Program-made: the position numbers and the translations under genes | From: Candidatus Rokuibacteriota bacterium | GTDB taxonomy: Bacteria; Methylomirabilota; Methylomirabilia; Rokubacteriales; CSP1-6 | Length of the DNA: 64,000 nucleotides | NCBI GenBank assembly: GCA_003220475.1 | Contig: QHSO01000001.1 | Span: 4,346 to 68,345, forward strand | Direction of reading: 5' to 3' | The notes under the pieces: model-generated | What the model was told of the DNA's origin: nothing | The model's database searches: none | Seen by the model: the letters and a program-made list of their open reading frames with translations, nothing else | In this document: piece by piece, positions 1 through 64,000 of the stretch | Position numbering within the stretch: position 1 is the stretch's first letter | Layout: each line of letters begins with the position of its first letter

Positions 1-450
1 CCGAAGCGAGTCGGTGAGCGCGAGCATCTCGGGAAACTTTCCGAGCCAGAAGTACACGTAGTACAGCCGCTGCAGCACCATCGCGTCGCGCGGCCAGCGC
101 GTCAGGTGCTCGCGCATCAGCGTCTGGGCCGGCGCGACCTGTCCCGAGGTCCACGCCGTCAGCGCGGCCACGTGCGATCGCTCGCGCTCGGTCTGGCCCG
201 CCACCGCCGCGCGCGCCGCCTCCGTCGTCGCCTTGGTCTCCGGAAATCGCTCTTCGAGGAAGAGACAGACGGCGGCGCCGGCGTGCGCGAGCGCCAGCCC
301 GGGATCGCGCTCGATCGCCGCGCGGAAGAGCGCCAGCGCATCGGCCTGCCACGCCTGCAGCGCGCGGACGGCGCGGTCGTAAAGAGCGAGCGCCTCGGGA
401 TCGGCGGTCGAGACAGGCAGGCCGTACGCGTCGGTCGGCATGCGGGTCAT
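1..450 (-). CDS. TPR-like hypothetical protein, N-terminal part (gene continues beyond window start)
   Basis: Minus-strand frame is open from ATG near 448-450 down to position 1, with GC3-rich codons. Ala/Leu-rich helical repeats (ALALYDRAVRALQAWQADALALFRAAIERDPGLALAHAG) look like TPR. Absent from the ORF track because there is no stop inside the window. Confidence 0.4.
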   Translation of the reverse strand, partial: MTRMPTDAYGLPVSTADPEALALYDRAVRALQAWQADALALFRAAIERDPGLALAHAGAAVCLFLEERFPETKATTEAARAAVAGQTERERSHVAALTAWTSGQVAPAQTLMREHLTRWPRDAMVLQRLYYVYFWLGKFPEMLALTDSLR

Positions 451-495
451 GCTAGCAGAGGCGCTCCTCGATCACCGATCGACAGGAACTGGATC

Positions 496-1503
496 TCATG
501 TCGGGGGCCCCGAAATGGCCCCCAAATCCCCAACGCTCGGCAGCGCCCTGGCGGAGCCATGGCGCTCCTCGAAGACGGCCGACAGAAACTCGGCGGCACG
601 ATGCTCGGCCCAGGCGCGCGGCCGCCAGGGCGGTCCGTCCCAGAACCCCACGTGGCCGCCGTGCGCGGTGAACTCGGCCACGATGCTGGGCGAGAGCTCC
701 GAGGGGCTGGGCAGCGCGGCGGGCGGCACGAACGGATCGTCGAGTGCGCTGATCAGCAGCGTGGGCCGCCGCACGCGCGCGAGGTAGGGACGGCACGAGG
801 CGCGGCGCCAGTAATCGCGCTCGTCGGCGAAGCCGTGCAGCGGCGCGGTCACGGCGCGATCGTAGGCGGCGAACGTCCGCGCACGCATGACGGCCGCGAC
901 GTCCACGAACTCGGGAAACGCGCGGGCCTTGTCGCGAACCTTCTCCTTGAACGAGCGCATGAAGGACGCGGTGTACGTCAGCTTCGCGATGCCACGGTCG
1001 AGCACGCGCGTGCAGCGCTCGAGGTCGTACGGCGTCGAGATGCCGACGGCGGCCGCGAGCTGCATCGGCGCGGCATCGCCGTGCTCACCGAGCCACTTGA
1101 GGAGCACGTTGCCGCCGAGCGAGACGCCGACGGCCCCGATGCGCACCAGCGGATCGCGCTCGATGAGCAGCCGAACGACCAGATCGAGATCGTCGGTATC
1201 GCCCGAATGATAGAAGCGCGGCAACCGGTTGGGCTCGCCGCTGCACGATCGGAAGTTCAGCGCGACAGCGCCCCAGCCGGCCGTGCGCGCCAGGCGCAAG
1301 AGGCCGCGCACGTAGTGCGAGTGGCACGAGCCCTCGAGGCCGTGCAGCACCAGCAGCAGCGGCGCTCCGGGCGCCACCGGCCCGTCGTGCCAGTCGAGGT
1401 CGACGAAGTCACCGTCGGGCGTGACGACCCGCTCGCGCCGGGACGGCGGCGCGTCCCGGCGCGTGAACGGGCCCCACACCGTCTGCGCGTGGCGGTTGCG
1501 CAA
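496..1503 (-). CDS. alpha/beta hydrolase, YheT/abhydrolase-1 type
   Basis: C-terminal 335 aa of track ORF 496..2259. Has the HGLEGS and GVSLGGN nucleophile elbow, DDPF, and an N-terminus RNRHAQTVW similar to E. coli YheT NCHLQTM. The only in-frame start after the upstream gene stop (1524) is TTG at 1501-1503. Confidence 0.65.
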   Translation of the reverse strand: MRNRHAQTVWGPFTRRDAPPSRRERVVTPDGDFVDLDWHDGPVAPGAPLLLVLHGLEGSCHSHYVRGLLRLARTAGWGAVALNFRSCSGEPNRLPRFYHSGDTDDLDLVVRLLIERDPLVRIGAVGVSLGGNVLLKWLGEHGDAAPMQLAAAVGISTPYDLERCTRVLDRGIAKLTYTASFMRSFKEKVRDKARAFPEFVDVAAVMRARTFAAYDRAVTAPLHGFADERDYWRRASCRPYLARVRRPTLLISALDDPFVPPAALPSPSELSPSIVAEFTAHGGHVGFWDGPPWRPRAWAEHRAAEFLSAVFEERHGSARALPSVGDLGAISGPPT

Positions 1504-1523
1504 CCACCACGCGGGGCGGAACG

Positions 1524-2057
1524 CTATTCCTGCCCGTTCAGCAGCAGCTTCACGATTGCCGGCACGATCTCGCGTGCGCGTCGGTCGAGCTCCGCATCGC
1601 TGAGATTGGCGATCGGATGCGGCATCGCCAGGAACTTGTAGGAGGTGAGCCCCCACTGCTCGGCCATCGCCCTGCCCGTCTTCTCGAACACGTCGGTCAC
1701 GATCGAGGCCGAGGGGATGCCGTGATGCTCCAGCAGAATTCCGTCGAGCACACTGCCCGACGAGCAGGACCCTCAGTCGCCGATCCCGGCGACCATGACG
1801 TCTGCGGATGTCTTGATCGCCGCGATGATCTCCTCGTGCGCCGGCACGCTGGCGTTGTGCTTGCGGTACATCGTCCATTCCGCGATGCCGTGCTCGGCCT
1901 TGAGGATCTGACCGATCCGCTCGAGCAGCTTGTCGGAGTTGAACTTCGTGTTCTCGATCAGCGCCACCCGCTTGCCCGCGAGCGAGCCCGGCCGCGGCGA
2001 GTACTCGATCGGCCGCGGCGACGCGGGCGTGGTGGGATCCAGGATCTCGATGCTCAT
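1524..2057 (-). CDS. UGSC-motif selenoprotein (Sec encoded by in-frame TGA at 1773-1775), function unknown
   Basis: Track ORFs 1773..2120 and 1524..1751 are in the same frame, separated only by TGA 1773-1775 plus 7 sense codons (GSCSSGS). Joined product reads ...VMVAGIGD-U-GSCSSGSVLDGILLEHHGIPS... and aligns along its length with the N-terminal domain of the 6653..8227 product. Start ATG 2055-2057 (M22 of track ORF) overlaps the partner gene stop 2054-2056. AGGAG sits 8 nt upstream. Confidence 0.75.
1743..1761 (-). promoter_or_regulatory. SECIS-like hairpin 12 nt downstream of UGA (GUCGGGCA-GUG-UGCUCGAC)
   Basis: mRNA reads UGA GGGUCCUGCUC then an 8-bp stem-loop starting GUCG and ending CGAC, with G-U in the apical loop. 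Same spacing and stem ends as the element at 7925..7943. Confidence 0.5.
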
Positions 2058-3034
2058 CGCTTGATCTCCTTCGTAATGGCTGCGGAGGACTTCGCGCTCG
2101 ACCAGCCCGGGATGAAGCACGAGAACGCGCCGGCGCGGCCGCCGGCGGCCACGACGAGGATGTCGTCGGGCGCGGCCACGAGCGGGCGCATCCTGCTCTC
2201 GTCACCCGCCTCCGGCGCGCCCGCCATGCGCTGCGTCCGCTTGAGGTGCGCGTGCGCATTCTGCGTGTGCTCCCAGACGAACTGCCGGATCCGCTTCTTG
2301 TCCCAACCGTCGGCGGCGATCGTCTTCATGTGCTCGCCCGCGAGCACGAGACAGTAGTGCGGCTGCCCCATCACGTTGCCGGAGATGCGCATGCTGTCCG
2401 CCAGCGTGATGAGGACACCCTCGGCCGTGCTCGAGAGCTGGTTGTAGAACTGGTGCGGGCCTTCCGCCGCCATCACGGTGACCGTCGACTGCTCGGGCCG
2501 AAAGCCGCGCTCGACGTGCAGCGGCGTCCACGGGCTCTCCGCCTCGTTCTCGGCGATCACGTACGAGAGCTTGCCGGGATGGCCGACGGTGCCGCGGTCG
2601 AGCAGGCCGGGCATCGAGCCGCACACGTTGCGCATGACCAGGCGCACCGCGCGCCCGATCGTGAGATTCGCGCGCCAGCCGGGACCGAAGAGGTTGTCGC
2701 CCGCGTTGATGTCGAGCTCACGCGCGATCGGTCCGTTGACGATCATCAGCACGGCCGCGCCGGCGGTCGACGTGCCCGGGCCGTGATAACTCCAGCCCTC
2801 GTCGCCGATCCCCTCGACTGCGGCCACCACGACCGGCATGTACTCCGGCTTGCAGCCCGCCATCACCGCGTTGATCGCGACTTTCTCGGCCGTGACCGTC
2901 ACGAACCGATCGCGGATATAGGCGAGCTTGGCATCCGGCGCGAGCCGGACCGCGTCCAGCATGGCGCGCACCGCCGACTCGGTGGGCGGGACGACCGGCA
3001 GTCCGTCGCTCCAGCCTCCCTGGTGCCTGCCCAA
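2054..3034 (-). CDS. conserved hypothetical protein, partner domain of the UGSC selenoprotein (DUF-like)
   Basis: 326 aa. About 55-60% identical to the C-terminal 325 aa of the 6653..8227 product (GWSDGLPVVPPTE, NGPIAxxLxxxxGxNxxGxGxRANxxIGRAxRLV, GHPGKxxYxxAENEAxSPWxPLHVERGF). Stop TGA overlaps the UGSC gene ATG (ATGA). Confidence 0.75.
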   Translation of the reverse strand: MGRHQGGWSDGLPVVPPTESAVRAMLDAVRLAPDAKLAYIRDRFVTVTAEKVAINAVMAGCKPEYMPVVVAAVEGIGDEGWSYHGPGTSTAGAAVLMIVNGPIARELDINAGDNLFGPGWRANLTIGRAVRLVMRNVCGSMPGLLDRGTVGHPGKLSYVIAENEAESPWTPLHVERGFRPEQSTVTVMAAEGPHQFYNQLSSTAEGVLITLADSMRISGNVMGQPHYCLVLAGEHMKTIAADGWDKKRIRQFVWEHTQNAHAHLKRTQRMAGAPEAGDESRMRPLVAAPDDILVVAAGGRAGAFSCFIPGWSSAKSSAAITKEIKR

Positions 3035-3160
3035 ACAGGCGACGCCACGCTACCACCCGCCGCCGCGTCGCCGCAACCGCGCGCCTTGACCGGTGCGGCG
3101 CAGGTGTCGCATACTGCGCGGACTCTCGAACTCAGCCGCCACTGAAGAACGGAGACGCGA

Positions 3161-6100
3161 GTGCGGTGTGCCCGGTGCCAGCACGACAACGCGCCCGGGG
3201 CCAAATTCTGCATGGAGTGTGGCGCGCGCCTGGGCTCGATCGCCGACGCGCCCCGAACCGAGTCGCCTGAGGCCTACACCCCCGCGCACCTCGCCAGCAA
3301 GATCCTGAGCGCGCGCGAAACGCTGGCCGGGGAGCGCAAGCAGGTCACCGTGCTGTTCGCAGATCTCAAGGGCTCGCTCGAGCTTCTCGCCGACCGCGAT
3401 CCCGAGGACGCGCGCGCCCTGCTCGACGCGGTGCTGGAGCGGATGATGGAGGCGGTGCACCGGTACGAGGGCACGGTCAACCAGGTCATGGGCGACGGCA
3501 TCATGGCCCTCTTCGGCGCGCCGGTCGCCCGCGAGGACCACGCGGTGCGCGCGTGCTACGCGGCGCTGCGCATGCACCGCGCCATCGCCCACGACGCGGA
3601 CGACGTGCGTCGGCGGCTCGGCGTCGACGTGCAGATCCGCGTCGGCCTGAACTCGGGCGAGGTGGTCGTCCGCTCGATCGGCAGCGATCTCCGAATGGAC
3701 TACAGCGCCGTCGGCCAGACGACCCACCTCGCGGCGCGGATGGAGCAGCTCACGCGTCCCGGCACCACGCTGATCACCGCGGCCACGCACCGCCTCGCGG
3801 CGCGCTTCATCGACGCCGCGCCGCAGGGGCCGATGCCGGTGAAGGGCCTGCGCGATCCCGTCGAGGTGTGGGAGCTCAAGCGGGCGACGCCGGTCACGTC
3901 GAGCCTCGGCGCCGTCGCCGGACGTGCGCAGACGGCGATGCTCGGCCGCGCCGCGGAGATGGCGACGCTGGCCCGGCTGCTGGCGCGCGCCCGCGAGGGC
4001 CGCGGGCAGCTCGTCACGCTGGTGGGCGAGCCGGGCGTCGGCAAGTCGCGTCTCGTCTGGGAACTCTCGCGCGGGGCCGCTGCCGACGGCTGGCAGATGC
4101 ACGAGGCGGCGTGCGTCTCCTACGGCATGCTCACGCCCTATCTGCCCCTCCGAAATCTGCTGACGAGGTACTTCGACGTCGAGGACGGCGACGACGCGCG
4201 GCGCATCCGCGAAAAGGTGGCGACGCGGATGGTGGCGCTCGACACACGACTCGCCGGCGGCGTCTCGGCGATCCTGGCGCTCGGCAACGTCCCCAACGAC
4301 GACGCCGAGTGGGACGCGCTCGCGCCCACCATGCGACGCCAGCGGATCCTCAAGGCCGTGCGCGAGCTGCTGCTGGCCGAAAGCCGTCGCGCGCCGTTGC
4401 TCCTCGTGGTCGAGAGTCTGGAGTGGGCGGACTCGGAGACGCACGCGCTCGTCGAAGATCTCGCCGCAGGGCTCGCCGAGGCGCGCATGCTCGTGGTCGT
4501 GACGGCGCGGCCCGAGCGCCGGCGCGACTGGTCGAGCACCGGTGACACGACGGAGATCCGGCTCGATCCGCTGGGCGCGGCCAGCGCCGCGGCGCTGGCC
4601 GACGCGATCCTCGGGCCCGCCGACGAGCTGGCGGCGCTCAAGCGACGGCTCGTCGCGCACACCGCGGGCAACGCGTTTTTCATGGAGGAGATCGTGCAGG
4701 CACTCGTCGAGACGCACGCGCTCGCCGGTGAGCGCGGGCAGTATCGCCTCGGCAGACTCGTGGAGGGCCTGCAGATCCCCGATCGCGTGCAGGCCGTGCT
4801 GGCCGCGCGCATCGACCGACTGTCTGGCGAGAGCAAGGCGGTCTTGCAGGCCGGCGCGGCCATCGGCGTCGATGTGCCGGTGGCGCTGTTGCAGGCGGTG
4901 GCCAACGCCTCGTCCGAGGAGGTGCTGCACGCGCTCGCGGAGCTCGAGGCCGCCGACTTCGTGCGGCCGAGCGCGCTGGTGCCCGATCTCGCCTACTCGT
5001 TCAAGCACGCGATCACCCAGGAGGTCGCCTACGCCACGCTGCTGAAAGAGCAGCGCCGCGCGCTGCACGCGCGCATCGTCGCGGCGCTCGAGGCCAGCTA
5101 TCCCGGCGAGCGCCGCGCCGAGCACGTCGAGCGGCTCGCCTACCATGCGCTGCGGGCGGAGGCCTGGCCCACCGCCGTCGGCTATCTGCGCGACGCGGGC
5201 GAGCGCGCGGTGGCGCGCTCGGCCAATCGTGAGGCCGCCGCCTTCTACGAGGACGCGCTGCGCGCGCTGGCGCATCTGCCGGAGAGCCGCGACACGTTCG
5301 CGCTCGCCATCGATCTGCGCCTCGATCTGCGCGTGCCGTTGCTGCAGCTCGGCCGGCTCGACGATCTCCACCGGCTGTCGAAAGAAGCCGAGAGCATGGC
5401 GCAGCACGTCGGCGACGAGGAGCGGCTGGCGCGCGCGTACTCGTATCTCGTGAACTACCACTATCTGCTCGGCGAGCCGGCGCGCGCCGACGAATACGGT
5501 GCACGCTGCCTCGCGATCGCCGGGCGGCGTCGCGATCCCGAGCTGGCGATGCTCGCCCGACGCTACCTCGGCCACAGTCACCACGCGCAGGGCCGGCACC
5601 GCATGGCCATCGAGGTCCTCGACGACAATCTCAGTGCGCTGGTCGCGGAGACCGCGGGCAGCATGGCGGTGGCCCGCACGACGGCCTACGTGGCGTCGGC
5701 GACCTGGCTCGCGTGGGCGCTGGCCGATCTCGGCGAGTTCGAGCGGGCCGATGCGTACCTCGACCGGGCGCGGGCGCAGTCGGATCTCGCGCGGCACCCG
5801 TACAGCCAGGCGATCGCGTGGACGCTCACCGGCGCCGTCTGGTACACGCGCGGTCAGCTCGATCGCGCGATGCCGACGCTGGCGCGCGGCCTCGAGATCT
5901 GCCGAGACGCGAACCTCACCGTGTGGCAGCCGATTCCGACCACGCTGCTCGGCGCGTGCCTGCTCGCGCTCGATCGCAAGGACGACGGTCTGGCGCTGCT
6001 CCGCGATGGCGTCCGCCGCGCCGAGTCGCTCGGCGTCATGGCCTATCTCTCACGCTGGACGCTGCAGCTCGCCGAGGGCCTGCTGGTCACCGGCGACGTC

Positions 6101-6649
6101 GCCGGCGCGCGGGTCACCGCCGATCGCGCGATGGCACTGGCCCTGACGCATGGCGAGCGCGCGCACGAGGCGATGGCGTGGCGCGTGCTCGGCGACGTCG
6201 CGGTGCGGGAACGCGAACTGGAGGCAGCGCGCCAGGCGTACGAGCAGGCGCTGCTGCTGGGCGAAGAGCTGGGGCTGCGCCCGCAGGTCGCGCGCGCCCA
6301 CTTCGACCTCGGCCGACTGGAGCGCCGTCTCGGCCATCTCGACGACGCCGAGGATCACCTCGCGCGCGCGGTCGTGCTCTTCGCCGAGATGGGCATGCGC
6401 GGCTGGCTCGAGCGGTCGCAGCCGGAGCTCAAGGCGCTCGGTCATCTGGTGATCGTGGCGCGCTCGAACATGAACCTCTTCGACTATCTGACGGAAAAGT
6501 TCGCCGGCGACCCCGACGTCAGCGTGATCCTCGATCGGCGCCAGGACGCGCCCATGCGCACGGCCGCGATGGGAACCGCCGAGCGGCGCCATCACACGAC
6601 GGACCAGGCCCTGCGCACGCGCGGACTGGCCGTCGTCGTCCCCGAGTAA
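3161..6649 (+). CDS. adenylate/guanylate cyclase (CHD) - AAA/STAND ATPase - TPR signalling protein with N-terminal double zinc ribbon
   Basis: 1162 aa. N-terminus CARCQHDNAPGAKFCMECG zinc ribbon. Class III cyclase domain (VTVLFADLKGS...GDGIMALFGAP). Walker A GEPGVGKS. Long TPR-like C-terminal region. Confidence 0.85.
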   Translation: MRCARCQHDNAPGAKFCMECGARLGSIADAPRTESPEAYTPAHLASKILSARETLAGERKQVTVLFADLKGSLELLADRDPEDARALLDAVLERMMEAVHRYEGTVNQVMGDGIMALFGAPVAREDHAVRACYAALRMHRAIAHDADDVRRRLGVDVQIRVGLNSGEVVVRSIGSDLRMDYSAVGQTTHLAARMEQLTRPGTTLITAATHRLAARFIDAAPQGPMPVKGLRDPVEVWELKRATPVTSSLGAVAGRAQTAMLGRAAEMATLARLLARAREGRGQLVTLVGEPGVGKSRLVWELSRGAAADGWQMHEAACVSYGMLTPYLPLRNLLTRYFDVEDGDDARRIREKVATRMVALDTRLAGGVSAILALGNVPNDDAEWDALAPTMRRQRILKAVRELLLAESRRAPLLLVVESLEWADSETHALVEDLAAGLAEARMLVVVTARPERRRDWSSTGDTTEIRLDPLGAASAAALADAILGPADELAALKRRLVAHTAGNAFFMEEIVQALVETHALAGERGQYRLGRLVEGLQIPDRVQAVLAARIDRLSGESKAVLQAGAAIGVDVPVALLQAVANASSEEVLHALAELEAADFVRPSALVPDLAYSFKHAITQEVAYATLLKEQRRALHARIVAALEASYPGERRAEHVERLAYHALRAEAWPTAVGYLRDAGERAVARSANREAAAFYEDALRALAHLPESRDTFALAIDLRLDLRVPLLQLGRLDDLHRLSKEAESMAQHVGDEERLARAYSYLVNYHYLLGEPARADEYGARCLAIAGRRRDPELAMLARRYLGHSHHAQGRHRMAIEVLDDNLSALVAETAGSMAVARTTAYVASATWLAWALADLGEFERADAYLDRARAQSDLARHPYSQAIAWTLTGAVWYTRGQLDRAMPTLARGLEICRDANLTVWQPIPTTLLGACLLALDRKDDGLALLRDGVRRAESLGVMAYLSRWTLQLAEGLLVTGDVAGARVTADRAMALALTHGERAHEAMAWRVLGDVAVRERELEAARQAYEQALLLGEELGLRPQVARAHFDLGRLERRLGHLDDAEDHLARAVVLFAEMGMRGWLERSQPELKALGHLVIVARSNMNLFDYLTEKFAGDPDVSVILDRRQDAPMRTAAMGTAERRHHTTDQALRTRGLAVVVPE

Positions 6650-6652
6650 CGC

Positions 6653-8227
6653 TCAGGCCTCGATCCGCTCCGTCACCGAGCGCGTGGCGCCGAACGTCGG
6701 CACGATGGCCGAGTGCTTGCCCGGACCGCCCGCGACGATCACCATCACGTCCTCGGGCTTCGACGCGAACGGCAGCAGCGTGTCGGGGCCCGCGTTCTCG
6801 AACCGCTCGGGATGCGTGAGCTTGAAGCGCGCGATGTTGTCCGCCGAGAACTTCGCCATCGGCACGCGCGCGGCGTCCCAGAAGCGGCTCTGGAAGTCCT
6901 GCTTCGACCAGCCCGACGAGGCGAGCGTCTGCGCGTGCTCGGGGCCGAGGATCACGAGCGGATCGCCAGCCAGATAGATGTTGTTGCTGCCGGTGGTCGC
7001 CGCCGTGCCGGCGAGCGCGGCCATCAGCGTCTCGCCCGTCGTCGAGCCGTGGTCGTTGACGTTGTGGGGAGGCTCGGAGCCGCACACGGTCACCGTGCTG
7101 TCCTCGCGCGCGAAGCCGCGCTCCACGTGCAGCGGCTCCCACGGCGACTGCGCCTCGTTCTCGGCCAGGCAGTACGTGAACTTCCCCGGATGCCCGAGCG
7201 TCGCGCGGTCCTCTCGGCCCGGGCGCGCGCCGCCGACGTTCTGCAGCACCAGTCGCAGCGCGCGGCCGATGACCGCGTTGGCGCGATGGCCGTTGCCGAG
7301 CGCGTTCGGTCCGCCCGCCACGCCGAGCCGCGCCGCGATGGGACCGTTGACGATGACGAGCGGCGAGCACGGATGCGTCGTGCACTGGATCGCGTTGAGG
7401 TTGAACTGCGGCGTGGCCACGGCGCGCACGGCGGCGATGATCACCGGCAGGTGCTCGGGGCCCGCGCCCGCCAGCGCGGCGTTGACGGCGATCGCGTGCA
7501 GCGTCGCGCGACCGTCGAGCGGCATGAGCGTCGAGGCCAGTTCCTCGCCTGCGCGACGGCCGAGGATCTTCGCCACCCGCGCTTCGGTCGGCGGCAGCAC
7601 GGGCAGCCCGTCCGACCACTCCTGCTCCATCGCCCACAGCTGGAACGCGTCGAGATCCTCCGGCGCCTCCACGAGGGTCGGACGGGCCGCCGCCGTGGTC
7701 GCGGGCGGGGTGGGATCCGACGTCAGGCCGCGCAGAACCTCATCGAGGATCGCGTCGGCTTTCGCGCGCGCCGTGTCGGTGGGGATGCCGCCGAGCGGAT
7801 GCGGCACGAGCGCCACCGGCATGTGCGGCAGTCCATGTTTCGCGGACGTCGCCCTCGCGAGCGAGAGAAACGCGTCGGTGCCGAGCACGACGGACGGGAC
7901 GCCCCGCCCTTCCAGCTGCGCCGCGTCGTGGATACTCCACGACGTGCAGGACCCTCAGTCGGCGCTCCCGGTCAGCACGACGTCAGCACCCTTCGCGATG
8001 TCGTCGAGGATCTCGGCCGGCCGCGCCGCACTGGGCTTGCTCCAGCCGCGCACGCCCGCCGCGCCCGTGCGCGCGGCGAGCAGCTCGGCGACCCGATGCA
8101 GGAGCGCGCCGGCGTTCGGCTTGGAATTGTCGAGGACGCCGATGGTGAGACCGGCCAGGCTCGGCTTGCGCGGCGCGAGCCGCCCGATCTTCGCCTGGCC
8201 GCCTGAGAACGGGCTCCAGAGTTTCAT
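6653..8227 (-). CDS. fused UGSC-motif selenoprotein + partner domain (Sec encoded by in-frame TGA at 7955-7957)
   Basis: Track ORF 6653..7888 and the last 90 codons of ORF 7955..9592 share a frame, interrupted only by TGA 7955-7957. Product reads MKLWSPF...VVLTGSAD-U-GSCTSWS...EWSDGLPVLPPTE... About 524 aa. ATG 8225-8227 overlaps the MFS gene stop 8224-8226 (ATGA). Confidence 0.75.
7925..7943 (-). promoter_or_regulatory. SECIS-like hairpin 12 nt downstream of UGA (GUCGUGG-AGUAU-CCACGAC)
   Basis: mRNA reads UGA GGGUCCUGCAC followed by a perfect 7-bp stem with a 5-nt loop containing GU. The core GCAGGACCCTCAGTCG is identical to that at 1764-1779. Confidence 0.5.
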
Positions 8228-9399
8228 GGGCGTGGAGTATAGCGCCACGGAGCCGCGGCGGCGACGGTGGCGAGCACGACCGCAATCGCCGCGGCGAGGA
8301 ACGCCTCGCCGAACGCGGCGGGCAGTCCGACGATGTCGCGCCGCGCCGCGAACAGCCCGGCGAGGCCGAGCACTCCGGTGACGACGCCGAGCGTCCGCGC
8401 CAGGAACGCGAAGCCGCCCGCCATGCCCTGCTGCGCGCCGCCGAACGCGCCCATGATGAGCGCCATGTTGGGAACCTGAAACATGCCCAGACCGAATCCC
8501 GCCGCGAACAGCGCAACGGCGATCATGGGCATGCTCGTCGTCGCGTCCGCGCGGCTCAGCAGGAGCAGGCCGAGCGCCTCGAGCGCGAGCCCGCCGATCA
8601 TCGGGCCACGCGCGCCCAGGCGATCGGCGGCGACGCCGGCGACGGGCGCCGCCGCGGCCGTGCCGAGCGGCGTGAGCGTGAACAGCAGGCCCGCCGTAAG
8701 CGCGTCGAGCCCGCGCACGAGCACGAGATAGAACGGCGCGAGCAGCCAGACCGAGAAGATGGACGCATTCGCGAGGAACGCGAGGGCGCCCGGCGCGAGC
8801 ACGGCGCGACGCACGACGTCGGCGGCGGCCACGAGCCGTGTGGCGGCGCCGCGCGCCGCCGGCAGACCGGCGAGCGCCCAGCCGAACACGCCCAGCGCGA
8901 TCGGAACGCGGACATAGAAGGTAGAACGCCAGCCGAGGTGAGCCACGAGCAGCCCGGCGACGAGCGGCCCGACCGTGAAGCCGACGCCGATGCCCGCATT
9001 GAGGAAGCCGAGCGCGCGGCCCCGCGCCTGGGGCGGCGCGGCGAGCGTGACGATCCCCGGCGCCGTGCCGTAGACGAGGCCACCGCCGAGTCCTTGCAGC
9101 ACGCGCGCGCCCAGCAGCAGTCCAAACGTCGGCGCCAGCGCGCCGAGCGTGAGCGCCACGGCCGTGAGCAGCAGACCAACGCGGAACACGCGCGCGTGAC
9201 CCACACGGTCCGCGAGCGCGCCGCCCGAGAACGCGGTCAGCGCGTAGGTGAAGACGTAGCAGACGATCACCCAGCGCACGCGCTCCGGCGGCTCGGCGAA
9301 CGCCGCCGCCATGGCGGGAAACGCGACGTTGATGATCGAGTCGAGCGAGATGACGCCGGCGCCGGCCGCCGCGATCCAGCGGGTCACGGCTGGTATCAT
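8224..9399 (-). CDS. MFS transporter
   Basis: 391 aa with 12 predicted TM helices and typical MFS loop motifs (GALADRVGHAR, LQGLGGG). Its stop overlaps the start of the downstream selenoprotein gene. Confidence 0.85.
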   Translation of the reverse strand: MIPAVTRWIAAAGAGVISLDSIINVAFPAMAAAFAEPPERVRWVIVCYVFTYALTAFSGGALADRVGHARVFRVGLLLTAVALTLGALAPTFGLLLGARVLQGLGGGLVYGTAPGIVTLAAPPQARGRALGFLNAGIGVGFTVGPLVAGLLVAHLGWRSTFYVRVPIALGVFGWALAGLPAARGAATRLVAAADVVRRAVLAPGALAFLANASIFSVWLLAPFYLVLVRGLDALTAGLLFTLTPLGTAAAAPVAGVAADRLGARGPMIGGLALEALGLLLLSRADATTSMPMIAVALFAAGFGLGMFQVPNMALIMGAFGGAQQGMAGGFAFLARTLGVVTGVLGLAGLFAARRDIVGLPAAFGEAFLAAAIAVVLATVAAAAPWRYTPRP

Positions 9400-9407
9400 G
9401 GCACGCC

Positions 9408-9803
9408 ATGGAGCTGAAGCCCGGAGCCACCAACGAGATCACGTGGACGGTCACGCCAGACAAGACGGCCGACGCCATGGGCAATCGCGGCGTGAAGGTG
9501 TTCGCGACGCCGTGGCTGATCGGGATGCTCGAGGACGTGTGCGGCACGATGATCAAGCCCACGCTCCCGCCCGGCGCCACCACCGTCGGCACGATGGTGG
9601 AGATGCGTCACCTCGCGGCCACGCCGGTGGGCATGAGTGCGCGCGCGAAGGCCACGCTGCTCGAGACCGACGGTCGCCGCTTCCTGTTTTCCGTCGAGGC
9701 CTGGGACGCGAAGGACAAGATCGCCGAGGGACGGCACGAGCGCTTCGTCGTCCCGAATCTCGAGAAATTCCTCGAGCGCGTTATGAAGAAGGGCCAGGGC
9801 TGA
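9408..9803 (+). CDS. hotdog-fold thioesterase (FlK/thioesterase superfamily-like)
   Basis: 131 aa with GVKVFATPWLIGMLEDVC...VGTMVEMRHLAATPVG. Start lies 8 bp from the divergent MFS start. Confidence 0.7.
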   Translation: MELKPGATNEITWTVTPDKTADAMGNRGVKVFATPWLIGMLEDVCGTMIKPTLPPGATTVGTMVEMRHLAATPVGMSARAKATLLETDGRRFLFSVEAWDAKDKIAEGRHERFVVPNLEKFLERVMKKGQG

Positions 9804-10258
9804 TGCCGATCACCCTCGACCGCGCCGTGGTCGGCAAGGCGTTTCCCCCCTACGCCGTGACCGTCGAGCGCGGCAAGATCAAGGAATTCGCGCGCGCGGT
9901 CGGTGATCTCAATCCGTTCTATCTCGACGATCGCGTCGGCGCGGCATCGGAGTGGGGCGACATCATCGCGCCGCCGACGTTCGCCACGACGTTCCGTGAC
10001 GACAGCCTCGATTACACCGCGTTCCTGCGCGAGCTCGGCACCGACATCTCGCGCGTGCTGCACGGCGAGCAGGAGTTCGAGCTGCACCAGCCACTGCAGC
10101 CCGGGCGCACCTACCTGTGTCGCGCGAAGGTCGTCGATATTTACGAGAAGACCGGCAAGAGCGGGCCGATGGGCTTCGTCGTGCGCGAGACGACCGTCAC
10201 CGACGCCGACAACGAGATCGTCGGGACCATGCGCGCGGTGACGGTGGTGCGACTGTGA
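9803..10258 (+). CDS. FAS1-like dehydratase / MaoC N-terminal-type hotdog protein (HadA-like, UPF0336)
   Basis: M165 of track ORF 9311..10258. TGATG overlap with the previous gene. Non-catalytic hotdog fold (GDLNPFYLDD). Confidence 0.7.
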   Translation: MPITLDRAVVGKAFPPYAVTVERGKIKEFARAVGDLNPFYLDDRVGAASEWGDIIAPPTFATTFRDDSLDYTAFLRELGTDISRVLHGEQEFELHQPLQPGRTYLCRAKVVDIYEKTGKSGPMGFVVRETTVTDADNEIVGTMRAVTVVRL

Positions 10259-10689
10259 AATACGCCACGCTCTACGCCGAGGATGTCGACATCGGCGACG
10301 AGCTGCCGTCGCTCGTCAAGGGTCCGATCCAGCAGATCCAGCTCACGCGCTACGCGGGCGCCTCGGGCGACTTCAACCCCATCCATCAGGACGACGAATT
10401 CGCCAAGGCCGCCGGCATGGGCGGCGTCTTCGCCCACGGCATGCTGTCGATGGGTTTCGTCGCGCAGGCACTCAGCGACTGGGCGGGCGCCGGCCGCGTG
10501 CGAAAGCTCGGCGTCCGCTTCGCCGCGCTCGTGCGGCTCAAGGATGTCGTGACATGCCGCGGCCGCATAGTCGGCACATCGTCGAAGGACGACACGCATC
10601 TGGTCGAGGTCGAGGTGTGGGCCGAGAACCAGCACGGCGAGAAGGTCGTCACCGGGCACGCGACGGTGGCGCTGCCGTCACGGGGCTGA
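10255..10689 (+). CDS. MaoC-like (R)-specific enoyl-CoA/ACP hydratase subunit (HadB-like)
   Basis: GTG start overlapping the upstream stop. Catalytic motif DFNPIHQDDEFAKAAGMGGVFAHG. Confidence 0.75.
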   Translation: MKYATLYAEDVDIGDELPSLVKGPIQQIQLTRYAGASGDFNPIHQDDEFAKAAGMGGVFAHGMLSMGFVAQALSDWAGAGRVRKLGVRFAALVRLKDVVTCRGRIVGTSSKDDTHLVEVEVWAENQHGEKVVTGHATVALPSRG

Positions 10690-10713
10690 GCGGGGCGCAG
10701 TGGCGCTCGCGCG

Positions 10714-11256
10714 CTAACCGCCCGGCATCTGGCCGCGCGCGGCGACCCATTCGCGCAGGGCCTCTCGCGTCGACGGAAACGCGAGCGTGTCCCACGGAAT
10801 CTCCGCCGGCGTCACCCATTCCAGCAGGTCGTTCTCCGGGCACGCCGTCAGTGTGCCGCCGACGACGTTCGCGCGATACACGATGATCACCGGCGACCCC
10901 GGATACGAATACACGTTGTGCAGACCCGTCAGCTCGACCTTCAGCCCGGTCTCTTCGAAGGTCTCGCGCATGGCCGCGTCGGTCACGCTCTCGCCGAAAT
11001 CCACGAAGCCGCCGGGAAAGGTCCAGAGCCCCCGACCCGGGTTGATGGAGCGTCGAGTGAGGAGGATGCGGCCGTCCTGCTCCGGAATGGTCCCCGCGAC
11101 GACTTTCGGATTGAGATAGAAGACGAAGCCGCACGCCGCGCACACCGCCTGCTCGCGCAGATCCGGCGGCACCGGCGCGCGACCCAGCGTGCCCGCGCAT
11201 AGCGGGCAGAAGCGGATCGTTCCGGGCGCGAGCACACGCAGAGGGTCGTCGGTCAC
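10714..11256 (-). CDS. NUDIX hydrolase with N-terminal zinc ribbon
   Basis: Zinc ribbon CPLCAG...CAACG. Nudix box GGFVDFGESVTDAAMRETFEETG. Start trimmed to V28 (GTG) and is uncertain. Confidence 0.7.
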   Translation of the reverse strand: MTDDPLRVLAPGTIRFCPLCAGTLGRAPVPPDLREQAVCAACGFVFYLNPKVVAGTIPEQDGRILLTRRSINPGRGLWTFPGGFVDFGESVTDAAMRETFEETGLKVELTGLHNVYSYPGSPVIIVYRANVVGGTLTACPENDLLEWVTPAEIPWDTLAFPSTREALREWVAARGQMPGG

Positions 11257-11286
11257 GGGGTCCAGTCTAAACCACGCCTCCTCGCC

Positions 11287-11315
11287 TTGACCTCCGCGCG
11301 ACGCGATGCTACAAC
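11287..11315 (+). promoter_or_regulatory. candidate sigma70-like promoter for the Liv-type ABC operon
   Basis: TTGACC, then a 17-nt spacer, then TACAAC, about 40 nt upstream of AGGAGG and ATG 11355. Read by eye only. Confidence 0.25.
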
Positions 11316-11354
11316 CTCGCGCGTCGCGACCGTCCAACGCTCAGGAGGTTCCGC

Positions 11355-12623
11355 ATGACGCGCCGTCACCTCGCATTCGCGCTTGCCGCCATTCTCATCA
11401 CGCTCACCGTGCTCGCTGCCGTCACATATGGGCAGTCGGGCGAGTACAAGATCGGCGTGCTGGAGCCGCTGACCGGGCCGCTCGCCGGCGAGGGCAAGCG
11501 GCACCTCGAGGGCTTCGAGATCGTACGAGACATGATCAACGACCGCGGCGGCGTGATGGGCAAGAAGCTGACGTTCGTGGTGGCCGACGCGCCGGATCCG
11601 ACGGCGGCGGCGACCGAGGCGACCCGGCTAGCCACGCGCGAGGGCGTGAAGATCATCACCGGGACGTTCTCGTCGCGGCTCTGCGGGGCGGCCAGCGAGG
11701 CGGCCGCCCGCCAGAACGTCATCTACTGGGAGACCTCGTGCGTGGATCCGCGCTTCAACAAGCGCGGGCTGAAGAACGTCTACCGGACGGAGATCGATGC
11801 GACGGGCTTCGGCTGGTACAACGTCGAGTTCATCGCCAAGCACCTGGCGCCACGGTTCAACAAGAAGCCAAGCGAGCTGAAGATCGCGTTCCTGTCCGAG
11901 GACTCGTCGTACGGCCAGGGCGTGACGGAGTCGGCGCGTGCGCGGGCCAAGAACGAGTTCGGCATGCAGGAAGTGGCGGCGGAGTACTACAACTTCCAGA
12001 CGATCAACGACTTCACGCCGATCATCGTGAAGTTCAAGCAGCTGGCGCCGGACATCGTTCACCACATCGGCTACACCAACGACGCGCCCCTGTTCTGGCG
12101 GCAGGCGCGGGAGCAGAACTTCCTCTTCAAGGCGCACGTGCACGCGGGCGCCACCGGCTACGGCTCGGCGGACTTCGGCAAGGCGCTCGGCAACGACGCC
12201 AACGGCGCGTTCGCGCTGCTCGAGCCGGGGCCCGGGTTCAAGATCGAGTCGCTGAAGCCGGAAGGCCAGAAGATCGAGAAAGACTTCCGGGACGCCGTGC
12301 AGAAGCGGACGGGCTCCTATCCGCTCGGCGGTCACCAGCTCGCCGGCGGCGGGCTGTGGCTCCTCAAGCTCGTCCTCGATCGCGCGAAGAGCGATGACGC
12401 GGACAAGTTCAGGGACGCGGTGATGTCGCTCGATCTGCCGGCGGGCTCGATGATCAACGGCTGGGGCGTGAAGTTCAACCAGGAAGGCCAGAACGCCAAC
12501 GAGCGCGTGCAGCACTACATGCTGCAGTGGCAGAACGGCCAGCTCGTCACGGTGTGGCCCGAGGAATTCACGACCATGCGGGCGAAGTGGATCCCGCTGC
12601 CCGCCTGGGACCAGCGCAAATAG
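11355..12623 (+). CDS. ABC transporter substrate-binding protein, branched-chain amino acid (LivK/Peripla_BP_6) family
   Basis: Signal peptide, then KIGVLEPLTGPLAGEGKRHLEGFEI... typical of the LivK family. Confidence 0.85.
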   Translation: MTRRHLAFALAAILITLTVLAAVTYGQSGEYKIGVLEPLTGPLAGEGKRHLEGFEIVRDMINDRGGVMGKKLTFVVADAPDPTAAATEATRLATREGVKIITGTFSSRLCGAASEAAARQNVIYWETSCVDPRFNKRGLKNVYRTEIDATGFGWYNVEFIAKHLAPRFNKKPSELKIAFLSEDSSYGQGVTESARARAKNEFGMQEVAAEYYNFQTINDFTPIIVKFKQLAPDIVHHIGYTNDAPLFWRQAREQNFLFKAHVHAGATGYGSADFGKALGNDANGAFALLEPGPGFKIESLKPEGQKIEKDFRDAVQKRTGSYPLGGHQLAGGGLWLLKLVLDRAKSDDADKFRDAVMSLDLPAGSMINGWGVKFNQEGQNANERVQHYMLQWQNGQLVTVWPEEFTTMRAKWIPLPAWDQRK

Positions 12624-13501
12624 ACGTCGTCGCGCAGCTCGCGGTCTCGACGCTCCTGCTCGGGGGCATCTATGCCCTCATCGCGGTCGGGCTCACGCTG
12701 ATCTTCGGCATCATGCGCGTGGTGAACTTCGCGCACGGCGAGTTCCTGATGCTCGGCATGTACCTCGCGTTCTTCGCGTTCACGCTGCGCGGCGTCGATC
12801 CCTACCTCGTGCTCATCATCGCGATCCCGATCTTCTACCTCGTCGGCCTGTTCGTCTACGTGCTGGTCATGAGGGGCGTGATCCACGCCTCGCACAACGT
12901 GCAGATCTTCACGACGGTCGGCCTGTCCACGGCGCTGCAGAACATCGCGCTGGTGATGTGGACAGGCGACTTCCGCATCATCCGGCCGTGGGAATCCTCG
13001 GTGGTGCTGCGCGCGGCCGGCACAGCGTTCAATCTGGCGCAGGTCGTCGCCTTCGCGGTCGCCGTCGCGCTCACCGTGGCCCTGATGGCGTTCATGAAGT
13101 GGACGCACACGGGCCGGGTGATGCGCGCGACCGCGCAGGACCGCGACGCCGCCACGCTCATGGGCATCGACACCGATCGCGTCTATCGCCTGACGTTCGC
13201 GATCGGCATCGCCTGCGTCGGCGCGGCCGGCGTGCTCGTGTCGCCGCTCTACGCCGCCTATCCGCAGGCCGGCCTGCAGTTCGTGACGCTCGCGTACGTC
13301 GTCGTCGTGCTCGGCGGCCTCGGCGACATGGCGGGCGCCATGCTCGGCAGCCTCATCGTGGCCGCCGTCGAGGTGGGGGGCTCGTACATCTTCGGCGCCG
13401 CCTGGAAGGAAGTCTTCTACTTCCTGCTCTTCATCGGCGTCCTGGTCTTTCGTCCGGCCGGGTTGCTCGGCCAGCGCGGCGCCGAGACGCTCGGCGCATG
13501 A
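12587..13501 (+). CDS. ABC transporter permease, LivH family
   Basis: IYALIAVGLTLIFGIMRVVNFAHGEFLMLGMY motif. GTG start inferred. Confidence 0.8.
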   Translation: MDPAARLGPAQIDVVAQLAVSTLLLGGIYALIAVGLTLIFGIMRVVNFAHGEFLMLGMYLAFFAFTLRGVDPYLVLIIAIPIFYLVGLFVYVLVMRGVIHASHNVQIFTTVGLSTALQNIALVMWTGDFRIIRPWESSVVLRAAGTAFNLAQVVAFAVAVALTVALMAFMKWTHTGRVMRATAQDRDAATLMGIDTDRVYRLTFAIGIACVGAAGVLVSPLYAAYPQAGLQFVTLAYVVVVLGGLGDMAGAMLGSLIVAAVEVGGSYIFGAAWKEVFYFLLFIGVLVFRPAGLLGQRGAETLGA

Positions 13502-14475
13502 GCCGGCTCGCGCCCGACCGCTGGGCGGCCGTCGCGATGTTCGCGGTCGCGGCGTTGACGCCGCTCGTCGTGCGCGACGCGTTTCTGCTCGACAGCGTCA
13601 TCCTGATTCTGTTGTGGGGCGCGCTGTCCGCGGCCTGGAACGTGGCCGGCGGCTACGCGGGGCAGGTCTCCCTCGGCCACGCCGCGTTCTTCGGGATCGG
13701 CGCCTACGCGGCGGCGCTCATGAGCGCGCGCTATGCGCAGAGCCCGTGGCTCGGCCTGGCCGTCGGCGTCGCGCTCTCGGTCGTCGCCGGCGCGCTCATC
13801 GGTTATCTGTCGAATCGCCTCAAGGGCCCGTACTTCGCGTTGTCGACGATCGCCTTCGCCGAAGTCTTAAAAATCGTGGCGAGCCGCTGGCGCGGCTTCA
13901 CCTCGGGCTCGGAGGGCGTGCCGGTACCGTACCGGCCGGGGTTCTGGACGCTGGGCCTCGGCCACGTCGCGTGGCTCTACCTGATCCTCGTGGTCGCGGT
14001 GGGCTGCTATGCGCTGCAGGTCTATCTCGAGCGCTCGCGCGTCGGCTACCAGCTGGCCGGCGTGCGCGAGGACGAGGATGCCGCCGAGGCGCTCGGTATC
14101 GCCACGCGGCGTCGCAAGGTGCAGGCGATCGTCCTGAGCGCCGCGATGACGTCCGCGTGCGGCAGCCTGTGGGCGCAGTACGTCGGCTTCGTGGATCCCT
14201 CGCACGTGTTCTCGATCGATCTGTCCGTCCGCTTCGCGCTCAACAGCATCATCGGCGGCATCGGAACCGCGCTCGGTCCGTTCCTGGGCTCCCTCCTCAT
14301 CACGTCGCTCGAGACGTACCTGCGCGCCACGTTCTCCGGCGTGGAGGCGAGCTTCACCGGGATCTACCTGATCATCTACGGCGTCGTGTTGATCCTCATC
14401 GTGCGATTCGCGCCCGACGGGCTCACGGGCATCGCCGGCCGGTTTTGGGCGTGGAGGGCGCGTGCTCACGCTTGA
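13498..14475 (+). CDS. ABC transporter permease, LivM family
   Basis: 325 aa tail of track ORF 12958..14475 (AGGYAGQVSLGHAAFFGIGAY). ATGA overlap with the upstream stop. Confidence 0.8.
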   Translation: MSRLAPDRWAAVAMFAVAALTPLVVRDAFLLDSVILILLWGALSAAWNVAGGYAGQVSLGHAAFFGIGAYAAALMSARYAQSPWLGLAVGVALSVVAGALIGYLSNRLKGPYFALSTIAFAEVLKIVASRWRGFTSGSEGVPVPYRPGFWTLGLGHVAWLYLILVVAVGCYALQVYLERSRVGYQLAGVREDEDAAEALGIATRRRKVQAIVLSAAMTSACGSLWAQYVGFVDPSHVFSIDLSVRFALNSIIGGIGTALGPFLGSLLITSLETYLRATFSGVEASFTGIYLIIYGVVLILIVRFAPDGLTGIAGRFWAWRARAHA

Positions 14476-15187
14476 GGCGGTGACCAAACGCTTCGGCGGC
14501 CTCACCGCCGTGCGCGCGGTGAGCCTGGAGGTTCGCGCCGGCGACCTGCTCGGCATCATCGGACCCAACGGCGCCGGCAAGACCACGCTGTTCAACGTCA
14601 TCGCCGGCTATTACCGGCCGGAGGAAGGCCGCGTGCGCTTCGAGGGCCGCGACGTGACCGGTCTGCCGCCACACGCGATCGCGCGCCTGGGGCTGACGCG
14701 CACCTTTCAGATCGTCAAGCCGTTCGGCAACCTCTCCGTCGCCGACAACGTGATGATCGGCGCACTCACGCGCCTGCCCCGCGTGGCGCACGCGCGCGCC
14801 GAAGCCGAGCGCGTCATCGATCTGTGCGGACTCGGCCCTCACCGATACGCGCGCGCCCGCGCGCTGCCCATCGCGCTGCGCAAGCGGCTGGAGGTCGCGC
14901 GCGCGCTCGCCACCCGTCCACGGTTGCTTCTCCTCGACGAAGTGATGGCCGGCCTCAACCCCACCGAGCTCGTCGGCATCGTCGACCTCGTGCGTCGCGT
15001 GCACGCCGAAGGCGTCACGCTGATCGTCATCGAGCACGTCATGGCCGCGATGATGCGGCTGGCGCAGCGCATCGTCATGCTCCACCACGGCGAGAAGATC
15101 GCCGAGGGCACGCCGCAGGAGATCGCCCACGACCGGCGCGTCATCGACGCCTACCTCGGCGACGAGTTCAACCTTGCTGAGGCTTGA
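14462..15187 (+). CDS. ABC transporter ATP-binding protein, LivG family
   Basis: Walker A GPNGAGKTT, signature and Walker B motifs. Confidence 0.85.
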   Translation: MLTLEAVTKRFGGLTAVRAVSLEVRAGDLLGIIGPNGAGKTTLFNVIAGYYRPEEGRVRFEGRDVTGLPPHAIARLGLTRTFQIVKPFGNLSVADNVMIGALTRLPRVAHARAEAERVIDLCGLGPHRYARARALPIALRKRLEVARALATRPRLLLLDEVMAGLNPTELVGIVDLVRRVHAEGVTLIVIEHVMAAMMRLAQRIVMLHHGEKIAEGTPQEIAHDRRVIDAYLGDEFNLAEA

Positions 15188-15878
15188 GGCCGTCGACGCG
15201 TTCTACGGCGATGTGCAGGCGCTCTTCGGCATCTCCCTCGAAGTGCCCGCGGGCGGCATCTTCGCGCTCGTCGGCGCCAACGCCGCCGGCAAGACCACCA
15301 CGCTGCGCGTGGTCTCCGGCCTGGTGGCCCCGCGCCACGGCCGCGTCGTCTTCGACGGCCGCGACCTCGCGCGCGTGCCGGCCGCGCAGCGCGTCGAGCT
15401 CGGGATCGTCCAGGTGCCCGAGGGGCGCCGGCTGTTTCCGTTCATGACGGTGACGGAGAACCTGCTGCTCGGCGCGCATGCCGTGCGGGCGCGCGCCGAG
15501 CGCGACGCGACGCTGCGGTACGTCTATCGGTTGTTTCCCGTGCTCGAGGAGCGCGCGGCGCAGCTCGCGGGCTCGCTGTCCGGCGGCGAGCAACAGATGT
15601 GCGCGATCGGCCGCGCGCTGATGGCGCGGCCGCGGCTGCTCATGCTCGACGAGCCGACGCTCGGCCTGGCGCCCGTGCTCGTGGGGCGCATCTTCGAGAC
15701 GGTCCGCACGATCAACGCCGACGGCGTCACCGTGTTGCTGGTCGAGCAGAACGTCCGCCAGGCGCTCACGCTGGCCACGCACGCGTGCGTGCTCGAATCC
15801 GGCAAGCTGGTGCTCGAGGGCGCCGGCCGCGCGCTGCTCGTCGACGAGCGTCTCAAGCGCGCGTATCTCGGTTTGTGA
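15174..15878 (+). CDS. ABC transporter ATP-binding protein, LivF family
   Basis: GANAAGKTT and LSGGEQQM signature motifs. Confidence 0.85.
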   Translation: MLRLEAVDAFYGDVQALFGISLEVPAGGIFALVGANAAGKTTTLRVVSGLVAPRHGRVVFDGRDLARVPAAQRVELGIVQVPEGRRLFPFMTVTENLLLGAHAVRARAERDATLRYVYRLFPVLEERAAQLAGSLSGGEQQMCAIGRALMARPRLLMLDEPTLGLAPVLVGRIFETVRTINADGVTVLLVEQNVRQALTLATHACVLESGKLVLEGAGRALLVDERLKRAYLGL

Positions 15879-15880
15879 CT

Positions 15881-16411
15881 ATGCCCGTCTATCACGTGCA
15901 TTTCACCTGCGCCGCCGACTACAACGCGCGACGACTGCCGTACCGCCCTGCCCACCTCACCCAGCTCACCACGCTGCGCGACGAAGGCCGCGTCGTCGCA
16001 GGAGGCCCGGAGCCGGATGGCAGTGCCGCGCACATCTTCTATCGCGTCGCGGACCGCGCCGATCTGGATCGGCTCGTCGCGGACAACGAGTTCCAGCGTG
16101 CCGGGCTCTTCGTCGCCCACGCGGCCCGCGCCTTCGACGATTTCGTCGAGCCGATCGAGCGGCTGCCGCCCGACGCAGGCTGGAAGGTCACGCTCGTCGA
16201 GGGAATGCCGACCGATCGTGCCGGCGCCAGCGCAGCGCTGACGAGACTGCGCACCGAGAAGCTCGTGAACCTGGGCGGCTTCTTTGCGGATAGCCGCGGC
16301 CTGGCCGTCGTGCGCCTCTCGGACGCCGCGGCCGCGCTCGCCACGCTGGAGACCGCCGGCGGCTGGGACGCCGCGCGCCTCACGGCGCGTTCCTGGAGCC
16401 AGACGCTCTAG
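15881..16411 (+). CDS. tandem YciI-like domain protein
   Basis: M95 of track ORF 15599..16411. Two repeats of about 85 aa resembling YciI/Dabb (MPVYHVHFTCAAD...). Confidence 0.55.
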   Translation: MPVYHVHFTCAADYNARRLPYRPAHLTQLTTLRDEGRVVAGGPEPDGSAAHIFYRVADRADLDRLVADNEFQRAGLFVAHAARAFDDFVEPIERLPPDAGWKVTLVEGMPTDRAGASAALTRLRTEKLVNLGGFFADSRGLAVVRLSDAAAALATLETAGGWDAARLTARSWSQTL

Positions 16412-16453
16412 TTCTCGGTCGAGCAAGCGTCCACGTTATAGAGTGGAGGGCCC

Positions 16454-17692
16454 ATGAACGCGCCTCGCGAGATCGGCATCGACCGCGCGCGGCTCGAGCA
16501 ATCGATCGACGAGCTCGGGCGCATCGGGGCCACGCCGCGCGGCGGGCTCACGCGGCTGGCGCTGACGGACGACGACAAGCGCGGCCGCGATCTGATGGTG
16601 CGCTGGATGCGCGAGGCCGGGCTGCGCGTCACCGTCGATCAGATGGGCAACATCTTCGGCGAACGCGCAGGCCGCGAGCCGCTGCCGCCCGTCATGATGG
16701 GCTCGCACGTGGACTCCGTTCCTACCGGCGGCAAGTACGACGGCCAGCTCGGCGTGCTGTGCGGGCTCGAGACGATCCGCGCCCTCAATGCCCACGGCAT
16801 CCGGACGCGACACCCGGTGACGCTGGCGATCTTCACCAACGAGGAGGGCGCGCGCTTCCAGCCCGCGATGATCGCCAGCGGCGTGATGGCCGGCAAGATC
16901 GCGCTCGAGGACGCCTACAACGCGTGCGACAAGGACGGCATGCGCCTGGTGGACGAGCTGGAGCGCATCGGCTACCTCGGTGCCGAGCCCTGCGTGCCGC
17001 GTCCGTTTCGCGCCTATCTCGAGCTGCACATCGAGCAGGGGCCGTTGCTCGAAGAGGAAGGCCTCTCGGTCGGCGTCGTCGACGGCATCGTGGCCATCTC
17101 GTGGTCGCGCCTGACGCTGCACGGCGTGCAGGACCACGCGGGCCCGACGCCGATGCGCATCCGGCACGACGCGCTGCTGGCGGCGGCGGAGGTGATCACC
17201 GGCGCGCGCACGATCGCCACCGAGCTCGGCGGCGATCTCGTGACGACGGTCGGCAACCTCGTCGTGCATCCCAACATCGTCAACGCGATCCCCGGGCGCG
17301 TCACGCTCTCCATCGACATGCGCGACCCACGCGACGAGACGCTGGACGTCGCGCGTCGGTGTCTCGACGCGGTCGTCAAGGCGGCGTGCGAGCGTGAGGG
17401 CGTCCGCGCGGAGCTCGAGCACTACTGGCGCGTGCCGTACACGCCGTTCGCGCCGGACGTGGTCGCCGCCGTCGAGCGCGCGGCCAAGGCGGCCGGCGCG
17501 CGCTACCGCCACATCCTCTCGGGCGCCGGGCACGACGCCCAGTACATGGCGGCCATCGGTCCGACGGGGATGATTTTCGTGCCCTCGCGCGGCGGCCGCA
17601 GCCACTGCGAGGAGGAGTTCACGCCGATGGACGACATCGAGCACGGCGCGACGGCGCTCTTCCTCGCCGTCGTCGACCTCGCTGGCGGGTGA
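16454..17692 (+). CDS. M20-family Zn-dependent amidohydrolase (N-carbamoyl-L-amino-acid / allantoate amidohydrolase type)
   Basis: 412 aa with GSHVDSVPTGGKYDGQLGV and LHIEQGPLLE motifs of the AmaB/HyuC/AllC family. Confidence 0.8.
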   Translation: MNAPREIGIDRARLEQSIDELGRIGATPRGGLTRLALTDDDKRGRDLMVRWMREAGLRVTVDQMGNIFGERAGREPLPPVMMGSHVDSVPTGGKYDGQLGVLCGLETIRALNAHGIRTRHPVTLAIFTNEEGARFQPAMIASGVMAGKIALEDAYNACDKDGMRLVDELERIGYLGAEPCVPRPFRAYLELHIEQGPLLEEEGLSVGVVDGIVAISWSRLTLHGVQDHAGPTPMRIRHDALLAAAEVITGARTIATELGGDLVTTVGNLVVHPNIVNAIPGRVTLSIDMRDPRDETLDVARRCLDAVVKAACEREGVRAELEHYWRVPYTPFAPDVVAAVERAAKAAGARYRHILSGAGHDAQYMAAIGPTGMIFVPSRGGRSHCEEEFTPMDDIEHGATALFLAVVDLAGG

Positions 17693-17693
17693 A

Positions 17694-19109
17694 TCACCCT
17701 CGCAATAGCAGCAGCACTCCGAGCGCGGCGGCCACGTTGTTGAGGATGTGCGCCGCCATGTTCGGCAGCAGGCTGCCGGTGCGCTCGTACGCGATCGCCC
17801 ACAGGAGTCCGCTCAGGAACACGCTGCCGAACCCGGCCGCGCCGTAGCCGTGCGCGATCGCGAAGATCGCCGCGCTGAGGGTGGCGGCGATCGGCCACGC
17901 CAGGCGGCGCCGCAGCGTCGCGTACAGCATCCCGCGGAACACGATCTCCTCGAACACCGGCGCGAACACGACGGTGCCGAGGAGACTGGCGCCCGCGATC
18001 AGCGGCCCGCCCCACGCGAGATCCTCGTCGAACCACTCCGTCCAATGGGCCGACATGTGCGTCGCTTCGCTCAAGAAGCCCAGCGCGAGGTCGGTCGCGG
18101 TGCCCATCCCCACGAGCAGCGCGATCGTCCACGCGAGCGCGCGCCAGCCGCCGGGCGCGGGCACCCAGCCGAGTCCGCGGGCAAGCCCGACGCCGGCCGG
18201 CGCGAACAGGCGGCGTCGCGCGAGCCACAGCAGCGGCGCGTACATGAGCGGCATGCTGAGGGTGGCCAGCAGCGGATCGTTGGGGCCTCGCCAGCGGCCG
18301 ACGAAATACACGGCGACGAGCACGAGCACGCCGCCGCCCCCGCCGCGGACGAGCACCACGAGCCCCTCGCCGAGCCGCCACGGCGGCGGCACCAGGGCGC
18401 TGTCCACGCGCACGGGACGGCCGCGGAAGATGATCACGAGACCCGCAAGCCCCAGCCCGAGCACGATGAGCTCGGCGGCCGTCAGCGCGCGCACCCGTCG
18501 AAGCAGCGGCGCGGTCCGCGCGCGCGCTGATGTCACGATCGCCTCGCGCGCGGTCGAGTCGCCGGCGCGGTCGGCGAGGCGTAGGAGGAGCCGGTCGCGG
18601 AACCAGCCGGGCTCGAGCATTCGCGCGGCCGTCTCGCGCAGGCGCCCGAGCGCGCCGTCGAGCGGCGCATCGAGATAGGCCGCCGCCAGCACGTCGGCGC
18701 GCGCGCTATCGCCGCGCGCCCGCCAGCGCTCCACCGTGTCGAGGACCTCGTCGATGCGCCCGGCCTCGCCATAGAGGACCGCGAGCCGGACCTGCACGCC
18801 GGGATCGCCGGGGATGGCGTCGGAGAGCTCCTCGTACCAGGCGATCGCCTCGTCGAGCTCGTTGCGACCGTCGGTCACCGTGAGCTCGTAGAAGCGGCGC
18901 TCCCACATCGCCGCGCGCGTGAGGGCATCGTCGAGATCCATCGTGCGCTCGACGATCAGCGTCAGCGCGCGCGGCGGATCCTCGATGCTGTCGAGACGGC
19001 TGCCGGCCAGATGGACGTGCACCGCGAGCGCGACGAACGCGGCCAGCAGACAGCCGGCGACGCCGGTGACGAGCGCGCCCATCCAGCGTCGCCGTCGCGG
19101 CGTGGCCAC
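17694..19109 (-). CDS. CPBP (CAAX) family intramembrane metalloprotease with N-terminal TM plus helical-repeat extension
   Basis: EEIVFRG, FAIAHG and HILNN motifs in the C-terminal half. N-terminal 200 aa have one TM helix plus an Ala/Leu/Arg-rich domain. Confidence 0.75.
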   Translation of the reverse strand: MATPRRRRWMGALVTGVAGCLLAAFVALAVHVHLAGSRLDSIEDPPRALTLIVERTMDLDDALTRAAMWERRFYELTVTDGRNELDEAIAWYEELSDAIPGDPGVQVRLAVLYGEAGRIDEVLDTVERWRARGDSARADVLAAAYLDAPLDGALGRLRETAARMLEPGWFRDRLLLRLADRAGDSTAREAIVTSARARTAPLLRRVRALTAAELIVLGLGLAGLVIIFRGRPVRVDSALVPPPWRLGEGLVVLVRGGGGGVLVLVAVYFVGRWRGPNDPLLATLSMPLMYAPLLWLARRRLFAPAGVGLARGLGWVPAPGGWRALAWTIALLVGMGTATDLALGFLSEATHMSAHWTEWFDEDLAWGGPLIAGASLLGTVVFAPVFEEIVFRGMLYATLRRRLAWPIAATLSAAIFAIAHGYGAAGFGSVFLSGLLWAIAYERTGSLLPNMAAHILNNVAAALGVLLLLRG

Positions 19110-19145
19110 GACGACGTCGGGGAGCGGCGGCGTGGCGTCCAGACG

Positions 19146-19904
19146 CTACTCGGCCGGCGGAAGCGCGTCGCCCAGGACGTACGGCGCGGCGGCGCGCCGG
19201 CGCACGCGCAGCCGTACCATCACCGGCAGGTGATCGGAGGCGACGCGTGCGAGGCGGCTTCGATGCACGTGAAAGGCCTCGCCCTCGAGCTCGACGTCCC
19301 AATAGATCCGGTCGAGCCGGAACAGCGGGAACATGGCGGGATGGGTCCGGCGCATACGCCGCATCGGCGACTTGAACTCCAGGCGAAGCCCGCGCGTGAC
19401 GGGTCCGCGGTGCCACTCGTTGAAGTCGCCCATCACGACGCGCGGGCCGCCGCACGAGCCGGCGCGGATGAAGCCCGCCAGCAGCTCGAGCTGCGCGCGC
19501 CGCTCGCGGAAGGCGAGCCCGAAGTGGCAGTTGAAGATGTGCAGCGTCACGTCGTCGACCGCGAGATCCACGCGTAGACAGCCGCGCGGCTCGCGCAGGC
19601 CGTGGCTGAGGTCGTGGCGGACGGAGCCGAGCACCGGCAGCCGCGTGAGGATCGCGTTGCCGTACGTGCCGGCGCCGTACGGGCGCGTCTCGCCCATCAC
19701 CAGCTCCATGCCGAGCTTGCTCGCCAGGTACGCCGCCTGATCCGCCATCGGCATGATGTTGCCGTCCTGACGGATGACCTCCTGCAGCCCGATGACGTCA
19801 GGGTTCATCTCGGCGATGACCACGCCGAGACGATCGAGATCGCGGCGGCGATCGAGACCCACACCACGATGGATGTTGTAGGAGGCGATGATGATCGGCG
19901 TCAC
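19146..19904 (-). CDS. endonuclease/exonuclease/phosphatase (EEP) family protein
   Basis: V112 of track ORF. SYNIHRG...IGLQEV...GDFNEW...SDHLPV motifs. GTG overlaps the upstream stop (GTGA). Confidence 0.7.
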   Translation of the reverse strand: MTPIIIASYNIHRGVGLDRRRDLDRLGVVIAEMNPDVIGLQEVIRQDGNIMPMADQAAYLASKLGMELVMGETRPYGAGTYGNAILTRLPVLGSVRHDLSHGLREPRGCLRVDLAVDDVTLHIFNCHFGLAFRERRAQLELLAGFIRAGSCGGPRVVMGDFNEWHRGPVTRGLRLEFKSPMRRMRRTHPAMFPLFRLDRIYWDVELEGEAFHVHRSRLARVASDHLPVMVRLRVRRRAAAPYVLGDALPPAE

Positions 19905-21550
19905 GCCGCGGGCTCGCGCTCGACGTCCTCGACGTAGCGCACGAAGTGCGGATAGAGCTGGATGGGATGGTTGAGCGGCTCCGGCAACCGCACGCCGGGC
20001 GGCGCCACCACGAACGTGTGCAGCTCTTCCGGCGACGGTCCCGCGTGCGCGCCGGCTTCGGCGATGTACGACACGTGCCCGGAGGACGCATCGATGCCGT
20101 AGACGACGAGATCGCCGGCGCTGGGCATCGCCATGAGATCGGCGACGGCGGAGACGACCAGCGGCGCATCGGGGCGTGCCGCGAAGGGGCCGGGCTCGGC
20201 GAGGCTCAGACGGTAGCGTTTGCCGCGCCAGAAGCACACGGGACCGTCAGCACCACGCGTGAGGACATAGCCGACGCCCGGATGGCGCGAGAGATCCTCG
20301 GCCAGTCCGGGCCACCGCTCCTCGATCCGCTCGATGGACAGCGCCTCGGCGTGGTCGACGAAGTAGATGAACGCGTTCGGGCCGGCCGCGATGACGCGGA
20401 CGTTGTCGCGCTCGTGCGCCTCCTTCACCTCGCCGAGGATCCACGGAAAACCATCCTCGATGTAGTTGAAGAATCGCTGGAAGTACCCTGGCGCGCGGCC
20501 CATACGGAGGGCCTTGATGCCGCTGGCGAGGCGGTGGCGCCCGGCCGGACGCTCGGGACTGACGGGGCGGGCCCCGGCGGGTGTGAAGAAGTCCTCGAAG
20601 ATCACGCGCTCGAAGCGCCGCCCGCCGCTGAGCTGGCCGAAGGGCTTGGTCAGCGCCTGCCCGTGATCGGACAGGATATAAAGGTCGTACGCGTGCTCGG
20701 GCACGCGACGGCACACGCGCCAGATCTGCTTGATCGCGTCGTCGATGCGCCGCAGGCTGCGCAGCGCACGCGGATGCCGCGGCCCGTAGGCGTGCGAGAC
20801 GACGTCGTAGTCGAGATAGTTGACGTAGATCGACGGCACGCCGGCATAGACGTCACGCGCGACGGCGAGCGTGAAGAGCTCCCGCACCCAGACCGAGAGC
20901 CCGAGCTTGATGGCCAGCCACTTCCACCCGCGCGCCCACTCGCCCACCGGGTCGGCGAGCAGGCGCAGCACGGCGCGCGCGAGCTCGACGACGGTGATCA
21001 CCGTGCTCTTGAGCGCGACCCAGAGCAGCACGATGATGGCCGATAGCGCCGCGAGCAGGCCGCTGCCGCTCGGCCGCTTCATGATCGCGAACGTGAACAG
21101 GTTCTGCAGAGCGCCGCCGGTGAAAACGCAACCATAGCAGGCGCCGCCCTCGACGATGCCGCGACGACCGCTCGCCTGCGCGCGCTCCACGCGCGCGGCG
21201 TCGCCCGCGCGTGGGAAGTACACGTCCTCGCGCTGCCGCTTGTCGTGATAGTGGAAGCCGGGGATGTCCGGCCGCACGCCGTACATCGCGGCAAGCTGGA
21301 AGGAAGGCGTCGACGAAGGCAGACCGACGAACATCGGATGCACTCGCCAGCCGGCGCGCTCGATCACCCGGCGCAGGAACGGCATGCGCCTCTCCGCCAG
21401 CGCCTGCTCCAGCACGCCGCGCGAGAGTCCGTCGATCTGGACGACGAGCAGGCGGCGGCGTCCCGGGGTAGGCGCACGTCCGCGCCGGGCGCGCCGAACG
21501 AGGCGATCGACGAAACGCTGGAGGGCGAGCACCAGGTCGTCGAGAGGCAT
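19901..21550 (-). CDS. alkaline-phosphatase-superfamily type I phosphodiesterase / nucleotide pyrophosphatase family protein with internal TM segment
   Basis: LDYDVVSHAYGP and YILSDHGQ motifs. Central hydrophobic stretch. Confidence 0.65.
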   Translation of the reverse strand: MPLDDLVLALQRFVDRLVRRARRGRAPTPGRRRLLVVQIDGLSRGVLEQALAERRMPFLRRVIERAGWRVHPMFVGLPSSTPSFQLAAMYGVRPDIPGFHYHDKRQREDVYFPRAGDAARVERAQASGRRGIVEGGACYGCVFTGGALQNLFTFAIMKRPSGSGLLAALSAIIVLLWVALKSTVITVVELARAVLRLLADPVGEWARGWKWLAIKLGLSVWVRELFTLAVARDVYAGVPSIYVNYLDYDVVSHAYGPRHPRALRSLRRIDDAIKQIWRVCRRVPEHAYDLYILSDHGQALTKPFGQLSGGRRFERVIFEDFFTPAGARPVSPERPAGRHRLASGIKALRMGRAPGYFQRFFNYIEDGFPWILGEVKEAHERDNVRVIAAGPNAFIYFVDHAEALSIERIEERWPGLAEDLSRHPGVGYVLTRGADGPVCFWRGKRYRLSLAEPGPFAARPDAPLVVSAVADLMAMPSAGDLVVYGIDASSGHVSYIAEAGAHAGPSPEELHTFVVAPPGVRLPEPLNHPIQLYPHFVRYVEDVEREPAA

Positions 21551-21578
21551 CGGATTTCATTGTACTATCGCATCCGCG

Positions 21579-23702
21579 ATGGACCTCCACCCGAACGTCG
21601 TCGCCGCCGTGCGGCGGTTCGTCGAGGAGGCTGTGCGGCCCGCCGCGCCCGAGCTCGAGCACGCCGACACGTACCCGCACGCCCTGGTCGACCGGATGCG
21701 GGCCCTCGGCCTGTTCGGCGCGCTGGTGCCGCGCGAGTACGGCGGTCTCGGCCTCGACGTCACGACGTACGCCCGCGTGATCGAGGAGCTGTGCCGGGGC
21801 TGGATGTCCCTCGCCGGCGTCATCAACAGCCACACGATGGCCGCGCTGATCGTGCTGTATCACGGCACCGAGGCCCAGCGCCGCCGGCTGCTGCCGCGCT
21901 TCGCCACCGGCGAGGCGCGCGGCGGTCTGTGCCTCACCGAGCCGCACGCGGGCTCGGACGTGCAGGCGATTCGCACGCGGGCGATCCAGCGCGGCGAGAC
22001 CTACGTGATCACCGGCACGAAGATGTTCGTGACCAACGGTCGCGAGGGCAACACGTTCGCGCTGCTGGCCGTCACCGATCCCTTCGCCCAGCCGCGCCAC
22101 CGCGGCATGTCGTGCTTCATCATCGAGAAGGGCGCGCCCGGCCTCGCCGTTGTGAAGTCGATCGGCAAGCTCGGCTACAAGGGCGTCGACACCGCGGAGT
22201 TGGTTTTCGAGGACTTCCCCTGCTCGGCCGCGAATCTCGTCGGCGGCGTCGAGGGACGCGGCTTCGGCCAGGTCATGAGCGGTCTCGAGGCGGGGCGGAT
22301 CAACATCGCGGCACGCGCGGTCGGCGTCGCGCGCGCCGCGTACGAGGAAGCCGCCGCGTGCCGGGCCGGCGCGGCGCGCCTCGAGGACATGGCGGCCCGC
22401 GTGGACGCCGCGCGTCTGCTGACGTATTGGGCGGCGGGCATGAAGGATCGCGCCGAGCGCTGCGACCTCGAAGCCGGCATGGCGAAGCTCTTCGCCTCCG
22501 AAACGGCGCAGGAGGTCGCCCTCGACGCGGTCCGCCTCTGCGGAACCTCCACCGCGATGCTCATCGAGCGCTGCTATCGCGACGCGCCGCTGATGATCAT
22601 CGGCGAGGGCACCAACGAGATCCAGCGCACGATCATCGCGCGCCAGCTCGTCGAGCGGCACGGCGAGCGCGGCGGCGCGCTCGTCTCGCGCGAGGGCGAG
22701 CCCGAGGAGCGCCGGCAGATGCTGCTCGCGGTGCGCCAGGTCGTCGACAAGAGCGTGGCGCCGGTGGCCGCCGAGCACGATCGCGCCGGCGACATCCCGG
22801 ACGAGATCGTCGCCCAACTGGCCGATCTCGGCGTGTTCGCCGCGCTGGTCCCGGCCGCGCACGGCGGTCTCGGACTGGACCCCGCGACGTGGACGATGAT
22901 GATCGAGGAAGTCGCGCGCGTGTGGGCGGCGCCGGCGCTGCTGGCCGTCGAGCAGGGCGCCGTGGCGTATGGCCTCGGCCTCGCGGGTGGCGAGAGCGCA
23001 CGTCAGCTGAGCGCGCTCGCGCGCGCGGAGACGCTCGCCGCCGTCGTGCCGTTGCCCGAGGCGCTCGTCCGGTACGAGGACTCCGCGTGCGTGCTCGACG
23101 GCACCACGCCGCCCATCGCTCACGCTCGACGCGCCGGGCTCCTGGCCCTGGCGCTCGCGGACGGCAGCGCGTGGTGGCTCGTGCCCGCGTCGATGACCGG
23201 CGTCACGCTCGTGGCCGCCGCGGCCGATCTGGGGCTGCGCGGCGCCCCGCCGGCGGCGGTGGCCCTGCGCGGCGTGCGGCTGCCCGTCTCGCGTCCCTCG
23301 GTATCGGCGCCATCCCTGCTCGCCGTGATGGACCTCGGCGTCGGCGCAGTCGCGGTGGGCCTGGGCCAGGCCGCCTTCGAAGCGGCGCTGCGCTACTCGC
23401 AGCAGCGCACCACGTTCGGCAAGGCAATCTGTCAGCACCAGGCCGTGCAGCTCAAGCTCGCCGACATGGCGACGCGGCTCACCGCCGCGCGCCTGCTGGT
23501 CTGTGACACGGCCACGCTGGCGAGCGACGGTCACACGGCGGCGCGCCGCGCGCGGAGCTTCGCGGTCGACGCCGCGATCGGCGTCACGCTCGAGTCCATG
23601 CGCATCCACGGCGGCTATGGCTACACGACGGAGTTCGCCGTCGAGCGCTATTACCGCGACGCGGCCGCGCTGCTGAGCGCGCCGGCGCGCGCCACCGGCT
23701 GA
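21579..23702 (+). CDS. acyl-CoA dehydrogenase with tandem ACAD domains (second domain degenerate)
   Basis: M106 of track ORF 21264..23702. First 380 aa form a complete ACAD (GGLCLTEPHAGSD...IGEGTNEIQR). Residues 390-707 repeat the fold but are divergent. Confidence 0.8.
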   Translation: MDLHPNVVAAVRRFVEEAVRPAAPELEHADTYPHALVDRMRALGLFGALVPREYGGLGLDVTTYARVIEELCRGWMSLAGVINSHTMAALIVLYHGTEAQRRRLLPRFATGEARGGLCLTEPHAGSDVQAIRTRAIQRGETYVITGTKMFVTNGREGNTFALLAVTDPFAQPRHRGMSCFIIEKGAPGLAVVKSIGKLGYKGVDTAELVFEDFPCSAANLVGGVEGRGFGQVMSGLEAGRINIAARAVGVARAAYEEAAACRAGAARLEDMAARVDAARLLTYWAAGMKDRAERCDLEAGMAKLFASETAQEVALDAVRLCGTSTAMLIERCYRDAPLMIIGEGTNEIQRTIIARQLVERHGERGGALVSREGEPEERRQMLLAVRQVVDKSVAPVAAEHDRAGDIPDEIVAQLADLGVFAALVPAAHGGLGLDPATWTMMIEEVARVWAAPALLAVEQGAVAYGLGLAGGESARQLSALARAETLAAVVPLPEALVRYEDSACVLDGTTPPIAHARRAGLLALALADGSAWWLVPASMTGVTLVAAAADLGLRGAPPAAVALRGVRLPVSRPSVSAPSLLAVMDLGVGAVAVGLGQAAFEAALRYSQQRTTFGKAICQHQAVQLKLADMATRLTAARLLVCDTATLASDGHTAARRARSFAVDAAIGVTLESMRIHGGYGYTTEFAVERYYRDAAALLSAPARATG

Positions 23703-24190
23703 TGCCCTACGGGCGGTACTTCGAAGAGTTCAAGGTCGGCGAGGTCATCAAGCACTGGCCCGGCCGCACCATCAACGAGGCGGACTGCACATGGTTCGCG
23801 CTGCTGACGATGAATCAGCATCCGATCCACAACGACGCGCACTATGCGGCAACGCAGACCCAGCACGGCCAGCGGCTCGTGCTCGGCCCGCTCGTGTTCT
23901 CGATCGGCATCGGCATGACCGTGGCCGACGTCTCCGGGAAGGCCATCGCCAACCTCGAGATCGAGAAGATCATCCACGAGGCGCCGACCTTCATCGGCGA
24001 CACACTCTATTCCGAGTCCACCGTGCTCGCCACGCGCGACTCCTCACGCGGCGACCGCGGGACGGTCACCGTCGAGACGCGCGTGCGCAATCAGCGCGGC
24101 GAGCGCGTGATGACGTTCACGCGGACGGCGCTCATCCCCAAGCGCAATCACGCCACCCTGGGAGAGCAAGCGCAGCCGGGACCATCGTGA
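23702..24190 (+). CDS. MaoC-like (R)-specific enoyl-CoA hydratase
   Basis: MNQHPIHNDAHYAATQTQHGQRLVLG motif. TGATG overlap with the ACAD gene. Confidence 0.8.
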   Translation: MPYGRYFEEFKVGEVIKHWPGRTINEADCTWFALLTMNQHPIHNDAHYAATQTQHGQRLVLGPLVFSIGIGMTVADVSGKAIANLEIEKIIHEAPTFIGDTLYSESTVLATRDSSRGDRGTVTVETRVRNQRGERVMTFTRTALIPKRNHATLGEQAQPGPS

Positions 24191-25386
24191 ACAGGCCACC
24201 TCCGTTACAGAATCTGCGCATCCTCGCCGTCTCGCAGTTCGGTGCCGGCCCGTTCGGCACCCAGTTCCTGGCCGACCTCGGCGCGGAGATCATCAAGATC
24301 GAGGATCCCGCCGTCGGCGGCGACGTCGCTCGCCACGTCGGTCCCTACGCCGCCGACGGCGATTCGCTCTATTTCCAGTCGTTCAACCGCGGCACGAGGT
24401 CGATCACGCTCGACCTCAAGCATCCGCAAGGTTTCGCGGTGCTGCGCGACCTCGCCCGCGTCTCGCACGCCGTGTACAACAACCTGCGCGGCGACCTGCC
24501 CGAGACGCTCGGCCTCACGTACGCGGCGCTCAAGGACGCCAACCCCGCGCTGGTGTGCTGCTCGCTCTCGGGCTACGGCCGGACCGGACCACGCGCGGCG
24601 GAGCCGGCCTTCGACTACCTGATCCAGGGCTACGCCGGCTGGATGTCGGTGACCGGCGAGCCCGACGGGCCGCCGGGCAAGTGCGGCGTCTCGGTCGTGG
24701 ACTTCGCGGCCGGCTACGCGTCCATGGCGGCGATGCTCGCGGGACTCTGGGACGCGCAGCGCACCGGCGTGGGGCGCGACATCGAGCTGTCGCTGCTCGA
24801 CACGGCGGTCAGCATGCTCTCCTACTATGCGATCTGGGCGCTGAACCGCGACTGGGAGCCCGCGCGCGTCGAGGACTCCGGGCATCAATCGCTCGTGCCC
24901 GCCCAGAACTTTCCCACCCGCGACGGCTGGATCGTCGTCTTCTGCAACAAGGAGAAGTTCTGGACGAGCCTGATCGAGGCGATGGAGCTGCCGGAGGTCG
25001 CGCGCGATCCGCGCTTCGCGACGTTTGCCGACCGATCGGTGCACAAGGCGGCGCTCGTGCCGATCCTCGGCGCCCGCTTCGCCGAGCGGCCGACGGCGGA
25101 ATGGCTCGCGCGCCTGCGCGGCCGAGTGCCGTGCGCGCCGGTGAACACGATCGCGCAGGCCCTCGCCGACGAGCAGGTCGCCGCGCGCGACATGATCGTG
25201 GAGGTCAAGCACCCGCGCTTCGGCGTGCTGCGCGAAGTCGGCACGCCGGTGAAGACCGAGGGCGCCGTGGCGAATCTGAGCCCGGCACCCGCGCTGGGAC
25301 AGCACACCGACGAGATCCTCGGCGCGCTGTTGCACTACGACGCCGGCCGCATCGCCGCCCTGCGTGCATCGGGCGCGTTGGGCTGA
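24187..25386 (+). CDS. family III CoA-transferase (CaiB/BaiF)
   Basis: V133 (GTG) of track ORF 23791..25386. RILAVSQFGAGPFGTQFLADLGAEIIKIE N-terminal signature. Confidence 0.85.
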   Translation: MNRPPPLQNLRILAVSQFGAGPFGTQFLADLGAEIIKIEDPAVGGDVARHVGPYAADGDSLYFQSFNRGTRSITLDLKHPQGFAVLRDLARVSHAVYNNLRGDLPETLGLTYAALKDANPALVCCSLSGYGRTGPRAAEPAFDYLIQGYAGWMSVTGEPDGPPGKCGVSVVDFAAGYASMAAMLAGLWDAQRTGVGRDIELSLLDTAVSMLSYYAIWALNRDWEPARVEDSGHQSLVPAQNFPTRDGWIVVFCNKEKFWTSLIEAMELPEVARDPRFATFADRSVHKAALVPILGARFAERPTAEWLARLRGRVPCAPVNTIAQALADEQVAARDMIVEVKHPRFGVLREVGTPVKTEGAVANLSPAPALGQHTDEILGALLHYDAGRIAALRASGALG

Positions 25387-25406
25387 GACGTTCGCCGCCC
25401 CGGCCT

Positions 25407-25421
25407 GCCGGCTGCGCCGGC
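25407..25421 (+). terminator. weak candidate terminator hairpin after the CoA-transferase operon
   Basis: GCCGGC-TGC-GCCGGC stem-loop. The T-tract is poor (TTGCCCGCTCACTTAAACTT). Confidence 0.2.
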
Positions 25422-25446
25422 TTGCCCGCTCACTTAAACTTCCCGT

Positions 25447-25734
25447 ATGCCGGAGCGGACGCTTACGGCGCCCGAAGTCGAGGACGCCACCGACGCGGAG
25501 GTGGCTCCGCCGTGGATGACGATCCTGCACAACTGCGACTGTCACACCTTCGAGCAGGTCGTGAAACAGTTACAGAAGGCGATCGCCTGCAGCGAGAGCG
25601 AGGGCTGGGAGATCGCCTGGCAAGTGCACAACACCGGCAAGGCGGTCGTGAAGATCGGGCCCGAGAAGGAGTGCGTGCGCGTCGGCAACATCCTGGCCGC
25701 GATCGGCCTCGTCGTGACCGTCGTCCAGTCCTGA
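25447..25734 (+). CDS. clpS: ATP-dependent Clp protease adaptor ClpS-like protein
   Basis: 95 aa. WMTILHNCDCHTFEQVVKQLQKAIACSESEGWEIAWQVHNTGKAVV fits the ClpS core. Distinctly lower GC than its neighbours. Confidence 0.65.
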   Translation: MPERTLTAPEVEDATDAEVAPPWMTILHNCDCHTFEQVVKQLQKAIACSESEGWEIAWQVHNTGKAVVKIGPEKECVRVGNILAAIGLVVTVVQS

Positions 25735-25752
25735 GCGTTTCGCGCTCGGCCG

Positions 25753-27303
25753 CTACATCACCGGCCCGATGATCCAGGGCGCGAACTCTTCCTCGCCCAC
25801 GCCGCTGAGCTCGCTCTTCGTCCGCTTGCCCGACGCCGCCGCGACGATCTCCTCGAAGATCTGACGGCCGACGACCGGCAGCGGAGTGCCCTCGAGAATC
25901 ACGCCGCAGTTGATGTCCATGTCCTCCGCCATGTGCCGGTACATGAGGGAGTTGGTCGCGAGCTTGATCGACGGCACGGGCTTGCAGCCGAACACCGAGC
26001 CGCGGCCGGTCGTGAAGCAGATCAGATTGCAGCCGCCGGCGACGAGGCCGGTGATCGACACCGGGTCGTGGCCTGGCGTGTCCATGAAGACGAAGCCGCG
26101 GGTCGTGATGGGCTCACCGTACTGGAAGACGTCCATCATCGGCGTCGTCCCGCCCTTGGTGACGCCGCCCAGCGATTTCTCGAAGACCGTCGTGATGCCT
26201 CCCGCCTTGTTGCCGGGCGCCGGATTGTTGTCCATCGCCTCGATGCCGCGGCAGTACCACTCCCACCACTTGTAGCGGTCGATGAGCTTCTTGGCGACGC
26301 CCTCGTTGATGGCCCGTCGGATCAGCAGGTGCTCGGCCCCGTAGATCTCCGGCGTCTCGGCGAGCACGCCGGTGCCGCCGTAACGGACGAGCTCGTCCAC
26401 GGCCCAGCCGAGCGCCGGGTTAGCCGTCATGCCGGAGTTGGCGTCGGAGCCGCCGCAATTGGTGGCCAGGCAGATCTCCGACACCGGCTGCTTCGTGCGC
26501 TTGACGTCGTTGGCAACCGGCAGCAGGCGGGCGACCTCGGCCGCTGCACGCTCGACGGTCTTTCGGATGCCGCCCGCCTCCTGGATGTTGACCAGGTACG
26601 GCTTGCGCTCGGGGTGCCCCGGCACGGACATTTTCTGGCGCTCGACCATCACGGCGGCCTGGTTCACCTCGCAGCCGAGGCCGATCAGGATGTAGGCGGC
26701 GACGTTGGGATGCTTGGCGTAGCCCGCGAGCACGCGCTGCAGTGCCAGATGGTCCTCGCCGAACAGCTTGGTGCCGCAGCCGGACTTGTGCGTGATGGCC
26801 AGGACCCCGTCGATGTTCGGGTAGTCGCGCGAGACGTCGCGGAACTTGTCCTTCACGAACTGGCTCACGCTGGCCGAGCAGTTGACGCCCGAGATGATCG
26901 CCACGTAGTTTCGGGTGCCCACCCGGCCGTCCTCGCGCAGATAGCCGTCGAAGTGACGCATCTTTTCGCGCGGATAGAACTCCACCGGCGTGACGTCGAC
27001 GCCCACCTCGTAGCGGTCGGCGGCAAGCTCGCCGATGTCCAGGTTCTGGGTGTGCACGTGCTCGCCGACCGCGATGTCCTGGGTCGCGAAGCCGATCACC
27101 TGGCCATAGCGTCGTACCGGCTCGCCTCGGCGGACGGCGTGCCGAGCGATCTTGTGACCGGGCTTGATGTCCTGGCGCGCCTCGATGCGGGTGCCGGCGT
27201 CGGCGAAGATGGCGCCTTTGTCGAGGGGGGCCTTGGCAACGGCGACGTCGTCTTCGGGCTTGAGCACGATCGCGCGGTCGGTCAGCGGCATGATGGTAGC
27301 CAT
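25753..27303 (-). CDS. altronate/galactarate dehydratase family protein (UxaA-like, SAF + dehydratase domains)
   Basis: C-terminal 516 aa of track ORF 25753..27771. Start at M157 or M161. Strong UxaA similarity throughout (CGGSDANSGMTANPALG, FVFMDTPGHD). Confidence 0.8.
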   Translation of the reverse strand: MATIMPLTDRAIVLKPEDDVAVAKAPLDKGAIFADAGTRIEARQDIKPGHKIARHAVRRGEPVRRYGQVIGFATQDIAVGEHVHTQNLDIGELAADRYEVGVDVTPVEFYPREKMRHFDGYLREDGRVGTRNYVAIISGVNCSASVSQFVKDKFRDVSRDYPNIDGVLAITHKSGCGTKLFGEDHLALQRVLAGYAKHPNVAAYILIGLGCEVNQAAVMVERQKMSVPGHPERKPYLVNIQEAGGIRKTVERAAAEVARLLPVANDVKRTKQPVSEICLATNCGGSDANSGMTANPALGWAVDELVRYGGTGVLAETPEIYGAEHLLIRRAINEGVAKKLIDRYKWWEWYCRGIEAMDNNPAPGNKAGGITTVFEKSLGGVTKGGTTPMMDVFQYGEPITTRGFVFMDTPGHDPVSITGLVAGGCNLICFTTGRGSVFGCKPVPSIKLATNSLMYRHMAEDMDINCGVILEGTPLPVVGRQIFEEIVAAASGKRTKSELSGVGEEEFAPWIIGPVM

Positions 27304-27363
27304 GAGGTTCAAAATATACTCCCGTGCGTCGGGCCCCGAAGGCCTGCTATAGTCGGGAAGCTG

Positions 27364-28302
27364 ATGACAATCCGTCGAGTCATTTTGGCCGTAGACGACG
27401 ACCCTCGCGTGCTCGACGCTTACCAGGCAATTCTCGAACGTCGTTACGACGTCCTCACCGCTCCCGACGGACGCGCCGCGCTCGAGATCCTCCAGCAGCG
27501 CACCGTGGACCTGGTGCTGCTCGACATGCTCATGCCCGGCCTCAACGGCCTCGGCGTGCTCGAGGCGATGAAACGGCTGAGCATCGAGACGAACGTCGTG
27601 ATGGTGAGCGGCCTGAACGACACGCTGTCGGCCCTCGAAGCGCTGCGGCTGGGCGCGAGCGACTATCTCAGCAAGCCGTTCGATGTGGGCCATCTGTATC
27701 AGGTGATTCGCCGGCTGACCGAGGACCCCGACGCGAGCGAGGCCCCCGGCCGCTCGCGCGCGCTTCCGCACGCGCTGATCGTGACCGAGGACGCCGGCCT
27801 GCGGGCGGGCCTGGCGGTTGCGCTACGCACGCGTGGTCGTGTCGACGCGGTCGCCGACACGAACGCCGCGCTGTCCGTGCTGCAACGCACGCGGCCCGAC
27901 GTCGTGATCGTCTCCGACGAGACGGTGGCCGCCGAGATCGGCACGCACGGGAGTGTGGTACCCATCGTGCTGATCGCCGCCCGGCGCGCCGACTTCGAGG
28001 CCCCGCTGCGGGCGATCATCGATGCGCTCGGTGCGCGCCACGCCGACGTGCGGCCGTTCACCGGTCCGGTGCCGCGCGTGCTCGCGTACGTCGCCGCGCA
28101 GCGCGGCCGCACGTGCGTCGAGACCGTGGCCGCGACCGTCGGCGTCTCCCCGAGACATCTGGCGTGCATCTTCGCGGAGCAGATGGAGATGACGGTCACG
28201 GAATACGTGACGCACGTCAGGCTCGAAGCCGCGCGGCCGCGCCTGGCCAAGATGCTGCGGCGCGAGGTGTTCAGCGTGGCCGCGTCGTACCGCGCTCAGT
28301 AG
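27364..28302 (+). CDS. response regulator: REC domain + degenerate REC-like domain + AraC-type HTH
   Basis: ILAVDDDPRVL...DLVLLDMLMPGLNG is the receiver. C-terminus SPRHLACIFAEQMEMTVTEYVTHVRLEAARPRL is an AraC-type HTH. Confidence 0.75.
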   Translation: MTIRRVILAVDDDPRVLDAYQAILERRYDVLTAPDGRAALEILQQRTVDLVLLDMLMPGLNGLGVLEAMKRLSIETNVVMVSGLNDTLSALEALRLGASDYLSKPFDVGHLYQVIRRLTEDPDASEAPGRSRALPHALIVTEDAGLRAGLAVALRTRGRVDAVADTNAALSVLQRTRPDVVIVSDETVAAEIGTHGSVVPIVLIAARRADFEAPLRAIIDALGARHADVRPFTGPVPRVLAYVAAQRGRTCVETVAATVGVSPRHLACIFAEQMEMTVTEYVTHVRLEAARPRLAKMLRREVFSVAASYRAQ

Positions 28303-28311
28303 CTCTCCGCC

Positions 28312-29217
28312 TCAGCCCTCCGGCGACTTGATCTGCAGCACTTCCGGCGGCGCCGTTTCCAGCTGGATCGTCGTGTGGTCGATCCCGAACCTCGCGTGCA
28401 GCACCGCGTGCAGCGAATCGAGCAGGCGCTCGCTCTCGCGAACGTCGTCGACGACGACGTGGGCGCTCATCGCCTCGCGGCCGGAGGTCAGCGTCCAGAC
28501 GTGCAGGTCGTGTACCCGGCGAACGCCCGGAACCCGAGTGATCGCCTCCTCGATCTCCGTGAGCGACAGATGCGCCGGCGTTCCTTCGAGCAGCACGTTG
28601 ACCGCCTGCCGCAGCAGCCGCCACGTTCGCGGCAAGATCAGCAGCACGATGAGCGCGCTCGCCAGCGGATCGGCGCTCGTCCACCCGGTCGCGATCACGA
28701 TGCCGGCGGCGACCAACGCCGCCAGCGACGAGAGCGCGTCGCCGAGCACTTCGAGATAGGCCGCGCGCACGGTCAGGCTCTCGCTCGCGCCCTGGTGCAG
28801 GAGCCACGCGGCGAGGAGGTTGACGCCGAGCCCCAGCGCGGCCACCGCCGCCATCGGCGCCGCCAACACCGTGGACGGAACGTTCAGGCGATGCCACGCC
28901 TCGACGACGATCGAGCCGGCGACGGCGAAGAGCAACAGCGCATTGGCGAGCGCGGCCAGGATCTCGGCGCGGTAGTAGCCGTAGGTTTTCTCGGGCGTCG
29001 GCGGCCGGGCGGCAAGCCAGGTGGCGATCAGCGCCAGGCCGAGCGCGGTCGCGTCAGTGAGCATGTGACCGGCGTCGGCGAGTAGCGCGAGGCTTCCCGT
29101 CCACAGCCCGGCGACGAATTCGACGACCATCGTGGTGCCGGTCAGGGCGAGCGTGACGAGCAACACGGGCCGCGAGCGCGCGGCGGCGGTGCTGCGATCG
29201 TGGCCGTGCGCGACCAT
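28312..29217 (-). CDS. cation diffusion facilitator (CDF) family metal exporter
   Basis: 301 aa with six TM helices, HMLTDA motif and a C-terminal cytoplasmic domain typical of CzcD/ZitB. Confidence 0.85.
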   Translation of the reverse strand: MVAHGHDRSTAAARSRPVLLVTLALTGTTMVVEFVAGLWTGSLALLADAGHMLTDATALGLALIATWLAARPPTPEKTYGYYRAEILAALANALLLFAVAGSIVVEAWHRLNVPSTVLAAPMAAVAALGLGVNLLAAWLLHQGASESLTVRAAYLEVLGDALSSLAALVAAGIVIATGWTSADPLASALIVLLILPRTWRLLRQAVNVLLEGTPAHLSLTEIEEAITRVPGVRRVHDLHVWTLTSGREAMSAHVVVDDVRESERLLDSLHAVLHARFGIDHTTIQLETAPPEVLQIKSPEG

Positions 29218-29268
29218 CGGCGGGATCGTATCAAGCCCTCGCCGCGGTCGGATGATAGAATCCGCGCC

Positions 29269-29652
29269 ATGGCTCGCGTGCTCGGCATCGTCGCACTGGG
29301 CCTCGTCGGCGTCTGGCTCGTGGCTCACCTGCTCTGGATGGGCCCCGTCGAGGCGGCGGCGGAGACGACGGCGATGTGGGCGCTCGGTCTTCTCACCGGC
29401 GGCGTGGGCGTCGCCGCCGTCGTTCTGCTCGCCGTCGCGCTCTCGGTGGGCGGCACTCAGCCCGCGCTGCTGAAGTTCGCTCGCGGCGCGCGCAACGCGT
29501 CCGCCGTGCTCGGCTGCGCGCTCATCGTGGTAGGCCTCGTCCATTACCGCGCCACAGAGCCGCGTTCGGAGATCCATTGGGTGGTGCTCGGCATGGTCGT
29601 GCTCGCGGGCGCCGTCATCGTGCACTGGTGGCTGACGCGCGTGCAGCGCTAG
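29269..29652 (+). CDS. hypothetical small membrane protein
   Basis: M24 of track ORF. Four hydrophobic helices. No recognisable family. Confidence 0.35.
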   Translation: MARVLGIVALGLVGVWLVAHLLWMGPVEAAAETTAMWALGLLTGGVGVAAVVLLAVALSVGGTQPALLKFARGARNASAVLGCALIVVGLVHYRATEPRSEIHWVVLGMVVLAGAVIVHWWLTRVQR

Positions 29653-29744
29653 GGGTAATCGAGGAGCGCCACGGCTTTGCCGGGGCGCGTGGAAGTGCGA
29701 AGCCGCAGGCCGTTCGACGGCCGAGGCGAGCCTGCGATAAGACG

Positions 29745-30566
29745 TTAGGGGGCTTGGGGGCCGTGTCGGGGCCCCCATGTTCCATGGCGGCCGGCGCCGG
29801 CCGCGAATCGCGCGGCGCCGTCGCGACTCTCGCCCGCATCGATCGTCGCACGGCCCAGCTCGAACTCGCGCCGTAGCGCCACCTCGAGCGGTCCCCCGGC
29901 GCTCTCGTAGGCCGAGCGGCGATCGCTCAGCACGCAACGCGGCGGAAATGCCGCGATCTCCGCGGCCAGCGCCTCGGCGGCCGCGCGCGCGTGTCCCTTG
30001 GCGACGACGCGGTTGGCCAGGCCGATGCGCTCGGCCTCGCGCGCGTCGACGGGACGGCCGGTGAGGATCAGATCGAGGGCGCGCGACAAGCCGATCAGCC
30101 GCGGCAGCCGCACCGTGCCGCCGTCCACGAGCGGCACGCCCCAGCGCCGGCAGAACACCCCGAGCACGGCGTCCTCCTCGAGCACGCGCAGGTCGCACCA
30201 CAGCGCGAGCTCGAGTCCGCCGGCGACCGCGTAGCCGGCCACCGCCGCGATCGTCGGCTTGGACAGCAGCATGCGTGAGGGTCCCATCGGACCATCGCCC
30301 TCGGACTCGAGCCGATTGCCGCGGCCGCTGCCGATCGCCTTCAGATCCGCGCCCGCGCAGAACGTGCCGCCGGCGCCCCACAGCACGGCCACGCGCGCGT
30401 CCACGTCCGCCTCGAAGGCGCGGAACGCGTCGGCCAGCGCGGCGGCGGTTTCGCGGTCGACCGCGTTGCGGGACTCGGGCCGGTCCAGCACGACCGTCGT
30501 AACGGGCCCCGCGCGCTCGACGCGGACGGTTCTGACGGCGCCTGGCCTGTCGGCTGCGGCTCGCAC
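29745..30566 (-). CDS. enoyl-CoA hydratase/isomerase (crotonase) family protein
   Basis: WGAGGTFCAGADLK oxyanion-hole motif. About 270 aa. GTG start inferred after the upstream stop at 30596. Confidence 0.75.
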   Translation of the reverse strand: MRAAADRPGAVRTVRVERAGPVTTVVLDRPESRNAVDRETAAALADAFRAFEADVDARVAVLWGAGGTFCAGADLKAIGSGRGNRLESEGDGPMGPSRMLLSKPTIAAVAGYAVAGGLELALWCDLRVLEEDAVLGVFCRRWGVPLVDGGTVRLPRLIGLSRALDLILTGRPVDAREAERIGLANRVVAKGHARAAAEALAAEIAAFPPRCVLSDRRSAYESAGGPLEVALRREFELGRATIDAGESRDGAARFAAGAGRHGTWGPRHGPQAP

Positions 30567-30595
30567 GGCGGCCCCGCGACGTCCTCCGGCTCGCA

Positions 30596-31252
30596 CTACG
30601 ACCTCTCCCGCAGCGTGCGCGCGGCCTCGGCGCGCATCTGCTGCATCGCGCGTGTCTCCTGGCCGGAGTAGCGCTCTTCGGTCCACGGGTCGGCGTGCAT
30701 GTGGTAGCCGTTCTGCTCCCAGAAGCCCGGCGGATTCACGTCCAGGAACTCGAAGGCGCGCAGCCACTTCGACGATTTCCAGAAATAGAGCCGAGGCAGC
30801 ACGAGGCGCATCGGCCCGCCGTGGTCCGGCTCCAGATCCTTGCCGTTGTGCTTCAGCGCGAGCACCACGTCGTCGGCGAGCAGGTCGGCGAGCGCGGTGT
30901 TGGTCGTGTAGTCGGGGTCCGCGTGCTGCAGCACGAACGTCGCCTCCGGCCGCGGCCGCACGTGCTCGACGATGAAGCGGGCCGAGACGCCCTCCCAAAC
31001 GTTTCCGAGCTTCGACCAGCGGGTGACGCAATGGATGTCGGAGCGTACCGTCACGCGCGGCAACTGCAGGAACTCCGCCCACGTCCACGACGTGGGACGC
31101 TCGACGAGGCCGACGCATCGAAATGTCCAGCGCGCGGGATCGAAGCGCGGGGTGCGGCCGTAGGTGAGGACGGGCCATTTCTCGGTCCTCACCTGGCCGG
31201 GCGGCACCCGGTCGGCGACGGCGGGATCGGGCTTTTTCATGAGGGAAATCAT
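30596..31252 (-). CDS. sulfite-oxidase-family molybdopterin oxidoreductase domain protein (cytoplasmic, short form)
   Basis: M132 of track ORF. Moco-binding motifs (VTVRSDIHCVTRWSK, LALKHNGKDLEPDHGGPMRLVLP). No signal peptide. Confidence 0.7.
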   Translation of the reverse strand: MISLMKKPDPAVADRVPPGQVRTEKWPVLTYGRTPRFDPARWTFRCVGLVERPTSWTWAEFLQLPRVTVRSDIHCVTRWSKLGNVWEGVSARFIVEHVRPRPEATFVLQHADPDYTTNTALADLLADDVVLALKHNGKDLEPDHGGPMRLVLPRLYFWKSSKWLRAFEFLDVNPPGFWEQNGYHMHADPWTEERYSGQETRAMQQMRAEAARTLRERS

Positions 31253-31345
31253 AAACCTCCCCGGGGTGCTCGAACGACGGACATATAATGGAAGCGATCG
31301 AGGCCCCACCCTTGGGAAAGGAGCGCGGATGAAAGGACGACATGG

Positions 31346-32113
31346 ATGAACGGTGAGCGAAAGCTGGCGATGTTCATGGACTTCGAGAACATCGCCCGCG
31401 GCGTCAAGGAAGCGCAGTACAAGCAGTTCGAGCTCAAGCTGGTGCTCGAGCGGTTGCTGGAAAAAGGCAAGATCATCGTGCGGCGCGCCTACGCCGACTG
31501 GAACCGATTCACCGAGTACAAGCGCCCCTTCCACGAGTGGGCCATCGAGCTGATCGACGTTCCTCAGAGCCGCTACAGCGGCAAGAACTCCGCCGACATC
31601 CGCATGGTGGTGGACGCCCTCGATCTCGCCTATGGGAAATCGCACATCGACTCGTTCGCGCTCGTGTCCGGAGACTCTGACTTTTCTCCTCTCGTCTCCA
31701 AGCTGCGAGAGAACGATCGGTATGTGATTGGCCTCGGAGTGAAGTCCTCCTCGTCCGATCTGCTCGTCGGTAACTGCGACGAGTTCATCTTCTATGAGGA
31801 CCTGATCCGCGACACGAAGAAGACGCGGATGCTGTCGGGGTTGCCGGAGAAGAAAGCGGAGGCGATGGCGCAGCTCATCGACGCCATCCAGGCGCTCCAG
31901 CGTGAGAACAAGGAGACGCTCTGGGGGTCGATGGTCAAGCAGACGATGATCCGGAAGAACCCGGCCTTCAACGAGTCGTATTACGGCTACTCGACGTTCA
32001 GCAAGCTGCTCGAGGAGGCCGCCAAGCAGCGGATCGTCACCCTCGAGCGGGACGAGAAGTCCGGCACCTACATCATCACCGCGCTCTCCGAAGACTCCGG
32101 GCGCGCGGCGTAG
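31346..32113 (+). CDS. NYN-domain (LabA-like) protein with C-terminal OST-HTH/LOTUS domain
   Basis: KLAMFMDFENI...ADIRMVVDALDLA...FALVSGDSDFSPLV is a NYN nuclease fold. The C-terminal 90 aa match a LOTUS domain. Roughly 10% lower GC than the window average. Confidence 0.8.
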   Translation: MNGERKLAMFMDFENIARGVKEAQYKQFELKLVLERLLEKGKIIVRRAYADWNRFTEYKRPFHEWAIELIDVPQSRYSGKNSADIRMVVDALDLAYGKSHIDSFALVSGDSDFSPLVSKLRENDRYVIGLGVKSSSSDLLVGNCDEFIFYEDLIRDTKKTRMLSGLPEKKAEAMAQLIDAIQALQRENKETLWGSMVKQTMIRKNPAFNESYYGYSTFSKLLEEAAKQRIVTLERDEKSGTYIITALSEDSGRAA

Positions 32114-32120
32114 CCACGGC

Positions 32121-32648
32121 TCATTCCGGGCCCTGCCCCGGATTCGGCGGCGGCACCACCCTGAGGGTCTGGTTCCAGACCCTCAGGAACGCCGCAACCT
32201 CGGGATCGCCCGTGCGCTTGTCGGGTCCGTAGACGGTCACCTCGTGAGAGCGCTCGTCCATCGTGATGCGCAGGACCAGCGCCGCCGCCGGCGAGACCTC
32301 GAAGGTGTATTCCGGAGCCAGGGAGTGAAAATTCGCCGCCCGCACGACCGCGACGAGCTGCTCGAGCTCGCGCCGCGGCACTTTCACCGAACGCGTGTGA
32401 ATGCCCTTGGGACTGCCGCGGCCGCTTCGCTGAACCTCTTGCACGGCCTTGCCGTCGGCGCTGAGCGTCAGCGTCCAGCGATGCCACTCGCGCGGCGCGG
32501 AGCCCTCCGCGCCCACGGCCGGCAGCGCGGGATAGTACTCGGCCGTCAGCCTGAAATCCCGCGGGACGGCGTCGGCGCCCATGGCGGCGGAGGCGCCGAG
32601 CAAGGCGAGGCTCGCGCAGATCGAAAAGACGACACGGCGGATCAGCAC
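32121..32648 (-). CDS. hypothetical secreted protein
   Basis: Signal peptide (VFSICASLALLGASAAMGADA). No recognised domain. Start trimmed to GTG (V21 of track ORF). Confidence 0.4.
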   Translation of the reverse strand: MLIRRVVFSICASLALLGASAAMGADAVPRDFRLTAEYYPALPAVGAEGSAPREWHRWTLTLSADGKAVQEVQRSGRGSPKGIHTRSVKVPRRELEQLVAVVRAANFHSLAPEYTFEVSPAAALVLRITMDERSHEVTVYGPDKRTGDPEVAAFLRVWNQTLRVVPPPNPGQGPE

Positions 32649-32653
32649 CGAAC

Positions 32654-33016
32654 CTAGGAGATTCGCCGCCAGCGCCCGGCGTCGGACACGAACGCCGTCA
32701 GCACCCACGACACGACGGAGATCACCAGCGCGCCCAGGAACGCGGCGCCGAAGCCGTGGACGGTGAAGCCCGGCACCAGCCGCGAGGTGAGCCAGAGACA
32801 GAACGCGTTGAGCACGAAGATGAACAGGCCGAGCGTGAGGAGCGTGATCGGCAGCGTCAGGAAGATCAGCACGGGACGCACGATCGCGTTGACGAGTCCG
32901 AGCACGAGGGCCGCCAGCAGCGTGGAGCCGACGTCGGCGAGCGTGATCCCGGGGATCAGCGAGGCCGCCACCCAGAGCGCGGCGGCGTTGATCAGCACGC
33001 GGAGCAGAAAGCCCAC
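32654..33016 (-). CDS. DUF360 / Phage_holin_4_2 family 4-TM membrane protein
   Basis: VGFLLRVLINAAALWVAASLIPGI...LVLGLVNAIVRPVLIFLTLPITLLTLGLF fits the family. It stands alone with no phage genes nearby. Confidence 0.55.
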   Translation of the reverse strand: MGFLLRVLINAAALWVAASLIPGITLADVGSTLLAALVLGLVNAIVRPVLIFLTLPITLLTLGLFIFVLNAFCLWLTSRLVPGFTVHGFGAAFLGALVISVVSWVLTAFVSDAGRWRRIS

Positions 33017-33023
33017 GCGATGC

Positions 33024-33485
33024 TCAGTGCGGGCCGAGCGAGAGCCAGATGGCGCGGTCGAGCGACAGGATGCCGGCACCGCCGATGAGGATCGCGAGCG
33101 CCATCGCGATGAGCGCGAGGTTGAACTCGAAGCCCGGCCCCTTGCCCGGGACGCCGAGATTCAGGAAGAAGCCGTGCTTGCCGTGGACCTTGGCAATGGC
33201 CACCAGCATGACCACGATGATGCCGACGGCCGCCGGGCGCGCGAGCAATCCGACGATCATGCCGAGGCCGCCGAGGAACTCGATGAACGCCACCAGCACG
33301 GCCGCCGCCGGCGGCACGCCCATGCCGCGGAACATTTTGACGGTGCCGCCGAGCCCGTGGCCGCCGAACCAGCCCAGCACCTTTTGTGATCCGTGTGCGA
33401 AGAAGATCACGCCGAGCCCGAGGCGCACGACGAGCAGCGACCAGGAGGGAAAGGTGCCGAGCACGGCGTCCAGTGCGCCAGCCAT
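33024..33485 (-). CDS. DoxX family membrane protein
   Basis: 153 aa. RLGLGVIFFAHGSQKVLGWFGGHGLGG... GGAGG lies upstream of the ATG. Confidence 0.8.
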   Translation of the reverse strand: MAGALDAVLGTFPSWSLLVVRLGLGVIFFAHGSQKVLGWFGGHGLGGTVKMFRGMGVPPAAAVLVAFIEFLGGLGMIVGLLARPAAVGIIVVMLVAIAKVHGKHGFFLNLGVPGKGPGFEFNLALIAMALAILIGGAGILSLDRAIWLSLGPH

Positions 33486-33503
33486 GTGGTATCCTCCCCC
33501 GTC

Positions 33504-34142
33504 GTGATCGGTCCGTTCGCGAGCTCTCCGACGCCGCGGCGAGTCTACACCATCACGCTCACGCTCACGATCGCCCTCACGCTCCTCGGCCTCGGCTGCC
33601 ACGCGCCGGCGCCGGGGGCGGCCGACCGTCTCGTCGTCGAGACGCGGATGTCGAAGGGGCCGGCGACGGCGCCGGTGACGATCGTCGAGTTCTCGGATTA
33701 CCAGTGACCGTTCTGCCGACGCGTCCAGCGGTCGCTGGAGCAGATCCTCAGGGAGTACGATGGTCGGGTGCGTCTGGTCTACAAAGACTTCCCCCTGCCG
33801 TCCCACTCCCTGGCCATGCCCGCGCACGAGGCGGCGCGCTGCGCGGGCGATCAGGGCCGGTACTGGGCGTATCACGACGTGCTGTTCGAGCGTCAGCCGC
33901 GCTTCGAGCGTCAGGACCTCGTCGATTACGCGATCAACCTCAATCTCGACCGCGAGCGCTTCGAGCGCTGCCTGGATGGTCACCAGTACCGCGCCGCCGT
34001 CGAGGCGGATTTCGCGGAAGGCCGCGAGCTGGGTGTGCGCAGCACGCCGACGTTCCTCATCAACGGCAAGCCGCTCGTGGGCGCACAGCCCATCGAGAAT
34101 TTCCGCGCCGCCATCGACGAGGCGCTCCGGGTGCGCCGCTGA
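33504..34142 (+). CDS. DsbA-like thiol:disulfide oxidoreductase selenoprotein (U-P-F-C active site; Sec at TGA 33705-33707)
   Basis: Track ORFs 33393..33707 and 33768..34142 share a frame, separated by TGA plus 20 sense codons. Product reads ...VTIVEFSDYQ-U-PFCRRVQRSLEQILREYDGRVRLVYKDFPLPSHSLAMPAHEAARCAG..., i.e. the DsbA signature DYQCPFC with Sec at the first Cys. N-terminal signal or lipoprotein-like peptide. The start is uncertain (GTG 33486 or 33504) because the divergent DoxX gene occupies everything below 33485. Confidence 0.7.
33724..33739 (+). promoter_or_regulatory. candidate SECIS hairpin 16 nt downstream of UGA (UCCAGC-GGUC-GCUGGA)
   Basis: 6-bp stem with a GGUC loop, read directly from the sequence. 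Confidence 0.35.
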
Positions 34143-34468
34143 TGGCCTTCGTGCGTGTCGCCCGCGGCGACGACATTCCCGCCGGGCGCGGCCGGCTCGT
34201 CGAGGCCGGCGCGCATACGCTCGCGGTGTTCAATGGCGGCGACGGTCGCTTCTATGCGGTGAGCGCGTTGTGTCCGCACGAAGACGGGCCGCTCGCCGAC
34301 GGCTGGATCGAAGGCGACGCGGTGGTGTGTCCGTGGCATGGCTTCGACTTCGATCTGGCGACGGGACAGTGTCGCGTGGCCGACGAGCTGTCGATCGGCG
34401 TCTTCCCCACGCGCGTGGTGAACGGCATCGTCGAGGTAGACGTTTCTGACCAACCCCAAAGGTGCTAG
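34142..34468 (+). CDS. Rieske [2Fe-2S] domain protein (NirD-like small subunit type)
   Basis: 108 aa. CPHEDGPL...CPWHGFDFD. TGATG overlap with the selenoprotein gene. Confidence 0.8.
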   Translation: MAFVRVARGDDIPAGRGRLVEAGAHTLAVFNGGDGRFYAVSALCPHEDGPLADGWIEGDAVVCPWHGFDFDLATGQCRVADELSIGVFPTRVVNGIVEVDVSDQPQRC

Positions 34469-34479
34469 GGTAACCAGCC

Positions 34480-34836
34480 ATGGGCGAACGCGCGGTGAAA
34501 CACGTGAGGAAGTTCCTGGGGCAGCGGCTGCGGGCGCTCCGCAAGCAGCGCGCCCTCAGTCAGGAGCGGCTGGGTGATCGCTCCGGTCTCTCCGGGAAGT
34601 TCATCGGAGAGGTCGAGCGCGGCGAGAAGTCGATCTCGATCGACAGCCTGTACCGCGTGTCGGTCGCGCTCGAGATCCCGCTGCGCGAGCTCACGGACGT
34701 GCGGGCCGACAAGCCGTCGGCGGTGCCGAGCGAGGACGCGGAGAAGATCTTCGCGCTCGTCGCCGGTCGTCGGCGGCCGCAGGACATTCGCCGCGCGTAT
34801 CGGGTGCTGCAGGCGATTTTCTGCCGAGCCTCCTGA
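34480..34836 (+). CDS. XRE-family (Cro/C1-type) HTH transcriptional regulator
   Basis: LRALRKQRALSQERLGDRSGLSGKFIGEVERGEKSISIDSLYRVSVAL. Confidence 0.75.
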   Translation: MGERAVKHVRKFLGQRLRALRKQRALSQERLGDRSGLSGKFIGEVERGEKSISIDSLYRVSVALEIPLRELTDVRADKPSAVPSEDAEKIFALVAGRRRPQDIRRAYRVLQAIFCRAS

Positions 34837-34841
34837 GCCGG

Positions 34842-35123
34842 GTGACGACCGACTACATCTGGTTGGGCGTCGGCCTGGTTGGACAGGCCCTGTTCTCGGC
34901 TCGCTTCCTCGTGCAGTGGATCGCGTCCGAGCGCCGCAAGCGCAGCGTGGTGCCGCTGGCCTTCTGGTATTTTTCCGTCGGCGGCGGTGTCACGCTGCTC
35001 GCGTACGCGATCTACCGGCGCGATCCCGTCTTCATCCTCGGGCAGGGCGCGGGCCTCTTCGTCTACGCGCGCAATCTCTGGCTCATCTACCGCGCCTCGC
35101 CGGCGCCGCTCGCCGAGTCGTGA
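34842..35123 (+). CDS. lipid-A-disaccharide synthase N-terminal domain (LAB_N) small membrane protein
   Basis: 93 aa. QALFSARFLVQWIASERRKRSVVPLAFWYFSVGGGVTLLAYAIYRRDPVFILGQ matches LAB_N. Confidence 0.65.
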   Translation: MTTDYIWLGVGLVGQALFSARFLVQWIASERRKRSVVPLAFWYFSVGGGVTLLAYAIYRRDPVFILGQGAGLFVYARNLWLIYRASPAPLAES

Positions 35124-35129
35124 GGTAGA

Positions 35130-36386
35130 ATGAGCGCAATCCGCCGCCAAGGAGAGCATCCCGTGCCGTCGACGATCAACTGGACCCAGGTGCACACGCG
35201 TCCCGTACTCATGATTCCCGGCCCGACCGAGCTGCCGTTCCCCGTCATGCAAGCGATGAATCAGCCGCCGGCCATCCAGTACGACCGCTCGTTCGACGAG
35301 GGCGTGCTCGAGCCGACGACGCTCGGCCTGCGCGATGTGTTCCAGACGCGGAACGAGGTCCTCGTGATGCCGGGATCGGGCCGCACCGCGCTCGAGGCGG
35401 GCGCGGTCTCCGTCATCGAGCCCGGCGATCGCGTGCTCGTCGTCGGCGCCGGTGTCTTCGGCCTGATGATGCGCGAGATCATGAGCCGCGTCGGCGCCGA
35501 CGCCACCGAATTCCCGATCGAATGGGGCGCCCGTCTGGACGTCGAGCGCCTCGCCCGCGAGGCCGAGCGCGTGCGCCCCAAGGCCATCACGCTCGTGCAC
35601 AACGAGACGTCGACCGGGACGACGTATCCGGCGGCCGAGGTGGCGAAGATCGCGCGCTCCGTCGACGCGCTCGTCATGCTCGACACCGTGTCGTCGATCG
35701 CGGGGCTCGACGTGCGCACCGACGAGTGGGGCGTCGATCTCAACATGACGGGCTCGCAGAAGTGCCTGGCGGCGCCGCTCGGCATGGCGCTGGTGTCCGT
35801 CAGCCCGCGCGCGTGGGACGTGATGGAGCGGCGGAAGAAGAAGGCCCAGTCGTTCGCGTACGACCTGCTGCGCTGGCGCACCAACTGGGTGCCCGTCTCG
35901 CGCGGCGGGAAGGTGCCCGACGGCACGCCGCGCAGCCAGCCGATCTCGATCCCGACCCACCTCACCTCCGCGCTGCAGGTGGCCGTGCGGCTGATCCTCG
36001 AGGAAGGGATCGCCAACCGCGCCCGCCGCCACGCCCTCGCCGGCGACGCGCTGCGTGCCGGCGTGGCCGCGATGGGACTGACGATGTTCCCCGATCCGAC
36101 GATCGCCTCGAACACCGTCTCGTGTATCCGGACGCCCACGGGCATCGAGCCCGCGGCCGTCGTCGCGCGCATGCGCGAGCAGTACGGCATCCTGATCGGC
36201 ACCGGTCTCGACAGGATCCGCGCCTCGACGCTGCGGATCGGCACGATGGGAATCACCGCCAGCCCGCACTACGTGCTGCCGACGCTCTCGGCCCTCGAGC
36301 TGGCGCTGCGCGATGTCGGGTACAAGTGCGAGCCGGGCGCCGGCGTCGCCGCCGCGCAGAAGGTTTTCGCGAACGGAGCCGCCTAG
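35130..36386 (+). CDS. class V aminotransferase (serine-glyoxylate / alanine-glyoxylate aminotransferase type)
   Basis: 418 aa. PLP-lysine context NMTGSQKCLAAPLG. Confidence 0.85.
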   Translation: MSAIRRQGEHPVPSTINWTQVHTRPVLMIPGPTELPFPVMQAMNQPPAIQYDRSFDEGVLEPTTLGLRDVFQTRNEVLVMPGSGRTALEAGAVSVIEPGDRVLVVGAGVFGLMMREIMSRVGADATEFPIEWGARLDVERLAREAERVRPKAITLVHNETSTGTTYPAAEVAKIARSVDALVMLDTVSSIAGLDVRTDEWGVDLNMTGSQKCLAAPLGMALVSVSPRAWDVMERRKKKAQSFAYDLLRWRTNWVPVSRGGKVPDGTPRSQPISIPTHLTSALQVAVRLILEEGIANRARRHALAGDALRAGVAAMGLTMFPDPTIASNTVSCIRTPTGIEPAAVVARMREQYGILIGTGLDRIRASTLRIGTMGITASPHYVLPTLSALELALRDVGYKCEPGAGVAAAQKVFANGAA

Positions 36387-37360
36387 TGCCCGATTCCCTT
36401 ATCGTCGTGCCGGACGATTTCCCGAGCGTCTTCGACAAATCCGCGGCCCACGAGACCGCGCGCAAGCTCGGCGAGACGGTCGTCTACCCGGCGCGCGGCG
36501 CGGACGAGGAAGCCGAGCTGATCCGGCGCATCGGTCGTGCGCGCATCGCCATCAACATCCGCGCGCACGCGCGCTTCACCGACGGCGTCTTCGCCGCGTG
36601 CCCGCAGCTCAAGATGGTGTCGATCTGGGGCACGGGCACCGACAACTTCGACCTCGACGCGGCCGGCCGGCGCGGCGTGACGATCTGCAACACGCCCGGC
36701 GTCAACGCCTTCGCCGTCGCCGAGCACGCGCTGACGCTCATGCTGGCCACCGGCCGCAAGCTGGTGCGCATCGATCACGAGATGCGCGGCGGCGCGTGGC
36801 CGCGCGAGATGCTGACCCAGTGCCTGGGGAAGACGCTCGGCGTCTTCGGCACCGGCACGATCGGCGCGCGCGTCGTCGCGCTCGGCCGCGCGATCGGCAT
36901 GGACGTGCTGGCGTGGAGCGCGCGCGGCGACGAGGCCCATGTGCGGGCGCTGGGCGCGCGGCCCGCGTCGAAGGACGAAATTCTCCGCACCGCCGATTTC
37001 GTGTCGCTCCACGTCCGGCTGACGCCCGAGACGCGCGGGTTCCTGGGCCGGCGTGAGCTGTCGCTGATGAAGAAGACCGCGATCATCGTCAATACCGGGC
37101 GCGGCGCGCTCATCGAGCGGGAGGCGCTGCTGGACGCGCTGGCCAACAAGAAGATCGCCGGCGCGGGGCTCGACGTGTTCCACGACGAGCCACTCAAGCC
37201 GGGCGATCCCATTCTCGGCTTGGACGCCGTGGTGCTGTCGCCACACAACGCCGGCCAGACGGCGGAAGTCGTGCGTGACGGGCTGCTGCGCGCGGTGAAG
37301 AACATCGAGAACTACCTGGCTGGCCAGCCGACCGACGTCGTCGTCGCGCCCGTCAAGTAG
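36386..37360 (+). CDS. D-isomer-specific 2-hydroxyacid dehydrogenase (glycerate dehydrogenase / hydroxypyruvate reductase type)
   Basis: 324 aa tail of track ORF 35522..37360. GVFGTGTIGARV NAD-binding motif. GTG start overlaps the upstream TAG. Confidence 0.85.
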   Translation: MPDSLIVVPDDFPSVFDKSAAHETARKLGETVVYPARGADEEAELIRRIGRARIAINIRAHARFTDGVFAACPQLKMVSIWGTGTDNFDLDAAGRRGVTICNTPGVNAFAVAEHALTLMLATGRKLVRIDHEMRGGAWPREMLTQCLGKTLGVFGTGTIGARVVALGRAIGMDVLAWSARGDEAHVRALGARPASKDEILRTADFVSLHVRLTPETRGFLGRRELSLMKKTAIIVNTGRGALIEREALLDALANKKIAGAGLDVFHDEPLKPGDPILGLDAVVLSPHNAGQTAEVVRDGLLRAVKNIENYLAGQPTDVVVAPVK

Positions 37361-37403
37361 CCTCCGCCTGGACAGCCTCCTCCTCAAAGTCGTCGTCACC
37401 CCG

Positions 37404-38132
37404 GTGCTCATCGGCGGCGCCAGCCTCGCGGGCCGGCGCTGGGGGCCGGCGGTCGGCGGCTGGATCGTCGGCTTGCCGCTCACCTCGGCGCCGATCGCCT
37501 TCTTTCTCGCCCGCGACCACGGCCTCGCCTTCGCGGCGGCGGCCGCGGTCGGCATCATGGCCGGCACCGTCTCGCAGGCGGCGTTCTGCGTGGCCTACGC
37601 GCGCACCGCGATGCGCGCGCACTGGCCGCTGGCGACGCTCGCGGGGTCGATCGCCTTCGCGCTCGCGACGCTCGCGCTGCGATGGCTGCCATTGTCGCTC
37701 GTCCCGTTGGCCGCCCTCGCCGTGCTGTCCCTGCTGCTGTCGACGCGGCTGATGCCAGCGCTCGCCGCCGCGCCGCGCGCGGCCGCGCCGCTGCCCTGGT
37801 GGGATCTCCCCGCGCGCATGGTCGTCACGACGGGCTTCGTCGTGCTGCTGACCGGAGTCGCGTCGCTGCTCGGGCCGCGACTCACCGGCCTGGTCACGCC
37901 GTTTCCGCTCTACGGCATGATGCTCAGCGGCTTCACGCACGCGCTCGAGGGACCGGCGCGCGCCGCCGGCGCGCTGCGCGGCCTGCTGCTCGGGCTCTAT
38001 TGCTTCACCGGCTTCTTCTTCGTGCTGGCCGCGCTGCTGGAGCGCGCCGGCGTCGCGCTCGCGTTTACCGCCGCCGCCGCCGTGGCGCTTGCGATTCAGA
38101 GCCTCGCGCTCTGGGCGCTGCGTCGGAGCTAG
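37404..38132 (+). CDS. hypothetical polytopic membrane protein
   Basis: 242 aa, Ala/Leu-rich with 6-7 predicted TM helices. True start may be about 36 nt upstream. Confidence 0.4.
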   Translation: MLIGGASLAGRRWGPAVGGWIVGLPLTSAPIAFFLARDHGLAFAAAAAVGIMAGTVSQAAFCVAYARTAMRAHWPLATLAGSIAFALATLALRWLPLSLVPLAALAVLSLLLSTRLMPALAAAPRAAAPLPWWDLPARMVVTTGFVVLLTGVASLLGPRLTGLVTPFPLYGMMLSGFTHALEGPARAAGALRGLLLGLYCFTGFFFVLAALLERAGVALAFTAAAAVALAIQSLALWALRRS

Positions 38133-39034
38133 CGGCGCCCGCCCTTCCACCACGCGTAGATCTCCTCGCCGGTGGTGAGCCAGACGCCTTTCTTCCGACG
38201 CAGGTAGTCGTAGACCTCCTCGAAATAGCGGATCCGGTGCGGCACGCCGTGGATGTAGGGATGCACGGCGATCGCCATCACCCGCGGATTCTTCGCGCCC
38301 TCGGCGTACAGGCGATCGAACTGGTCGCGGCAGCGCTGCACCCACGCCGACGACTCGTGATGCTGGATCACCATCGTCGGGATGTCGTTCAGCTCGAGCG
38401 TGTAGGGCACGGACACCAGCGGGCCGTGCGCGGTGCGGATCGCGTACGGCTGGTCGTCGTTCACCCAATCGGAGACGTACTCGATGCCCGCCTCGGCGAG
38501 CAGGTCGAGCGTCTCCCACGTTTCGGTGAGTCCGGGGCCGAGCCAGCCCTTCGGCTTCTTGCCCGTGAACTTCTGGATGATCTGGATAGAGTCGCGGATC
38601 ACCGCACGCTGGTCGGGCTGCACGTGCAGCGCGCCCTGCTTGACGCCGTGGCCCATGAATTCCCAGCCCGCGTCGCGCATGGCTTCCGCCACGCGCGGGT
38701 ACGAGTGGCACACGTTCGCGTTGATGGACGTGGTCGCGGGAATCTTGCGACGCACGAGCGCCTCGTGCAGCCGCCAGAAGCCCACGCGCATCCCGTACTC
38801 GTGCCATGCCCAGTTCGGGACGTCGGGGACCGTCGCGACGCCTTGCGGCGCCGTGAGGTACTGGCGCGCCATGGGCTTCTCGATGTCCCACTCCTCGACG
38901 TTGACGATCGTCCACACGGCGATGCGCGCGCCCTTCGGCAGGCGCCAGGGCTTGCGATCGACGATCGCGGAGTAGTCGAAGCGTTCGTGTGGGAGTCTCA
39001 CGGGCGGCTCCTTTTTTATATGCTCGCCTCGCAC
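38129..39034 (-). CDS. polysaccharide deacetylase family protein (possible PuuE-type allantoinase)
   Basis: 301 aa. Deacetylase-fold motifs (TTSINANV...WEFMGHG...AIAVHPYIHG). Confidence 0.6.
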   Translation of the reverse strand: MRGEHIKKEPPVRLPHERFDYSAIVDRKPWRLPKGARIAVWTIVNVEEWDIEKPMARQYLTAPQGVATVPDVPNWAWHEYGMRVGFWRLHEALVRRKIPATTSINANVCHSYPRVAEAMRDAGWEFMGHGVKQGALHVQPDQRAVIRDSIQIIQKFTGKKPKGWLGPGLTETWETLDLLAEAGIEYVSDWVNDDQPYAIRTAHGPLVSVPYTLELNDIPTMVIQHHESSAWVQRCRDQFDRLYAEGAKNPRVMAIAVHPYIHGVPHRIRYFEEVYDYLRRKKGVWLTTGEEIYAWWKGGRR

Positions 39035-39110
39035 GGTGGGGCCCCCAGCCCCACGACGTCCTCCGGCTCGCAGTGCGGGTGGAAGTGGGCTCTATAGTAC
39101 AATCCCGGCC

Positions 39111-40112
39111 GTGGCCGGGCCGGACGCGATCGACGTACACGCGCACTTCTTCCCCGAGCGCTATCTCGATCTCATCGCGCGCGAGGGCGCGCCGTCCCAG
39201 GCGCGCATCGACCGCTCGGACCCGAAGGGTCCCACGATCGTGCTCAAGGAGACGCGCACGGCGCCGCTCGACGCCACGTACTGGGATCTCGACCGCCGAC
39301 GCAAGGCGATGGACCGCGTCGGCGTCGCCGTTCACGCGCTCTCGCTGACGTCGCCGATGGTGTACTGGGCCGACGGCGATCTCGGCCAGCGCCTGGCCGC
39401 CGCGGTGAACGACGCGATGAGCGAGGCACATCGCGCGTACCCCGATCGCTTCGTCGGCTGCGCGACGCTGCCGATGCAGGACCCCAAGCGCGCGCTCGCG
39501 GAGCTCGAGCGCGCGGCCGCCCTGCCGGGCATCCGCGGCGTCTATCTCGGCACCAACATCAACGGCCGCGACCTGTCGGATCCTGCGTTCGCGCCGATCT
39601 TCGCGGGCTGCGAAGCCCGGCGGCTGCCCGTGCTGCTGCATCCGCTCACGGTGATCGGCGCCGGCAACCGCCTCGGCCGCTACTACCTCAACAACTTCCT
39701 CGGCAACCCGTTCGACACGGCCATCGCGGCCGCGCATCTCGTCTTCGGCGGCGTGCTCGATCGCTTCCCGCGCCTCGAGGTCTGCTTGCCGCACGCCGGC
39801 GGCGCCATGCCGTATCTCGTCGGCCGGCTCACGCACGGCCAGAAGGTGCGGCCCGAGACGAAGGGCGTGGCCAAGCGCCCGTTCGACGCGTACCTGCGGC
39901 GCTTCACCTACGACACGATCAGCCACGCGCCGGCCGCGCTGCAATATCTCGTCGGTCTCGTCGGCGCCGATCGCGTGATGATCGGCAGCGACTTCTGTTT
40001 CGACATGGGCCCGGCGCGGCCGCGCGAGATCGTCGTGCGCGGAGCAAAGCTCTCCGCGCGCGACCGGGCCCGCATCCTGTCGGAGAACGCGCGGCGCTTC
40101 CTGCGGCTGTGA
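39111..40112 (+). CDS. amidohydrolase-2 (ACMSD-like) family metal-dependent hydrolase/decarboxylase
   Basis: DVHAHFFPE N-terminal metal site. HPL...HAGGAMPY...IGSDF. GTG start inferred (V26 of track ORF). Confidence 0.75.
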   Translation: MAGPDAIDVHAHFFPERYLDLIAREGAPSQARIDRSDPKGPTIVLKETRTAPLDATYWDLDRRRKAMDRVGVAVHALSLTSPMVYWADGDLGQRLAAAVNDAMSEAHRAYPDRFVGCATLPMQDPKRALAELERAAALPGIRGVYLGTNINGRDLSDPAFAPIFAGCEARRLPVLLHPLTVIGAGNRLGRYYLNNFLGNPFDTAIAAAHLVFGGVLDRFPRLEVCLPHAGGAMPYLVGRLTHGQKVRPETKGVAKRPFDAYLRRFTYDTISHAPAALQYLVGLVGADRVMIGSDFCFDMGPARPREIVVRGAKLSARDRARILSENARRFLRL

Positions 40113-40152
40113 CGGTGGCCGTGCGAGCCGCAGCCGCAGGCGAGGCGAGCCT

Positions 40153-41013
40153 GTGACTCTGGAATTCTGGGTGACCCAAACCTTCAACGGCCTGTCGTAC
40201 GGGGCACTGCTCTTCCTGCTCGCCAGCGGGCTCTCGTTGATCTTCGGCGTGATGCGCGTCGTCAACCTCGCGCACGGCTCGTACTTCATGCTCGGCGGCT
40301 ACGTCGGACTCTCCGTCATCTGGCGCACCGGGTCGTACGTCCTGGCGCTCGTGGCCGGCGCGCTGGCCCTGGCCGTCGTGGGCATCGCGATGGAGCGCAT
40401 GTTCCTGCGACGGTTGGCTGGTCAGACACTGGGCCAGGTGCTGATGACCATCGGCTTCGCGCTGATCTTCCAGGACCTCGCACTGCTGATCTGGGGCGGC
40501 GACCCCTACTCGATTCGGCCGCCGTCGCTGCTGGCCGGCGTCGTCACCGCGGGGCCCGGACGCTTTCCGATCTACCGCATCTTCATCATCGTGATCGCGG
40601 TCGCGGTCGGCGCCGCGCTGTGGCTGCTGCTCGATCGCACGCGGATCGGCGCGATGATTCGCGCCGCGGTGGACGATCCGGAGATGGCGCAGGGCGTGGG
40701 CATTCGCGTGCCCCGCGTGTCGCTCGGCGTCTTCGCCCTCGGCGCTGCGCTGGCCGCCTTCGGCGGCGTCGTCGGCGCCGGATTTCTCGGCGTCTATCCC
40801 GGCCTCGACTTCGAGATCCTGCCCTACGCGTTCGTCGTCGTCATTGTCGGCGGTCTGGGCTCGCTGCCCGGCGCGATGGTCGGCTCGCTGCTCGTCGGCC
40901 TGCTCGACAACTTCGGCAAGGCGCTGTTTCCCGAGCTGTCCTACTTCACGCTCTTCGCGCCGATGGCCCTGATCCTGGCCCTCAAGCCCACCGGCCTCTT
41001 CGGGCGCGCGTGA
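40153..41013 (+). CDS. ABC transporter permease, LivH family
   Basis: GALLFLLASGLSLIFGVMRVVNLAHGSYFMLGGY. Confidence 0.8.
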   Translation: MTLEFWVTQTFNGLSYGALLFLLASGLSLIFGVMRVVNLAHGSYFMLGGYVGLSVIWRTGSYVLALVAGALALAVVGIAMERMFLRRLAGQTLGQVLMTIGFALIFQDLALLIWGGDPYSIRPPSLLAGVVTAGPGRFPIYRIFIIVIAVAVGAALWLLLDRTRIGAMIRAAVDDPEMAQGVGIRVPRVSLGVFALGAALAAFGGVVGAGFLGVYPGLDFEILPYAFVVVIVGGLGSLPGAMVGSLLVGLLDNFGKALFPELSYFTLFAPMALILALKPTGLFGRA

Positions 41014-41930
41014 ATCGCGCGATCCTGCTCGGCATCGGCGCGCTCGTCGCCGCGGCCGCGGTGGCGCCGGCGCTGCCGTCGTATCCGCTGACGCTGCTCA
41101 CACAGGTCGCCATCATGGCCGTGCTCGCCATGAGCCTCGACATCCTGCTCGGCTACACGGGCCTGCCCTCGCTCGGTCACGCCGCCTACTTCGGCGCGGC
41201 CGCGTACGCCGTCGGGATTCTCGCCACCGAGCGGCAGGCGGGCTTCCTCACCTGTCTCGTCGCCGGCGTGCTGCTCGCCACGGTGACGGCCGCGCTGTTC
41301 GGCCTGATCGCGATCCGCGCGACGGGCACGTACTTCTTGATGATCACGCTCGCGCTGGGCATGGTCGTGTGGGGCCTCGCCTTTCGCTGGGTCTCGCTCA
41401 CCAAGGGCGACAACGGGATCGCCGGCGTGCCGCGGCCGGAGCTGCCGCTGCCGTGGTCGCTCTCGGCGCCGCTGCCCTTCTTCTACTTCGCGCTGGTGGC
41501 GACGGCGCTGGCGTGGGCCGCGCTCGGCACGCTGGCGCGCTCGCCGTTCGGCCTCACGCTCAAGGGCATTCGCGAGAGCGAGACGCGCATGCGCGCGCTC
41601 GGCTACGACGTCTGGCTGCACAAGTACCTGGCGTTCGTGATCTCGGGCGCATTCGCGGGGTTCGCCGGCGTGCTGTGGGCCTGGTACAACGGCTTCGTCA
41701 GCCCGGTGGACGTGCAGCTGGTGACGTCCGTGGAGACGCTGCTGATGGTCGCGCTCGGCGGACCCGGCACTCTCGCCGGACCGGCGCTCGGCGCCGCCAT
41801 GATCGTCTTTCTGAAAAACTTCGTCAGCGTCTATACCAAGCGCTGGCTGCTGATCCTCGGCGCGGTGTACATCGGGGTGATCCTCTGGGCGCCCCGCGGC
41901 GTGCTCGGGGCGCTCAGGTCGCAGCGCTAG
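41010..41930 (+). CDS. ABC transporter permease, LivM family
   Basis: V131 (GTG) of track ORF 40620..41930, overlapping the upstream stop. GYTGLPSLGHAAYFGAAAYA. Confidence 0.8.
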   Translation: MNRAILLGIGALVAAAAVAPALPSYPLTLLTQVAIMAVLAMSLDILLGYTGLPSLGHAAYFGAAAYAVGILATERQAGFLTCLVAGVLLATVTAALFGLIAIRATGTYFLMITLALGMVVWGLAFRWVSLTKGDNGIAGVPRPELPLPWSLSAPLPFFYFALVATALAWAALGTLARSPFGLTLKGIRESETRMRALGYDVWLHKYLAFVISGAFAGFAGVLWAWYNGFVSPVDVQLVTSVETLLMVALGGPGTLAGPALGAAMIVFLKNFVSVYTKRWLLILGAVYIGVILWAPRGVLGALRSQR

Positions 41931-41951
41931 CGACGCAAGGAGAGCCAACGC

Positions 41952-43199
41952 ATGAGTCGTGTCCGCATCGTCGCCATCGTCGCCCTGCTCGCGCTCGCAA
42001 CGCCGCTGGCCGCGCCGGTCGGCGTCCCGGCGCAGTCCGCGCCGATCAAGATCGGTTTCCTGGCGCCGCTCACCGGCCCCTTCGCGCAGATCGGCAAGGA
42101 CATGGTCAACGGCAACCAGCTCTACCTCAACGAGATCAACGGCCAGATCGCCGGACGCAAGATCGAGGTCATCGTCGAGGACGACGAGGGCAATCCGGCG
42201 ACCGCCCTCAACAAGGCGCGCAAGCTCGTGGACCAGGACAGGATCGCGATCCTGACCGGCGGCATGCTCGCCAACGTCGGCTACGCGCTGCAGCCCTACA
42301 TCGACGCCCAGAAGATTCCCGCCACGTTCCCGGTCATCGCCGCCGACGACATCACCCAGCGCAAGCCGGCGAAGTGGATCGTGCGCACCGGCTGGGCCAC
42401 CAGCCAGCCGATGCACCCATTCGGTGACTGGGTGCTGAAGAACACCAAGTACCGGAAGATCGCCGCCATCGGCATGGACTACGCGTTCGGCTACGAGATC
42501 ATCGGCGGCTTCCAGCAGGTGTTCGAAGAAGGCGGCGGCCAGATCGTGCAGCGGATCTGGGCCCCGCTCAACACCAACGACTTCGCACCGTTCCTCGCAC
42601 AGATCCGCCGCGATGCCGACGCGGTGCTCGCGCTCTTCACCGGGCGGCTCGCGCTGCAGTTCCTCAAGCAGTACCAGGAGGCGGGCCTGAAAGAGAAGCT
42701 GCCGCTGCTCGGCGGCGGCACGCTCACGGACGAGACGGTGTTGCCGCAGATGGGCGACGAGGCGATGGGCGTCATCACGGCGCTGCACTACTCGCAGGCG
42801 CTCGACAATCCCACCAACGTGAAGTTCAACAAGGCATTCGAGGCCTCGGCCGGGAAGATCGCGTCCTACTACTCGGAAGCGACCTATACGAATGCGCGGT
42901 GGATCGTCGAGGCGATCAAGGCCGCCGGTGGCAAAGTGGAGGATCGCGACGCGATGCTCGCGGCGCTGCGGAGAGTCGACCTCAAAGAGACGGCGCGCGG
43001 GCCGCTGAAGGTCGACGATTTCGGCAATCCCATCCAGAACATCTATATCCGCAAGGTCGAGCGGGTCGGCGGGCGGTTGCAGAACACCGTCATCGCCACG
43101 TATCCCGCCGTGAGCCAGTTCTGGAAGTACAAGCCGGACGAGTACATGAAGCGGCCGCTCTACAGCCGCGACTATCCGGCCTGCAAGTCCTGCCCGTGA
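41952..43199 (+). CDS. ABC transporter substrate-binding protein, LivK/Peripla_BP_6 family
   Basis: Signal peptide then IKIGFLAPLTGPFAQIGKDMVNG. Confidence 0.85.
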   Translation: MSRVRIVAIVALLALATPLAAPVGVPAQSAPIKIGFLAPLTGPFAQIGKDMVNGNQLYLNEINGQIAGRKIEVIVEDDEGNPATALNKARKLVDQDRIAILTGGMLANVGYALQPYIDAQKIPATFPVIAADDITQRKPAKWIVRTGWATSQPMHPFGDWVLKNTKYRKIAAIGMDYAFGYEIIGGFQQVFEEGGGQIVQRIWAPLNTNDFAPFLAQIRRDADAVLALFTGRLALQFLKQYQEAGLKEKLPLLGGGTLTDETVLPQMGDEAMGVITALHYSQALDNPTNVKFNKAFEASAGKIASYYSEATYTNARWIVEAIKAAGGKVEDRDAMLAALRRVDLKETARGPLKVDDFGNPIQNIYIRKVERVGGRLQNTVIATYPAVSQFWKYKPDEYMKRPLYSRDYPACKSCP

Positions 43200-43200
43200 G

Positions 43201-43953
43201 GTGTGTCTGAGCGAGCCGCTCGCGCTGCGCCTCGAGCGTGTCTCCAAGGCGTTCGGCGGGCTGCGCGCCGTGGACGGCGTCGAGCTGGCGGTGCGTCCGG
43301 GCGAGCGCCGCGCGCTGATCGGACCCAACGGCGCCGGCAAGACGACGCTGTTCAACCTGGTGGCCGGCGCGCTGCCCGTGACGACCGGGCGCATCGAGCT
43401 CTTCGGCCGCGACGTCACCCGCATGCCGTCGCATCGGCGCGCGGCGCTCGGTCTCACGCGCACCTTCCAGGTCTCCAACCTGTTCCCGAGCCTCACCGTC
43501 CTCGACAACTGTCTGCTCGCGGTGCAGGCGCCGACGACCGCGAAGTTCGCGATGCACCGGCCGCTGGCGCGTGACCTCGCGCTGCGCGCGCGCGCCGAGG
43601 ACACGCTGGCCGCCGTCGGCCTCGCCGACCGCGCGACCGCCATCGTGCGCAACCTTTCGCACGGCGAGCAGCGCCAGCTCGAGATCGGCCTCGCCCTCGC
43701 GGGCCGGCCTCGGGTGCTGCTGCTCGACGAGCCGACGGCCGGGCTGTCGCCGGCGGAGTCGGCGGCGATGGCGCGGCTGCTCGGCCGCCTCGATCCCGCC
43801 ATCACCGTGCTGATCATCGAGCACGACATGGACATCGCGCTCGAGCTGGCGCGCCACGTCACCGTGCTGCACTACGGCCGCGTCATCGCCGACGGCACAC
43901 GCGACGCCGTGCGCGCCGATCCCACCGTGCGCGAGATCTATCTCGGTGCTTGA
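43201..43953 (+). CDS. ABC transporter ATP-binding protein, LivG family
   Basis: GPNGAGKTT Walker A and LSHGEQRQLEIG signature. Confidence 0.85.
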   Translation: MCLSEPLALRLERVSKAFGGLRAVDGVELAVRPGERRALIGPNGAGKTTLFNLVAGALPVTTGRIELFGRDVTRMPSHRRAALGLTRTFQVSNLFPSLTVLDNCLLAVQAPTTAKFAMHRPLARDLALRARAEDTLAAVGLADRATAIVRNLSHGEQRQLEIGLALAGRPRVLLLDEPTAGLSPAESAAMARLLGRLDPAITVLIIEHDMDIALELARHVTVLHYGRVIADGTRDAVRADPTVREIYLGA

Positions 43954-44635
43954 GCTGGCCGACGTCCACACCTATTACGGTGAGAGCCACGTGCTGCAGG
44001 GCGTGTCACTCGGCGTCCGCCGCAGCGAGGTGGTCGCGATCCTCGGCCGCAACGGCGCCGGGAAGACGACGCTGATCCGCTCGGTGATCGGCTTCTCGCC
44101 GCCGCGCCGCGGCGCCATCCGCTTCAAGGATGCGGACATCACGCGCTGGCCGCCGTATCGCGCCGTCGAGCGCGGCATGGGGCTGGTGCCGCAGGGCCGT
44201 CGCGTCTTTCCCTCGCTCAGCGTCGTGGAGAACCTCGTGGTGGCCCGGCGCGATGGCGGCCGCTTCACGCTCGCGCGCGTGCTCGAGCTGTTTCCGCGGC
44301 TCGCCGAGCGGGCGAAGAGCCGGGCGGGCCGGCTGTCGGGCGGCGAGCAGCAGATGCTCGCCATCGGCCGCGCGCTCATGGGCAATCCCGATCTGCTGCT
44401 GATGGACGAGCCGACGGAGGGGCTCGCGCCGCTGATCGTGCGCGAGGTGGGGCGCATCGTCGCCGAGCTCAAGCGCGAAGGGTTGTCGATTCTGCTCGTC
44501 GAGCAGAACCTGCCGCTCGCGCTGTCCGTCGCCGACACCGTGCACGTGCTCTCGCGCGGCCAGATCGTGCACAGCAGCGCGCCGGCGGCGCTCATGGCGA
44601 ACGAGGCCGTGAAATCGAGGTATCTTGGGGTATGA
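43946..44635 (+). CDS. ABC transporter ATP-binding protein, LivF family
   Basis: GRNGAGKTT Walker A and LSGGEQQMLAIG signature. Confidence 0.85.
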   Translation: MLELADVHTYYGESHVLQGVSLGVRRSEVVAILGRNGAGKTTLIRSVIGFSPPRRGAIRFKDADITRWPPYRAVERGMGLVPQGRRVFPSLSVVENLVVARRDGGRFTLARVLELFPRLAERAKSRAGRLSGGEQQMLAIGRALMGNPDLLLMDEPTEGLAPLIVREVGRIVAELKREGLSILLVEQNLPLALSVADTVHVLSRGQIVHSSAPAALMANEAVKSRYLGV

Positions 44636-45702
44636 CCCGGCTCCGCTTCGGCACGTTTTTCTTCTTCCAGGCCGCGCCCGGTCAGCGCCACGACGACATC
44701 ATCCGCAACGAGCTGACGCAGGTGGAGTGGTCCGAGGAGCTGGGATTCGACGAGGTCTGGTTCACCGAGCACCACTTCATCGATTACGGCCTCTCCGTCG
44801 ATCCGGCCACGCTCGCCTCGGCGGCGGCGGCGCGCACGCGGCGCGTGCGGATCGGCCTGGCGGCGGCCATTCTGCCCTTCCATCATCCGCTGCGACTCGC
44901 CGAGCAGATGGCGCTCGTGGACATCATCTCCGAAGGTCGTCTCGACGTCGGCGTGGGCCGTGGCAACCGCCCGGCAGAATTCGCGGGCTACCGCGTGCCC
45001 CAGCAGGAGAGCCGCGAGCGCTTCGACGAGACCGTCGACGTCGTGCAGCGCGCGTGGACCGAGGAGCGCTTCTCGTATCGCGGACGGTTCTTCACCTTCG
45101 ACGACGTGCGGGTGATTCCCAAGCCTGTGCAGCGCCCGCACCCGCCGCTCTATCAGGTCTGTGTGACCAAGGACGGCATCGAGAACACCGCGCTGCGCGG
45201 GTGGCCGATGCTGAACTCCGTGCTGTTCGGACCGGTCGATCAGCTGCTGACCAACCGCGACACGTACGTGAACACGCTGGAGAAGGCGGGCCGCACGCCG
45301 CCGGAGATCGCCGCGCTGCTCGCGCGCTGGGGCGTGTCGCGGCAGATCTACGTGGCCGACACCGACGCGCGCGCGCTGGAAGAGGCCAAGGCGGCCGAGC
45401 TCTGGTACCAGGAGTCGTTCCGGCGCTTCGTGATTCCCGAGCGCATCGAGGACGCGCACCCGACGCTGCAGCCCGGCTTTCGCGCGATGGCCGATCGCCT
45501 CAAGAGCGTGACGTGGGAGGGATTGGTGAGAGAGACGCTGGCGTTCGGCTCGCCGGACACCGTCGCCCGCCACATCGAATCCATGCGCTCGATCGGCGTG
45601 GGCCAGATCCTCTGCTGGATGAATTTCGGCGGCCTCGCGCAGGAGAGGATCCGCCGCTCGATGGAGCTGTTCGCCCGCGAAGTGATGCCGCGCTTTCGGT
45701 AA
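44632..45702 (+). CDS. LLM-class (luciferase-like) flavin-dependent oxidoreductase
   Basis: 356 aa. FDEVWFTEHHF...VGVGRGN. ATGA overlap with the ABC ATPase gene. Confidence 0.8.
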   Translation: MTRLRFGTFFFFQAAPGQRHDDIIRNELTQVEWSEELGFDEVWFTEHHFIDYGLSVDPATLASAAAARTRRVRIGLAAAILPFHHPLRLAEQMALVDIISEGRLDVGVGRGNRPAEFAGYRVPQQESRERFDETVDVVQRAWTEERFSYRGRFFTFDDVRVIPKPVQRPHPPLYQVCVTKDGIENTALRGWPMLNSVLFGPVDQLLTNRDTYVNTLEKAGRTPPEIAALLARWGVSRQIYVADTDARALEEAKAAELWYQESFRRFVIPERIEDAHPTLQPGFRAMADRLKSVTWEGLVRETLAFGSPDTVARHIESMRSIGVGQILCWMNFGGLAQERIRRSMELFAREVMPRFR

Positions 45703-45799
45703 ACATGGGGGGCCCCGACATGGCCCCCGATGCCTTTTAAGGGAAGGGGCTACGCCCCCTCGGTCTCCCCGGCAACGTTCGGGGTGCCGCGGCGGAGCC

Positions 45800-47047
45800 G
45801 TGGCACCCCTCGATATACTCGGAGCCACCATGATCCGTGCCGTCGCCGTCGTCGTCCTGGTTTTGCTCTTGCTCACGAGTCACGCCGGTGGCGCCGACTC
45901 GATCCGCGTCGGCTATCTCGGGCCACTCACCGGCATCTTCGCCGCGGCGGGCAAGGACATGCTGGATGGGCTGAAGATGGCCTTCGAGCAGATGAACTAC
46001 GAGGTCGCCGGGCGCAAGATCGAGCTGATCGAGGAAGACGACGAGGGCAATCCCGCCACCGCGCAGGCGAAGTACCGCAAGCTGGTCGCGCAGGATCACA
46101 TTCATGTGCTGACGGGCGTGCTGCTGAGCAACATCGGGTATGCGCTCGTTCCCAACATCGAGCGAGACCGGCTGCCGTCCCTGTATCTCACCACGCCGGA
46201 CGAGCTCACCAAGCGCCGGCCCGCGAAATATCTGTTGCGCTCCAACTTCGCGGCGAGCCAACCCATGCACGCGCTCGGCGACTACGCGGCCAAGACGCTC
46301 AAGTACCGGCGCGTCGCGGCCATCGCGATGGACAACAACTTCGGCCATGAGGGCATCGGCGGCTTCCAGCGCGTGTTCGAGGACGCGGGCGGGCGCGTCG
46401 TGCAGAGGACGTGGGTGCCGCTGAACGCGATGGACTTCGCGCCGTATCTCACGCAGGTGCCGCGCGACGTGGACGCCGTCGTGCAGGTGTTCGTCGCCGG
46501 TCAGGCGGTGCGATTCGCCAAGCAATACGGCGAAGCCCTCGGCGGGCGGGTGCCGCTGATCGGTACCGGCGTGTTCACCGATCAGTCGGCGCTCTCCGGC
46601 ATGGGCGACGAGGTCCTCGGTCACATCGGGACGATGATCTGGGCGCCGACGCTCGACAACGCGGCCAATCGCACGTTCATGAAGATCGCCGAGGCCAAGC
46701 TGAAGCGCATGCCATCGTACTTCCACGCCGTGATGTACAGCTCGGGGCGCTGGATCGTCGAGGCGGCGCGTTCGCTTCAGGGCAACGTGGAGGATCGCGA
46801 CCGCTTCCTGGCCGCCCTACGCCGGGCGAGCGAGACCACCGAGGACCCGCGCGGGCCGATCAAGCTCGACGAGTACGGCAACCCGACGGAGAACGTCTAC
46901 ATCGTCCGCGTCGACAAGGTCGCCGGGCGACTGCAGAACACCGTCATCCACACCTACCCGATGGTGTCGCAGTTCTGGACCTACAAGCCGGACGAATTCT
47001 TGAAAACACCGCCGTACGATCGCGCGTACCCGCCCGTCAAGCCGTGA
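45800..47047 (+). CDS. ABC transporter substrate-binding protein, LivK/Peripla_BP_6 family (orphan copy)
   Basis: Signal peptide then IRVGYLGPLTGIFAAAGKDMLDG. Confidence 0.8.
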   Translation: MAPLDILGATMIRAVAVVVLVLLLLTSHAGGADSIRVGYLGPLTGIFAAAGKDMLDGLKMAFEQMNYEVAGRKIELIEEDDEGNPATAQAKYRKLVAQDHIHVLTGVLLSNIGYALVPNIERDRLPSLYLTTPDELTKRRPAKYLLRSNFAASQPMHALGDYAAKTLKYRRVAAIAMDNNFGHEGIGGFQRVFEDAGGRVVQRTWVPLNAMDFAPYLTQVPRDVDAVVQVFVAGQAVRFAKQYGEALGGRVPLIGTGVFTDQSALSGMGDEVLGHIGTMIWAPTLDNAANRTFMKIAEAKLKRMPSYFHAVMYSSGRWIVEAARSLQGNVEDRDRFLAALRRASETTEDPRGPIKLDEYGNPTENVYIVRVDKVAGRLQNTVIHTYPMVSQFWTYKPDEFLKTPPYDRAYPPVKP

Positions 47048-47048
47048 G

Positions 47049-47927
47049 GTGAGCGCGCCGCGGTTCGGTTTTTTCTTCTGGCCGTGGTCACCGGAGTACA
47101 CGGCGCGCATGGCCGGGCTGGCCGAGCGCGACGGCTGGGATCTCGGCGCCGCGGCGGCCGTGGACGCCGTGGCCGGCGGCCGTGTGCGACTCGGCATCGG
47201 CCGCGGCCACAGCGGCGTGGCCAACCTCGGCGCCGCCGCGTCCGCCGGTCCCGCGTTCCGCGACGGCCTCGTGTTCACGCGCGCGCTGCTCGCCGGCGAG
47301 CGCGCGTCGTTGAACGGCACGTCCGCGGTGCAGCTGCCGTCGGGCCGCCGCCGTGTTCCCGTGTATGCCGCCGCGTCGGGACCGGGCGCGCTGCACATCG
47401 CCGGCGCCGTCGCCGACGGCGCCTTCGTGAACTATGGCCTGCAGCGCGAACACGTCGCTCACGCGCTCACGCGGCTCGCGGAGGGCGCGGCGCAGGCCGG
47501 CCGCGACGCGGCGGAGGTCGACACGTGGTGGATCGCGTGTCTCGACTGCGCGCCGACGCGCGAGGCCGCGTACGCCACGCTCGGCAACATCCTCGGCTTC
47601 GTCGGCGCCTACATCCTCGGGCCCGCGCCGGCCGCGCGCGGCGTGCCCGCGGACCTCGTTCCCGCCGTGCACGAGCTGCGCGCGACGTACACGACCCGAC
47701 GCGCGGAGATGGACGCCGGCCTCGTGCGCAGACTCGGGCTCTTCGATCACCTCCGTCGGCGCCTGGCCATCGCCGGCACGCCGGACGACTGCGTGGAGCA
47801 GACGCGCGCCGCGCTCGCGGCGGGCGCCACGCGGCTGATGTTCACGGTGAGTCTCGCCGCCGACCCCGTGCGGACGGTCGAGCTCTTCGGCGCCGAGGTG
47901 CTACCGGCGGTGCGGCGCGGTCGCTGA
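47049..47927 (+). CDS. LLM-class oxidoreductase-like protein, apparently N-terminally truncated/degenerate
   Basis: MSAPRFGFFFWPW... then LGIGRGHSG, but several conserved N-terminal beta/alpha segments seem to be missing. Confidence 0.5.
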   Translation: MSAPRFGFFFWPWSPEYTARMAGLAERDGWDLGAAAAVDAVAGGRVRLGIGRGHSGVANLGAAASAGPAFRDGLVFTRALLAGERASLNGTSAVQLPSGRRRVPVYAAASGPGALHIAGAVADGAFVNYGLQREHVAHALTRLAEGAAQAGRDAAEVDTWWIACLDCAPTREAAYATLGNILGFVGAYILGPAPAARGVPADLVPAVHELRATYTTRRAEMDAGLVRRLGLFDHLRRRLAIAGTPDDCVEQTRAALAAGATRLMFTVSLAADPVRTVELFGAEVLPAVRRGR

Positions 47928-47943
47928 GGGTGGTCGCCGCGCC

Positions 47944-48080
47944 TTACCGGCGGGGCGTCGCGGGCGAGGCGGACAGAGCGGGAGTGTAGGGATAGTCGGC
48001 GATCCGCGCCGTCGCGCGAGACGACGCAACCTCGAGCACACCGAGCGCAAGAACCAACAGCATGAGCATGACTGCGTATA
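47944..48080 (-). CDS. candidate small ORF (45 aa, one TM helix)
   Basis: MRLIYAVMLMLLVLALGVLEVASSRATARIADYPYTPALSASPATPRR ending in TAA, inside a lower-GC intergenic stretch. No clear SD. Confidence 0.2.
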
Positions 48081-48188
48081 TCAGTCGCATAGACGTTTGG
48101 ACGCGGTCGGGGCGCGCCGAGATTCCGGAATCGCGCGAATCCGGCGGCGGCTCCCTGACATCCAAAATTGTGAAGGAGACAAACGACG

Positions 48189-48632
48189 ATGACAGCGAAG
48201 CGAATTCTGGTGCCGCTGGACGGCGACGAGGGCAGCGAGGCCATCCTGCCCGTGGTCGCGGCCGTGGCGCGCGACAGTGGGGCAACGGTTCGCCTGCTCC
48301 GCGTCTATCCGGTGCCCGAGCGGCGCGAAGGGCCGCACGGCCGCACGATCGAATACGTGGACCAGGCGATGAGCCGCCTGACCGGCGAGGCGCGCGACGA
48401 GTTCGCCCGTGACGAGGCACGGCTCGCGGACGTGCCCGTCGAGACGGTCGTGCGGTTCGGCGAGCCGGCCGACGAGATCGCGCTGGAGGCGGAGGCGTTC
48501 GGCGCCGACGTGATCGCGCTGGCCGAGCCGCCGCGCGGTCGCCTGCGCGGCCTGATCACCCCCGGTGTGGCGCAGCGCCTGGCGCGAAAGACGAGCGTTC
48601 CGACGCTCGTGCTCTGGCCGTCGGCCGCTTAA
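48189..48632 (+). CDS. universal stress protein (UspA family)
   Basis: 147 aa. ILVPLDGDEGSEAIL...GADVIALAEPPRGRLRGLITPGVAQRLARKTSVPTLVL. AAGGAG SD. Confidence 0.8.
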   Translation: MTAKRILVPLDGDEGSEAILPVVAAVARDSGATVRLLRVYPVPERREGPHGRTIEYVDQAMSRLTGEARDEFARDEARLADVPVETVVRFGEPADEIALEAEAFGADVIALAEPPRGRLRGLITPGVAQRLARKTSVPTLVLWPSAA

Positions 48633-49483
48633 CGCCGCGCGAACGCGGTGACCACGACGGCGAGATCCTCGCCGCCGTGGCCGGCCGTTTGCGCCGCGGC
48701 ATATAAGCGCTCGGCCACGTCGGTCAGGGGCACGGGCGTCTCGAGCGCGCGGGCCGCGTCCTGGATCAGGTGCAGGTCCTTCATGAAGAGGTCGAGCTTC
48801 ATCTGAGCCGGGAAGTCGCGCTTCACGATCAGCGGTCCGCGCACTTGGAGCATCCGTGACGTGGCCGCGCTGGCCTCGAGCAGCTCGAGGGCCTGGGCCG
48901 CGTCGAGTCCCGCGCGCTCCACCATCGCCAGCGCCTCCGCCGCGGCGGCGCTGTGCAGGGCGACGAGCAGGTTGGCGACCAGCTTGAGCACCATCGCCTG
49001 CCCCGCCGCGCCCACGTGCACGGCGCGCGGCAAGATCGTCTCGAACAGCGGCCGCCAGCGCTCGTAGACGGCGTGCTCCCCGCCGACGAAGATGATGCCG
49101 TCGCCGCGTGCGACCATCCCGCTCGTGCCGCTGATCGGACAGTCGAGGAAATCGACGCCGCGCTGGGCGCACTCGCGAGCCAGGCGCTCGGTCAGCGCCG
49201 GAGAGATCGTGCTCATCTGCACCACGGTGCGGCCGCGTGCCGTCGCCGCCAGCGCATGCACCACGTCTTCGACCGCCGACAGCGACGGCAACACGACGCA
49301 GATCGGATCCGCCGCCTCGGCCACCGCCGCGACCGAAGCCGCGGCGCGACCGCCGATGGCCTCCAGTGCGCGATTGCGCTCGGCCACGACGTCATAGCCG
49401 ATCACCTCGCGGCCGGCCGCGCGCAGGCGCCCGGCCACCGCGGAGCCGAGCAGACCAAGACCGACGACGCCGACGCCCGCCAT
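48629..49483 (-). CDS. NAD(P)-dependent 3-hydroxyisobutyrate / tartronate-semialdehyde reductase family dehydrogenase
   Basis: VGVVGLGLLGSAVAGRL Rossmann motif. 284 aa. Confidence 0.8.
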   Translation of the reverse strand: MAGVGVVGLGLLGSAVAGRLRAAGREVIGYDVVAERNRALEAIGGRAAASVAAVAEAADPICVVLPSLSAVEDVVHALAATARGRTVVQMSTISPALTERLARECAQRGVDFLDCPISGTSGMVARGDGIIFVGGEHAVYERWRPLFETILPRAVHVGAAGQAMVLKLVANLLVALHSAAAAEALAMVERAGLDAAQALELLEASAATSRMLQVRGPLIVKRDFPAQMKLDLFMKDLHLIQDAARALETPVPLTDVAERLYAAAQTAGHGGEDLAVVVTAFARR

Positions 49484-50722
49484 TCAGCAGGCCTTACACG
49501 GCGGGTAGTCGCGCGAGTACGCGGGCGCCTTCAGGAACTCGTCCGGTTTGTAGGTCCAGAACTGCGACACGTTCGGAAAGGTATGCACGACCGTGTTCTG
49601 CAGCCGTCCGTTGACCTTGTCGACGCGGCGCACGTACACGTTCTGCACCGGGTTGCCGAAGTCGTCGAGCTTGATCGGCCCGCGGGGCGCATCCGAGAGA
49701 TCCACGCGGCGGAGCGCGCCCAGGAATTTCTCGACGTTCTCGATGTCGCCGCCGGTGGCGTCGAGCGCCGCCTTGAGCGCGATGCCGGCGACGTACGTTC
49801 CCTCGGAATAGTACGAGGGCACCTGCTTGAACTTGGCCTCGTAGGCGGCGACGAACTTCTTGTTGGCCGGCGTCGCGAGCGCCGCCGAGTAGTGCAGCGC
49901 CGTCACCACGCCTAACACCTCGTCGCCCTGCACGCGGAGCACGTGCTCGTCGGTGAACGTGCCGCCGCCGATCAGCGGCAGCTTCTCCTTCAGTCCCGCT
50001 TCCGCGAACTGCTTGCCGAAGCGCAGCGCGTCGGCGCCCGAGAAGACGGCGTAGATCGCGTCGACGTCGCGGCGCAGCTGCGAGAGGTACGGCGCGAAGT
50101 CGCTGGTCCCCAGTGGCGGCCATACCTTCTGCACGACCTGGCCACCCGCCTCCTCGAACGTGCGCTGGAATCCCGCCGCCACCTCCCAGCCGAACGCGAA
50201 GTCGTAGCCGATCATCGCGATCTTCTTGTACTTGAGATTGTCGACGACCCACTTGCCGAACGGATGTGACGGCTGGCTCGACGCCCACCCGGTGCGAACG
50301 AGATAGGGATTGCGCTTGCGCTGGGTGAGATCGTCGGCGGACACGATGGGATAGATCGCCGGGATCTTCTTCGACTCGATGTAGGGCGAGACGGCGTACC
50401 CCACCGCCGCGCTCAGCGGACCGGTCAGCAGGTGCACCCCCTGGCTCTCGACGAGCCCGCGCGCCTTGGTGATGCCGGTGGCCGGCTTGCCCTCGTCGTC
50501 CTCGACGATGAACTTCACCTCGCGCCCGGCGAGCCGATACTTCTGCTCCTCGAAGAAGAGCTCGAAGCCGTTGATCATGTCCTTGCCGTTCGCCGCCAGC
50601 GGACCGGTCTGCGGCACGAGCATCCCGATCTTGATCGGGCCCTTCTGTGCCGACGACGGTGTCGCGACGACGACGCCGCCGGCGAGCGCGGCCACCACCA
50701 CGAGCGCGAGCAGCTTCTGCAT
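49484..50722 (-). CDS. ABC transporter substrate-binding protein, LivK/Peripla_BP_6 family (orphan copy)
   Basis: Signal peptide then IKIGMLVPQTGPLAANGKDMING. Confidence 0.8.
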   Translation of the reverse strand: MQKLLALVVVAALAGGVVVATPSSAQKGPIKIGMLVPQTGPLAANGKDMINGFELFFEEQKYRLAGREVKFIVEDDEGKPATGITKARGLVESQGVHLLTGPLSAAVGYAVSPYIESKKIPAIYPIVSADDLTQRKRNPYLVRTGWASSQPSHPFGKWVVDNLKYKKIAMIGYDFAFGWEVAAGFQRTFEEAGGQVVQKVWPPLGTSDFAPYLSQLRRDVDAIYAVFSGADALRFGKQFAEAGLKEKLPLIGGGTFTDEHVLRVQGDEVLGVVTALHYSAALATPANKKFVAAYEAKFKQVPSYYSEGTYVAGIALKAALDATGGDIENVEKFLGALRRVDLSDAPRGPIKLDDFGNPVQNVYVRRVDKVNGRLQNTVVHTFPNVSQFWTYKPDEFLKAPAYSRDYPPCKAC

Positions 50723-50763
50723 GTCCCCTCCTTGCTCCGACGCGATCCGGACCGTGCGTGCCC

Positions 50764-51390
50764 TCAGGCCGTGAGCGCCCTGAGGATGTCGTCGTTCGTC
50801 AGCGGCCAGCCCACCGCAGCCGCGATGAGTTTCAGCGCGAACCGGTGCATGTCCTCACCGTCCATCGAGTCGACCGCGTCGGACGCCACCACGACACGGA
50901 AATCGCGGTTCGTCGCCTCGAAGGCGGCGCACAGCACGCACGTCGTCGTGTTGATGCCCGCGAGGATGACGGTGTCCGCGCCGAGGCGCCGGCGCAGGAC
51001 GAACTCCAGATCGGTCGGCGTGAAGACGCTGTAGCGCTTCTTGCTGCGCACGACCATGTCCCGCGCGTCCTGCAGCTCGGCGATGATCTCGGTGCCCACG
51101 CTGCCGGCGAGATTGTGGCCCAGGATTCCGCGACGGTCCTTGGCGGGATCCTCGTGGATCGCCTTCCAGAACGGGTTGGCGCCGATCTCGGCCGCGTCGC
51201 GATACTCGGTCACGACGTGCACCACGGGGATGCCGCGGGCTCGCAGATCGGCGAAGAGCGACGCCGCGCGCTTGATCAGTGGACCGCAGCGCTCGGCGGC
51301 CAGCGGCAGGGTGGCCACGACCGGGTCGAGGTGGCCGCGGTGCATGTCGATGGCGACGACGGCGGTGCGCGCGGCATCGAGGGGGATCAT
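50764..51390 (-). CDS. isochorismatase-family cysteine hydrolase
   Basis: AVVAIDMHRGH...VILAGINTTTCV catalytic Cys context. Confidence 0.8.
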   Translation of the reverse strand: MIPLDAARTAVVAIDMHRGHLDPVVATLPLAAERCGPLIKRAASLFADLRARGIPVVHVVTEYRDAAEIGANPFWKAIHEDPAKDRRGILGHNLAGSVGTEIIAELQDARDMVVRSKKRYSVFTPTDLEFVLRRRLGADTVILAGINTTTCVLCAAFEATNRDFRVVVASDAVDSMDGEDMHRFALKLIAAAVGWPLTNDDILRALTA

Positions 51391-51424
51391 CGGCAGGAAA
51401 GCGTAGTGCCCGTCTTCGGGCGGG

Positions 51425-52006
51425 TCAAGCCGCGTCGCCGCGCTTGATCACGCCGGTCTCGTAGAGCGCCGCCGCCCGCTGGATGAGGCTCGCGACGACC
51501 TGGCCGTAGAACTGCGCCATCGACTCGCCGCCGCCGGCGCTCACCGCAAACGTGCCGCGAGCATCCCGGCCCACGTACTCGCGCGTGAAGTTGCGATCGA
51601 GCAGCGGCTTGACCCACGGGTAGGTCTCTTCGGTCAGCTCGACCACCGTCGCGCCCTTGACCTTTCCGTCCGGCCCGAGGGCGACCGCCACACGCACGGG
51701 TCCGTGGATCGTGAATTCGGTGAGGAACACGGTGGCCGCCACGACGCGGCCCTGGTCGTCGCGGCCGATGTAGAAGCGGTAGAAGTCGTCCTCCGGGGTC
51801 CAGCCTGTCTGCTGCCGGATCGCCTGCTTCTCGGCGGCGGTCAGCCGCACCTCGCGCACGAAGAAGCGGCGCGCGCCCGCGAGGAGACTCACCACCGCGT
51901 CGCGATCCGAGACGAGCACGACCGGCGGCGTGATGTGGGCCCGCGCGGGCGCGACGAGGCAGAGCGAGACGAGCGCGGCCGCGAGCAGGCGGCACGGAAT
52001 CTTCAT
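51425..52006 (-). CDS. hypothetical secreted/periplasmic protein
   Basis: 193 aa tail of track ORF 51425..52549. Sec signal peptide MKIPCRLLAAALVSLCLVAPARA. AAGGAG SD. ATGA overlap with the upstream gene. Confidence 0.5.
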   Translation of the reverse strand: MKIPCRLLAAALVSLCLVAPARAHITPPVVLVSDRDAVVSLLAGARRFFVREVRLTAAEKQAIRQQTGWTPEDDFYRFYIGRDDQGRVVAATVFLTEFTIHGPVRVAVALGPDGKVKGATVVELTEETYPWVKPLLDRNFTREYVGRDARGTFAVSAGGGESMAQFYGQVVASLIQRAAALYETGVIKRGDAA

Positions 52007-52560
52007 GCGAGCCTCTCCTTCCGGAGCCAGAGATCGTAGAGCGCAATGACGGTGATCAGCGCGTAGCCGAGCGCGAACAGCGTGCCGCCGGCGATGACGA
52101 GCACGCTGAGCGACGGCGACACGAACCGCGTGAGCCACATGCCGCCGATGTCGAGCAGCGTGCCGACGAACGGCAGCGCGACGATCAGCGTCTTGATCGA
52201 CTCGCGCACCGAGGCGAACAGAAAGATCAGTCCGAGCAGGCCGGCGATCAGCGTCTGCCCGAACAGGTGCGTGTGGCTGGTCTGGATGAGCAGCGGCGTC
52301 CGGATCCAGACCTTGGCCGCGCTGGAGATCTCGCCGAGCGTGATCTCCTTCTCCCCGCTCATCTGGCCGTGATGCATCTGCATCTGCGTCATCGGCATCT
52401 CGCGAGCCAGACTCGCCTCCACCGCCGTCGGCGAGAGTCCGACGGCGGTGGAGGCCTGCACGAAGGCGGCGAGCGCCCCGCAGCCGATACCGACGAGGAA
52501 CAGCGTGCAGAACACCTTGGCGCTGAGCGGAAGCCTCGACAGCTGCCATCCGTTCATCAT
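52003..52560 (-). CDS. hypothetical 4-TM membrane protein with Met/His-rich loop (MPMTQMQMHHGQM)
   Basis: M108 of track ORF 52003..52881. AGGAG SD. Starts 8 nt after the porin stop. Confidence 0.5.
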   Translation of the reverse strand: MMNGWQLSRLPLSAKVFCTLFLVGIGCGALAAFVQASTAVGLSPTAVEASLAREMPMTQMQMHHGQMSGEKEITLGEISSAAKVWIRTPLLIQTSHTHLFGQTLIAGLLGLIFLFASVRESIKTLIVALPFVGTLLDIGGMWLTRFVSPSLSVLVIAGGTLFALGYALITVIALYDLWLRKERLA

Positions 52561-52568
52561 CACGGCTC

Positions 52569-54038
52569 CTAGTAGTTCACCACGAACTGCACCGTCACCT
52601 GGTGCGCGGTCTCGTCCGCGCTGGTGATCGGGACGCCGGCTTTGGCCGATGAGAACACCGGCTCGTTCGAGTGGTTGAGACGGTATTCGAGCCGCACGTC
52701 CACCCAGTCGACCGGATGCCGTGTGCGCGCATACGCGACGCCGAGCGGCCGAAGATCGGGGATCAAGCGCGAGAGGTGCACGATCGGCGCGATGGTGAAG
52801 GACTGCAGAATCTGGGCGACGCCGGTTCGCGCCCCGTCGAAATCGTTGAAGAGCCCGTACCGGAACGACAGCCCGAGCCACGGCATGATGTCGTAGTGCG
52901 CGAGCGCATAGAGCCCGAGCCAGTTCACGTCACGATCGCGCGCGGCCGCAGCCGGGAATGGCAGGCCGCGGCGCCTGAAGGACACGCCGGACTCGCCGCC
53001 ATAGACGACCTCGGCCGCGAACAGCAGCCGTGCCATCGGTGACCACGTCAGGTCGGCGTCGATGATCCAGCGCTCGTGCTTGCCGTCGTCGTCGCGCTCG
53101 GGTCCCCACCAGCCGCCGATTCCGAAGTTCAGCAGCTGCGCGCCCTGCAGCGGCGTGAACCCGATCCGGGCGCCGAAGCTCTTGTCGCGGTTGTTGTCCT
53201 CGAGCGGATCTTCCGTCGTCTCGTTCTCCCATCGGTTGACGATCCAGGCCATCGCGTCGAGCCACGGCGCGAACTGGTACGCGGCCGTGATGCCCGTCAT
53301 GCTCTGCGGGCGCCCGAACCGCTGGAGCTCCGAGGTCGTTGCCGTCAGGTTGAGCGCCGCGTCGTGGCGCTCGTACCCGAACGGCGTGTCGAAGCGCCCG
53401 AATGACAGCGCCAGGCCGTTGCCGATCGGCGCGATGCCGGTGATGTTGAAGCGGTGCAGGCTCACCTCGGTTTCGATCTCTTCGGTTCCCAACTGCTCCG
53501 TGCAGAGGCCACCGCCTGGACACCCGAAGTCGGGATCGAAGCCATGACTGTGACGTTGGCCGTGCCGCTCGACCTCGAGGCTCGCGCCTGCCGACAGCCA
53601 CGGCGCGAAGGTCTTGAACGCCCCGATGGAGAACTGGTCGAAGCGAAAGTCGGTGCGGCGCGGCTCCGAGGACACGGGAATGCTTCCGGCGAACTCCGGC
53701 ACCATCTGGATGTGCGAGTTGTAGTTGGCCGAGCCGACGAAGAAGCCGGAGATCCGAACGCCGCCGATCTCGGGCTTCGGCAAGCCGAGCACCTCGAGCG
53801 GATGCTCGCGCTCGAGGAGGATCTCGCGCTCGCCCGGTCGCTGGACCAGCACCGGCGCGGGGGTCGGCGCGGCCGGCTGTTGCTGCTGCTCGAGCTTCTG
53901 CAGCCGCTCCTGCATTCGCCGCAGCTCCTGCTTCAGCTGCTCGATCTCCGAGGGCCCCGTCTGGGCAAAGGCCGACGATGCGGCCAGAGCAATCACACTG
54001 ACCGCGATGACGACCGCGGCACGGATAGATCTCCGCAT
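52569..54038 (-). CDS. outer-membrane beta-barrel porin-like protein
   Basis: Signal peptide, coiled-coil segment (EIEQLKQELRRMQERLQKLEQQQQ), alternating beta-strand pattern, and C-terminal ...VQFVVNY aromatic terminus. Confidence 0.6.
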   Translation of the reverse strand: MRRSIRAAVVIAVSVIALAASSAFAQTGPSEIEQLKQELRRMQERLQKLEQQQQPAAPTPAPVLVQRPGEREILLEREHPLEVLGLPKPEIGGVRISGFFVGSANYNSHIQMVPEFAGSIPVSSEPRRTDFRFDQFSIGAFKTFAPWLSAGASLEVERHGQRHSHGFDPDFGCPGGGLCTEQLGTEEIETEVSLHRFNITGIAPIGNGLALSFGRFDTPFGYERHDAALNLTATTSELQRFGRPQSMTGITAAYQFAPWLDAMAWIVNRWENETTEDPLEDNNRDKSFGARIGFTPLQGAQLLNFGIGGWWGPERDDDGKHERWIIDADLTWSPMARLLFAAEVVYGGESGVSFRRRGLPFPAAAARDRDVNWLGLYALAHYDIMPWLGLSFRYGLFNDFDGARTGVAQILQSFTIAPIVHLSRLIPDLRPLGVAYARTRHPVDWVDVRLEYRLNHSNEPVFSSAKAGVPITSADETAHQVTVQFVVNY

Positions 54039-54158
54039 ACTCGCCTCCCGTCAGTACGTACACGTAGGGTTCGTGCCGTCACGTCCGCTCGGAGCGTCAT
54101 GGCGCGCGCAGACACGCGCAGCGGCGAGAGCGGATGACGGCGTGAACGACGCGAGGGG

Positions 54159-54431
54159 CTAGGCGATGGCGGGCGGAGCGCGGGCGCCGGCGGAGCCGGG
54201 ATCGTGGCTGATCGGCTCGGGAGCCGGTGCCGGCGCGACGGTCGCCACTTCCGCCGGCGTCGAGATGGGCGGCGCGGCGTCCGCGGGTATCGCGTGATGG
54301 CGCTCGGCGGCGGCGAGAAACGTGCAGTCGGCCTGGACGTCGTCGTGCTCGAACGCATGATGAACGAGGTGCGGAGCCTGCGCGAAGACGTACGCGACGA
54401 AGAAGACCGCGACAGCGAGCCGGCCGATCAT
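54159..54431 (-). CDS. candidate small membrane-anchored His-rich protein
   Basis: 90 aa. N-terminal TM, then HLVHHAFEHDDVQADC...ERHH, then a Pro/Ala-rich tail. High GC3 supports coding. No SD. Confidence 0.35.
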   Translation of the reverse strand: MIGRLAVAVFFVAYVFAQAPHLVHHAFEHDDVQADCTFLAAAERHHAIPADAAPPISTPAEVATVAPAPAPEPISHDPGSAGARAPPAIA

Positions 54432-54507
54432 GTGCGTGCGAAGGATAACATGGACACCCCGCGCGCCGAGTTGTCAACCGTCCTCATCGCGGCTAGTCTT
54501 GGGCGCG

Positions 54508-55662
54508 ATGCCGTTCGACTTCGACCGCGTGATCGATCGCCGCACCTCGGACAGCAACAAGTGGCGGAAATTCCCGCCCGACGTGCTGCCGCTCTGGGTC
54601 GCGGACATGGACTTTCCCTCCCCGCCCGCGGTCGTGCAGGCGCTGCGCGCACGTGTCGAGCACGGCTTCTTCGGCTACCTCGTCGAGAAGCCGGAGCTGC
54701 AGGAGGTCGTCGCCGAGCGGATGACGAAGCGCTACGGCTGGCGCGTGAGCCCCGAGGCGGTCATGCCCCTGCCTGGCGTCATCGCCGGCTTCAACCTGGC
54801 GCTGCGCGCGCTCACGTCCCCCGGCGAAGGCCTGCTGGTGCAAACCCCCGTGTACCCGCCGATCCTGCGCGCGGCCGGCAACCATGGGCTCACCCGCGAC
54901 GAGCACGCGCTCAGGCGCGGCGACGACGGACGCTACACGGTGGATCTCGACGCGTTCACGCGCGCGCTCGGCCCGCGCACGCGGGCATTCCTGCTGTGCA
55001 ACCCGCACAATCCCGTTGGGCGGGTGTTCGACCGCGCCGAGCTCGAGGGCATGGCCGCGGCGTGCACGCGCCGCGACGTGTGGATCATCGCCGATGAGAT
55101 CCATTGTGATCTGCTGCTCGACGGACGCCGCCACGTGCCGATCGCGACGCTGTCGCCGGAGATCGAGGCGCGCACGGTGACGCTCATGGCGCCGAGCAAG
55201 ACGTTCAATCTTCCCGGGCTCAAGTGCGCGGTGGCAATCGTTCCGAACGCCACCGTGCGCGAGCGGCTCACGGCCACCGTCGCCGACCTCGTGCCGAAGA
55301 TCAATGTGCTCGGCCACACCGCGGCCGTCGCCGCTTACCGCGAAGCCGACCCGTGGCTCGAAGAGCTGGTGCGCTATCTCGAAGGCAATCGCGATTTCCT
55401 GCTCAAAGAGGTGCCGCGCCGGCTCCCCGGCGTCACGCTGGCGGCGCCGGAGGCCACGTATCTCGCGTGGCTCGACTGCCGCGGCGCACGTATCGCCGGC
55501 GGCGATCCGCATACGTTCTTCCTCGAGCGCGCGCGTGTTGCGCTCAACGACGGCCGGCTGTTCGGCGCCGGCGGCGACGGCTTCGTGCGTCTGAACTTCG
55601 GCTGCCCCCGCGCGCTGCTGACCGAAGGGCTCGAGCGCTTGGCCCGCGCGCTCGCCGGTTGA
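54508..55662 (+). CDS. PatB/MalY-type PLP-dependent C-S lyase (class I/II aminotransferase fold)
   Basis: M27 of track ORF. MPFDFDRVIDRRTSDSNKW N-terminal signature. LMAPSKTFNLPGLK PLP-lysine. Confidence 0.8.
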   Translation: MPFDFDRVIDRRTSDSNKWRKFPPDVLPLWVADMDFPSPPAVVQALRARVEHGFFGYLVEKPELQEVVAERMTKRYGWRVSPEAVMPLPGVIAGFNLALRALTSPGEGLLVQTPVYPPILRAAGNHGLTRDEHALRRGDDGRYTVDLDAFTRALGPRTRAFLLCNPHNPVGRVFDRAELEGMAAACTRRDVWIIADEIHCDLLLDGRRHVPIATLSPEIEARTVTLMAPSKTFNLPGLKCAVAIVPNATVRERLTATVADLVPKINVLGHTAAVAAYREADPWLEELVRYLEGNRDFLLKEVPRRLPGVTLAAPEATYLAWLDCRGARIAGGDPHTFFLERARVALNDGRLFGAGGDGFVRLNFGCPRALLTEGLERLARALAG

Positions 55663-55678
55663 GCGCGAGGAGGCGCGC

Positions 55679-56353
55679 ATGAAGCGCTACGTCGATCTCT
55701 CCGTCGCCGTCAACGACGCCACGCTGAGCCCGCCCTCGACGAACATGCGGCTCGAGGTCACGCCGCACCGCCGCGGTCCCGGCTTCTGGCAGGTCTCCAG
55801 CGTCCACCAGAGCCTGCACACCGGCGCGCACATCGACTCACCGCTGCACGTCTTCAGGGACGGCATCACCACGGCGGAGATCGCCCTCGACCAGGTGATT
55901 GGCGAAGCGCTCGTCGTGGATCTCTCGTTCGTCGGCCCCAATCACGAGGTGACGATCGACGACCTCAAGCGCGGGGGCGCCGACGCCGTGAAGCCGGGGG
56001 ACATCGTCCTGCTACGGACGGACTGGACCGACAAGATGTATGGCAAGTGGCCCGACTACTTCACCCAGTCGCCGTACTGTCCGCCGGCGACCGCCGAATG
56101 GCTCGTCGCCAAGGGTCCGAAGAACATCGGCTTCGACTTCTTCGAGGAGTACTGCGCGCGGCTGCCCGACTTTTCGTCCGAAGACTTCCCGATGCACCGC
56201 GTGATCCTCGGTGCCGGCGTCGTGATCATGGAGGGGCTCACCAACCTCGGCGCCCTGCCCCGCCGCCGCGTGGAGTTCGCCGCGCCCTTCTACAAGATCG
56301 CGGGGACGGAGGGCGCCCCCGCGCGCTTCTTCGCGACCCTCGAGGAGCGCTGA
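55679..56353 (+). CDS. cyclase-family protein (kynurenine formamidase KynB-like)
   Basis: HTGAHIDSPLH metal motif. 224 aa. Confidence 0.8.
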   Translation: MKRYVDLSVAVNDATLSPPSTNMRLEVTPHRRGPGFWQVSSVHQSLHTGAHIDSPLHVFRDGITTAEIALDQVIGEALVVDLSFVGPNHEVTIDDLKRGGADAVKPGDIVLLRTDWTDKMYGKWPDYFTQSPYCPPATAEWLVAKGPKNIGFDFFEEYCARLPDFSSEDFPMHRVILGAGVVIMEGLTNLGALPRRRVEFAAPFYKIAGTEGAPARFFATLEER

Positions 56354-56357
56354 GGCC

Positions 56358-57731
56358 GTGGCCGGACAGAGCGTGCGCGACTTCGTGGCTGCGTACGAGC
56401 AGGCCTTCCCGGCCGAGGTCGTTCGCGTCACCGAGCCCGTGACGCTCGAGTACGACGTCATGGCGCTGGTCCTCGAATACGAGCGGCGGCGCCGCTGGCC
56501 CGTGTTGATCTTCGAGAACGTTTCCGGCGCGGACATGCCGATCATCGCCAACGTGGTGGCCAGTCGCCGCGCGCTGGCGTGGGCGCTCGGCGTGCCGGAG
56601 TCGCGGCTCGCGCTGGAGTATGCGCGACGCATCAAGGACACGATCAAGCCCAATGTCGTCGCGCGTGCGCCGTTTCGCGAGCGCCTGCTGACAGGCGCCG
56701 ACCTCGACCTGCGCCGCTTGCCGATTCCGACGTACTTCCCCGGCGACGCGGGCCGTTATCTCACCGCCGGCATGCTCGTCGCGCGCGACCCGGAGACCGG
56801 CGTCGAGACGGAGGGCTATCACCGCTTTCAGCTCAAGGGCGCGGACCGCATGGGCGTCAGCCTGCACTCGCGGCGCCGCATGTTCGAATACCAGCGGCGG
56901 GCGGAGGCGCGCGACGAGCCGCTGCCGTGCGCGATCGCGCTCGGCCTGCATCCGCTCGTGTCGATGGGCTCACTGGCCTACCCGCCGGCCGACGTCGGGA
57001 AGTTCGAGGTCGTCGGCGGGCTGTTCGGCGAGCCGCTCGACGTGGCGCCATGCGCCACGATCGATCTCGCGGTGCCCGCGGCGGCGGAAATCGTGATCGA
57101 GGGCGAGATTCTGCCGCGCGTCCGTGAGCCCGAGGGACCGTTCGGCGAGTTCACCGGATACTTCTCGCGCCGCTCGACCGAGCACGTCTTCCAGGCGAAG
57201 GCCATCTGCATGCGCGAGCGCGCGTGGTTCCAGTCGATTGGCTCGGGCCGCGCAGGTGATCACATCACGACGCTCGGGCTGGTGCGCGAGGCGGAGATCT
57301 GGAATGCGTTGCAGCGCGTGATTCCCAACGTGACCGGTGTCCACGTGCCGCTCTCGGGCACGTCGTCGTTCAGCGCCTACGTCTCCCTCCGGCAGGGCCG
57401 TCCCGGCGAGGCCAAGCACGTCATTCCCATCGTGCTCGGCGTCGACCATTATCTGAAGCTCGTCATCGTCGTCGACGACGACATCGACGTCTTCGACGAG
57501 TCCGACGTGATGTGGGCAGTGGCGACGCGGATGCAGGCCGATCGCGACCTCGTGACGATCGGCGGCAGCCTCGGCGCGATGCTCGACCCGAGCGCCGACG
57601 AGCGTGGCGTCACCGCAAAGCTCGGCATCGATGCGACGCGCCCATTCGGCCAGCCGTTCGGCGAGAAGCTGGTGATGGACCCGGCGAAGATGGCGTGGGC
57701 GCGCGCGCTCGTCGACCGCCTCGGCGGCTGA
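56358..57731 (+). CDS. UbiD-family (prFMN-dependent) decarboxylase
   Basis: 457 aa with UbiD-like topology and motifs (FENVSGADMPIIANV, GPFGEFTGYF). Confidence 0.8.
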   Translation: MAGQSVRDFVAAYEQAFPAEVVRVTEPVTLEYDVMALVLEYERRRRWPVLIFENVSGADMPIIANVVASRRALAWALGVPESRLALEYARRIKDTIKPNVVARAPFRERLLTGADLDLRRLPIPTYFPGDAGRYLTAGMLVARDPETGVETEGYHRFQLKGADRMGVSLHSRRRMFEYQRRAEARDEPLPCAIALGLHPLVSMGSLAYPPADVGKFEVVGGLFGEPLDVAPCATIDLAVPAAAEIVIEGEILPRVREPEGPFGEFTGYFSRRSTEHVFQAKAICMRERAWFQSIGSGRAGDHITTLGLVREAEIWNALQRVIPNVTGVHVPLSGTSSFSAYVSLRQGRPGEAKHVIPIVLGVDHYLKLVIVVDDDIDVFDESDVMWAVATRMQADRDLVTIGGSLGAMLDPSADERGVTAKLGIDATRPFGQPFGEKLVMDPAKMAWARALVDRLGG

Positions 57732-57746
57732 GCGCGCGCGGTCCGC

Positions 57747-58580
57747 TCAGCCCTTCAGATACTTCTCGAACCAGCCGGTGCAGCGCTTCCAGCCGTCCTC
57801 GGCGTCGGCCTTGTTGTAGGACGGCCGGTAGTCCGCGTGGAAGCCGTGGCTCGACTCAGGATAGATGACGATCTCGACATTCTTGTTGCCGTTCTGCTTG
57901 AGCATCTCGCCGAGCTTCTGCGCGTCCTCGGGCTTGGGATTCTGATCCTTGCCGCCGTAGAGCCCGAGGAAGGGGATCTTGATGTCCTTGGCGAGGTCGA
58001 AGCCGGTCACCGGGCCGTTCGCACCCTGATAGGGTCGCGCGGGCGGTCCGTACCAGGCGACCGCCGCTTTCATGTCAGGATTCGTCGCGGCCTCCTGATA
58101 CACGGTCGACCCGCCCCAGCACCAGCCGGTAACACCGACCTTGTTCGCCGCCACGCCTGGCCGAGTCTTGGCCCAGTCGACGGCGGCCTTGAGATCGCCC
58201 AGCGTCTGCTCGCGCTTCTGCGCCAGCACGATCTTGAGCACGTCCTGAACGTTCGGAATGTTCCCCACGCCACCCTCGCGCGCGAAGAGCTCCGGCGCGA
58301 CCGCGTAGTAGCCGGCCTTCGCGAAGCGGCGCGTCGAATCGCGGATGTACTCGTGGACGCCCCAGATCTCGGAGATCACCAGCACGATCGGATGATTGGA
58401 CCCATTCGCCGGTCGTGCCTCGTAGACGGGCACGTCGAAGCCGGCGACCGGAATCTTCTGGTCGCCGGTCACGAGGCCGTCGGTGTCGGTCTTGATCGCC
58501 TGCGCCAGGACGGTGTCGACGCTCAATGCATAGCCGGTGAAGGCCGTGCCGGTGGCGAGCATCTCTCGACGTGTCAGCAT
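57747..58580 (-). CDS. dienelactone hydrolase family protein with Tat signal
   Basis: M128 of track ORF. RREMLATGTAF twin-arginine signal. GVTGWCWGG nucleophile. GGAGG SD. Confidence 0.8.
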   Translation of the reverse strand: MLTRREMLATGTAFTGYALSVDTVLAQAIKTDTDGLVTGDQKIPVAGFDVPVYEARPANGSNHPIVLVISEIWGVHEYIRDSTRRFAKAGYYAVAPELFAREGGVGNIPNVQDVLKIVLAQKREQTLGDLKAAVDWAKTRPGVAANKVGVTGWCWGGSTVYQEAATNPDMKAAVAWYGPPARPYQGANGPVTGFDLAKDIKIPFLGLYGGKDQNPKPEDAQKLGEMLKQNGNKNVEIVIYPESSHGFHADYRPSYNKADAEDGWKRCTGWFEKYLKG

Positions 58581-58855
58581 GCTGGTTGTTCCTCCTGGGG
58601 CATAAACGACGTGATCCGCGCGTGGGTTGCCGACCTCGCTCGTCCATCCTCGCACCTCGGGCAAGGCGACCGGCGCGGTTGGCGGCGCGGCTGCGGGGCG
58701 CCGCCACGCTGAACCGCGGGTCGCGACAGTCTCGCGTAACCGGTTGGATTCGCGAGGAAAGAAGGCGGGATTTGTCGCGAAGAGCCGCGCGGCGCGAATG
58801 ATACTATGACAAAGCGCGCTTGGGGCGCGGGTGTCGGAGGCACGAAGGAGGTGGG

Positions 58856-59341
58856 ATGGATCTCCTGGAGGCCAAGAGCCGCATCGCCGAAGCGTTGGTC
58901 GCGTCGATCTTTCGCCGCGCCCGCTACGACGTGCAGCCCTTCCGCCCCGGCCAACCTCCACTGCGCTTTGGCCGCGAGAACTTCTCGCCCGACTTTCGCA
59001 TCACGCAGCGCCTGGACGATGGTGACGAGCAGAAATATCTCGTCGCCGTGAAGTGCCGGCCCTCCGCCGAGCAGTTCATCTCCGTCGAGAACCAGCGCGG
59101 CAACCGGTCGATCTTTCACATGATGCGCCGCCACTGGCCGACGCTCTACTTCGTGCTCGTCACCGAGCGTCCCGAGGCCGGCCGCTCGTGCTTTCAAGTC
59201 CTCGCGTTCGACACCGTGCGCCAGGGCGAGCCGTTCCGCATGGTGGACCTGGTCGAGATCAAGGAGTTCGGCGTCTTCGCGCACAACGTCGAGGACCACG
59301 AAGCTCTCGCCCGCAGCATCTTCAGCTCGCTCACCGCCTAG
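58856..59341 (+). CDS. hypothetical protein (possible PD-(D/E)xK-like core)
   Basis: M13 of track ORF with GGAGGTGGG ATG. SPDF...DEQKYLVAVKCR could be a PD/ExK motif pair. No firm family. Confidence 0.45.
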   Translation: MDLLEAKSRIAEALVASIFRRARYDVQPFRPGQPPLRFGRENFSPDFRITQRLDDGDEQKYLVAVKCRPSAEQFISVENQRGNRSIFHMMRRHWPTLYFVLVTERPEAGRSCFQVLAFDTVRQGEPFRMVDLVEIKEFGVFAHNVEDHEALARSIFSSLTA

Positions 59342-59350
59342 CCGGCGCCC

Positions 59351-59875
59351 TCACGTCTGAGGCGTGCTGAGCACACGCTCGTACTCTCGGTGCACGGCCG
59401 GATCGAAGGCCACGAGCAGCACACGCGCCGGACACTCCGCGGTGGCGAGCGCGCGCGTGATCTCGTCGAGCGCGATGCGACACGCGCGCGGAATGGGAAA
59501 CCCGTACACGCCGCACGAGATCGCGGGAAACGCCACGCTCGCGAAGCCGCGCTCGGCGGCGAGCCCGAGCGCCTTGCGATAGCACGAGGCGAGCAGCGCA
59601 TCTTCGTCGTGATCGCCGCCACGCCAGATCGGACCGACGGCGTGGATCACCCAGCGCGCGGGCAGCGCGTGGCCGCGTGTCAGGCGCACGTCGCCGGTGG
59701 GGCAGCCGCCGAGCCGACGACACTCCTCGAGCAGCCCTGGCCCCGCCGCCCGATGAATGGCGCCGTCGACGCCGCCGCCGCCGAGCAGGCTCGAGTTCGC
59801 GGCGTTGACGATCGCGTCCACGTCCAGCGTCGTGATGTCTTCACGCACCAGACTCACGCGCGCCGCAGCACTCAC
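59351..59875 (-). CDS. macro domain protein (O-acetyl-ADP-ribose deacetylase / YmdB-like)
   Basis: [26 protein letters not shown]...[16 protein letters not shown] start overlaps the TauE stop. Confidence 0.8.
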
Positions 59876-60606
59876 ACGAGCACGCTGCGCGCGACGAGCC
59901 ACAGGCCGAGCGCGCCGAGCAGCGCGAGCACGGCGCGATTGAACGCGCGCTGGTCGAGGCGGTCCTGGATCCACAGGCCGGCGACGAAGCCGGCGAGCGC
60001 GATGCCGGTGAGCGCGAGCGACGTCGCGGCCAGCCCGCTCGTGAGCAGGCCGTACCACGCGACGGCGGCGATCTGCACGAGCTTGTAGATCAGGAACGTG
60101 AAGGCCGTCGCGGCGAGGAAATCGGCCTTCGACAGGCCGAGCGCGTAGAAGTAGATCGCGAGCGGTGTGCCCGGCACATTCGTCACGCCGCCCACCACGC
60201 CCGCCACGAACCCGGCCAGCGGCCCCGCCCACGGCTCCCACGACGGCGGCAGTCGCGGCGAGAAGCGAGTGGCGTTCAGGGCGACGAAGGCCAGCACGAA
60301 GCCGCCGAGCAGCAGGAGCACGGCGCGCGTCGGCAGCACGACGAGCAGGCGTGTGCCGATGACGGTGCCGACGGCGCCGCCCACGAGCAGCGGCAGCAGC
60401 CGCCGGATGGTGGCCGTCGGCGCGCCACGCCGCGCGAACTGCAGGCCGTCCATCACGATGTTCGGCAGGATCAGCACGACGACCGCGGTCTTCACGTCGA
60501 CGGCCAGGCTCAGCAGCGGCGTCGCCAGCGTGGGGAAGCCGAGACCGGCCGTGCCCTTCACCGTCCCCGCCACGAAGACGGCGAGCAGCGCCCAGAGCGG
60601 AGCCAT
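59872..60606 (-). CDS. TauE/SafE (TSUP) family sulfite/anion exporter
   Basis: 244 aa with 7-8 TM helices and the internal duplicated Gly-rich motifs of the TSUP family. Confidence 0.8.
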
Positions 60607-60858
60607 GGCGCTCGATTATGCCGCGGCGACACGCCGATGTCGTGCGGTCGCGCCATCACGACACCTTCGCCGTGCCGCGCGAACTCCGTTGACAAGCGAT
60701 GGCCGCGACTCCGATCATGGTCGTAACTTTCAGCGTCGTGCCCTGATCGGCTCGGAAGGTGGCATCGCGCCCCACATCCCCAGCCGCGGTCAGCGACGGC
60801 GCGCGCTTCTCCCACCCGCTGGCGTCTGCCTGCCAGCCGCGCTCGGGAGGAGGTTCTC

Positions 60859-62058
60859 ATGATGCGGCGCACGCTCTGGGCTCTGGCTCTCCTGGGTTCG
60901 GCGATCCTTCTCGCCACCGGCGGACACGCCGCCGCGGCCGATATCACGTTCGAGAACACTGCCGGCATGACGCCGATGAGTCCGTTCTTCGACAACACGG
61001 ACGTTCCGCTGGATACGCCGTTCGCCAGCTCACGGCTCGGCACTCAGCTGCAGCTTTCCCACGGTGTGAGCTTCAGCTCCGATGCCGACTATGTCGCCCT
61101 CGTCAATCTGGGTAGCGGGCACGCGACGAGCGGCGGCGCCGGAATCGGCGGCGTCACCGCGGCGAATATCCTCAAGTACCACTCCGCCGTGATCATCACG
61201 TTCACGATGCCTGGTGACCCCACCATCCCCGCCGTCACGGATTCGGTGTCGATTCGAGGCGACAACTTCCCGAACAGCTCCGGCTCTGCGACGATGGAGG
61301 CGTTCGACGTCAATGGCGCCCTCCTGGCGAGCGTCACCGTTCCGGATACAGCCGGCTTTACGCTGAGCATCTCGACCGCGAACATCCATTCGGTCCGCAT
61401 CACACAGACCCTGTCGGACATCGCATTCGACGACCTGCATGTCAACGCGCTCTCGCGCGCCGTGAACGTCGCACCCATCGCCGATGCCGGCCCCGACCAG
61501 GGCGTCTTCGTAGGCGACGTGGTCTCGCTCGATGGCTCGCTGAGCAGCGATCCCGACATCGATCCCCTCACCTTTTCGTGGACGCTCGCCAGGCCGGACG
61601 GAAGTACCGCTGTGCTCACGGGGGACACGACGGCGTCCCCGACGTTCACCGCGGACGTCCCGGGAACTTACACCGCGACCCTGACCGTCGCCGATTCGTT
61701 CGGCGCGACCGCGTCCGATAGCGTCGATGTCTCGGCGATCACGAGCACTCAGTCCGTCGACGCGCTCATTCTGCGTGCGCTCAATCTGATCGGTGCGATG
61801 CCGCGGGAACAGGTCACGACCCGGGGCAATCAGAACGCGCTGCAGAACTTTCTCACCCAGACGCTCGATGCACTGCACCGCGGAGATGTCGAACATGCCC
61901 GCGACAAGCTCGCGAAGAGCATCAACCGGATCGACGGGTGCGCCCTTCGTGGACGGCCCGACGGCGATGGCGACCAACGGGACTGGGTCACCGATTGTGC
62001 CGCCCAGGCCGCCGTGTACCCGCTGTTGACGAACGCCTTCGGCGCGCTCGCTCCATAG
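60859..62058 (+). CDS. secreted hypothetical protein with PKD-like domain
   Basis: Signal peptide. Central segment PIADAGPDQGVFVGDVVSLDGSLSSDPDIDPLTFSWTL...YTATLTVADSFG looks like PKD. Slightly lower GC. Confidence 0.55.
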   Translation: MMRRTLWALALLGSAILLATGGHAAAADITFENTAGMTPMSPFFDNTDVPLDTPFASSRLGTQLQLSHGVSFSSDADYVALVNLGSGHATSGGAGIGGVTAANILKYHSAVIITFTMPGDPTIPAVTDSVSIRGDNFPNSSGSATMEAFDVNGALLASVTVPDTAGFTLSISTANIHSVRITQTLSDIAFDDLHVNALSRAVNVAPIADAGPDQGVFVGDVVSLDGSLSSDPDIDPLTFSWTLARPDGSTAVLTGDTTASPTFTADVPGTYTATLTVADSFGATASDSVDVSAITSTQSVDALILRALNLIGAMPREQVTTRGNQNALQNFLTQTLDALHRGDVEHARDKLAKSINRIDGCALRGRPDGDGDQRDWVTDCAAQAAVYPLLTNAFGALAP

Positions 62059-62124
62059 CGGCGCGCCCGGCGCATGAAGGACGGGGGTTGACAGGTCCGG
62101 CATCCGCCGGGATTCTGGGCCCCC

Positions 62125-62667
62125 ATGCGCCCGCTCATCGCCTTCGACCTCTGGGACTGGATCGCGCGGCACCGCGAGGCCTTCGAGCCGCCCGTCGGCA
62201 ACAAGGTGATCTGGGAGGACTCGCAGTTCACGGCGATGATCATTCGTGGGCCGAACGCGCGGCGCGATTTCCACGTGGATCCGTCCGACGAGATCTTCTA
62301 CATGCTCAAGGGCGACATGGTGCTCGAGTACATGGACGGTGGGCGGCGGCATGAGCAGGTCATCCGCGAGGGCGGCCTGATGCTCGTCCCCGCCCTGACG
62401 CCGCACGCCCCGCACCGGCCGGCCGAAACGTGGGGGCTCGTCGTCGCGATCAAACGCGCGCCCCGGCAGACGGAGTCGCTCGTCTGGTTCTGCGAGCGCT
62501 GCGACGCGCGGATCCACGAGGTGACCATGCCGGTCGGCGACATCGAGAAGGATCTCAAGGCCGCCATCGAGCGCTTCGACGCCAGCGTCGAGCTGCGCAC
62601 GTGCCGCCCGTGTGGCCACGTGCAACCCGAGAAGCCTCCGGTGCCGCAGCGGCCGTCGGGCCTATGA
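62125..62667 (+). CDS. 3-hydroxyanthranilate 3,4-dioxygenase (cupin) with C-terminal rubredoxin-like Cys4 site
   Basis: DFHVDPSDEIFYMLKGDMVLEY...GGLMLVPALTPHAPHRP, then FCERCD...CRPCG. Confidence 0.85.
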   Translation: MRPLIAFDLWDWIARHREAFEPPVGNKVIWEDSQFTAMIIRGPNARRDFHVDPSDEIFYMLKGDMVLEYMDGGRRHEQVIREGGLMLVPALTPHAPHRPAETWGLVVAIKRAPRQTESLVWFCERCDARIHEVTMPVGDIEKDLKAAIERFDASVELRTCRPCGHVQPEKPPVPQRPSGL

Positions 62668-63713
62668 GCGCGCTCGCGGGCAAGGCTCTGACCGTGCTCG
62701 GCGCCATCGACGCCGAGACGATGGGCGTCACGCTGCCCCACGAGCACCTGCTGATCGATTTCGCGGTGATGTTCAGGGAGCCGGCCGCCGCGAGCGACAA
62801 GGCGCTCGCTCACGAGCCGGTGAGCCTTGCGAATCTCGGCTGGGTCCGCCAGAACTTCAACGCGAATCTCGACAATCTCCGGCTGCTCGACGAGCAGACC
62901 GCGCTCGACGAGATCATGCTGTTCCGGCGCGCGGGCGGACAGACCGTCGTCGATCCGACGAACGTGAGCCTGGCGCGCGATCCGCTGGCGCTGACGCGCC
63001 TCTCGCGCATGACGGGCCTGCACATCGTCATGGGCGCGGGCTACTACGTCGCCGCCGCCCACCCCGCCGACATGGACCGGCGCAGCGAAGAGTCCATCGT
63101 CGCCGAGATCGTGCGCGAGGTCACCCTTGGCGTGGGCGACACGGGCGTGCGGGCCGGCCTCATCGGCGAGATCGGCAACAGCTGGCCGTGGACGGACAAC
63201 GAGAAAAAGGTCGTCCGCGCCGCCGTCGAGGCGCAACGACAGACGGGCGCGCCGTTGATGATGCATCCGGGACGCGACGAGCGGGCGCCGATGCAGATCG
63301 CGGAGCTCATCGACAAGCATGGCGGCGACCTGCGGCGAACGGTCATGTGTCACATCGATCGCACCATCGCCGACGAGCGTCACCTCGACGACCTCGCGGC
63401 CACCGGCATGTGGCTCGAGTACGACCTGTTCGGGCTGGAGAACTCCTACTATCCATACAATCCCGACTTCGACATGCCCAACGACGGCGGCCGCATGGCG
63501 CAGATCCTCCGGCTCATCGCGCGCGGCCGCCAGGGCCAGATCCTCATGTCGCACGACATCGCGTACAAGAGCTCGCTCACGAAGTACGGCGGCTACGGCT
63601 ACCACCATCTGCTCGTGAACGTGGTACCGCGCTTGCGACGCAAAGGCGTGGACGACGCGGGACTCCGGCAGCTACTGGTCGACAACCCGCGCCGCGCATT
63701 TACGTTCGTGTAG
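62664..63713 (+). CDS. phosphotriesterase-family (PTE/PHP) amidohydrolase-fold protein
   Basis: M79 of track ORF. ATGA overlap. GVTLPHEHLLIDF metal-binding N-terminus. Confidence 0.8.
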   Translation: MSALAGKALTVLGAIDAETMGVTLPHEHLLIDFAVMFREPAAASDKALAHEPVSLANLGWVRQNFNANLDNLRLLDEQTALDEIMLFRRAGGQTVVDPTNVSLARDPLALTRLSRMTGLHIVMGAGYYVAAAHPADMDRRSEESIVAEIVREVTLGVGDTGVRAGLIGEIGNSWPWTDNEKKVVRAAVEAQRQTGAPLMMHPGRDERAPMQIAELIDKHGGDLRRTVMCHIDRTIADERHLDDLAATGMWLEYDLFGLENSYYPYNPDFDMPNDGGRMAQILRLIARGRQGQILMSHDIAYKSSLTKYGGYGYHHLLVNVVPRLRRKGVDDAGLRQLLVDNPRRAFTFV

Positions 63714-63716
63714 ACG

Positions 63717-64000
63717 CTAGGCGCGGACGCGGGTGGAGCGCGGATCGTACGGCGGCTCGAGATGCGCGGTCGCGGCGAAGCGCTCCAGGGCGATCTCGAG
63801 CTCCCAGCGTCCGCCGCGCACGAAGGCCGCGTCGACGCCGTCGGCGTGGGCGACGTAGCCCATGCCCACCGAGCGCCCGAGCGTGTGCCCGTACGCACCC
63901 GACGTGATGCGTCCGATCAGCGTGCCGTCGCGATAGATCGGCTCGTCGCCGAGCAACAGCGGCGCCGGGTCGTCGAGCGTGAACATCACCAGCCAGCGTG
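63717..64000 (-). CDS. GcvT-family (aminomethyltransferase-like) protein, C-terminal part (gene continues beyond window end)
   Basis: Tail GRITSGAYGHTLGRSVGMGYV...RWELEIALERFAATAH matches the GCV_T C-terminal barrel. The frame is still open at 64000. Confidence 0.55.
   Translation of the reverse strand, partial: RWLVMFTLDDPAPLLLGDEPIYRDGTLIGRITSGAYGHTLGRSVGMGYVAHADGVDAAFVRGGRWELEIALERFAATAHLEPPYDPRSTRVRA

What the first reader, a model, noticed from the sequence alone, without database searches (positions are those of the whole stretch)
33504..34468. Third selenoprotein: DsbA-like oxidoreductase with U-P-F-C active site, translationally coupled to a Rieske protein
Track ORFs 33393..33707 and 33768..34142 share a frame, separated by TGA 33705-33707 plus 20 sense codons. 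The read-through gives ...IVEFSDYQ-U-PFCRR..., which is the canonical DsbA N-terminal motif with Sec in place of the first Cys. That is the classic selenoprotein position. A candidate SECIS (UCCAGC-GGUC-GCUGGA) lies 16 nt after the UGA. The product has a signal or lipoprotein-like N-terminus. Its stop overlaps the ATG of a 108-aa Rieske [2Fe-2S] protein. A periplasmic Sec-DsbA delivering electrons with an iron-sulfur partner is an unusual pairing.
Basis: partly seen in the sequence, partly recalled or inferred. Interest (0 to 1): 0.7.

Follow-up and report, generated by a model that had tools for sequence, protein, structure and literature searches.

The report
Selenocysteine DsbA-like lipoprotein gene, Rieske-coupled
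This is a real but ordinary-in-kind selenoprotein gene: a DsbA-type thiol-disulfide oxidoreductase from a soil Rokubacteria genome. An in-frame UGA codes for selenocysteine in place of its first active-site cysteine. Public gene calls cut the gene in two at that codon.

Summary
TGA 33705-33707 interrupts one reading frame (33504-34142). Read through, that frame is a full-length DsbA/Thioredoxin_4 domain with the active site U-P-F-C.

- **Cys/Sec alignment:** Cysteine homologues, including syntenic orthologues, have Cys exactly at the TGA column.
- **Conservation of the TGA:** 57 loci from Rokubacteria/Methylomirabilota (46 distinct sequences once five later-fetched loci, three of them distinct, are added; down to about 71% nucleotide identity) keep the TGA. 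Both flanks show the codon-position signature of purifying selection.
- **SECIS hairpin:** UCCAGC-GGUC-GCUGGA (33724-33739) meets the published bacterial SECIS model. Its five codons are invariant at synonymous sites while neighbouring codons vary (permutation P about 0.0009).
- **Sec use in this genome:** Two UGSC-family selenoprotein genes lie in the same window.
- **N-terminus:** It carries a signal peptide with a lipobox cysteine.
- **Rieske gene:** The TGATG overlap with a 108-aa Rieske ferredoxin gene is conserved in Sec and Cys orthologues, but only within this lineage.

The Rieske protein has no export signal and resembles cytoplasmic dioxygenase ferredoxins. Direct electron exchange with the exported DsbA is therefore unsupported.

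UxxC DsbA-like and DsbG-like selenoproteins have been known since 2005. This is a new, unannotated member of a known kind, of modest interest.

The parts
33504..34142 (+). Sec-containing DsbA-like (Thioredoxin_4) gene, 212 codons including Sec68, with stop TGA at 34140-34142. The start GTG 33504 is conserved. An alternative conserved GTG at 33486 cannot be excluded.
   Evidence: Pfam, full-length; alignment with Cys homologues; start-codon conservation; codon-position diversity.
33504..33599 (+). Signal peptide with a positively charged n-region (P-R-R-V-Y-T), a hydrophobic core and the lipobox L-G-L-G-C. The Cys32 codon is at 33597-33599.
   Evidence: Read directly from the sequence. The hydrophobic stretch plus G-C is conserved in most Sec orthologues. 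Divergent orthologues have a signal or anchor without the Cys. No signal-peptide predictor was available.
33705..33707 (+). In-frame UGA read as selenocysteine (residue 68), active site U68-P-F-C71.
   Evidence: Aligned to Cys in all full-length homologues. TGA is kept in 57 loci and in further divergent loci L173-L177.
33724..33739 (+). Bacterial SECIS hairpin: 6-bp stem UCCAGC/GCUGGA with apical loop GGUC (33730-33733). A 2-bp extension with a bulged G is possible in this sequence only.
   Evidence: -8.7 and -12.4 kcal/mol; z-scores -3.5 and -2.4; invariant synonymous sites, P = 0.00086; stem kept with loop GGGC in L176; absent in Cys orthologues L169 and L171. Model criteria are from PMC13188914.
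33701..33709 (+). 5' arm (CCAGUGACC, containing the UGA) of an alternative 9-bp helix. It pairs with 33730-33738, the loop plus most of the 3' arm (33734-33738) of the SECIS hairpin. This helix is predicted for the free mRNA only.
   Evidence: RNAalifold consensus; -22.5 kcal/mol for the free RNA; the local hairpin becomes the MFE once the ribosome footprint is held single-stranded. Its functional relevance is not established.
34047..34049 (+). Pro182 of the T-P-T motif, the putative cis-proline loop of the thioredoxin fold. It lies after the TGA.
   Evidence: P182 is invariant in alignment A1. It aligns to the G-T-P-A-F stretch of solved DsbA 4pwp.
34140..34144 (+). TGATG stop/start overlap between the DsbA-like gene and the Rieske gene.
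   Evidence: The overlap is conserved in essentially all Sec loci and in Cys orthologues.
34142..34468 (+). 108-aa Rieske [2Fe-2S] ferredoxin-type protein with ligands C44-x-H46 and C63-x-x-H66. It has no signal peptide and lacks the extra disulfide cysteines of bc1-type Rieske proteins.
   Evidence: Pfam Rieske, 65.9 bits; closest to BphF, TodB and CarAc ferredoxins.
33024..33486 (-). Divergently transcribed DoxX-family membrane protein (153 aa) with a weak MauE hit. It is a neighbour and only a possible redox partner.
   Evidence: DoxX, 74.5 bits. It is syntenic in many relatives and absent in others.

Best explanation
The locus encodes an exported, probably lipid-anchored, DsbA-family thiol-disulfide oxidoreductase of a Rokubacteria/Methylomirabilota bacterium. 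The N-terminal active-site cysteine is replaced by selenocysteine, giving U-P-F-C. Inferred mechanism: when the ribosome reaches UGA 33705-33707, the hairpin at 33724-33739 lies just outside the mRNA channel. The hairpin recruits SelB-GTP-Sec-tRNA(Sec), and Sec is inserted. The roughly 212-aa precursor is exported, and its signal peptide is cut before Cys32, which becomes lipidated. The U68/C71 pair then cycles between selenol/thiol and selenenylsulfide while acting on extracytoplasmic thiol or disulfide substrates. Whether it acts as an oxidase or a reductase/isomerase is unknown. The Rieske ferredoxin gene downstream is co-expressed through a TGATG stop-start overlap. Ribosomes that terminate at the UGA would therefore not deliver coupled initiation at the Rieske start. 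The Rieske protein itself most likely stays in the cytoplasm. Shown here: the reading frame, the Cys/Sec alignment, conservation of the TGA, the RNA-level constraint on the hairpin, and the gene overlap. Inferred: Sec insertion itself, export and lipidation, redox chemistry, and coupling.
For: - Full-length Thioredoxin_4/DSBA match across the TGA.
- Cys at the TGA column in 50-66% identical homologues, including syntenic orthologues P0003 and P0034.
- TGA conserved in 57 loci, and in further divergent loci.
- Codon-position diversity shows the same frame is under purifying selection on both sides of the TGA.
- The hairpin meets the published bSECIS criteria: 6-bp stem, 4-nt loop starting GG, 22 nt from the UGA to the loop, and MFE of -8.7 kcal/mol or below.
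- Its five codons are invariant in 42 distinct sequences. Only 5 of 76 fourfold-degenerate codons are invariant, and 4 of those lie in the hairpin. Permutation P = 0.00086.
- The stem is kept in the divergent locus L176, where the loop is GGGC.
- The hairpin is absent from Cys orthologues L169 and L171.
- The same window holds two UGSC-family selenoprotein genes above the NCBIfam cutoff, each with a SECIS-like hairpin.
- The phylum is reported as selenoprotein-rich (PMC13188914; PMC13582414).
- 61 of the 120 best database clusters are gene calls truncated just after the TGA, and no full-length Sec form is listed.
Against: - No covariation supports the hairpin, because it is invariant.
- RNAalifold on the free RNA prefers an alternative helix that uses the same 3' arm and sequesters the UGA. 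Part of the synonymous conservation could serve that structure.
- No selA, selB, selD or tRNA-Sec gene was identified in the window. The tRNA scan was negative, and the protein genes were not searched for.
- There is no Rfam match.
- No Shine-Dalgarno sequence was noticed by eye before GTG 33504, so the exact start is uncertain.
- Export and lipidation rest on sequence inspection only.
- The closest Cys orthologue (L168) keeps a weak related hairpin.
Confidence: 0.9

Rival explanations
1. The Sec-DsbA and the Rieske protein form a functional redox pair. The iron-sulfur protein would pass electrons to or from the selenenylsulfide centre. This would happen either in the periplasm, after co-export, or across the membrane through the neighbouring DoxX protein.
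For: - The TGATG overlap is conserved in every Sec locus examined and in Cys orthologues at 57-64% identity.
- The pair persists where DoxX is lost.
- DoxX gives a weak MauE hit. From my own knowledge, MauE/MauD is a membrane plus thioredoxin-like pair.
Against: - The Rieske protein has no signal peptide and is closest to cytoplasmic dioxygenase ferredoxins.
- The RR of the DsbA signal is replaced by RG, WR or PR in several orthologues, which argues against Tat hitchhiking.
- The whole 10-gene neighbourhood is syntenic across the lineage, so adjacency may only reflect relatedness.
- More distant Cys homologues never have a Rieske gene downstream: 0 of 82, apart from one spurious motif hit.
- P0113 has a cupin gene in that position instead.
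- L178 has DoxX next to Rieske with no DsbA gene.
Confidence: 0.1
2. The TGA is a genuine stop. The gene would then be split or decaying, or would yield a 67-residue lipopeptide plus a separately initiated 124-aa C-terminal fragment, as current gene calls imply.
For: Automated annotation in all sources calls only the C-terminal 121-142 aa. No Sec machinery was seen in the window.
Against: - The 20 codons between the TGA and the annotated start show the same third-position bias as the rest of the gene.
- The fragment would lack the CxxC motif and the first strand of the fold.
- The TGA persists through about 29% nucleotide divergence with no second lesion.
- A SECIS-like hairpin is conserved at RNA level.
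Confidence: 0.03
3. The UGA is read through without selenocysteine. Examples would be near-cognate Trp or Cys insertion, or a reassigned code, with the hairpin acting only as a read-through stimulator.
For: There is no direct proof of Sec insertion. Cys insertion at UGA would restore a normal CxxC motif.
Against: - TGA is used as a true stop for this gene itself and at the conserved TGATG junction.
- The hairpin fits the SelB-type bSECIS model, with G in the first two loop positions at the allowed distance.
- Two curated-family selenoprotein genes in the same window carry similar elements.
Confidence: 0.03

Closest known systems
DsbA-like selenoprotein, form 1 (PF01323, UxxC motif; Zhang, Fomenko and Gladyshev 2005, PMC1088965; review PMC13188914)
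   Same: A DSBA/thioredoxin-fold domain, with Sec replacing the first Cys of CxxC, and a bSECIS immediately downstream of the UGA.
   Different: The originally described family maps to COG2761 (FrnE-like). This protein scores best with Thioredoxin_4, the BdbD/ScsC/actinobacterial DsbA type. It comes from Rokubacteria and is always followed by an overlapping Rieske gene.
DsbG-like selenoprotein / NCBIfam NF041057 'Rcas_1661 family thioredoxin-like (seleno)lipoprotein'
   Same: A lipoprotein-type N-terminus, a thioredoxin-like DsbA/DsbG-type domain and a UxxC motif. It is the best NCBIfam hit (E = 1e-37, profile positions 83-246 of 247).
   Different: The score of 129.9 bits is below the curated cutoff of 190. 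The first 82 profile positions are unmatched. It is therefore a relative, not an equivalog member.
Extracytoplasmic Cys-type DsbA, BdbD and ScsC proteins with solved structures (4pwp/4pwo DsbA, 3eu3 BdbD, 4gxz ScsC)
   Same: The same domain. The active site aligns C-P-F-C to U-P-F-C, and the T-P cis-proline loop is shared.
   Different: All of these use Cys. Sequence similarity is modest (E = 1e-19 to 1e-9).
Escherichia coli fdhF SECIS (from my own knowledge, plus the consensus model in PMC13188914)
   Same: A stem-loop downstream of the UGA with the apical loop GGUC. The UGA can pair in a lower or alternative helix.
   Different: The loop G-U lies at +27/+28 from the UGA here, against +23/+24 in fdhF. 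There is no conserved bulged U. The UGA-containing helix competes with the SECIS hairpin rather than stacking under it.
Soluble Rieske-type ferredoxins of ring-hydroxylating dioxygenases (BphF 1fqt, TodB 3dqy/4emj, CarAc 1vck) and NirD-like small subunits
   Same: About 105 aa, with CxH...CxxH ligands and no signal peptide.
   Different: No oxygenase or reductase partner gene is adjacent. All NCBIfam hits are below their curated cutoffs. The orthologue group appears confined to Rokubacteria/Methylomirabilota.

Membership tests
Bacterial selenoprotein (UGA-Sec gene) | An in-frame UGA aligned with Cys in homologues | tested here: met
   12 full-length homologues have TIVEFSDYQ-C-PxC at the TGA column; syntenic Cys orthologues.
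Bacterial selenoprotein (UGA-Sec gene) | The UGA is conserved among orthologues, with coding constraint on both sides | tested here: met
Bacterial selenoprotein (UGA-Sec gene) | A bSECIS fitting the consensus model: 3-9 nt loop, 4-16 bp stem, G in the first two loop positions, 16-37 nt from the UGA to the loop, MFE of -7.5 kcal/mol or below | tested here: met
   Model from PMC13188914. The hairpin has 6 bp, loop GGUC, 22 nt spacing and -8.7 kcal/mol. Synonymous-site invariance, P = 0.00086.
Bacterial selenoprotein (UGA-Sec gene) | Base-pair covariation supporting the SECIS stem | tested here: inconclusive
   The stem is invariant, so there are no compensatory changes. Only loop and closing-pair variants were seen.
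Bacterial selenoprotein (UGA-Sec gene) | Sec machinery (selA, selB, selC, selD) in the same genome | not testable with these tools
   There is no tRNA in the window, and the rest of the genome is not available. Indirect support: two UGSC selenoprotein genes in the window, and the phylum is reported as Sec-rich.
Bacterial selenoprotein (UGA-Sec gene) | Selenium actually incorporated into the protein | not testable with these tools
   This needs 75Se labelling or mass spectrometry.
DsbA family / Pfam Thioredoxin_4 and DSBA | Domain match above the curated cutoff over the full domain length | tested here: met
   PF13462: 128.6 bits (cutoff 23.2), profile 3-165 of 165. PF01323: 88.1 bits (cutoff 25.6)..
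DsbA family / Pfam Thioredoxin_4 and DSBA | A CxxC-type active site at the start of helix 1, plus a cis-Pro loop | tested here: met
   U-P-F-C aligns to C-P-F-C of solved DsbA 4pwp, and T-P-T aligns to its T-P-A. P182 is invariant. The cis conformation itself was not tested.
DsbA family / Pfam Thioredoxin_4 and DSBA | Extracytoplasmic location (signal peptide, lipobox or anchor) | tested here: inconclusive
   A hydrophobic N-terminus with L-G-[IL]-G-C is conserved. Divergent orthologues have a signal or anchor. No predictor was run, and the start codon is uncertain.
NCBIfam NF041057 Rcas_1661 family thioredoxin-like (seleno)lipoprotein (DsbG-like selenoprotein) | Whole-protein score at or above the curated cutoff of 190 bits | tested here: not met
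   129.9 bits, and only profile positions 83-246 are matched.
Rieske [2Fe-2S] protein (downstream gene) | Pfam Rieske above the cutoff, with CxH...CxxH ligands | tested here: met
   65.9 bits (cutoff 20.3). C44-P-H46 and C63-P-W-H66.
Tat-exported complex (hitchhiker export of the Rieske protein) | An invariant twin-arginine motif in the signal peptide of one partner | tested here: not met
   RR is replaced by RG (L125-L127), WR (L104) or PR (L133). The Rieske protein has no signal.

The most novel reading that the evidence does not exclude
The conserved Sec-DsbA/Rieske overlap would reflect a real two-component redox module. A low-potential Rieske ferredoxin would feed or drain electrons of an extracytoplasmic selenenylsulfide oxidoreductase, through DoxX or another membrane carrier, or by co-export. 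Rieske synthesis would be made selenium-dependent through translational coupling to a UGA-Sec gene. The UGA-sequestering alternative helix would add a further regulatory layer.
Probability: 0.07. Interest if true: 0.6.

Novelty: new member of a known kind. Interest (0 to 1): 0.3.

Why it matters
**Annotation.** At least 61 protein clusters in public databases are C-terminal fragments of this gene, and no full-length Sec form appears among the best hits. A whole Rokubacteria/Methylomirabilota clade of DsbA-like selenoproteins is therefore mis-called. It falls below the cutoff of the one curated NCBIfam selenoprotein model that resembles it.

**Biology.** The locus adds an exported, lipid-anchored UxxC oxidoreductase to the selenoproteome of a soil phylum already suspected to be unusually Sec-rich. 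It also offers a clean Sec/Cys orthologue pair in identical synteny, which would suit a study of Sec-to-Cys exchange and SECIS decay.

**Limits.** It does not open a new kind of system. The Rieske pairing is a conserved curiosity without a demonstrated functional link.

Tried and rejected
- **Rfam.** Neither gathering thresholds on the whole window nor a permissive search around the TGA gave a SECIS or other relevant match. This is expected, since bacterial SECIS elements are diverse.
- **tRNA scan.** No tRNA-Sec lies in the window.
- **Stem extension.** The 2-bp extension with a bulged G below the hairpin is not conserved, and its partner positions vary without compensation. I did not include it in the element.
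- **Whole-region folding.** Z-scores were unremarkable at -0.8. Only the isolated hairpin stands out.
- **Tat or hitchhiker export of the Rieske protein.** Rejected, because the RR is not invariant.
- **Rosetta-stone fusion.** P0128 contains both domains, but it is an in-frame deletion chimera and not a real fusion.
- **DoxX as an obligatory partner.** Rejected as a conserved feature, because DoxX is absent in L169, L171, L173 and L176.
- **Promoter and terminator scan.** Nothing useful was found in this 70% GC sequence.
- **Haft and Tolstoy 2025.** The paper on selenoprotein neighbourhoods could not be fetched.
- **First motif regex.** My first pattern was too strict and missed all TGA loci. 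I corrected it.
Full report
**1. The observation**

- ORFs 33393..33707 and 33768..34142 share a frame. They are separated by TGA 33705-33707 and 20 sense codons.
- Translation through the TGA gives ...GPATAPVTIVEFSDYQ*PFCRRVQRSLEQ....
- With Cys in place of the stop, the 212-residue product starting at GTG 33504 matches Pfam Thioredoxin_4 over the whole profile (positions 3-165 of 165; 128.6 bits). It also matches DSBA at 88.1 bits. The domain therefore runs straight across the TGA.
- The gene's real stop, TGA 34140-34142, overlaps the ATG 34142-34144 of a 108-aa ORF. That ORF is a Rieske [2Fe-2S] protein by Pfam (65.9 bits) and carries the CxH...CxxH ligands.

**2. Is the TGA a selenocysteine codon?**

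*Homologues.* A search of the 5.8-billion-protein collection gave two classes among the best 120 clusters.
- 59 clusters contain the CxxC motif, with at most 66% identity to the query.
- 61 clusters are 121-142 aa long, are 71-98% identical, and start just after the active site. These are gene calls truncated at the TGA.

In an alignment, every full-length homologue has TIVEFSDYQ-C-PxC, with Cys at the TGA column.

*Conservation of the TGA.* I fetched DNA for the truncated relatives and scanned genome and metagenome collections. This gave 57 loci with TGA at exactly this column. They are 32 distinct sequences over the 90-nt SECIS region and 43 distinct over the full-length gene alignment. Of the 43, I analysed 42 and set L011 aside because its gene length differs. 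Later fetches added five more divergent loci (L173-L177), three of them distinct sequences. Pairwise nucleotide identity in the full-length set goes down to 71%.

*Taxonomy.* The named genomes are Candidatus Rokuibacteriota and Methylomirabilota MAGs. Near-identical copies (99%) come from soil metagenomes.

*Coding constraint.* Nucleotide diversity by codon position (1 / 2 / 3) is as follows.

| Region | Position 1 | Position 2 | Position 3 |
|---|---|---|---|
| 20 codons before the TGA | 0.09 | 0.07 | 0.29 |
| 20 codons between the TGA and the annotated downstream start | 0.08 | 0.04 | 0.28 |
| Rest of the gene | 0.10 | 0.08 | 0.29 |

One frame is therefore under purifying selection across the TGA.

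*Orthologues with Cys.* The Cys proteins P0003 (64% identical) and P0034 (57%) sit in the same gene order as the window. That order is Oxidored_molyb, NYN, (holin-like, DoxX), DsbA, Rieske, HTH, LAB_N, aminotransferase, 2-hydroxyacid dehydrogenase. They are therefore true Cys orthologues of a Sec gene.

**3. The SECIS**

The hairpin UCCAGC-GGUC-GCUGGA (33724-33739) starts 16 nt after the UGA. Alone it folds at -8.7 kcal/mol (z = -3.5). With two extra pairs it folds at -12.4 kcal/mol.

It meets each criterion of the published bacterial SECIS consensus (PMC13188914):
- a 3-9 nt loop;
- a 4-16 bp stem;
- a G in the first two loop positions, followed by G or U;
- 16-37 nt from the UGA to the loop (here 22);
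- an MFE of -7.5 kcal/mol or below.

From my own knowledge, GGUC is also the apical loop of the E. coli fdhF SECIS. There the G-U sits at +23/+24. Here it is at +27/+28.

*RNA-level constraint.* Across 42 distinct full-length sequences, the five codons that form the hairpin (V-Q-R-S-L, codons +6 to +10) are completely invariant. The Arg codons just before them use three or four synonymous codons.
- Of 76 conserved fourfold-or-more degenerate codons in the gene, only 5 are invariant, and 4 of these lie in the hairpin.
- A run of five invariant degenerate codons arises in 0.086% of permutations.

*Divergent and Cys forms.*
- In the divergent locus L176, an S-to-A change turns the loop into GGGC, while the CCAGC/GCUGG stem is kept.
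- In L173, the E-to-D codon change adds a seventh pair.
- Cys orthologues L169 and L171 have no hairpin at this place. The closest Cys orthologue, L168, keeps a weaker one with loop AGGC. That could be a relic.

*Weakness.* There is no compensatory covariation, because the stem never varies.

**4. An alternative RNA structure**

RNAalifold on 19 diverse sequences does not return the local hairpin. It returns a 9-bp helix pairing YCAGUGACC (33701-33709, which contains the UGA) with GGUCGCUGG (33730-33738), plus three inner pairs.
- In the window sequence this fold is worth -22.5 kcal/mol. The local hairpin is worth -9.5.
- If everything up to 14 nt past the UGA is held single-stranded, as under a decoding ribosome, the local hairpin becomes the minimum-energy fold at -12.4 kcal/mol.
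- Two sites discriminate between the structures. The fourfold-degenerate C of GUC (33725) is invariant and pairs only in the local hairpin. L176 breaks the alternative helix with an A.G mismatch but keeps the hairpin.

I conclude that the local hairpin is the SECIS. The UGA-sequestering helix is a possible resting state of the mRNA, and it is unproven.

**5. Does this organism use Sec?**

No tRNA lies in the window, and the Sec machinery could not be searched in the rest of the genome. However, a scan for TGA codons flanked by high-GC3 coding sequence found two further genes:

| Gene | Coordinates | Length | Sec TGA | NF041046 score (cutoff 125) |
|---|---|---|---|---|
| A | 8227..6653 (-) | 524 aa | 7955-7957 | 126.1 bits |
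| B | 2057..1524 (-) | 177 aa | 1773-1775 | 145 bits |

- Both match the curated UGSC (seleno)protein family NF041046 above its cutoff. Gene A also matches Pfam UGSC at 163.7 bits. Both have the motif D-U-G-S-C.
- Each has a 9-10 bp hairpin starting 12-13 nt after the UGA, with loop GUA or GUG, and with G-U at +23/+24.
- A 2026 review reports a Methylomirabilota MAG with 63 predicted selenoprotein genes (PMC13188914). Sec-type hydrogenases are also reported from this phylum (PMC13582414).

**6. The protein**

*N-terminus.* GTG 33504 is conserved as a start candidate. So is a GTG at 33486, which overlaps the divergent DoxX start. The 18-nt gap between the genes is the DoxX ribosome-binding site, read directly from the sequence.

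The N-terminus reads M-IGPFASSPTPRRVYTITLTLTIALTLLGLG-C. It has a charged n-region, a hydrophobic core and a lipobox-like L-G-L-G-C, with Cys at residue 32. The [LF]-G-[ILM]-G-C is conserved in most Sec orthologues. Divergent orthologues have a plain signal or anchor instead. This supports an extracytoplasmic, probably lipid-anchored protein. I had no signal-peptide predictor, so this rests on inspection.

*Solved relatives.* These are all extracytoplasmic thiol-disulfide oxidoreductases: DsbA 4pwp/4pwo (E = 1e-19, with C-P-F-C aligned to U-P-F-C), BdbD 3eu3 and ScsC 4gxz. The T-P-T cis-proline motif and two invariant cysteines (C113, C156) lie after the TGA.

**7. The Rieske gene**

*Evidence for a conserved pair.*
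- The TGATG junction is present in virtually all Sec loci. One has an adjacent TTG start, and one has a frameshifted Rieske gene.
- It is also present in the Cys orthologues.
- It persists in more divergent loci where DoxX is absent.

The pair is therefore conserved, and translational coupling is plausible.

*Evidence against a functional link.*
- Rieske homologues found by search are all at least 62% identical, about 102 aa long, and from this lineage.
- Cys DsbA homologues at 55% identity or less never have a Rieske gene downstream: 0 of 82, apart from one spurious motif hit.
- P0113 has a cupin gene in that position instead.
- One short contig has DoxX next to Rieske with no DsbA gene.
- The protein has no signal peptide and lacks the disulfide cysteines of high-potential Rieske proteins.
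- Its closest solved relatives are soluble dioxygenase ferredoxins (BphF, TodB, CarAc). Its NCBIfam hits (NirD, HcaC) are below their cutoffs.
- A Tat hitchhiker route is unlikely, because the RR in the DsbA signal becomes RG, WR or PR in several orthologues.

The two proteins are most likely in different compartments. One consequence of the arrangement is an inference only: ribosomes that stop at the UGA cannot reinitiate at the Rieske start. Rieske output may therefore follow Sec-insertion efficiency.

**8. Comparison with what is known**

- UxxC DsbA-like (COG2761/PF01323) and DsbG-like (COG1651) selenoproteins were described in 2005-2006 (PMC1088965, PMC1794560). They are listed in the 2026 catalogue.
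- The DsbG-like family has the NCBIfam model NF041057, 'Rcas_1661 family thioredoxin-like (seleno)lipoprotein'. This is the best NCBIfam hit here, but at 129.9 bits against a cutoff of 190, and it covers only the thioredoxin domain.

The protein therefore works like these families and shares their architecture: lipoprotein signal, DsbA-type domain and UxxC. It is not a member of that equivalog. By the Pfam-plus-motif definition it is a DsbA-like form 1 selenoprotein.

No full-length Sec form of this clade appears among the best database hits, so the clade is effectively unannotated.

**9. Verdict**

This is a genuine selenoprotein gene with a well-supported SECIS. It is a new member of a known kind. 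The Rieske overlap is real and conserved, but its meaning is open. Interest is modest at 0.3.

Noticed in passing
window 8227..6653 (-), Sec TGA 7955-7957: A 524-aa gene with an in-frame TGA in the motif GSAD-U-GSC. Its N-terminal 170 residues match the UGSC (seleno)protein family (NF041046, 126.1 bits against a cutoff of 125; Pfam UGSC, 163.7 bits). They are fused to a roughly 350-aa C-terminal region with no Pfam hit. A 9-bp hairpin with loop GUA starts 13 nt after the UGA.
   Followed up: partly
window 2057..1524 (-), Sec TGA 1773-1775: A second UGSC-family selenoprotein gene of 177 aa, with the motif GIGD-U-GSC (NF041046, 145 bits). A 10-bp hairpin with loop GUG places G-U at +23/+24 from the UGA.
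   Followed up: partly
window 33701-33709 paired with 33730-33738: In the free mRNA, the UGA and its flanks (CCAGUGACC) can pair with the loop and 3' arm of the SECIS hairpin. This fold is worth -22.5 kcal/mol and is the RNAalifold consensus over 19 sequences. It is mutually exclusive with the SECIS hairpin, so it could be a resting state or a regulatory state. The CAG codon before the UGA is invariant in 42 sequences.
   Followed up: partly
L171 about 1955-2479 (-) (GCA_009772905.1, WNGB01004078.1): A related contig, which has a Cys-type DsbA followed by a cupin gene instead of Rieske, carries an AhpC-TSA/redoxin gene split by an in-frame TGA (EFWTFG-*-YNCKNV, a UxxC motif). It is probably a Prx-like thiol:disulfide oxidoreductase selenoprotein.
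   Followed up: no
L178 1-1066: A short metagenome contig in which the DoxX gene and the Rieske gene are directly divergent and the DsbA-like gene is missing. The Rieske gene can therefore persist without the DsbA gene, unless this is an assembly artefact.
   Followed up: partly
L168 4001-4636: The closest Cys orthologue (64% identical) still has a 5-bp hairpin (UCAGC-AGGC-GCUGG) at the SECIS position. This may be a fossil of a recent Sec-to-Cys conversion, or a precursor of the SECIS.
   Followed up: no
window 33486-33504: Only 18 nt separate the divergent DoxX ATG from the DsbA GTG, and that spacer is the DoxX Shine-Dalgarno sequence (GGGGGAGGA on the minus strand). The DsbA start has no Shine-Dalgarno sequence that I noticed by eye, and each gene's promoter must lie inside the other gene.
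   Followed up: no
P0128 (contig of 3120 nt): A 172-aa gene call joins the first 73 residues of the post-TGA DsbA fragment in frame to the Rieske protein. It is an internal deletion or an assembly chimera, not a natural domain fusion.
   Followed up: partly
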